Below are positions 1 through 12,629 of a DNA stretch of 12,629 nt, in pieces (the first letter of the stretch is position 1; every line of letters starts with the position of its first letter). The DNA comes from an uncultured Deinococcales bacterium (GTDB lineage Bacteria; Deinococcota; Deinococci; Deinococcales; JAAFIG01). Under the pieces are notes generated by a model. That model was given only the letters and a program-made list of their open reading frames with translations, made no database searches and had not been told where the DNA came from. The stretch covers positions 1 through 12,629 of the forward strand of contig CAXTTL010000141.1 of assembly GCA_964247135.1 (NCBI GenBank), given 5' to 3'. The translations under genes were made by a program, and so were the position numbers.

Positions 1-53
1 TCGGTTGTATCCTAAACTTGATAATCAATAATAATCACTGTGGTCATGCACTA
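1..53 (+). mobile_element. Right end of a probable IS630-family insertion sequence (transposase C-terminus, terminal repeat and TA target), truncated by the window edge
   Basis: Frame 2 (2..31) reads RLYPKLDNQ*, matching the C-terminal signature of many IS630 transposases (WQFTxxDARIKLxRLYP). It is followed within ~20 bp by ...GTGGTCATGCAC-TA-G, the CACTAG-type end typical of IS630 elements, which duplicate TA. Only 9 codons are visible. Confidence 0.65.
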
Positions 54-509
54 GTGCAAAAATTGGACGATACAACGTTTTACAGAAAGCATTTTCTACC
101 TATTTTGCAAGGTTTAAAAGCAGTTGACTTCCTTGCATTTGATCCTAAAAAATCAGAATTGTGGTTGATTGAGGTCAAAGACTATCGTGCTCACAGACGA
201 ACAAAAAAGATTGATTTGGTTGATGAAATTGCGCAGAAAGTATTGTCAAGTTTGTCTTGTTTAATTGCAATGAGAGCCAATGCTAACGTGCAAGAAGAAA
301 AAATCTTTGCTGAAGAAGCCATAAAAAAAGCTCGATTAAAAGTTGTGGTTCATCTCGAGCAGCCAGAAAAGCCTAGCAAATTGCGCCCAACAGTTTATGA
401 TCCGACCAATTTGCGTATCAAATTACGCGAGAAAGTCAGGTCAATTGATTCAAAAGCGGAATTCTCGAGCATCGTATTTTGCGGAAATGTGCCTTGGATA
501 GCCTCTTAA
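54..509 (+). CDS. PD-(D/E)xK nuclease-like hypothetical protein, probably 5'-truncated by the IS630 insertion (possible pseudogene)
   Basis: ORF track gives 18..509, but the TTG at 18 lies inside the putative IS. Native-looking sequence starts at about 52 (GTG at 54). Motif AVDF...LWLIEVKDY fits the D...E-x-K catalytic pattern. Visibly more AT-rich than neighbouring genes. Confidence 0.6.
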   Translation: MQKLDDTTFYRKHFLPILQGLKAVDFLAFDPKKSELWLIEVKDYRAHRRTKKIDLVDEIAQKVLSSLSCLIAMRANANVQEEKIFAEEAIKKARLKVVVHLEQPEKPSKLRPTVYDPTNLRIKLREKVRSIDSKAEFSSIVFCGNVPWIAS

Positions 510-523
510 AACTCGAGCAACAA

Positions 524-556
524 AAAACAGGAAAAGCATTTTGCTTTTCCTATTTT
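524..556. terminator. Bidirectional intrinsic terminator between convergent genes
   Basis: Stem AGGAAAAGCA (529-538) / TGCTTTTCCT (542-551), 3-nt loop, A-run on the left and T-run on the right. Confidence 0.75.
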
Positions 557-572
557 CGTTAATTGCTTTTCC

Positions 573-1427
573 TCACACGTTTTTTTCAATTGGCACACCG
601 ACAATATTGCCCCACTCCGTCCAGCTTCCGTCGTAATTGCGCACGTTCTCGTAACCAAGCAAGTATTTTAAAACAAACCAGGTGTGGCTCGAGCGTTCGG
701 CAATGCGGCAGTAGGCGATCACATCTTTGTCTGGCGTGACGTTTTTACCCTCGTACAATGCTTTGAGTTCTTCAAAGCTTTTGAACGTGCCGTCTTCGTT
801 GGCGGCTTGCGACCACGGAATGCTTTGAGCGCCTGGAATGTGTCCGCCGCGCAATGCGCCTTCCTGTGGGTAGTTGGGCATGTGGGTGACCTTGCCACTG
901 AATTCGTCGGGGCTGCGCACGTCCACCAGTGCGCCGGTGCCTCGGTTGACATCGACCAGGTGCTTTAAAACGTCCAAAGAAAATGCGCGAATGCTGGCGT
1001 CACGGTATGGCACAACGTATTTGCCTGTGGGGTGGCTCGAGACTTCGGTGGTGGTGGGTTTGCCGTCCGCGATCCATTTGGCACGTCCACCGTTCATGAC
1101 TCGGGCGTCTTTGTGACCGTTGTACTTGAAGAACCAGAAGGCGTAGCACGCCCACCAGTTGTTTTTGTCGCCGTAAAAAATCACGGTGTCGTCGTTGCTG
1201 ATCCCCAGGCTGGCGACGAGGGCGGCGAAGGCTTTCTCGTCGATGAAATCGCGGATGTCGTCGCGTTGCAGGTTGGTGTGCCAGTCCATTTTGACTGCAC
1301 CTGGAATGTGGGCTTGCTCGAACAGCAAGAAATCTTCGTTGACTTCGATCAGTTTGATGTTGGCGTCCTTGTGATGCTCGAGAACCCAATCGGTGCTGAC
1401 CAGAACTTCGGGGTGAACGTATGACAT
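573..1427 (-). CDS. Two-domain rhodanese / thiosulfate sulfurtransferase (SseA/CysA type)
   Basis: [28 protein letters not shown], active site YCRIAERS and C-terminal rhodanese signature YDGSWTEWG. Start moved from 1499 to ATG 1427 (MSYVHPEV), which has a GGAGG Shine-Dalgarno (SD) at 1434-1438. Confidence 0.95.
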
Positions 1428-1489
1428 GACTTTCCTCCGTGTGACTCGAGACTCTCGAGGTTGAGTGGTTGTTGCTCGTTTCAATCGCA

Positions 1490-1498
1490 ATGCTATCA
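1490..1498 (-). promoter_or_regulatory. Putative extended -10 promoter of the sulfurtransferase
   Basis: TGaTAGCAT (TGn-TAnnnT) about 63 bp upstream of ATG 1427. Confidence 0.45.
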
Positions 1499-1577
1499 TG
1501 CTTCTTTTGGGACGTTTTGAGCGTCGTGTAAATTACAAAACAGATCAACTACTCTAGAATTCGTTGCTCGGGTTAAG

Positions 1578-2405
1578 ATGCGTGTTGTGCGCGTCAGTGA
1601 CCGAATCGAACAAGAACTCGAAGACCATTTGGGAGCGTTAACGCGCTTGGGTGGCGGCTTTCACTCGAGGGTTTACCTTTCCGAATCCCGCGATTCGGTG
1701 GTCAAGGTCTACCGCAAAAGCACGGGAATGCACAAACTCGAGGCGGATCATATGGCGCGGGCAGGACTTGGCGCGTTTGTGCTCGGCACGTTTGAACTCG
1801 AGGGTTGGGATGTGCTGGTGATGCAACGGTTTCATGGTGCGCCCTTGACTGCCTTTGATGTTGGCGCTGCATTGCCGAACCTTGGAAAATTTTTGCGCGA
1901 ACTTCACGGGAATATTTCGGGTGACATCAATCAGGACGCCATTCGGGCACGACTCGAGCGGTTTCATGGCACGTTGGATGCCGTGCCCGAACGATCTCAA
2001 CTCGAGCCACTTTTTAAAGCCGTTCACGCGGCACTCGAGCATTCGGTTTTTGATGGTCTTGCCGGCTTATGTCACCTGGATTTGTGGCGTGCCAACGTTT
2101 TGTTCGCGTCGCCAGACAACGTTTTGATTGTGGACTGGGCAAAAAGCACTTGGGATGATCCCGCCAGGGATTACGCGTTGTTGATGACTGGAACTTTTGA
2201 CACCCTCGAGCCTGAAACTGCGGTTGGGTATGCGCTCGAACTGGCAACCGCCGAATCTGAAAGTGTCGCGGCGAGGCTGCCAATTCAGGTGGCATTAACC
2301 ACCTTGCACGATTTGCATTGGTTCCTCGAGCGCGACGAGGCTGCGTATCACAGCAATTTTGAAGAAAAGTTAAAACGGGCTTTGTTGATGCTCGAGAGGG
2401 CTTGA
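1578..2405 (+). CDS. Aminoglycoside phosphotransferase (APH)/choline kinase-like family protein, substrate unknown
   Basis: Gly-rich loop LGGGFHSRVY, VVK lysine, Brenner motif HLDLWRANVL, metal-binding IVDW, then DPARD. The start may instead be GTG 1587 (leaderless, after TAAGAT). Confidence 0.85.
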   Translation: MRVVRVSDRIEQELEDHLGALTRLGGGFHSRVYLSESRDSVVKVYRKSTGMHKLEADHMARAGLGAFVLGTFELEGWDVLVMQRFHGAPLTAFDVGAALPNLGKFLRELHGNISGDINQDAIRARLERFHGTLDAVPERSQLEPLFKAVHAALEHSVFDGLAGLCHLDLWRANVLFASPDNVLIVDWAKSTWDDPARDYALLMTGTFDTLEPETAVGYALELATAESESVAARLPIQVALTTLHDLHWFLERDEAAYHSNFEEKLKRALLMLERA

Positions 2406-2447
2406 GTTCTCAAAATCATCTTCGAGCTTTCGCGGAAAACATTGTCC

Positions 2448-2481
2448 TGTAGGGGTGAAGCTTGTGTTTACCCTTCCCACA
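2448..2481 (+). repeat. Degenerate GTAG-type REP-like hairpin
   Basis: T-GTAG-GGGTGAAGC-TTGT-GTTTACCC-TTCCCACA: a GTAG tetranucleotide directly 5' of an imperfect GC-rich stem in an intergenic region. Single copy in this window. Confidence 0.35.
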
Positions 2482-2530
2482 AAACGAAAACATTTTTAAA
2501 CCCCAGTCCTTCGTTTCGGCTCGGTTTTCG

Positions 2531-2539
2531 TGTTAGCCT
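2531..2539 (+). promoter_or_regulatory. Extended -10 element for a leaderless upp transcript
   Basis: TGtTAGCCT ends 6 nt before ATG 2546; no SD sequence. Confidence 0.6.
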
Positions 2540-2545
2540 CATGTC

Positions 2546-3172
2546 ATGAGCCTGACCGTCATCAACCATCCGCTCGTCCAACACAAACTCGCGCTGGTCC
2601 GTGACGAACGCACGGGCAGCAAAGATTTTCGTGAACTCGTAACCGAAATCACCATGCTGATGGCATTTGAAGCCATGCGCGATTTGGAACTCGAGGATGT
2701 CGAAATCACCACGCCGGTTCAGGGCGCGACGGTCAAGATGCTTTCGGGTAAAAAACTGGCTTTGGTTGGCATTTTGCGGGCTGGTTTGATCATGGTGGAC
2801 GGCATTTTAAAGCTTGTGCCCGCCGCCAAAGTTGGGCATATTGGCACGTACCGCGATCCAGTCACCAAACTTCCCGTGCGTTATTACGCCAAACTGCCCA
2901 GCGACATTTCCGAACGCCGCGTGTTTATCGTTGACCCGATGCTCGCCACGGGCGGCAGCGCGGTGGACGCGATTGCAGAACTGAAAAAAGCTGGCGCGTC
3001 AAACATCAAACTCCTCAACATCATCGCCGCGCCAGAGGGTGTGGCTCGAGTTCAGGCGGCGCATCCCGATGTCGAGATTGTGGTCGCGGCGCTCGATTCG
3101 CACCTGAACGATCACGCGTATATTGTGCCTGGGCTTGGCGATGCGGGTGATCGAATTTACGGAACCAAATAG
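2546..3172 (+). CDS. upp: Uracil phosphoribosyltransferase
   Basis: [23 protein letters not shown]-binding [11 protein letters not shown] and C-terminal [17 protein letters not shown]; 208 aa. Confidence 0.98.
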
Positions 3173-3206
3173 GTCGCACTGTGAGAATTTCCCTCATCAT
3201 CTCGAG

Positions 3207-3212
3207 TAGAAT
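3207..3212 (+). promoter_or_regulatory. -10 element for a leaderless wecA/tagO-like transcript
   Basis: TAGAAT ends 6 nt before GTG 3219; no SD; immediately preceded by CTCGAG. Confidence 0.6.
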
Positions 3213-3218
3213 TCAATC

Positions 3219-4319
3219 GTGACGGAGTTCTTAAAAATGCTTGGCGTTTCTGGTTCGCTCGAGGCTGGGCTGTTTCCAGTGATCGCCATTTTTATCACCG
3301 CCATTTTGGTGACCTGGTTTTTTGTGCCCAGGGTGCGCGGTTTTGCGGTTGAAAAGGGTTTGGGTGACAAGCCCAACGAACGGCGTTTGAACAAAGAAAT
3401 CTTGCCAAACTTGGGTGGTTTGACGGTCTTTGCGGGCGTGATCGCGGCGCTGATCGTGGCAACGGCGCTCAAGTCACAAATTTTGGCAACCGTCAATGTC
3501 CAAGTGCTGGCGATCATTCTGGGCGGTGCAATTTTGGTCTTGATCGGTTTTATCGACGATCAATTCGAGTTGCCCAGCATGTTTAGACTTGGTGTTCAAT
3601 TTTTGTGTGCGGGTTTGCTGGTCGTGAACGGCATTCGCATTGACATCACGTTTTTGCCAACTTGGGCGGACACCGCGCTGACCTTATTCTGGATTGTCGG
3701 CATCACCAACGCCGTCAATCTTCTGGATGGCATCGACGGCAACGTTGGCGGTTTGGGCTTTATCAGTTCCATCTGCCTGCTCGCCCTCAGCGCTCAATTC
3801 TCAACTCGAGCTGCCGCCACCTTGATTCTGGCGGCGTTGGCTGGGGCTTGCCTCGGGTTTTTGCGGCACAATTTTAATCCCTCGAGAATCATTCTCGGTG
3901 ACGCGGGCGCGACTTTTATCGGGTACACGCTGGCTGCCGTGTCTGTCTTGGGTACGGTGAAGATTGCGGCGTTCGCCAGCTTGCTCGCGCCCGTGGTGAT
4001 TTTGCTGGTGCCGATCATCGACACCACCCAAGTCGTGGTGAAACGCATCATGCGCGGGGTGCGCCCCGACACCCCAGGCAAAGACCATTTGCATCATTTG
4101 CTGTTAAAACGCGGTTTTGACCAGCGCCGCAGCGTGCTGATTTTGTGGGGCGCAACCTTATTCCTAAACGTGGTCGGCATGGTCTTGCAACATGCCAGAC
4201 CCATTGTCATTATTGTGACCGTGTTTGGTGTGGTCGTGATGCTGGCATTTGTCGCGCAGGTGCGACTTCGAGAGGTCAAACTCGAGGCTCAAAAAGCGCT
4301 CGCCAATTCAAATTCTTAA
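3219..4319 (+). CDS. wecA: Undecaprenyl-phosphate GlcNAc-1-phosphate transferase (WecA/TagO type, MraY superfamily)
   Basis: Multi-pass membrane protein with PNLGG, IGFIDD, GITNAVNLLDGIDG, NFNPSRIILGDAGA and the HLHH motif typical of WecA/TagO; adjacent to wecB. Confidence 0.9.
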   Translation: MTEFLKMLGVSGSLEAGLFPVIAIFITAILVTWFFVPRVRGFAVEKGLGDKPNERRLNKEILPNLGGLTVFAGVIAALIVATALKSQILATVNVQVLAIILGGAILVLIGFIDDQFELPSMFRLGVQFLCAGLLVVNGIRIDITFLPTWADTALTLFWIVGITNAVNLLDGIDGNVGGLGFISSICLLALSAQFSTRAAATLILAALAGACLGFLRHNFNPSRIILGDAGATFIGYTLAAVSVLGTVKIAAFASLLAPVVILLVPIIDTTQVVVKRIMRGVRPDTPGKDHLHHLLLKRGFDQRRSVLILWGATLFLNVVGMVLQHARPIVIIVTVFGVVVMLAFVAQVRLREVKLEAQKALANSNS

Positions 4320-4346
4320 ACTCGAGTTTTCAAGGAGTGTGAAGGT

Positions 4347-5471
4347 ATTAGCCAGTTAAAACGTGTGGTGGTGGCGTTTGGAACGCGTCCAGAGGCGATC
4401 AAGATGGCTCCGGTGATTTTGGCGCTGCGCCAAAATCCGATGCTCGAGGTGAAGGTCTTAAGCACGGGTCAGCAGCGTCAACAGGTCGAGGATGGCTTGA
4501 AGATTTTTAGCATTGTGCCAGATAACGATTTGCAGGTCATGACCGAGCGTCAAACCCTGCCAGGTTTGATGGGCAAAATCGTGCCTGCCGCCGCCGATAA
4601 ACTCCGCGAACTGAACGCCGATTATGTTTTGGTTCACGGCGATACCCTGACCTCGTTTGCGGTGGCGCTGGCGGCTTTTTTCGAGCAAATCCCTGTCGCC
4701 CACGTCGAGGCTGGGCTGCGTTCGGGCAGTCTGCGCGAACCCTTCCCAGAGGAAGCCAACCGCAAACTGACCAGCGTCATTACCGATCTGGACTTACCGC
4801 CAACCAGGGGTTCAGCCGAAAACCTGTACAAAGAGGGCAAGGGCAGCTCGAGTGTGGTGGTGACAGGTCAAACCGAGGTCGATGCGGTCTTGTTCGCCAG
4901 CACCAGGGGGGTAGCGCCCGAACTTCCAGCAGGCAAGCGAATTGTGACCGTGACCATGCACCGCCGCGAGAACCTGCCCGTGATGCGCGAACTCGCCGCC
5001 GCTTTGGGCAAGGTTGCCAGTGCGCACCCCGACACGCATTTTGTGATTCCAGTCCATTTAAATCCAGCCGTGCGCGAAGCCATTTACCCAGAACTCGAGC
5101 ACATTGGGAATTTCAGTTTGCTCGAGCCGCTCGAGTTTGGCGCGATGGCGGCACTGATGGCACGCTCGAGTTTGCTGGTCACCGATTCTGGCGGGGTGCA
5201 AGAGAGCGGCGCGACTTTGGGTGTGCCTGTGGTGGTGCTTCGCAACGTCACCGAACGTCCAGAGGGTTTGGTGGCGGGCGTCCTGAAACTGGCTGGAACG
5301 ACGGGCGATGGCGTATTCAAGACCGTCAATCAATTGCTCTCGAGCGAGGAGGCTTTGAACGCCATGCGCGGCAAACCAAACCCTTACGGCGATGGTCATG
5401 CCTCGAGCCGCGTGGCGCAGGCGGTGGCGTGGAAGTTGGGGCTTGGGGAGCGTCCGAGCGATTGGCAGTAA
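4347..5471 (+). CDS. wecB: UDP-N-acetylglucosamine 2-epimerase (non-hydrolysing)
   Basis: [60 protein letters not shown]. First canonical start is GTG 4365, but the SD AAGGAG (4332-4337) points to ATT at 4347. Confidence 0.95.
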
Positions 5472-5507
5472 AATTTGAGCTTTAAATTCTGAATCGTATG
5501 ACCAAAT

Positions 5508-5544
5508 AAAAAACCTCGAGAGACATTTGATCGTCTCTCGGGTT
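5508..5544 (-). terminator. Intrinsic terminator of the peptide-lipoprotein operon (possibly also used by wecB)
   Basis: AACC(T)CGAGAGAC (5512-5524) / GTCTCTCGGGTT (5533-5544), 8-nt loop; the A-run at 5508-5513 gives a U-tail on the minus strand. Confidence 0.75.
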
Positions 5545-5568
5545 GGTGGTCAGTTGAAATGGAAGTGA

Positions 5569-6777
5569 TTATGGAAGTACGTCAACATCCAAAGTGGTTG
5601 AAGTGGTCGTGGTTGAGTCGGTTAAATCCACGCTGATCGTGTGCGGACTTCCGACAGGGGTGGCAGCAAGGTAAGTGTGGCTGGCAGCGATAGGAGTTGC
5701 TGTCAATGTGACGCCAGTAAACGAATCTGCGGCAGTTGCATCGTCCCAGTCAACCGTAATGTCTGTGACAGATGTACCGGCGGCTGCCCTGTAGGTGATG
5801 TTCAGCGGGTAATTCACATTGGCGTTGGCAGTTGTGCTGTTGGCACTGATGTCCACAAAAGGGCTGACATCGCACGAAATGCTGAGCAAACAAACTGGGC
5901 TTGTGCTGGTCAACACGTTCCAAACTCGAGTTGTTGTAAACGCCACATTGGCAACGTCTGAGTCATTTCCAGCCAAATAAACGTCGTCTGCGGTGACGGC
6001 AGCGGCTCGAGTATTGGCGTCGGCAGTCGTATCACCAAGTCCACGGCTGACTCGGGTGTTGGTGTCGTCTGCGATCACAAAGTCTGCTTTGAATTTGTAG
6101 GCGGAGTTGACGTTTGCATTTGGCAGTTTGTAGGCAATGGTGATGGTGCCCGTACCGCCTGCCACGAAGACCCGACCGCCAGTGCTGTTGCGGGCAACAA
6201 AGCCGTATTGCAAGATGGTGTCGCCTGCGGCGATGGTGCTGGGAATCAGGGCAGTTGCTTCGGTGGTGACTTGAGCTATTTCATCCAGTGTAAAACCTTG
6301 AAAATCGGCGTTGGAATTGTCAATGGTGTAACCAAAAATCGGAAAGCCAGTATAGATGGTTTTATGGATGGGCAGCAGGCTTTGGGCGTTGCTGCCGCTT
6401 GCGCCACCATTAAAATTGATCATGCTTTCGATGGCTGTTCCACCAATGCCAGTGCCAAGTTTGTTGTAGGCGTGTAAGGTTAAATTGCTGAAAGGGATAT
6501 TGGCGGTCACTGGAAAGGTCGCGCTGAGGAAGCGGTTGCCGCTGCCAGCGTCAACATAATCCACAAAAGTTGGTGTGCCAAACGTCACAGCAGTGTCTGC
6601 CACGGCAGCACGGGGTGAAAAGTGGGTGCTCGAGCTTCCAGCATCCGCGCCAATGCCCAGTGATACCGTGCCAATAACCTTGCTCGAGGGGGCTGGGTTG
6701 GTGTTCAGGCTTGGGTTTTGAGAGCACGAGACAGCCAGAAAAAGTGGAAGAATCCAAGCAACGTTTTTGAAATTCAT
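5569..6777 (-). CDS. Putative surface lipoprotein, Thr/Ala/Gly-rich and predicted beta-rich, with a C-terminal PKD/Ig-like domain
   Basis: Signal peptide MNFKNVAWILPLFLAVS-C with a lipobox-like Cys18, then a Pro/Ser/Asn tether. C-terminal VDWDD...ASHTY...G.HTISVDLTD resembles PKD (WDFGDG...HTY...GxYxVxLTV). SD AAAGGAG at 6786-6792; ATGA overlap with the upstream peptide gene. Confidence 0.8.
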   Translation of the reverse strand: MNFKNVAWILPLFLAVSCSQNPSLNTNPAPSSKVIGTVSLGIGADAGSSSTHFSPRAAVADTAVTFGTPTFVDYVDAGSGNRFLSATFPVTANIPFSNLTLHAYNKLGTGIGGTAIESMINFNGGASGSNAQSLLPIHKTIYTGFPIFGYTIDNSNADFQGFTLDEIAQVTTEATALIPSTIAAGDTILQYGFVARNSTGGRVFVAGGTGTITIAYKLPNANVNSAYKFKADFVIADDTNTRVSRGLGDTTADANTRAAAVTADDVYLAGNDSDVANVAFTTTRVWNVLTSTSPVCLLSISCDVSPFVDISANSTTANANVNYPLNITYRAAAGTSVTDITVDWDDATAADSFTGVTLTATPIAASHTYLAATPVGSPHTISVDLTDSTTTTSTTLDVDVLP

Positions 6778-6971
6778 ATTCCAAGCTCCTTTGGATCGAG
6801 ACTGACCGAATCGTCCAAAATGGAAGGGAACGGTTGGACCATGCCGATTGAAAGCCCAATGCCGGCGGTCAGAGAGCTGTAGTCCCCGTGGACCTCGAGT
6901 TTGGGGGTTTGATACGGTTTTTGTTCGAGGAGCGCGGTTGAATTGAGTACATCAGATGTTTTGCTTTTCAT
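6774..6971 (-). CDS. 65-aa peptide with a lasso-type RiPP leader motif (orphan precursor-like)
   Basis: Strong SD AAAGGAG (6977-6983) 5 nt before ATG; stop overlaps the next start (ATGA). Contains YQTPKLEVHGDYSSLTA|G = YxxPxLxxxGxxxxxTx|G. Confidence 0.8.
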   Translation of the reverse strand: MKSKTSDVLNSTALLEQKPYQTPKLEVHGDYSSLTAGIGLSIGMVQPFPSILDDSVSLDPKELGI

Positions 6972-7069
6972 GGTAACTCCTTTACAAAAAATTTGAATTG
7001 TGATGATGTTATACGTTTTGACGCTTTTGTTTTTAAGTCTTCCCTAACCAAATTGCTCACACAGTTCTA

Positions 7070-7109
7070 ATTATAACGTGAAGAATTGAAAATAAGCTGA
7101 ATTTTCAGC
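7070..7109 (-). promoter_or_regulatory. Putative promoter of the peptide-lipoprotein operon with an upstream palindromic binding site
   Basis: Consensus TATAAT at 7075-7070, no good -35, and palindrome GCTGAA-N2-TTCAGC at 7096-7109. Confidence 0.5.
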
Positions 7110-7287
7110 CACTTTATCTTTTGTAAGCGACATCGTTCAGAACGCTTGAACTCGGTATAAAAAATAACAATGCACAGCGCTTTCAAAAGGATATTTTGCT
7201 ATTATTTATGCTCGAGTCAAAATAGAACGTGTGGGCAATTTTCGTGTCGTTTTGATTTTGCAGGCGGTGGCGAAGATTAACAAAAAC

Positions 7288-9087
7288 TCAAATGATAGCC
7301 TCGAGTTCATTCACCATGTTTTTTAAAACTTCAAAACCGCGCTGCACGGGTTCTGGGCTGTTCATGTCAATGCCAGCCAATTTCAGGGCATCAATCGGAT
7401 ACCTCGAGCTGCCGGTTTTCAAAAAATCGATATAGCGTTTGGCGGCGGGTTCACCCTCGGTCAACACATCTGTTGCCAGCGCATTGGCGGCGGCAATTCC
7501 CGTGGCATATTGATACACGTAAAATGGCGAATACAAATGCCCAAAGTTCATCCAACACGAACCCAGACGGGTTGCATCAATGTTTACCGAACCGCCGTAA
7601 CCTTCACCAAACAATTCGACCAAACGTTCGCTCAAAAACGGGGCATTGATCGAACCGCCGCGCTCGACTCGCTCGTACATTTCACGCTCGAGCTTTGCAA
7701 GGGTCGGCATGACAAACAAATAGCGGTGAAAATTCGAGAATGCCTCCTCGAGCAGCGCCAGTTTCGCGGTTTTGTCGGTTGCCGATTTTAACAGGTCACT
7801 GCGCACCATCGCCTGATTGAAATTGCTGGCGACCTCGGCAACGAACATGCTGTAATCGGTGTAAATGGCGGGTTGGGTGGTGTTGCTAAAGTACGAGTGC
7901 ATCGAATGCCCCAACTCGTGCGCCAAGGTTGAAAGCGAGTAGAGGTCGTCCGTCCAGCTCATAAAAATAAACGGATGCGTCCCCTGAGCGCCACTCGAGT
8001 ACGCGCCCGCGCCCTTGCCCTGATTCGGACCCCAATCGACCCAGCGTTGCTCGAGCAAACCTTTGCGCATGGGGTCGATGTACTCCGCGCCGAGCGGTTC
8101 CATGCCCTTCAGGATCAAATGCGAAGCCTCGAGAAACGTAACTTTGGTGCTTGGCACGAGCGGCGCTGGAGATTCGTAAATCGGTGCGTCGCTGGTGTGC
8201 AAAGCCCCGTTCATGGCTTGCTTGCGAAGCCGCCAATACTTGTGCCAGAGGGGCTGATACTCTTTGAACGTCTCGAGCAGATTTTCATAGACCCGCAGCG
8301 GTATGTGGTTTCGCGCCAAACTCATTTCCAAACTCGAGCCGTAATTTCTGGCTCGCGCCTTAAACACATAAGCCTTCACGCTGGCTTGCAAGGTTGCCGC
8401 CAGCGTATTTTGAAACGCCAAATGACCGTCGGCGTAAGCTTCAAAAGCCGCTCGACGCACGTCGGCGTTGGTGTCTGAAAGATACTCCCCGACGCTCGAG
8501 TGTGAAACTTCGACCTCAACGCCGTCGCGCAAAATCGGCTCAAATTTCATGTCGGCATCGTTCACCGCGCTCGAGATGCTGTACGCAGCCCCGAGCGGAT
8601 CGCTGGCTTGCGCCAAGAGCATCTCGACCTCAAAGCTGCGCACATGATCGCGCTCGGAGCGCAACTCTTCAAAATAATGACGGTACATTTCAAGCTTGGG
8701 TTCGTCACGCACAAATTGCTCGAGTTTTGCGTCTTCAAAAGCCAGCAACTCTGGACCAAAAAATGCCGCCGCGCCAGACAATTGTGCCCCAGCCGAGGCA
8801 ATCTCGGCATTCATGCTCGAGTAGGTCGTGTTCGTGCCCTCGATTGACGCCAGCAAACTGGCGTACATGCTGATCTTGTAAGCCTCCATGAAAATGCGGT
8901 CACGAAGCGCCAAAGCCTCAAACAAAACCGTACCAGATTCGCCCAGGCGTCCAGCGTACTTGGAAATTTCGCTTGCAGAGGCTGGAAGTGTCTCGAGGGC
9001 TTGGCGCCACTCGGTTTCGTTCGCAAAGACGGTTTCGACACTCCAGGTTTTGGCTTTTTCGACTTCACTGCGTTTGGGTAAGCTCAT
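7288..9087 (-). CDS. pepF: Oligoendopeptidase F (M3B zinc metallopeptidase)
   Basis: 599 aa; GKGAGAYS, TLAHELGHSMH (HEXXH), FVAEVAS, H..FYVYQYATG, GSSRYPIDALKLAGIDM. Confidence 0.95.
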   Translation of the reverse strand: MSLPKRSEVEKAKTWSVETVFANETEWRQALETLPASASEISKYAGRLGESGTVLFEALALRDRIFMEAYKISMYASLLASIEGTNTTYSSMNAEIASAGAQLSGAAAFFGPELLAFEDAKLEQFVRDEPKLEMYRHYFEELRSERDHVRSFEVEMLLAQASDPLGAAYSISSAVNDADMKFEPILRDGVEVEVSHSSVGEYLSDTNADVRRAAFEAYADGHLAFQNTLAATLQASVKAYVFKARARNYGSSLEMSLARNHIPLRVYENLLETFKEYQPLWHKYWRLRKQAMNGALHTSDAPIYESPAPLVPSTKVTFLEASHLILKGMEPLGAEYIDPMRKGLLEQRWVDWGPNQGKGAGAYSSGAQGTHPFIFMSWTDDLYSLSTLAHELGHSMHSYFSNTTQPAIYTDYSMFVAEVASNFNQAMVRSDLLKSATDKTAKLALLEEAFSNFHRYLFVMPTLAKLEREMYERVERGGSINAPFLSERLVELFGEGYGGSVNIDATRLGSCWMNFGHLYSPFYVYQYATGIAAANALATDVLTEGEPAAKRYIDFLKTGSSRYPIDALKLAGIDMNSPEPVQRGFEVLKNMVNELEAII

Positions 9088-9093
9088 AGGCTC

Positions 9094-9099
9094 AGTTTA
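9094..9099 (-). promoter_or_regulatory. -10 element for a leaderless pepF transcript
   Basis: TAAACT ends 6 nt before ATG 9087; no SD. Confidence 0.6.
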
Positions 9100-9162
9100 C
9101 AAAATTTAAGTTTTACAAGTTGTCGCAGAATTGCAACGCTGGCTCGAGGTCTAAATTTTGGT

Positions 9163-9999
9163 TTACTTCAAAGCACCGAGCGTCAAGCCTTCGCGCCAGT
9201 AACGTTGCAGCAAAACAAACACGATTAAAAGCGGCACAAACGAAATAAATGTTGCGGTGATAATCGTGGTGTAACTGAATTTCTCGCCCAGTGCGGCGGT
9301 CGAATTCCAAACTTCCAAACCCACAGTCGTTGGGAACAATTCGGTTTTTGAGAGCACCACCAGCGGTAAGAAAAAATTATTCCAGGTTTCGACAAAAGCA
9401 AACAAACCGACGGTGACAAGTCCGTTTCGCACGAGTGGCAAACCGATTCTCGAGAAGACCTGCCATTCGTTCGCGCCGTCCAAGTACGCGGCATCCATCA
9501 GTTCGTTCGGGAAACCTTGCGTCCAGAAGATGGTCATGAGGTACACGCCAAACGGGTTGACCAGTGCGGGCAGGATAAAACCAAGCTGCGTGTCGTTCAG
9601 TCCAAAACGGTTGACGAGCAAAAAAATCGGCAGCACCAACGCCGAGAAGGGCATCAGAACACCGCCCAGAATTGCCAGGTACAAAAAGCGTTTGAAAGGG
9701 AATTCGTGCTTGGCAAACGCGTAACCGCCCATCGCGCAGAGCAGCGTCGAACCCAGCGCGACGACGCTCGAGTACAGCACGGAATTCCAAAGCCAGGTGG
9801 ACACGATGCCGTTTTGGTAGGCGAAAGCCGCGCGAAGATTCTCGAAAAAATGTACTGGAAAAGACGGCAGCAAACCGAACGAGTCAAACAGTTGCCCGTT
9901 GTCTTTGGTCATCGAAACGACCAGCCAGTACAAGGGCAGCATAAAGTACGCCAAGCACAACAAAATCAGCAGGCTCGAGATTTCAATTTTGGGTTTCAT
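9163..9999 (-). CDS. Carbohydrate ABC transporter permease (MalG-like, CUT1)
   Basis: Hydrophobic helices; EAA loop ELMDAAYLDGANEWQVFSRIGLP; WNNFFLPL; ATGA overlap with the upstream permease. Confidence 0.93.
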   Translation of the reverse strand: MKPKIEISSLLILLCLAYFMLPLYWLVVSMTKDNGQLFDSFGLLPSFPVHFFENLRAAFAYQNGIVSTWLWNSVLYSSVVALGSTLLCAMGGYAFAKHEFPFKRFLYLAILGGVLMPFSALVLPIFLLVNRFGLNDTQLGFILPALVNPFGVYLMTIFWTQGFPNELMDAAYLDGANEWQVFSRIGLPLVRNGLVTVGLFAFVETWNNFFLPLVVLSKTELFPTTVGLEVWNSTAALGEKFSYTTIITATFISFVPLLIVFVLLQRYWREGLTLGALK

Positions 10000-10856
10000 G
10001 CGCGTCCCCGTTGATGGTTAATGATGGTTAAGAACACGCTCGAGAGTCCAAAGGTCAGGATGGCGACGATCACGGACAGCGCGGCGGCGTAATTGAAATT
10101 GCCGTAACCAAACGCGTTCGAGTAAATGTAAAGGTTCGGCGAAAGGTTGGTGGGGATGAACGACAAGGATTTTAAAACGAATGGTTCGCTAAAGATTTGC
10201 AGCACACCAATCACGGCAAACATCAGGGTCAGCGACAGGGTTGGCATCAAAAGCGGTAATTTTAAGAACCTTACGACCTGCACCGCGTTCGCGCCGTCCA
10301 CAGTCGCGGCTTCGTACAATTCGGGCGGAATGGATTTTAAACTCGAGGCGAGAATGATCGTGTTGTACCCCGTCCACGTCCAGGTAAAAATGTTACCGAT
10401 GGCAAACAGCAAGTGGTCAGCGCTGAGAAACTCGAAGTTCAGTCCAAACCAAGCCAGGATGTCGTTGAATGGACTGAGGCTTTTGGAGTACAAATACCCC
10501 CACATCAAACCGCTGACCACGCCAGGCAGCGCATAAGGCAAGAACACACTCGCGGTAAAAACCTTCGCCAGCCGCGATTCTCGAGCATCCAAGTACAACG
10601 CGAACGAGAGCGCCAACAGCAGCATGATCGGGATTTGCAAGGCACCAAAACGGGCGATGGTCTCAAGAGACTCAATAAATTGCGCGTCGCTGAGTGCCCG
10701 CACAAAGTTTTGCAAGCCAACAAAAACGGCTGGGTTTAAACCGCGTTGCACAAAAAAACTGAGGTACACGGCGTACAAGGTGGACACGAAGTAAAACAGT
10801 AGGTACAAGACCAAGAATGGCAGTAAAAACGCGAGTCCAACAAAACGTTTGGGCAT
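9996..10856 (-). CDS. Carbohydrate ABC transporter permease (MalF-like, CUT1)
   Basis: FVGLQNF, FLPYALP, EAA loop ELYEAATVDGA, GNFNYAAALS. Start moved from 10922 to ATG 10856 (AAGGA 8 nt upstream; removes the overlap with the binding-protein gene). ATG 10865 is an alternative. Confidence 0.93.
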   Translation of the reverse strand: MPKRFVGLAFLLPFLVLYLLFYFVSTLYAVYLSFFVQRGLNPAVFVGLQNFVRALSDAQFIESLETIARFGALQIPIMLLLALSFALYLDARESRLAKVFTASVFLPYALPGVVSGLMWGYLYSKSLSPFNDILAWFGLNFEFLSADHLLFAIGNIFTWTWTGYNTIILASSLKSIPPELYEAATVDGANAVQVVRFLKLPLLMPTLSLTLMFAVIGVLQIFSEPFVLKSLSFIPTNLSPNLYIYSNAFGYGNFNYAAALSVIVAILTFGLSSVFLTIINHQRGRA

Positions 10857-10884
10857 CAGTGACATCCTTGGCGCGGCTCGAGTC

Positions 10885-12216
10885 TTATTTTTCGGTGACG
10901 GTAAAACCTTGCGCCTGGGCATAGGTCAGCACCTCGGATTGCCAATGCTCGAGCGCCTGATCCCAGGTGATTTTCTTGGCAATGGCATCGGCGAGGTGCT
11001 TGTTGAAATTGTCATTGGCAAACAAAAACCACGGCGACCAGATAAAATTCGTGTCCACGTGTCGGCTCGCCTCGAGGTACGCCCCCGCGACGTTCATGCC
11101 AAAGAATTTGTTCGGGTCAAGCTTCGGGTCTTGCAACTCGGGCAGCGTTAAACCGGCTTTGGCGGCAGGAAACACGCCTTGTTTCACCCAGTTGATTTTG
11201 ATGGCATTCGGATGCGTCATCATCCAGGCGGCGAAGATCGTGGCGGCTTGCGGCTCTTTGGATTGTGTGGTCACCGCGTAAGCCGTTCCGCCCCAGTTGC
11301 CGGTGGTAAATTTGCCCATGCCCGCCCATTGTGGTATCGGTGCGACCCGCCATTTGCCAGCCGTTTTTTTGGACAACGAACTGGCGATTGACCCTGGTCC
11401 CCAAGCCGCTTCGATGCTCGAGATGATGCTGTCATTGCCGAGGGCTTTGTAAAAGTCGAGGGTGAAATCTTGGAAGCTTGAAACATAACCTTTTTCAATC
11501 ATCTTGCCCCAGTAATTCAGCACGGTTTTGGCTTTGGGATTGTTTAAATTTTGTGTCCAAGCCTCGCCGTTTTTGCTCCAGAAATGTCCACCGTATGCCC
11601 AGACCAAACCCATGTACCACGGCGCATAGGTCGAGAAGAAATTGGCAATCTTGACTTTGTTGTTCGTGGCTTTGGAAAGCTTAACGGCATTGGCTTCAAA
11701 TTCTGACCAGGTTTTGGGCACTTTCAGACCGTATTTTTTGTACAGGTCGGCGCGGTACACGAGTGCCAGCGGTCCTTGATCGCCAGGAATTCCCCAAACA
11801 CTTTTTCCGTCCGGCGAAACTTGGCGCCAAGCCCATTCTGGGTAGAGACTTTTGAAATCATTCGCGCCGTACTGAGCCAGGTCTGTAAGACCGCCGAACG
11901 CGATAAAACTGGGCAGGAAGCCGTATTCGATGGCTGCCACGTCGGGCGCCCCAGTGCCGGCTTTTAAGGCGGTCAGCAGCTTGTTGTACTCGTCAGGACC
12001 CGCGCCGACGTTTGACAATTGAACCTTGATGTTTGGGAAATCTTTGTTGAACGCCGCAATCACCGCGCCGCTCGAGCCGCCCCAATCCCAAAGTTTTAAG
12101 GTCACGTTTTTGCTGAAACTCGGGTATTTTGGCGCGTTCGCCGCTTTTTGACCAAACGCAAGCAAAGACCCTGTGACCGCCGCAATCAAACTTATAAGCA
12201 ACAAAGTTTTTCTCAT
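10885..12216 (-). CDS. Sugar ABC transporter substrate-binding protein (family 1)
   Basis: Signal peptide without a lipobox Cys; TLKLWDW, GAPDV, YRADL..KYGL.VPKTWSEF, GKWRVAPIPQW, GNWGG. SD AAGGAG at 12224-12229. Confidence 0.93.
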   Translation of the reverse strand: MRKTLLLISLIAAVTGSLLAFGQKAANAPKYPSFSKNVTLKLWDWGGSSGAVIAAFNKDFPNIKVQLSNVGAGPDEYNKLLTALKAGTGAPDVAAIEYGFLPSFIAFGGLTDLAQYGANDFKSLYPEWAWRQVSPDGKSVWGIPGDQGPLALVYRADLYKKYGLKVPKTWSEFEANAVKLSKATNNKVKIANFFSTYAPWYMGLVWAYGGHFWSKNGEAWTQNLNNPKAKTVLNYWGKMIEKGYVSSFQDFTLDFYKALGNDSIISSIEAAWGPGSIASSLSKKTAGKWRVAPIPQWAGMGKFTTGNWGGTAYAVTTQSKEPQAATIFAAWMMTHPNAIKINWVKQGVFPAAKAGLTLPELQDPKLDPNKFFGMNVAGAYLEASRHVDTNFIWSPWFLFANDNFNKHLADAIAKKITWDQALEHWQSEVLTYAQAQGFTVTEK

Positions 12217-12629
12217 GTCACTGCTCCTTTTTTTGCCCGAGAACCCTGCACTCGAGCTTGCCGTGAAAGGGGTTTGGAAAAGGCGGCGCCCGTGGATTCG
12301 CGGATGATGATTTCCAGTGTTTGCGGTTTGGTCTGAACGCTTTGTGGCAAACCTTCAAGCCGTTCGAGCAGCAATTTTGTGGCTCGAGCGCCCTGCCCCT
12401 CGAGGTCTTGAAAAACGGTGGTCAGTGAAGGCGTTAAATACCGCGCAATCGGTTCGTCGTCAAAACCGGTCACGGATACATCGTGCGGAACTTTAAAACC
12501 TTGTTCGCCAAGCGCACGAATGACCCCAACCGCCACAAAATCGTTGGCGGCAATCACGGCGCTGACCCCTTCTGGAAGTCCTGGCTCGAGCAACCTGTAG
12601 CCGCACTCAATCGTCCAATCGCCCGCCCG
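12213..12629 (-). CDS. LacI/GalR-family transcriptional regulator, C-terminal part (5' end outside the window)
   Basis: The frame is open to the window edge (RAGDWTIECGY...). Motifs AVIAANDFVAVG, VPHDVSVTGFDD, PSLTTV, IIRESTG. ATGA overlap with the binding-protein gene. Confidence 0.93.
   Translation of the reverse strand, partial: RAGDWTIECGYRLLEPGLPEGVSAVIAANDFVAVGVIRALGEQGFKVPHDVSVTGFDDEPIARYLTPSLTTVFQDLEGQGARATKLLLERLEGLPQSVQTKPQTLEIIIRESTGAAFSKPLSRQARVQGSRAKKGAVT

Follow-up and report, generated by a model that had tools for sequence, protein, structure and literature searches.

The closest described counterparts of the DNA word reported here are the highly iterated palindromes (HIPs) of cyanobacteria. 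In the available sections of one report, HIP1 (GCGATCGC) and the alternate HIPs are short palindromes over-represented 15- to 300-fold, HIP1 is distributed periodically with periods of 10 to 90 kb, and its positional conservation is taken as a sign of selection rather than of neutral replenishment (PMC5861425). The available text of a second report gives approximately one HIP per kb and states that genomes rich in such a word also have a methyltransferase specific for it or for its core (PMC4390886). Accessible excerpts of other papers place HIP1 within a Synechocystis CRISPR repeat (PMC6604393) and give the hypothesis, now current, that HIP1 is an uptake recognition sequence (PMC13756078).

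Here, we analyzed a stretch of 12,629 nucleotides (GCA_964247135.1, CAXTTL010000141.1:1-12629; referred to as “the window”), together with the genome from which it comes and related genomes, and we describe a HIP-like word, CTCGAG, in a second phylum besides the cyanobacteria, and weigh several candidate mechanisms for it. The host belongs to an uncultured Deinococcales family with Meiothermus as the nearest named relatives; the closest database records are Deinococcales metagenome-assembled genomes (92 to 94% identity), followed by Meiothermus (73 to 75%). To our knowledge, no member of this family has been cultured, and our literature search found no paper describing hyper-abundance of CTCGAG in Deinococcales.

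Like HIP1 and the alternate HIPs as portrayed in the available parts of Elhai 2015 (PMC4390886) and Xu, Lawrence and Durand 2018 (PMC5861425), CTCGAG is a short GC-rich palindrome over-represented tens of fold. It shares with the HIPs its occurrence across a whole lineage, its presence in every reading frame as well as in the spacers, its conservation between genomes beyond background, and, with HIP1 as excerpted for Synechocystis, a place within a CRISPR repeat. Unlike the HIPs, it belongs to the Deinococcota rather than to the cyanobacteria, reaches approximately 6.7 copies per kb (against the approximately 1 per kb given in the accessible text on HIPs), has no family-wide cognate methyltransferase that we could find, and has a clear effect on protein sequence (observed/expected ratio [O/E] of 2.4 for Leu-Glu). 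Compared with HIP1 in particular, it is a shorter and different word, a strict 6-mer without a longer core, and it lacks short-range periodicity (up to 3 kb, on contigs of at most 115.6 kb).

Other systems offer partial comparisons. Known uptake sequences are approximately 9 to 12 bases long and occur approximately once per kb, and those of the Neisseriaceae (DUS) and Pasteurellaceae (USS) are nonpalindromic. CTCGAG, a 6-base palindrome at approximately 6.7 per kb, differs from these in form and density but resembles them in being family specific, spread evenly through genes and spacers, enriched just past stop codons, and tolerated in coding DNA through peptide adjustment, and in that molecular drive could give rise to it with no gain for the cell. 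ComEC, which encodes the competence channel, is likewise present (18 of 19 family genomes) but does not discriminate, because 12 of 12 sister-family genomes without hyper-abundance have it too. In Escherichia coli, Dcm/Vsr very-short-patch repair raises the frequency of CCWGG, a case in which a modification enzyme and a site-specific mismatch nuclease bias a genome. Restriction targets are normally avoided. XhoI/PaeR7I-type restriction-modification systems, one of which occurs in a sister-family genome, target this same hexamer, and avoidance of the XhoI target is seen in a sister family (CTCGAG O/E of 0.03); unlike such a target, CTCGAG is maximally enriched here, in a family with no XhoI-family endonuclease in any of 19 genomes.

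Sites in the window

The window contains exactly 70 copies of CTCGAG, spanning positions 354 to 12590, against an expectation of 2.0 (standard deviation, 1.39; largest, 7) in 200 dinucleotide-preserving shuffles, an approximately 35-fold excess. The initial annotation, which had been made from the sequence alone, was right about the number (about 70) and set the enrichment too low (approximately 20-fold against about 3 expected). The ORF map places 63 sites in ORFs and 7 between them, and the 63 sites in the 12 ORFs compare with 6.4 ± 2.3 (largest, 13) in 500 within-gene synonymous codon shuffles. Coding sites occur in all three phases, as had first been described: 29 as CTC-GAG (Leu-Glu), 24 as xxC-TCG-AGx (Ser, then Ser or Arg), and 10 as xCT-CGA-Gxx (Arg in the middle). 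That even ordinary housekeeping genes can be saturated is illustrated by the oligopeptidase F gene pepF (positions 7288 to 9087, minus strand), whose 14 sites include 8 read as Leu-Glu.

The intergenic sites lie at positions 512 to 517, between convergent ORFs at 3 to 509 (plus strand) and 573 to 1499 (minus strand); at 3201 to 3206, between upp (2546 to 3172) and a glycosyltransferase-4 gene (3219 to 4319); at 4321 to 4326, two bases past the stop codon of the latter gene; at 5515 to 5520, between convergent genes at 4365 to 5471 (plus strand) and 5569 to 6777 (minus strand); at 6894 to 6899 and 7211 to 7216, both in the spacer from 6777 to 7288; and at 9143 to 9148, between pepF and an ABC permease gene (9163 to 9999). 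All except the site at 6894 were among the nine positions originally listed as intergenic. The three others on that list, 1445, 1454, and 10877, fall inside ORF calls, at the 5′ ends of longest-ORF calls, and may lie upstream of the true gene starts. For the pair in the rhodanese ORF (positions 1445 to 1459; 9 bases from one to the next, at the 5′ end), such a location upstream of the true start is probable because DNA similarity to the other family genomes ends at approximately position 1444.

Abundance in the genome and the family

The assembly (84% complete; 386 contigs, the largest of 115.6 kb) contains 33,925 copies of CTCGAG in 5.09 Mb against 1,370 expected (O/E of 24.8), or 6.66 per kb, approximately one every 150 bases, and is the top hexamer of the genome. 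Every one of the 356 contigs that reach 3 kb carries the word (2.56 to 11.3 per kb; median, 6.79); among the contents of the few site-poor islands (11, with 34.5 kb in total) are low-GC DNA, a TraG P-loop gene, and STAND/AAA NTPase genes. Densities are 4.3 to 6.8 copies per kb in each of the 18 other genomes of the family and 0.03 to 2.9 per kb in the sister families, with one sister family nearly avoiding the word (128 to 457 copies in 4.2 to 4.8 Mb; O/E of 0.03 in a 100-kb sample). The reverse word GAGCTC, identical in composition, is absent (0 copies), and many other palindromes are avoided by the genome. The excess is thus neither confined to the window nor a product of library or assembly, since it recurs in 18 of 18 other family genomes, in differently named assemblies, and at orthologous site positions. 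The HIP1-like, highly iterated palindrome first noticed in the window is real and family-wide, which we regard as practically certain, and the 70 window sites are a sample of it.

Codon bias had been judged insufficient to explain the word, and this holds genome-wide. Coding DNA contains 28,532 copies against 3,994 ± 62 in synonymous shuffles, a 7.1-fold excess measured against a codon table itself inflated by CTCGAG, and codon-order shuffles give 1,672. All three reading frames are enriched (5.7- to 13.5-fold), and CTC-GAG spells 17,385 of the 22,634 Leu-Glu pairs (77%), where context-free usage predicts a fraction of 0.049, leaving a 15.6-fold excess once the dipeptide is given. The word is at least as dense in noncoding DNA (7.50 per kb) as in coding DNA (6.52 per kb); intergenic copies number 5,418 against 162 expected (33-fold), and the first 10 bases past stop codons carry 16.4 copies per kb. 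Synonymous codon choice is overridden by CTCGAG in all three frames.

The proteins are affected as well. Leu-Glu has an O/E of 2.40 in this genome against 1.00 to 1.38 in four sister-family genomes, each sampled over 100 kb; CTCGAG has raised this dipeptide 2.4-fold, an overuse peculiar to this family among those sampled. For Leu-Glu pairs spelled CTCGAG in the window, outgroup orthologues have the identical pair in only 4 of 22 cases (control dipeptides, 38%), whereas in same-genus orthologues 107 of 117 are identical, against 76.9% for controls.

Conservation of the word

Maintenance was measured on 288 kb aligned to one same-genus genome at 85.9% identity. The two genomes share 1,635 sites, with 426 unique to this genome and 248 unique to the relative, and conservation stands far above that of control hexamers, both overall (79.3% against 46.9%) and between genes (162 of 215, or 75.3%, against 45.9%). 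As a codon control, we compared the same codon within and outside CTCGAG, scoring identity given the same amino acid. CTC is identical in 1015 of 1107 cases within the word (91.7%) and 749 of 1280 outside (58.5%), GAG in 1023 of 1084 and 795 of 1132, TCG in 373 of 405 and 557 of 783, and CGA in 204 of 251 (81.3%) and 268 of 439 (61.0%). C/G and A/T positions are therefore both protected, and all six positions of CTCGAG are shielded from change. It is thus CTCGAG as a word of double-stranded DNA that is retained, by a force acting on that word, which makes it a parallel to the still unexplained HIP1.

DNA sampled by CRISPR arrays

Among 90 distinct CRISPR spacers from five family genomes (3,127 bp), CTCGAG occurs 22 times against 0.72 expected, or 7.0 per kb; 20 of the 90 contain it, compared with 19.3% of random host 35-mers. 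GGCC, CTAG, and CCGG are avoided in the spacers as they are in the host. The presence of CTCGAG at host density in DNA sampled by the CRISPR arrays of the family is new here. The word is also embedded in a CRISPR repeat. Of the 14 distinct spacers of this genome, one agrees at 35 of 37 bases with a peroxiredoxin-like gene of the same genome, the single self-match being the one case in which a spacer's origin is pinned down. Host-like spacers could stem from kin chromosomes, long-resident mobile elements, or adapted phages, of which the first alone fits uptake specifically.

Candidate mechanisms

Our preferred reading, to which we assign a probability of roughly 40%, is molecular drive through a putative hexamer reader acting in exchange, recombination, or repair among kin. 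In the manner of Type IIP restriction-modification enzymes, a putative dimeric protein would read the hexamer in full and would favor CTCGAG-bearing DNA at each such event; drive of this uptake- or recombination-signal kind would spread the word through DNA resident in the family and then hold it there. In favor of this reading, besides the abundance, maintenance, and protein effects described above, stand, for a whole-word reader, flank preferences shared by genes and spacers and the lack of a longer palindrome around the sites and, for exchange among kin, the host-like CRISPR spacers, the presence of ComEC, and the content of the site-poor islands. Several methyltransferase genes are 80 to 93% identical across genera yet missing in closer kin. 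Against drive, known uptake sequences are longer, and approximately seven times sparser, than this 6-mer with its one copy per 150 bp. Cultured Thermus and Deinococcus are not known to take up DNA in a sequence-specific way, and we know of no uptake receptor or uptake bias in Deinococcales. Positional conservation and the protection of six positions fit plain selection on chromosomal function equally well.

The initial annotation proposed a process driven by methylation or repair or, alternatively, a signal for chromosome organization or DNA uptake. In the Elhai model for HIP1, which corresponds to the first of these, an orphan methyltransferase would mark CTCGAG or TCGA, and mark-dependent mismatch repair would convert near-cognates and protect existing copies. 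Type II modification enzymes typically target uninterrupted 6-bp palindromes such as this one, and CTCGAG-directed enzymes exist in the order: in one sister-family genome, an XhoI-family endonuclease gene adjoins a PF01555 methyltransferase gene, both without CTCGAG. The near avoidance of the word in one sister family (O/E of 0.03) also speaks for this model. CTCGAG methylation is reported for other microbes in the accessible parts of two papers (10.64898/2026.06.24.734251; PMC8112702), and the available text on alternate HIPs has them accompanied by a cognate methyltransferase (PMC4390886). Among the folds searched, no fewer than 11 genes of this genome encode DNA methyltransferases, their specificity not being readable from sequence, but none is family-wide, that is, present across the five genera. 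Four have orthologues at ≥50% identity in only 2 to 4 of the 18 other family genomes, and four more in 0 to 2 of five genus representatives. The last three, a pair of MmeI-like genes and a type I HsdM gene, belong to enzyme classes that recognize sites of other kinds. Matches to PF07669 of approximately 500 amino acids occur in most genomes; these are HsdM-like proteins and mutually 23 to 46% identical. Orthologues of this genome's two C5-methyltransferases have a patchy distribution, and neither protein has a match (E ≤ 1e−10) in two family genomes of 91% and 82% completeness. Searches for nucleases gave Vsr (PF03852) in 0 of 19 family genomes, the XhoI family (PF04555) in 0 of 19, TaqI (PF09573) in 0 of 5, and BsoBI (PF09194) in 0 of 5, the last with a model that matched no control genome either. 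Dcm/Vsr repair, which needs Vsr, has a small effect, far below 25-fold, and depletes T-containing neighbors; here, the C-to-T neighbors are not depleted (O/E of 1.16 for CTTGAG/CTCAAG and 1.73 for TTCGAG/CTCGAA), and A/T positions are protected too (CGA, 81.3% against 61.0%), which deamination repair would not do. The methyltransferase and Vsr association of the HIP1 model is thus not supported among the folds searched, in an assembly that is 84% complete, and we consider methylation-linked repair unlikely.

Following the reading of HIP1 by Xu, Lawrence and Durand, CTCGAG could instead be the site of a nucleoid-associated or chromosome-organizing protein under ordinary selection on structure. 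Sites conserved by position in genes and spacers and the even coverage of the whole assembly would agree with this, as would weak symmetric flank preferences, which fit a protein footprint of approximately 12 bp. These preferences (A at −3 and −2 and G at −1 of a strict hexamer) do not differ between intergenic half-sites (9,338) and coding ones (56,574); genome-wide, the flanks are weakly biased and not complementary, and no longer palindrome surrounds the sites. Spacing is, however, near random (variance/mean of 1.12 in 4,900 1-kb windows), with no period up to 3 kb except the 3-base codon period; the host-like density in CRISPR-sampled DNA is not obviously explained; and approximately 34,000 sites would require a very abundant putative protein, all of which makes this role quite improbable.

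A by-product of codon usage, amino acid composition, avoidance of other palindromes, or assembly and library artefacts can be rejected as having a negligible chance: GC-rich relatives do use the codons CTC and GAG often, codons alone give sister-family genomes a 2.8- to 5.4-fold zero-order excess, and this genome avoids many other palindromes, but the excess over synonymous shuffles, within Leu-Glu pairs, and in noncoding DNA, the lack of GAGCTC, and the recurrence in 19 genomes all stand against it.

Returning to molecular drive among kin, we tentatively offer an extension that we hold to be rather doubtful, in which CTCGAG would be the recognition word of a family-wide marking of “own-kind” DNA and a putative reader would favor word-rich DNA in uptake, recombination, or survival within the cell. 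The chromosome and the mobile elements of the family would then both have been driven to approximately one copy per 150 bases, with altered proteins as the cost. If this is true, no genomic signature word denser than CTCGAG would be known, CTCGAG would be an independent second instance, outside the cyanobacteria, of whatever HIP1 does, and a comparison of the two unrelated systems could then lead to the reader.

Results

The palindrome CTCGAG (the XhoI/PaeR7I site) occurs exactly 70 times in the window by direct count, first at 354 and last at 12585-12590, in agreement with the initial annotation's figure of about 70 copies. The excess it described is real, but its estimate of 20-fold is too low: 200 dinucleotide-preserving shuffles of the window contained a mean of 2.0 copies and a maximum of 7. 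An ORF map placed 63 sites in ORFs and 7 in intergenic DNA, and the three reading frames described initially were all found, with 29 sites read as CTC-GAG, 24 as xxC-TCG-AGx, and 10 as xCT-CGA-Gxx. Synonymous shuffles inside the window genes (n = 500) yielded 6.4 ± 2.3 sites (maximum, 13) versus the 63 observed. The gene content is that of ordinary housekeeping DNA, with products including a rhodanese protein, a kinase-like protein, Upp, a WecA-like glycosyltransferase, UDP-GlcNAc 2-epimerase, oligopeptidase F, a sugar ABC transporter, and a LacI-type regulator.

Two window ORFs lack Pfam matches: a 402-amino-acid ORF (5569-6777, minus strand) conserved only within the genus, at 53 to 81% identity, and a 168-amino-acid ORF (3-509, plus strand) open at the window edge. 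An element of ∼50 to 75 bases lies between the kinase-like gene and upp (2436-2511) and has GTAG followed by a run of G; it is repeated at 78 to 95% identity on many contigs of the source and related genomes and folds no better than shuffles (z = 1.24). The bases at 1-54 recur at other contig ends, with 100% identity on contig C3 of the same assembly. Both short repeats look like REP/RAYT-type repeats.

Across the source assembly (5.09 Mb, 386 contigs, 52.65% G+C, 84% complete), we counted 33,925 copies of CTCGAG versus 1,370 expected from base composition, an observed/expected ratio (O/E) of 24.8. It is the top-ranked hexamer, followed by its own overlapping neighbors, and contains 62% of all TCGA in the genome. 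Every contig of at least 3 kb (356/356) carries it, at 2.56 to 11.3 per kb (median, 6.79). Using rounded genome sizes, we found densities of about 4.3 to 6.8 per kb in all 18 other genomes of this uncultured Deinococcales family, which span five genera, and of 0.03 to 2.9 per kb in 12 genomes from four sister families. One sister family (genomes G020, G024, and G028) is nearly without the word, with 128 to 457 copies in 4.2 to 4.8 Mb and an O/E of 0.03 in a 100-kb sample; the same hexamer thus stands at opposite extremes within one order. The nearest protein matches were to “MAG: Deinococcales bacterium” (92 to 94% identity), then to Meiothermus (73 to 75%). Meiothermus loci of 3 kb around the epimerase gene (L240 to L251) carry 4 to 11 sites versus about 1 expected (1.3 to 3.5 per kb) and do not avoid GGCC. 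Judging from these loci, a weaker enrichment may be older than the family.

Many other palindromes are scarce. GAGCTC, the reverse palindrome, is absent (0 copies) from the 5.09-Mb source genome, the window included. Of the 18 other family genomes, 15 have no more than 25 copies; the remaining three have 114 to 568 copies and are still CTCGAG rich, so GAGCTC avoidance and CTCGAG abundance are separable. In the source genome, GGCC has 380 copies (O/E, 0.016), CTAG has an O/E of 0.07, and 17 of the 64 palindromic hexamers have an O/E of ≤0.04. Such palindrome avoidance is extreme, and it occurs in a genome with at least 11 DNA methyltransferase genes.

Within a crude set of 4,514 genes (longest non-overlapping ORFs of ≥100 amino acids), coding DNA holds 6.52 sites per kb; non-coding DNA holds 7.50 per kb (5,418 sites versus 162 expected). 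The 28,532 coding sites compare with 3,994 ± 62 after synonymous shuffling and 1,672 after shuffling of codon order, and each frame exceeds its synonymous shuffle (CTC-GAG, 17,385 versus 3,074; xCT-CGA-Gxx, 4,543 versus 336; xxC-TCG-AGx, 6,604 versus 584). Leu-Glu pairs are written CTC-GAG in 17,385 of 22,634 cases (76.8%) versus 4.9% expected from the shares of CTC among Leu codons (15%) and of GAG among Glu codons (33%), counted away from each other. Likewise, TCG makes up 88% of Ser codons where the context permits CTCGAG versus 15 to 23% elsewhere, and CGA makes up 83% of Arg codons versus 11 to 30%. The enrichment persists under the codon- and dipeptide-preserving controls that had been named beforehand as its possible refutation, and the word dominates given either the dipeptide or the neighboring bases; codon bias or artifact is excluded as the source of the excess.

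The effect extends to protein sequence. Leu-Glu is the most overrepresented dipeptide of the source genome (O/E, 2.40; Glu-Leu, 1.02; Ser-Ser, 1.63), whereas 100-kb samples of four sister-family genomes gave Leu-Glu O/E values of 1.00 to 1.38; relative to context-free expectation, the CTC-GAG share of Leu-Glu was 0.08- to 2.3-fold in those samples and 15.6-fold in the source genome. Window Leu-Glu pairs encoded by CTCGAG were identical in 107 of 117 comparisons within the genus (91.5% versus 76.9% for control dipeptides), in 42 of 64 with other genera of the family (65.6% versus 52.8%), and in 4 of 22 aligned positions of outgroup orthologues (18% versus 38%), where rows are non-independent and few outgroup positions were available. 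The differences point to pairs that arose within the family and were subsequently retained.

The repeated unit is the strict hexamer. Its flanks weakly favor A at −3 and −2 and G at −1 and disfavor T at −4; these preferences are alike in intergenic (n = 9,338) and coding (n = 56,574) half-sites and are therefore a property of the DNA, not of codons. Flank complementarity was 0.21 to 0.30, about chance, so we rejected the idea that sites are centers of longer palindromes or hairpins. Spacing is near random (variance/mean, 1.12 in 4,900 1-kb windows), with pairs less than 30 bases apart depleted and no short-range periodicity except the codon period up to 3 kb, a range below the 10- to 90-kb periods reported for the cyanobacterial word HIP1; density peaks directly 3′ of stop codons, where the first 10 bases hold 16.4 sites per kb. 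Only 11 site-poor islands were found (34.5 kb in total). Their content is mixed: mobile or defense-like genes, including STAND/AAA NTPase genes in low-GC DNA and a TraG P-loop gene, and also transporter and glycosidase genes. An rRNA identity for the islands was rejected, as none of the 11 had an Rfam match.

Sites are also maintained. In regions orthologous to the window from five same-genus genomes (82 to 86% identity), 76 to 85% of sites were intact versus 33 to 41% of other hexamers, and of 47 site positions in a five-way 6-kb alignment, 21 were common to all, 9 were absent from one genome, and 6 were present in one only. We then aligned 288 kb, at 85.9% identity, from 400 kb fetched of one same-genus genome: 1,635 sites were shared, 426 were found only in the source genome, and 248 were found only in the relative, with control hexamers 46.9% conserved. 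In alignable intergenic DNA, 162 of 215 sites (75.3%) were conserved versus 45.9% of controls. The cleanest control sets each codon inside the word against the same codon elsewhere, with the amino acid unchanged: CTC was identical in 91.7% of cases inside versus 58.5% outside, GAG in 94.4% versus 70.2%, TCG in 92.1% versus 71.1%, and CGA in 81.3% versus 61.0%. Protection thus extends to every position of the word, C/G and A/T alike, and is somewhat weaker at A/T. Non-shared sites differed at 3 to 4 positions in 21.8% of cases versus 10.4% of controls; we draw no conclusion about patch-wise gain from these clustered changes, as relaxed decay after loss explains them equally well.

Among the options raised in the initial annotation was a methylation- or repair-driven process, with a search for a cognate orphan methyltransferase or Vsr-like nuclease as one check, and our searches did not support it. 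The methyltransferase inventory of the source genome (PF07669, PF01555, PF00145, PF02384, and PF02086) yielded 11 genes, listed as two C5 genes, five N4/N6 genes (one partial, one without any CTCGAG), one D12-class gene, one type I HsdM gene, two MmeI-like genes, and one Eco57I-like gene encoding 1,502 amino acids. Three were set aside by domain content as MmeI-like or type I; we searched for orthologues of four genes in all 18 other family genomes and of four in 5 genus representatives, and none was family-wide. A recurring PF07669 protein of ∼500 amino acids, found in most genomes, was rejected as the cognate enzyme: ten copies share only 23 to 46% identity (except a same-genus pair at 91% and a sister-family pair at 63%), and 9 of the 10 resemble the type I HsdM of the source genome, the other giving no match, so these are unrelated HsdM-like proteins, not one orthologue. 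Vsr and the XhoI endonuclease family were each found in 0 of 19 family genomes, and the TaqI and BsoBI families in 0 of 5, the BsoBI blank being weak because its model was silent in every control genome as well. One-base neighbors of CTCGAG, deamination products included, are present at near-normal frequency. Together, these findings argue against a Dcm/Vsr-like drive and leave the Elhai-type model, in which methyltransferase-linked repair is biased toward the word, without its key component. Because assemblies are incomplete and methyltransferase specificity is unpredictable from sequence, there is room for an undetected enzyme, and we consider methylation-linked biased repair unlikely but a serious competitor. 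In passages of two papers, CTCGAG is mentioned solely as a methylation motif (10.64898/2026.06.24.734251; PMC8112702).

Sister-family genome G021 carries an XhoI-family endonuclease gene convergent with a PF01555 methyltransferase gene (locus L045), both without CTCGAG despite 3,937 copies in that genome, which writes Leu-Glu as CTC-GAG at 2.3 times expectation. This methyltransferase was rejected as a lead: its best match in the source genome, at 26% identity, is a methyltransferase gene that itself lacks CTCGAG and is without orthologues in the family.

The source genome has one CRISPR array (contigs C221:7026-8137 and C9:61-168) whose 37-base repeat contains CTCGAG; allowing up to three mismatches, the repeat is present in 7 of the 19 family genomes, from four genera. 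We collected 90 distinct spacers (3,127 bp) from five genomes, counting one duplicate once; two single-repeat contig ends yielded none. These contain 22 copies of the word (7.0 per kb) versus 0.72 expected from composition (Poisson P of about 3.5e-25), and 20 of the 90 spacers carry it versus 19.3% of random host 35-mers. Host palindrome avoidance is mirrored as well (GGCC, 3 versus 14.0 expected; CTAG, 3 versus 11.0; CCGG, 4 versus 14.0). The incoming DNA sampled by CRISPR thus bears the family's own signature. One of 14 distinct source-genome spacers (C221:7702-7738) shares 35 of 37 bases with a peroxiredoxin-like gene that lies amid housekeeping genes on a different contig of the assembly (C25:927-961). 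By this match, the spacer is likely self-targeting or kin derived, and at least some spacers thus derive from the chromosomes of kin or from elements that carry such DNA.

A scan of viral contigs for three CTCGAG within about 80 bases returned at least 127 loci; among the matches listed, none had a family-like phage signature (about 52% GC, no GAGCTC or GGCC). Also among those listed, L085/L086, L074, L113, and L127 have 64 to 71% GC and 7 to 9.6 dispersed sites per kb and show no avoidance of GAGCTC or GGCC; they may belong to a different host lineage, GC rich and with raised CTCGAG.

Discussion

A DNA-level force that acts on the whole word generates CTCGAG and keeps it in all kinds of DNA that reside in the family, and this force is strong enough to alter proteins. 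To our knowledge, highly iterated palindromes (HIPs) have for three decades been a matter of cyanobacteria only, and their function is debated, with repair by-product, nucleoid structure, and uptake signal all proposed. In abundance, distribution, and conservation, CTCGAG behaves like these HIPs; it differs in phylum, word, and length, in a roughly six-fold higher density, and in being so far without a cognate methyltransferase. Our literature search (supplements excluded) found no paper on CTCGAG overrepresentation, and the literature on iterated palindromes with “Deinococc” returned, to judge by titles and abstract openings, only cyanobacterial studies.

Our tentative preference, with a probability of roughly 0.4, is for a drive linked to the exchange or recombination of DNA between kin, in which a reader of CTCGAG would act at some step of that traffic. 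We favor it because all positions are protected, because our searches turned up no component for methylation or repair, because incoming DNA resembles kin DNA, and because restriction-modification genes cross genera, being 80 to 93% identical across genera yet absent from closer kin. Against it, known uptake signals are longer and much less dense than CTCGAG, and ComEC, found in 18 of 19 family genomes, is also present in 12 of 12 sister-family genomes. A drive of this kind is also hypothesized at present for HIP1 (PMC13756078; 10.1101/2024.09.10.611283). Selection on the word as a site for a nucleoid protein strikes us as improbable but is a live alternative.

For work on these genomes, XhoI digestion would reduce the DNA to pieces of ∼150 bp, CTCGAG will dominate k-mer-based binning and host prediction, and codon-usage models are context dependent. 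A second, independent HIP case, denser, in another phylum, with another word, and on present evidence without a conserved cognate methyltransferase, would allow each functional hypothesis to be tested by comparison. In this family, a DNA-level force overrides codon choice and even amino acid sequence.

Follow-up and report, generated by a model that had tools for sequence, protein, structure and literature searches.

Background

The precursor of a lasso peptide carries, at positions 7-9 of its core, an Asp or Glu that acts as acceptor of the macrolactam. The closest known system to the one described here is that of the Linear Polyphosphorylated Peptides (LPPs) of Bacillota, for example in Paenibacillus alginolyticus (Popov et al., Nat Commun, May 2026; PMC13381572): these are experimentally processed RiPPs, whose precursors follow the logo YxxPxVLxHQxIxFETxxS. 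Their machinery comprises an RRE, an HprK kinase, an NTP-transferase, a SipW-like SpI peptidase, LppS, and an MsbA-like exporter; there is no cyclase, and the product is linear. In the parts of the paper drawn on here, the family is described as restricted to Bacillota (Discussion), and PbaB1-like RREs are reported to disfavour Tyr leaders.

In the clusters of paeninodin and pseudomycoidin, according to the parts of PMC8498205 used here, the nucleotidyltransferase is sometimes fused to the B2 peptidase, and the paeninodin-type kinase acts on the linear precursor, at a C-terminal Ser. A third comparison, made by model names, is with HPr-rel-A (TIGR04352/TIGR04353) and SynChlorMet (ScmC/ScmD): there also a small PqqD-family chaperone adjoins a P-loop HprK-related protein, but the Deinococcales proteins score far under the cut-offs of these models (e.g. 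31.6 against 200). A search of the literature on orphan lasso leaders, on HPr kinase/PqqD/RRE and on Deinococcales RiPPs found no description of the present system; for the LPPs, the literature search gave the paper just cited and no other.

A short gene with a lasso-type leader

The window, that is, the whole stretch of 12,629 nucleotides that we analysed, belongs to the genome of an uncultured Deinococcales bacterium, G000 in what follows. An earlier sequence-only reading had singled out a short frame with the leader of a lasso precursor and a core unable to form a lasso. Translation confirms both halves of this description: if the peptide is cut after Ala36, residues Tyr20, Pro23, Leu25, Gly29, Thr35 and Gly37 fall at -17, -14, -12, -8, -2 and +1, core positions 7-9 are Gly, Met and Val, and the first acidic residue is at +17. 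The strong Shine-Dalgarno sequence and the overlap that it reported are also there, the stop of the peptide sharing an ATGA with the start of the next gene, which encodes a lipoprotein. Table 1 gives the coordinates.

Table 1. Features of the two-gene unit, in positions of the window
Feature	Position	Strand	Basis and remarks
Precursor peptide gene, 65 aa	6774..6971	(-)	Stop TGA 6774-6776; translation, NF033521, orthologues, pN/pS
Shine-Dalgarno AAGGAG	6977..6982	(-)	5 nt 5' of the ATG; read from the sequence
Putative leader, Met1-Ala36	6864..6971	(-)	Ortholog alignment; putative cleavage site
Putative core, Gly37-Ile65, 29 aa	6777..6863	(-)	Ser41 candidate modified residue, by analogy; acidic tail
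Translationally coupled lipoprotein gene, 402 aa	5569..6777	(-)	ATGA overlap with the peptide stop
N-terminal module, residues 19-300	5878..6723	(-)	Common to all partner lipoproteins of the family; BLASTP, 32-row alignment
C-terminal PKD-like domain, residues ~303-402	5572..5869	(-)	Foldseek and VIA matches; variable among paralogues
Terminator-like hairpin and T-run	5517..5540	(-)	Just 3' of the lipoprotein stop; consensus scan; closes the two-gene unit

The likeness to a canonical lasso precursor lies in the pattern YxxPxLxxxGxxxxxTx and in the score obtained with the NCBIfam model NF033521 (lasso_leader_L3), 20.1 bits for a cut-off of 19. The window peptide is alone above this cut-off in a genome of 5.09 Mb, and none of 14 control genomes has a match above it; on these scores, the leader motif is beyond chance. 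The difference from a canonical precursor is that the core cannot form a macrolactam, and that there is no co-encoded cyclase.

Orthologues are present in all five other genomes of the genus, with 68-78% identity, and a large protein collection holds 22 further homologues. In the ortholog alignment, residues 1-18 are variable and residues 20-65 strongly conserved, including the recognition stretch Tyr20-x-x-Pro23-x-Leu25-Glu26-x-His28 ... Thr35. Summed over the 15 pairs of six orthologues, pN/pS is 0.19 for residues 19-65 and 0.69 for residues 2-18. Judged by this conservation, the frame is a real gene that encodes a peptide, as the first reading had supposed. The sequence of the peptide contains no signal sequence, whereas its partner lipoprotein is exported. 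A promoter scan gave nothing above shuffles, and the consensus scan that produced the terminator of Table 1 returned 3 sites where 2.8 are expected in shuffles.

A ribosome-arrest or regulatory leader peptide was considered as a separate candidate and rejected: the peptide has no N-terminal membrane segment, and its conserved motif is not C-terminal.

A multicopy family coupled to lipoproteins

The peptide had been called an orphan, and this is wrong: paralogues of it exist, and it has a lipoprotein as constant partner. A search of related genomes for homologues and their neighbours, as had been proposed, finds such peptides in 16 of the 19 genomes of the Deinococcales family f1, each with 2-16 copies, or 132 HMM matches in total; the Y/P/L register is kept, and nearly all the copies inspected have a lipoprotein gene as neighbour. 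The source genome alone has at least five paralogous precursors, with cassettes on contigs C141, C147, C154, C26 and C126. Counting from the motif Tyr, the columns of 40 family members are Y1 (39/40), P4 (40/40), L6 (39/40), E7 (40/40), H9 (25/40), T16 (27/40) and S19, or Y+18 (19/40); paralogues that share no more than 25-40% identity still follow this register, as do peptides from three families of the order.

Under either cleavage rule, 30 of 33 family cores are without Asp or Glu at positions 7-9, and all 33 have a Ser 3-6 residues past the Thr. In the window peptide the first Ser comes 6 residues past Thr35, at position 22 instead of 19, a deviation from the LPP logo. At E<=0.01, the window peptide is the only one of 25 family members that NF033521 matches. 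As the system shows, "orphan" lasso-leader frames flagged by this model need not be lasso peptides.

The coupling to lipoproteins was counted with hmmsearch over the fetched loci and the whole of G000, which yields 45 distinct peptides, 44 of them with room downstream. A gene with signal peptide and lipobox starts at -1 to +47 nt after 38 of these 44 (29 recognised by a regular expression, and 9 with an L/F-M-A-C box, by eye); among the other six, one is followed by an atypical gene and five by no such gene. Nearly every inspected copy of the family is coupled to a lipoprotein gene with a common N-terminal module.

In the window lipoprotein, residues 1-18 form a signal peptide and a lipobox ending at Cys18. 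No Pfam or NCBIfam family matches the 402-residue protein, which has 35 homologues beyond itself. The five partner lipoproteins of G000 share 25-42% identity over ~200-350 aligned residues from the N-terminus (BLASTP). The N-terminal module, of ~280 residues, has an AF2 model with pLDDT 82.9. Folded alone, it has no Foldseek match in the PDB at E<=0.001; its best VIA match, 7dda_A (Z 6.3, rmsd 4.0, 119 aligned), is within the stated background of the tool, and the ESM Atlas gives no usable match. Searches with the whole lipoprotein, by Foldseek (PDB) and VIA, matched the C-terminal PKD domain only (4tn9_A, E 4.3e-5; 2c4x_A, Z 12.1). Among the homologues, this C-terminal part carries PF18911/PF00801, RCC1, M8 peptidase or FG-GAP domains. 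A complex prediction of the N-terminal module with the peptide scored 0.00 in two runs, without controls, which counts neither for nor against contact.

Candidate enzymes in the source genome and its relatives

The sequence-only reading had suggested a pathway encoded in trans and dependent on an RRE, and a search of the genome for PqqD/RRE and B2 genes. This search finds them on contigs C14 and C33, in addition to a canonical lasso cluster with a cyclase frame on C32; the B1-type RRE and the B2 domain of a lasso system are thus both present in trans.

Contig C14 encodes a discrete PqqD/RRE protein (PF05402, 62.1 bits). In phmmer comparisons it is nearest to TbiB1 (8e-4) and TfuB1 (2e-3), followed by LppB (9x8z, 0.026) and PbaB1 (9x90, 0.82), and the contact residues N33 and D70 of LppB, in the numbering of the paper, align to its own N33 and D70. 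We class it as a Tyr-type RRE, predicted to bind the leader of the window peptide. It is overlapped by a gene of 291 codons whose product has a Walker A motif and 31% identity over 87 aa (E 3e-7) to the kinase-like protein of the C32 cluster. Our label "HprK-like" rests on this paralogy, on the Walker A motif and on a weak NCBIfam match (31.6 bits for a cut-off of 200). Such an overlapping or adjacent gene, of 286-310 aa and with a Walker A motif, is found at 16 of 17 PqqD loci. Contig C33 encodes a nucleotidyltransferase (PF14907, 80.6 bits) fused to a lasso B2 peptidase domain (PF13471, 46.6 bits); the fusion passes NF033537 (42.2 bits, cut-off 33), and all 7 of the B2 domains aligned keep the Cys and the His.

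In G000 these genes are dispersed, and relatives show them together. Four genomes from two further families of the order, G128, G020, G028 and G036, have the RRE, the HprK-like gene and the peptide side by side. In G128 the order on one strand is PqqD, HprK-like gene, peptide, lipoprotein; in G020 and G028 the peptide-lipoprotein pair diverges from the PqqD-HprK-like pair; in G036 the peptide adjoins that pair, and the lipoprotein follows in the other three. In the clustered version of genus g7, with the arrangement of G020 and G028, this lipoprotein is a nuclease of ExeM/NucH type. The nucleotidyltransferase-B2 fusion is beside the PqqD-HprK-like pair in G020, G011 and G006, and is confirmed in one of the four side-by-side genomes (G020). 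In G012 a single gene separates the pair from a cassette.

Among the 19 genomes of family f1, peptide and PqqD occur together in 14 and are both missing in 3, with 2 genomes having the peptide only and none PqqD only; peptide and fusion give the same four counts. In each of the genera g2 and g3, one genome has the complete set of three features and another lacks all of them. These counts overstate the support, because kin are not independent. The genomes with peptide and no PqqD found are G002 (82% complete) and G013, and those with peptide and no fusion are G013 and G015. Two genomes, G025 and G039, have PqqD and an adjacent gene of ~300 aa, with no such peptide seen.

No NF033535-like cyclase match at E<=1e-10 exists in 8 of the 16 peptide-bearing genomes, including the single-contig G011 with its 7 peptide copies, and no cyclase is present in the clustered versions of G128, G020 and G028. 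Nor is an exporter linked to the clustered systems: in G020 the neighbours that could be identified (Hsp33, a solute-binding protein, an aminoglycoside-adenylyltransferase-like frame) include no ABC exporter, and none is among the neighbours scanned, a part of the whole, in G128 and G028. TIGR02228, for SipW-like peptidases, has no match over its cut-off in G000, G005, G011, G020 and G128, while four control genomes exceed it, and Bacillus subtilis is among nine with matches; no SipW-like peptidase was seen in the clustered loci.

A candidate pathway without cyclase

The reading that we favour, with a probability of about 60%, takes the frame to encode the precursor of a RiPP pathway that is related to those of lasso peptides, has no cyclase, and corresponds in Deinococcales to the LPPs of Bacillota. 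The stretch Tyr20-x-x-Pro23-x-Leu25 of the leader would bind the Tyr-type RRE of C14, as family membership, conserved contact residues and linkage in other genomes suggest. The RRE would then present the peptide to the overlapping HPr-kinase-like enzyme, for phosphorylation of a Ser just past the junction of leader and core, probably Ser41, by analogy with LppK and the paeninodin kinases. The fusion encoded on C33 would cut off the leader, behind Ala36 provided that the B2 rule of Thr at -2 applies, and the phosphate may be decorated by the nucleotidyltransferase half of this fusion. No macrolactam would be formed, because there is neither an acceptor Asp or Glu nor a requirement for a cyclase, and the precursor peptides probably stay linear. 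Since each precursor is coupled to a lipoprotein with the common N-terminal module, the role of the peptide would therefore be tied to this family of surface lipoproteins. Several observations count against this pathway: the Ser of the window peptide is displaced from its place in the LPP logo, and S19 is present in 19 of 40 family members; NF033521 matches one family member in 25; the NCBIfam matches of the HprK-like protein are weak; G002, G013 and G015 have the peptide with PqqD or the fusion not found, and G025 and G039 have PqqD with no such peptide seen; and the product would be cytoplasmic and the lipoprotein is exported, with no exporter linked to the clustered systems among the neighbours scanned.

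The suggestion of a non-lasso pathway encoded in trans thus fits comparative genomics, through the RRE and HprK-like pair and the fusion, and the chemistry would follow the analogies just given. That the class was undescribed does not wholly stand, since LPPs, whose leader register and enzyme set are the same, have been on record since May 2026 (PMC13381572). As far as the available parts of that paper allow, the likeness extends to the Tyr leader, with a register Y1/P4/hydrophobic 6/H9/T16/S19 that the Deinococcales family follows at the column counts given above; to an enzyme set of discrete Tyr-type RRE, HprK-like kinase and NTP-transferase, with no cyclase; and to the presence, in one genome, of a paeninodin-like lasso cluster with WxxP leaders. 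The window peptide itself has Y1, P4, L6, H9 and T16, with Ser at 22 and not 19, in a comparison with the logo taken from the text of the paper and not with a scored LPP profile.

The differences, with the same reservation on the source, are several. The Deinococcales peptidase is a B2-type cysteine domain fused to an NTP-transferase, and not SipW-like SpI; no MsbA-like exporter is linked, among the neighbours scanned; the precursors are multicopy (2-16 per genome), dispersed, and translationally coupled to a lipoprotein; the phylum is Deinococcota and not Bacillota; and the Ser lies 3-6 residues after the Thr, its phosphorylation being proposed here by analogy. With the paeninodin and pseudomycoidin clusters, as described in the parts of PMC8498205 used here, the system shares a B1 RRE, B2, an HPr-kinase homologue and a nucleotidyltransferase; it differs by the lack of cyclase, acceptor Asp/Glu and C-terminal Ser, by a leader of Tyr and not Trp type, and by its lipoprotein partner. 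A B2 domain fused to an NTP-transferase as leader peptidase suggests that the system arose from a lasso cluster which lost its cyclase.

The proposed pathway would extend the peptide family described in 2026, on the account of it used here, to a new bacterial group, the Deinococcales, and the lipoprotein gene tied to each precursor gives a concrete, testable handle on the purpose of the linear peptides. A bolder conjecture, possible and held tentatively, is that lasso-derived machinery (RRE, kinase and nucleotidyltransferase-B2) was repurposed in Deinococcales to make phosphorylated linear peptides, each the dedicated partner (ligand, anchor or maturation factor) of one surface lipoprotein, in a family that combines a common N-terminal module of no recognised fold with exchangeable heads of nuclease, protease, PKD, RCC1 or cadherin type. 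If true, this would give RiPPs a new role in biology, that of stoichiometric subunits or adaptors for proteins of the cell surface, and would offer a first clue to the function of the LPP family.

Other readings of the locus

It is also conceivable, and in our view unlikely, that the small protein is no RiPP precursor but a stoichiometric structural partner, private chaperone or subunit of the lipoprotein, with a leader-like motif that serves protein contact and a PqqD-kinase pair that merely acts in regulation or quality control. The coupling in 38 of 44 assessable cassettes, to partners with a common N-terminal module, would be expected of such a protein, as would the conservation of the whole stretch 20-65 among orthologues, beyond the leader; the lack of a linked exporter and the 24 of 25 family members that miss the NCBIfam lasso-leader model point the same way. 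Against it, the peptide has no signal sequence while its partner is exported, a B2-type peptidase domain that retains its Cys and His both co-occurs and clusters with the system, and the register Y1/P4/H9/T16/S19 is that of the experimentally processed family, as given in the text of PMC13381572.

That the peptide is a spare substrate of the lasso cluster on C32, whose proteins would bind and cleave it and perhaps cyclise it by an unusual route, is quite improbable. This paeninodin-like cluster of G000, with sulfotransferase, B2, B1, cyclase and kinase, does share a genome with the window peptide, which passes the lasso-leader model and has Thr at -2 and Gly at +1. However, the cluster has its own precursor directly 3' of the cyclase, with a WxxP leader and Asp at core position 9; its B1 matches PbaB1 only (9x90, E 1.3e-6), and such RREs disfavour Tyr leaders according to PMC13381572 (parts used here); the cyclase frame in G000 contains in-frame stops; 30 of 33 family cores have no acceptor at 7-9; and half of the peptide-bearing genomes (8/16) have no cyclase-like gene. 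Our comparisons therefore indicate that the B1/B2/cyclase cluster of C32 is not the likely partner of the window peptide. The two RREs of G000, Tyr-type on C14 and Trp-type on C32, are split as in the LPP paper, again from the parts used, and the separation from a co-resident paeninodin-like lasso cluster is now seen in Deinococcales as well.

That the frame merely couples or regulates translation of the lipoprotein, its product having no function of its own, is hardly credible: the ATGA overlap and strong Shine-Dalgarno sequence would drive coupled translation, but purifying selection acts at the amino-acid level on residues 19-65 (pN/pS 0.19), and the register of the motif persists in paralogues that share 25-40% identity and in three families of the order.

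Other sequences

A scan of genome contigs for DNA encoding the pattern PYQTPKLE returned 35 loci, about the estimated chance number; peptide-plus-lipoprotein pairs occur only in 13 MAG records labelled "Deinococcales bacterium" or "Deinococcota bacterium". The remaining matches were set aside as unrelated open frames, many inside larger proteins, such as a repeated Chloroflexota protein of ~300 aa.

In the window itself, no cyclase, B1, B2 or exporter was found by Pfam, as had been stated, among the ORFs scanned, a set that leaves out the partial ORF 3-509(+). Pfam identifies, in 12 further ORFs, a rhodanese, an APH-like kinase, UPRTase, GT4, WecB, PepF, two importer permeases, a solute-binding protein and a LacI-type fragment.

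Leader, core and conservation of the window peptide

The sequence-only reading of the peptide gene agrees with its translation at every point: cleavage after Ala36 places Tyr-17, Pro-14, Leu-12, Gly-8, Thr-2 and Gly+1, and leaves a core of 29 residues with Gly/Met/Val at positions 7-9 and the earliest acidic residue at +17. The SD sequence AAGGAG ends 5 nt upstream of the ATG, and the TGA stop forms an ATGA overlap with the start of the next gene. The first Ser past Thr35 comes 6 residues on. The peptide matches NCBIfam model NF033521 (lasso_leader_L3) at 20.1 bits, for a cut-off of 19, and NF033528 weakly; it is the sole NF033521 match over the cut-off in the 5.09-Mb assembly, and none of 14 control genomes reached that cut-off.

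That the gene looks real, as had been proposed, is confirmed by its relatives. Orthologues are present in all five same-genus genomes (68-78% identity), and a collection of 5.8 billion proteins holds 22 further homologues (65-87%), every one unnamed or "hypothetical". In an alignment of 20 of these, residues 1-18 vary and conservation is strong from Tyr20 through to the C-terminus; when all 15 pairings of six orthologues are summed, pN/pS is 0.19 at residues 19-65 versus 0.69 at residues 2-18.

Features located in the window, in other contigs of its genome (C) and in fetched loci (L)
Feature	Sequence	Position	Strand	Remark
Window peptide gene	Window	6774-6971	-	Translation of 65 residues
Lipoprotein gene	Window	5569-6777	-	402 aa; downstream of the peptide; signal peptide, lipobox Cys18
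Terminator-like hairpin and T-run	Window	5517-5540	-	29 nt past the lipoprotein stop
Glycosyl-1-phosphate transferase gene and wecB	Window	3219-5471	+	GT4/WecA-like
Lasso precursor	C32	about 19690-19840		Immediately 3' of the cyclase
Cyclase frame	C32	17711-19615		In locus L009, 9787-11643
Y-x-K-P-S-L-E peptide	C16	22897-23112
Three tandem genes	L072 (G128:C148)	6072-7634		About 170 aa each
ExeM/NucH nuclease	L086 (G028:C4)	7308-11312		NF033681, 547 bits

A family coupled to lipoproteins

The peptide had been called an orphan, a description that does not survive the search for paralogues. Four further peptide-lipoprotein pairs occur in the same genome (contigs C147, C154, C26 and C126): their peptides, of 45-80 aa, all contain the stretch (P)YQTPxLE, with His at Y+8 in three and Val in C126, and are joined to the lipoprotein gene by an ATGA overlap in three pairs and a 4-nt gap in one. 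The window lipoprotein matches no Pfam or NCBIfam family. The five lipoproteins share an N-terminal region, the N-module (25-42% identity, local alignments of about 200-350 residues), past which they diverge, with lengths from 402 to 1293 aa. A predicted model of the N-module gave no recognisable fold match among PDB structures. In homologues elsewhere it is followed by PKD, RCC1, leishmanolysin-type peptidase or FG-GAP domains, and the partners in relatives carry cadherin-like and lamin-tail domains or an ExeM/NucH nuclease. The extracellular nuclease lies behind the N-module in genus g7, which makes the N-module a carrier of varied enzymatic heads.

A profile of 25 family peptides, only one of which matches NF033521, gives 132 matches (E<=0.01) in 16 of the 19 genomes of the window's family, f1, at 2-16 copies per genome, and zero in the other three (G007, G008, G010). 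Among 151 genomes sampled from the order, 15/18 f1 genomes are matched versus 2/132 others. These counts are lower bounds because the profile misses divergent g7 members spotted by eye. Public contigs matching the family are titled "MAG: Deinococcales bacterium".

The lipoprotein is a constant partner. An hmmsearch over the fetched loci and the whole window genome, a sample biased towards the best matches, yields 45 distinct peptides, 44 with room downstream; a signal-peptide/lipobox gene follows 38 of the 44 at -1 to +47 nt (29 found by regular expression, 9 by eye from an L/F-M-A-C box), one has an atypical box, and five lack such a gene. The peptide gene, its family and its lipoprotein coupling are established from sequence.

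Candidate enzymes in trans

The genome was searched for PqqD/RRE, B2 and cyclase genes. Contig C32 carries a canonical lasso cluster: sulfotransferase, B2 (NF033537, 81.7 bits), B1, cyclase and an HprK-like gene. It has its own precursor, whose leader reads WxxPxV...DTS and whose core has Asp at position 9, and its B1 matches a single RRE, the paeninodin-type PbaB1 (9x90, E 1.3e-6). The same layout with cis precursors occurs in G005 and G014. The cyclase frame of the window genome has in-frame stops (one TAG, and one TAA that was seen in two analyses), owing to pseudogene formation or to an assembly error. This machinery is probably not the partner of the window peptide.

Its likely partners are encoded on other contigs. 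Contig C14 encodes a second PqqD, a discrete RRE (62.1 bits), overlapped by a 291-aa gene with a Walker A motif and weak matches to HprK-related models, whose product shares 31% identity over 87 residues with the C32 kinase-like protein (E 3e-7); such a neighbour lies at -5 to +26 nt in 16 of 17 fetched PqqD loci. On contig C33 lies the gene of a 449-aa protein in which an NTP_transf_5 domain (80.6 bits) is fused to a B2 domain of the lasso type (PF13471, 46.6 bits; NF033537, 42.2 bits for a cut-off of 33). All 7 aligned B2 domains share the Cys and the His; at the third position, which is acidic, six have D and one has E.

In relatives these genes are linked. G128, from another family of the order, has on one strand PqqD, an HprK-like gene, the peptide, a 942-aa lipoprotein and three tail-collar-like genes. 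In G020 and G028 (g7) the peptide and lipoprotein genes are transcribed divergently from the PqqD-HprK-like pair, and in G020 the fusion comes next; the peptide adjoins the PqqD-HprK-like pair in G036, the fusion adjoins that pair in G011 and G006, and one gene separates it from the peptide cassette in G012. Four of the six PqqD loci inspected outside f1 have the peptide (G128, G020, G028, G036); in G025 and G039 none was seen by PqqD. No cyclase occurs in any of these loci, and no ABC exporter among identified neighbours (G020 fully, G128 and G028 in part).

Among the 19 f1 genomes, peptide and PqqD are both present in 14 and both missing in three; two have only the peptide (G002, 82% complete, and G013, with two copies, one with a stop), and none only the enzyme. 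The fusion gives the same counts, with the peptide alone in G013 and G015. Genera g2 and g3 are each split between a genome that has all three features and a genome that lacks them all. Since kin are non-independent, no statistic is put on this co-occurrence. Of the 16 peptide-bearing genomes, only 8 have a cyclase-like gene (NF033535, E<=1e-10); those that lack one include G011, a single contig with 7 peptide copies, G009 with 9 and G017 with 12. At the level of sequence, the RRE, the kinase-like gene and the fusion are present, linked to the peptide family and co-occurrent with it, and the system has no cyclase requirement. The earlier interpretation is partly supported: its reading as a trans RRE-dependent non-lasso pathway stands.

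The tandem genes of G128 lie right behind the partner lipoprotein; the first matches the phage tail collar domain (PF07484) at 97.7 bits, and the remaining two have similar-looking N-termini.

Comparison with Linear Polyphosphorylated Peptides

The pathway is not an undescribed class, as had been suggested: in its available text, a just-published study describes a similar system in Bacillota, the Linear Polyphosphorylated Peptides or LPPs (Popov et al., Nat Commun, 20 May 2026, PMC13381572). There the precursor motif is YxxPxVLxHQxIxFETxxS. The clusters lack a cyclase; LppB is their discrete RRE, LppK a kinase resembling HprK and LppS a leader peptidase of the SipW-like kind, and genes for an MsbA-like pump and an NTP-transferase are also present. 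LppK polyphosphorylates core Ser3, and LppS cleaves after Thr-1. LPP clusters are co-resident with paeninodin-like lasso clusters with WxxP leaders, Tyr versus Trp being the key to discrimination, and both groups are called restricted to Bacillota.

The register of the Deinococcales family resembles that of the LPPs, with Y1 in 39/40, P4 in 40/40, L6 in 39/40 and E7 in 40/40, and with H9 (25/40), T16 (27/40) and S19 (19/40) less firmly kept. A Ser lies 3-6 residues past the Thr in 33/33 family peptides, and Asp/Glu at core 7-9 in only 3/33. By E-value the C14 PqqD is closer to Tyr-type RREs (TbiB1 8e-4, TfuB1 2e-3, LppB 0.026) than to PbaB1 (0.82), and its N33 and D70 align to LppB N33 (Pro kink) and D70 (Tyr hydroxyl), in the paper's numbering, which is chain number minus 18, fixed via C39, F74, M78 and L83.

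The differences, as far as the available text goes, are several. The host phylum is Deinococcota; the candidate peptidase is the fused B2 domain instead of a SipW-like LppS, and the archaeal-type SpI model reached its cut-off in none of five genomes (G000, the window's, G005, G011, G020, G128); identified neighbours include no exporter where LPP clusters have a pump; the window Ser is at Thr35 +6 instead of in TxxS; and precursors are multicopy, dispersed and coupled to a lipoprotein. The window system is LPP-like, with an unexpected lipoprotein partnership.

By analogy, the RRE would bind Tyr20/Pro23/Leu25, the kinase-like enzyme would phosphorylate a Ser near the junction, probably Ser41, and the B2 domain would cut off the leader. 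Cleavage would follow Ala36 should Thr35 be -2, or Thr35 itself should the LPP rule apply, and would yield a linear peptide, modified and some 29 residues long.

Peptides of L022, L040 and C16 share a Y-x-K-P-S-L-E leader and may be a second small family on the same RRE. Those of L022 and L040 extend just 4-6 residues past the A-G junction, and the C16 peptide runs on into a longer tail rich in Pro and Asp; no lipoprotein gene comes after any of them, and a 68-aa hydrophobic ORF follows that of L040. PYQTPKLE also occurs in an unrelated Chloroflexota protein of about 300 aa, in tandem copies about 1 kb apart (Anaerolineales: L104, L111, L114, L109; other Chloroflexota: L098, L106, L107, L117, L121), a trap for motif-only searches.

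In the window, the transferase gene and wecB stand back to back with the peptide-lipoprotein cassette; LPP clusters of Bacilli sit in capsule loci, according to the same text (PMC13381572).

Follow-up and report, generated by a model that had tools for sequence, protein, structure and literature searches.

Why is a small peptide gene with a RiPP-type leader coupled to the gene for a surface lipoprotein? The usual way to find RiPP precursors is to search beside their enzymes. The locus analyzed here lies in a 12,629-nt stretch of DNA (the window) from an uncultured Deinococcales bacterium. It encodes a 65-amino-acid (aa) peptide (P0001) followed by a 402-aa lipoprotein (P0002). An earlier note on this DNA had described the pair as a self-contained module. 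We asked what the peptide is, how often the pair recurs, and which genes might act on it.

The peptide and lipoprotein genes are translationally coupled

We found that the Shine-Dalgarno sequence and start codon of the lipoprotein gene lie within the last codons of the peptide gene, where stop and start overlap as ATGA (Table 1). This agrees with the earlier claim that the two genes are translationally coupled. The note had also assigned the pair its own terminator and promoter. The terminator is strong, with a T-run and a hairpin of -23.5 kcal/mol (z = -5.6) that none of 200 shuffled sequences equaled in stability. The promoter claim held in part: TATAAT is present, but a promoter scan called no full -35/-10 sigma-70 site there. 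Thus, we list this element as a candidate only.

The pair was said to sit between wecB and pepF, and both flanking genes matched the expected models (TIGR00236, 357.8 bits, and TIGR00181, 547.1 bits). The pairing goes beyond coincidence, and the order wecB-lipoprotein-peptide-pepF is kept in five of five same-genus genomes. Apart from these genes, the 12.6-kb window contains sugar ABC importer genes and a small number of other genes. We found no RiPP recognition element (RRE), kinase, exporter, or lasso cyclase, B1, or B2 gene within the window.

Table 1. Features of the peptide-lipoprotein locus (window coordinates)
Feature	Position	Strand	Basis or remark
TATAAT, candidate -10 element	7070-7075	minus	From sequence; ~95 nt upstream of peptide start
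Shine-Dalgarno AAGGAG of peptide ORF	6977-6982	minus	From sequence; 5 nt ahead of peptide ATG
65-aa leader-bearing peptide P0001 (MKSK...KELGI*)	6774-6971	minus	ORF, stop codon included
Leader recognition motif Y20-Q-T-P23-K-L25-E26-V-H28 to T35 (Y0, P3, L5, E6, H8, T15)	6867-6914	minus	Alignment
Conserved "core" with acidic tail (A36-I65); S41 in GLSIG nearly invariant	6777-6866	minus	Alignment
Shine-Dalgarno AAGGAG of lipoprotein gene	6786-6791	minus	Within peptide codons K61-E62
ATGA overlap of peptide stop and lipoprotein start	6774-6777	minus	From sequence; translational coupling
402-aa lipoprotein P0002	5569-6777	minus	ORF, stop codon included
Signal peptide and lipobox MNFKNVAWILPLFLAVSC, ending LAVSC	6724-6777	minus	Read from sequence by the lipobox rule
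Beta-rich N-terminal domain common to the lipoprotein family (residues ~30-300)	5878-6690	minus	AF2 model, pLDDT 81.5
C-terminal PKD domain of P0002 (residues ~303-402)	5572-5871	minus	Structure match
Intrinsic terminator, 9-bp stem (5 G-C pairs) then T-run	5508-5540 (hairpin 5517-5540)	minus	Fold and shuffles

The peptide-lipoprotein cassette recurs in related genomes

Paralogous cassettes had been predicted elsewhere in the genome, and we found them. A strict lasso-motif regular expression run over the genome proved too narrow (2 true members), and we used profile searches instead. The peptides are dispersed, with 1 to 13 profile matches per genome at E ≤ 1e-3. In 41 related genomes, 83 of the 104 peptide matches examined lie directly upstream of a lipoprotein gene, and another 17 are family members without a lipoprotein. 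The cassettes are divergent paralogues in the same and related genomes. The window's genome alone has four further ATGA cassettes and a fifth spaced by 1 nt. Among 41 cassettes that we fetched, 27 overlap by ATGA and 36 are spaced within -8 to +1 nt. Every one of the 41 downstream proteins has a hydrophobic run followed by a Cys and carries the N-terminal domain of P0002 (N-domain) by profile. The lipoproteins of the cassette family include nuclease, beta-helix, FG-GAP, and PKD types, and across cassettes the peptide type tracks the lipoprotein type.

Checking the lipoprotein homologues for an upstream peptide gave a divided answer. The peptide precedes other homologues as well, but 66 of 123 N-domain matches, or about half, have no upstream peptide. 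The peptide is therefore no general requirement of the lipoprotein domain. There were no fused peptide-lipoprotein forms among the longer proteins, which is weak evidence. Our literature search found no paper describing such a pairing; the supplements of PMC13381572 lie outside its coverage and may list clusters like those of the linear polyphosphorylated peptides (LPPs) beyond Bacillota.

The lipoprotein joins an uncharacterized N-terminal domain to a PKD domain

A lipoprotein signal peptide finishes with a lipobox, whose Cys is invariant. The corresponding residue of P0002, C18, is nearly invariant in our lipoprotein alignments A3 and A4. P0002 itself had no Pfam or NCBIfam match, and its orthologues, which are 50 to 82% identical to it, include proteins with Pfam PKD or PKD_4 matches. 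The C-terminus of P0002 superimposes on the PKD domain of ColH (4u7k; Z 11.4, rmsd 1.9 over 84 residues), and Foldseek aligned it to ColG PKD domains with a TM score of 0.77 to 0.80.

The N-domain is uncharacterized and has no Pfam model; its conserved residues include Tyr191, Arg196, Arg202, and Arg257. It is represented by 875 cluster representatives at E ≤ 1e-3, and among the 150 of these that were listed, the best-scoring stretch begins within the first 30 residues. We scanned 34 members and found no Pfam family in this stretch; one member that consists of the domain only gave 0 matches. Elsewhere in a few of the 34, we found PKD, LTD, RCC1-type, and NPCBM_assoc families. Foldseek returned no PDB match to the N-domain at E ≤ 1e-3, a result that does not by itself make the fold new. 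A wide VIA-align search peaked at Z 7.0 (WSSV VP37, rmsd 4.3), within the usual background, and the ESM Atlas gave no usable match. Complex prediction for lipoprotein residues 30 to 402 with the peptide scored 0.40, 0.00, and 0.00 in three runs and, with controls not folded, is evidence neither for nor against contact.

The peptide is a conserved protein with a lasso-type leader register

We identified 22 orthologues of the peptide, mostly of 65 aa, in which conservation runs from Y20 to the C-terminus. Over codons 20 to 60, dN/dS was 0.06 to 0.14 in 15 of 15 pairs (dS, 0.33 to 0.82), and codons 1 to 19 evolve in a near-neutral manner. Because of this low dN/dS and because frame and length are kept in 22 orthologues, we conclude that the peptide is encoded by a real gene.

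As the note had proposed, the leader is of the RiPP type, and specifically of the lasso class. By the published definition, a lasso leader has a Y/W-x-x-P-x-L recognition motif and a Thr at the penultimate leader position. In the alignment of 23 sequences, Y20, T22, P23, K24, L25, E26, H28, and T35 are invariant. The peptide scored 20.1 bits on the NCBIfam model NF033521 (lasso_leader_L3), above the cut-off of 19, and 21.1 bits on lasso_cyano, under the cut-off of 33. The same register is present in 50 distinct lipoprotein-coupled paralogues: Y0 in 48, P3 in 50, L5 in 49, and E6 in 50, followed by H8 in 33, an aromatic residue at +11 in 41, T15 in 32, and S18 in 25. At +18, the register of Ser3 in the LPPs, the window peptide has Ile rather than Ser; the closest conserved Ser lies at +21. 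Taken together, we consider the peptide to be probably an RRE-recognized, precursor-like peptide.

Neither a signal peptide nor a lipobox is present in the peptide, whereas P0002 carries an export signal. We also considered the peptide as a membrane helix and dropped this idea; a hydrophobic 20-mer is convincing only in the C126-type paralogues.

Candidate recognition and modification genes lie elsewhere in the genome

The description of the pair as self-contained did not survive a search of the whole genome, since the genes likely to recognize and modify the peptide are located on other contigs. Contig C14 encodes a discrete PqqD-type RRE (62.1 bits on Pfam PqqD), which, among solved structures, is closest to TbiB1 and TfuB1, two lasso B1 proteins. 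The adjoining gene encodes an HprK-related kinase. On contig C33, we found an NTP_transf_5 domain fused to a lasso B2 domain, which scored 42.2 bits on NF033537 (cut-off, 33). These genes are unlinked to the cassettes in the window's genome. In related genomes, all three genes (RRE, kinase, and B2) lie side by side in G011, and in G020 and G036 the kinase and B2 genes adjoin each other.

The RRE and kinase from C14 reach the curated cut-off of no named NCBIfam model (52.9 versus 70 and 31.6 versus 200, respectively). They resemble the TIGRFAMs "HPr-rel-A system," in which a PqqD-family chaperone lies beside an HprK-related kinase, and they matched TIGR04352 (HprK-related kinase A) and TIGR04353 (PqqD-family chaperone). 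In contrast to members of that system, they scored 31.6 against 200 and 23.3 against 35, respectively. We do not count the pair as a member because both scores are far under the curated cut-offs. To our knowledge, the function of this system is itself uncharacterized.

The note had called for profiling of co-occurring genes, and the candidate RRE, HprK-like kinase, and B2 genes do co-occur with the peptides within the family (19 genomes, which are kin and not independent). All 13 kinase-bearing genomes have peptides at E ≤ 1e-3. In the three family genomes without peptides at this threshold (G007, G008, and G010), we found neither the kinase nor PF13471. Three genomes with peptides, G002 (82% complete), G013 (94%), and G018 (57%), yielded no kinase. 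Three Deinococcus-like genomes have the kinase and B2 genes and no such peptides at E ≤ 1e-3; therefore, the enzymes may serve other substrates. In the window's genome (84% complete), a search with TIGR02228 for a SipW-type peptidase had no match at E ≤ 0.01, and no exporter of the MsbA-like LPP kind was found.

The system resembles the LPPs of Bacillota and differs from them

The closest published parallel is the LPPs (Popov et al., Nat Commun 2026, PMC13381572). In that article, their motif is given as YxxPxVLxHQxIxFETxxS, with cleavage after T-1 and phosphorylation on Ser3, and the producer encodes a discrete RRE together with an HprK-like kinase and an NTP transferase. Also described there are a SipW-like leader peptidase, LppS (a signal peptidase I of the archaeal type), an MsbA-like exporter, and a precursor inside the biosynthetic gene cluster. 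The authors describe LPPs as restricted to Bacillota and their biological role as unknown.

Compared with LPPs as described there, the peptides here share the YxxP leader register (Y0, P3, a hydrophobic residue at 5, H8, and T15), and S18 is present in half of the paralogues. The discrete RRE, HprK-like kinase, and NTP transferase are all encoded in the window's genome, unlinked to the precursor. No cyclase takes part, and a separate WxxP lasso cluster coexists with the YxxP peptides, mirroring the published WxxP/YxxP split. The locus adjoins envelope polysaccharide genes (wecA-like and wecB), as in the LPP case.

In contrast to the LPPs of that account, the present system belongs to another phylum, Deinococcota, and its precursors are dispersed rather than clustered with enzymes. 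Its candidate peptidase combines a B2 domain with an NTP transferase in one fusion. Two LPP hallmarks are missing, as neither the exporter nor a SipW-type peptidase was found. The window peptide has no Ser at the Ser3 position, and each precursor is coupled in translation to a lipoprotein, an arrangement not reported for LPPs.

A second comparison is with the lipidated macrocyclic peptides (PMC13056109), in which the lipoprotein pathway is reported to be co-opted to lipidate a RiPP peptide. Both cases tie RiPP biosynthesis to bacterial lipoprotein biology. Here, however, the peptide has no lipobox and lies upstream of a separate, large lipoprotein.

Proposed mechanism and alternatives

Our best reading, which we hold tentatively, is that the peptide is an LPP-like precursor that undergoes maturation in trans and is produced in stoichiometric amounts with its lipoprotein. 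According to this model, the leader Y20-x-x-P-x-L-E-x-H ... T35 would be the docking site for the discrete PqqD-type RRE from contig C14. The RRE would hand the peptide to its neighbor, the HprK-like kinase, and probably also to the NTP-transferase::B2 cysteine-peptidase fusion of contig C33. By analogy with the LPPs of Bacillota, the product would be linear rather than a lasso, probably phosphorylated on Ser, with its leader removed; a linear phosphorylated product as such is somewhat less likely than not. Peptide and lipoprotein would come from one bicistronic mRNA with a stop/start overlap, and each lipoprotein would therefore be made with its own cognate peptide. The peptide would most likely act with the conserved N-domain in envelope display, although direct partnering with this domain is somewhat unlikely. 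The fullest form of the model is rather unlikely: a two-component surface module in which a trans-matured, linear, phosphorylated, and possibly further decorated RiPP is made one for one with the lipoprotein and serves as a dedicated ligand, anchor, or cofactor of the N-domain.

An unlikely alternative, though the one that survives best, is that the peptide is an unmodified small protein. It would descend from a RiPP precursor that is no longer matured and act directly on the lipoprotein, either in the cytoplasm or at the membrane; one such role would be that of a chaperone or targeting factor dedicated to the nascent lipoprotein. The leader-like motif would be kept for this contact. Among orthologues, the "core" is conserved as much as the leader, whereas natural-product RiPPs typically have variable cores. 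The correlation of peptide type with lipoprotein type, the tight coupling, and the distance of the putative enzymes from the cassettes would also suit such a protein. On the other hand, the exact RRE-binding register is kept, T15 included, 17 of the 104 family members have no lipoprotein, and within the family the presence of the peptide tracks that of the kinase and B2.

Could the peptide have no role of its own, so that its translation only sets the rate of lipoprotein translation through the stop/start coupling? The ATGA overlap and the Shine-Dalgarno sequence in the last peptide codons, conserved in most cassettes, are what such a regulatory upstream ORF would need. However, strong purifying selection acts at the protein level on 41 codons and leaves synonymous sites free, the motif is common to very divergent paralogues, and the 66 lipoprotein paralogues noted above lack any upstream ORF. 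We conclude that a purely regulatory leader, one of the options in the earlier note, fits poorly, because of the protein-level selection on the C-terminal two-thirds and the members without a lipoprotein, and we regard it as distinctly improbable. Of the other options given there, the peptide may partner with or be cross-linked to the lipoprotein, and nothing that we observed speaks for an export tag.

Much less probable still is a canonical lasso precursor that lies away from its cluster and is processed by the lasso enzymes of contig C32. The Y/P/L triad, the Thr near the cleavage site, and the NF033521 score all resemble lasso systems, as do the RRE and the B2 domain. Cleavage after A36 would place T at -2 and G at +1, and the genome does have a complete lasso cluster. 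In contrast, the core does not fit. A lasso core begins with a small residue and has an Asp or Glu at position 7, 8, or 9 that closes the macrolactam ring. After A36, the core reads GIGLSIGMV..., with its first acidic residue at position 17, and the paralogues likewise have no Asp or Glu at positions 7 to 9. Judged by core sequence, a canonical lasso product is excluded. The C32 cluster encodes its own 52-aa WxxP-type precursor along with B1, B2, C, and a kinase homologue, and its RRE is only 24% identical to that of C14. Moreover, we found no cyclase (NF033535-like) at E ≤ 1e-5 in G011, G009, or G013 (each 94% complete), all of which bear cassettes; a cyclase is neither needed nor linked here. 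The conserved rather than variable core and a genomic partner that is a lipoprotein, not a maturase, further set the peptide apart from lasso systems.

Finally, its small size might suggest that the ORF occurs by chance within the 5' untranslated region of the lipoprotein mRNA, but this has a negligible probability and is already refuted by the conservation pattern, with length and frame kept in 22 orthologues, a dN/dS of ~0.1, and a strong Shine-Dalgarno sequence of its own.

Implications for Deinococcota

The recurrence of the cassette in one bacterial family points to a connection, not yet described, between modified peptides and proteins of the cell surface. The leader-bearing peptides are scattered over the chromosome and coupled to surface lipoproteins, and their likely modification genes are elsewhere. 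If our reading of an LPP-like precursor matured in trans is true, leader recognition of the LPP/lasso type would reach into Deinococcota and would include use in trans on multiple substrates. Such precursors would escape genome mining based on clusters, and LPP-class peptides would gain a concrete biological context, namely, cell-surface lipoproteins. If the two-component module is also true, surface enzymes and adhesins would each be displayed with their own cognate modified peptide, which would be a first function for LPP-class peptides.

A translationally coupled peptide and lipoprotein gene

The earlier note had described a peptide gene translationally coupled to a surface lipoprotein gene. 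We re-read the locus and found this description correct for both open reading frames (ORFs), the lipoprotein gene's Shine-Dalgarno (SD) sequence, the ATGA overlap, the terminator, the TATAAT, and the wecB and pepF flanks. The peptide ORF ends in AAG GAG CTT GGA ATA TGA. wecB is convergent to the pair, and pepF lies upstream on the same strand. A promoter scan called no complete promoter at the TATAAT. We concluded that the two genes (the cassette) are transcribed as a unit that ends at a terminator of its own, and that they are linked by stop/start coupling.

Features of the cassette and of the lasso peptide cluster of the same genome
Sequence	Feature	Coordinates	Strand	Basis or remark
Window	65-aa peptide ORF	6774-6971	minus	ORF reading
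Window	AAGGAG, strong SD of the peptide ORF	6977-6982	minus	sequence
Window	AAGGAG, SD of the 402-aa ORF, within the peptide's last codons	6786-6791	minus	sequence
Window	ATGA overlap of peptide stop and 402-aa ORF start	6774-6777	minus	sequence
Window	402-aa lipoprotein ORF	5569-6777	minus	product starts with a signal peptide ending LAVSC
Window	Intrinsic terminator after the lipoprotein ORF	5508-5540	minus	z = -5.6 versus shuffles
Window	TATAAT	7070-7075	minus	sequence present
Contig C32 (not in window)	B2	16912-17418		
Contig C32 (not in window)	PqqD B1	17433-17714		
Contig C32 (not in window)	Asn-synthetase-like cyclase	17786-18841 + 18881-19642		apparently split in two ORFs
Contig C32 (not in window)	52-aa candidate precursor	19689-19847		WxxPxV leader, own SD
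Contig C32 (not in window)	348-aa distant HprK-kinase homologue	19947-20993		

Twenty-two orthologues of the peptide were found in a large protein collection, most of them exactly 65 aa long. In their alignment, residues 1 to 19 vary freely, and complete or near-complete invariance is seen at Y20, T22-E26, H28, Y31, L34-T35, and G37 and across most of the C-terminal half. Among six same-genus genomes, dN/dS over codons 20 to 60 was 0.06 to 0.14 in 15 of 15 pairs (dS, 0.33 to 0.82); over codons 1 to 19 it was 0.3 to 1.25, counting only pairs with computable dS. The order wecB-lipoprotein-peptide-pepF is kept in 5/5 same-genus relatives. We concluded that the 65-aa ORF is a real gene under selection.

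The window also contains a 5'-open ORF (positions 3 to 509, plus strand; at least 168 aa) with no Pfam match. Its ...ELWLIEVKDY... segment is reminiscent of PD-(D/E)XK nucleases.

Paralogous cassettes

The genome of origin (G000; 5.09 Mb, 386 contigs, 84% complete) carries five further peptide and lipoprotein copies, on contigs C147, C26, C126, C154, and C89, four with the ATGA overlap and one in which 1 nt separates the two genes. In the C89 copy, the start codon of the peptide is lost. There (about 2367-2510), and also at locus L128 of the related genome G002, no ATG, GTG, or TTG precedes the motif, which is degraded (QQTPKLEQP...). Here a peptide seems to be decaying ahead of an intact lipoprotein, a state common to two genomes.

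A peptide profile gave 106 matches at E<=1e-3 across 41 related genomes, 40 of them directly upstream of a lipoprotein match by coordinates. Of the 62 remaining matches outside G000, we fetched 60 with flanking DNA. At a spacing of -8 to +38 nt, 41 precede an ORF whose product has a signal peptide and Cys; in 3 cases the contig ends too soon, in 4 another kind of ORF comes next, and in 12 no ORF does. The additional matches in G000 comprise two followed by a lipoprotein, one without, and one at a contig edge. In total, a lipoprotein lies downstream of 83 of the 104 examined matches, with 4 at edges and 17 lacking one; this recurrence bears out the earlier prediction of paralogous cassettes. 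The fetched cassettes show the ATGA overlap in 27/41 and spacing within -8 to +1 nt in 36/41. All 41 downstream ORFs matched a profile built on the N-terminal domain (N-domain) of the lipoprotein, 20 of them without having contributed to it; none of the 4 ORFs of another kind did.

In the reverse count, 41 of 123 N-domain matches have an upstream peptide by coordinates. Five more have a weak peptide match exactly upstream, about 10 more gained a peptide when the fetched upstream DNA was searched with the profile (two are cut by contig ends), and one is the degenerate C89 copy, giving about 57/123; within G000, the figure is 6 of 16 N-domain ORFs. Pairing is thus one-directional: the peptide mostly implies the lipoprotein, but the lipoprotein domain does not imply the peptide.

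Expansion of the pair is lineage specific. At E<=1e-4 in a 201-genome sample of the phylum, the peptide profile matched 3/3 genomes of its own family (G000 included) and 1/198 elsewhere.

The coupling geometry is kept among cassettes diverged to about 35% sequence identity, and the fetched cassettes show one lipoprotein type per peptide type. The 17 peptides without a lipoprotein are distinct subtypes, either C16-type, beside a methyltransferase-like ORF, or short forms ending ...GGGSI or ...GMGSF. Together, these three observations argue for a specific one-to-one relation between peptide and lipoprotein.

Peptides ending ...LIPDPVDIGI (C16 22921-23121 and fetched loci L037, L038, L039, and L050) are genus-conserved, with no lipoprotein after them. 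The C16 copy lies just after a 271-aa ORF that is SAM-methyltransferase-like by eye; in two other genomes (L063 and L066), a short family member precedes an ORF with a similar N terminus. Very short members (L052, L056, L067, L068, L074, L079, and L086) stop 5 to 8 residues past the leader (...AGGGSI, ...AGMGSF, ...GAPGSL), with a penultimate Ser in most and no downstream gene within 120 nt in any. Such forms may represent another class of substrate of the same RiPP recognition element (RRE) and kinase.

The lipoprotein N-domain

The protein opens with a lipoprotein-type signal peptide, continues with a beta-rich N-domain of some 270 residues, and ends in a PKD domain (Z 11.4 to 4u7k). The N-domain matches no Pfam or NCBIfam model; its best solved relative (Z 7.0) is not convincing, and Foldseek gave none at E<=1e-3. 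The N-domain is the constant head of a lipoprotein family with varying tails. By eye, the tails of the G000 paralogues include a nuclease-like plus lamin-tail domain, beta-helix repeats, FG-GAP/VCBS-like repeats, and PKD repeats, of which Pfam confirmed only LTD and PKD. Out of 1.84 billion cluster representatives, the N-domain profile matched 875 at E<=1e-3, and among the 150 matches listed the best-scoring stretch starts in the protein's first 30 residues. In the relatives searched, the family itself shows an expansion of the domain (3 to 16 matches per genome in 14/18 genomes), and elsewhere in the order the domain is nearly missing (1/22). Same-genus identity is 56 to 81% for the lipoprotein versus 93 to 94% for WecB and 88 to 92% for PepF, a divergence that fits a fast-evolving, surface-exposed protein.

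One C26 paralogue (N-domain match 21112-21906, minus strand) has no upstream peptide. The n-region of its signal peptide (...FRAPKLELKHG...) resembles the peptides' xxPKLExH motif, which could be chance or a fusion remnant.

The peptide is not a canonical lasso precursor

Lasso ring closure requires an acidic residue at core position 7 to 9. The window peptide scores 20.1 bits on the NCBIfam lasso-leader model NF033521 (cut-off, 19), and we rejected a lasso product. Neither its core after T35-A36 (GIGLSIGMV...) nor those of its paralogues have such a residue. No cyclase-like gene was found at E<=1e-5 in the cassette-bearing genomes G011, G009, and G013 (each 94% complete). The sole lasso cluster of G000 (B2, B1, and cyclase) has its own 52-aa WxxP-leader precursor right after the cyclase, then the HprK-kinase homologue. 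All of these data taken together indicate that the peptide cannot make a lasso.

The C32 cluster (about 16912-20993) is complete and paeninodin-like. Large ORFs of about 935 to 1025 aa, SARP/BTAD-type regulator-like by eye, adjoin it (C32 21007-23814) and the C154 cassette (5800-8877).

A 2026 report describes linear polyphosphorylated peptides (LPPs) of Bacillota as cyclase-less relatives of paeninodin-type lasso peptides, with precursors bearing the motif YxxPxVLxHQxIxFETxxS, cut after T-1 and polyphosphorylated at Ser3, and with RRE choice set by YxxP versus WxxP (PMC13381572). Anchored on Tyr (Y0), 50 distinct lipoprotein-coupled peptides have Y0 in 48, P3 in 50, L5 in 49, E6 in 50, H8 in 33, an aromatic residue at +11 in 41, T15 in 32, G16 in 30, and S18 in 25. 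This register reads as that of LPPs, with the His, the presumptive cleavage-site Thr, and, in half, the acceptor Ser. The window peptide has Y0, P3, L5, H8, and T15, with Ile at +18 and a nearly invariant Ser at +21, within GLSIG.

Convergent to the cassette lie upp, a GT4-family glycosyl transferase gene (WecA/MraY-like, PF00953), and wecB (window 2546-5471, plus strand), the last beside the cassette in 5/5 same-genus genomes. This polysaccharide-gene neighborhood may or may not be meaningful, given that LPP clusters reside in capsular polysaccharide loci according to that report (PMC13381572).

Candidate enzymes encoded in trans

Contig C14 encodes a PqqD-family RRE (62.1 bits) whose closest relatives of solved structure are TbiB1 and TfuB1, both lasso B1 proteins. 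Among NCBIfam models it matches lasso_PqqD_Strm best, at 52.9 bits, under the cut-off of 70, and it is only 24% identical to the C32 RRE. The gene directly adjoining it encodes an HprK-related kinase that scores 31.6 bits on TIGR04352, far under the cut-off, and housekeeping genes flank the pair. Contig C33 encodes a 449-aa protein in which NTP_transf_5 is fused to a B2 peptidase domain of the lasso type (NF033537, 42.2 bits; cut-off, 33). RRE, kinase, and fusion are adjacent in the single-contig genome G011, and two Deinococcus-like genomes have kinase and B2 side by side. A search of G000 (84% complete) for a SipW-type peptidase gave no match.

RRE, kinase, and B2 genes co-occur with the selected, RRE-type leader peptide. 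Among 19 genomes of the family, related to one another and hence not independent, 13/13 kinase-bearing genomes also gave peptide matches at E<=1e-3. In G007 (91% complete), G008 (91%), and G010 (87%), which have no such peptides, the kinase and PF13471 were both absent from the matches. The kinase was also not found in peptide-bearing G002 (82%), G013 (94%), and G018 (57%).

A proposed pathway and its relation to LPPs

We propose that the C14 RRE would bind the YxxP leader, the kinase would phosphorylate a Ser just after the Thr, and the B2 domain or another peptidase would remove the leader. The linear product might then work with the lipoprotein N-domain. This last step is the weakest, since the peptide is devoid of an export signal, an exporter was not identified, and no peptide accompanies half of the N-domain paralogues. 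Of the earlier interpretation, the paralogous cassettes, the RiPP-type leader, and the coupling stand; its mechanism we refine and keep conditional.

Among known systems, the LPP family comes closest, followed by the lasso leader/RRE system on which it builds. The window peptide would work like an LPP precursor. We class it as LPP-like rather than as an LPP because, unlike in the LPP family, the cassette is not clustered with the enzymes and neither a SipW peptidase nor an exporter was found, and because the assignment is from sequence. The literature searched gave no description of such a peptide-lipoprotein pairing, although supplementary lists might name related clusters. New relative to LPPs are the phylum, the many precursors dispersed away from unlinked enzymes, and the B2::NTP-transferase fusion as the likely peptidase. 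New above all is the conserved translational coupling to a surface-lipoprotein family with an undescribed N-terminal domain.
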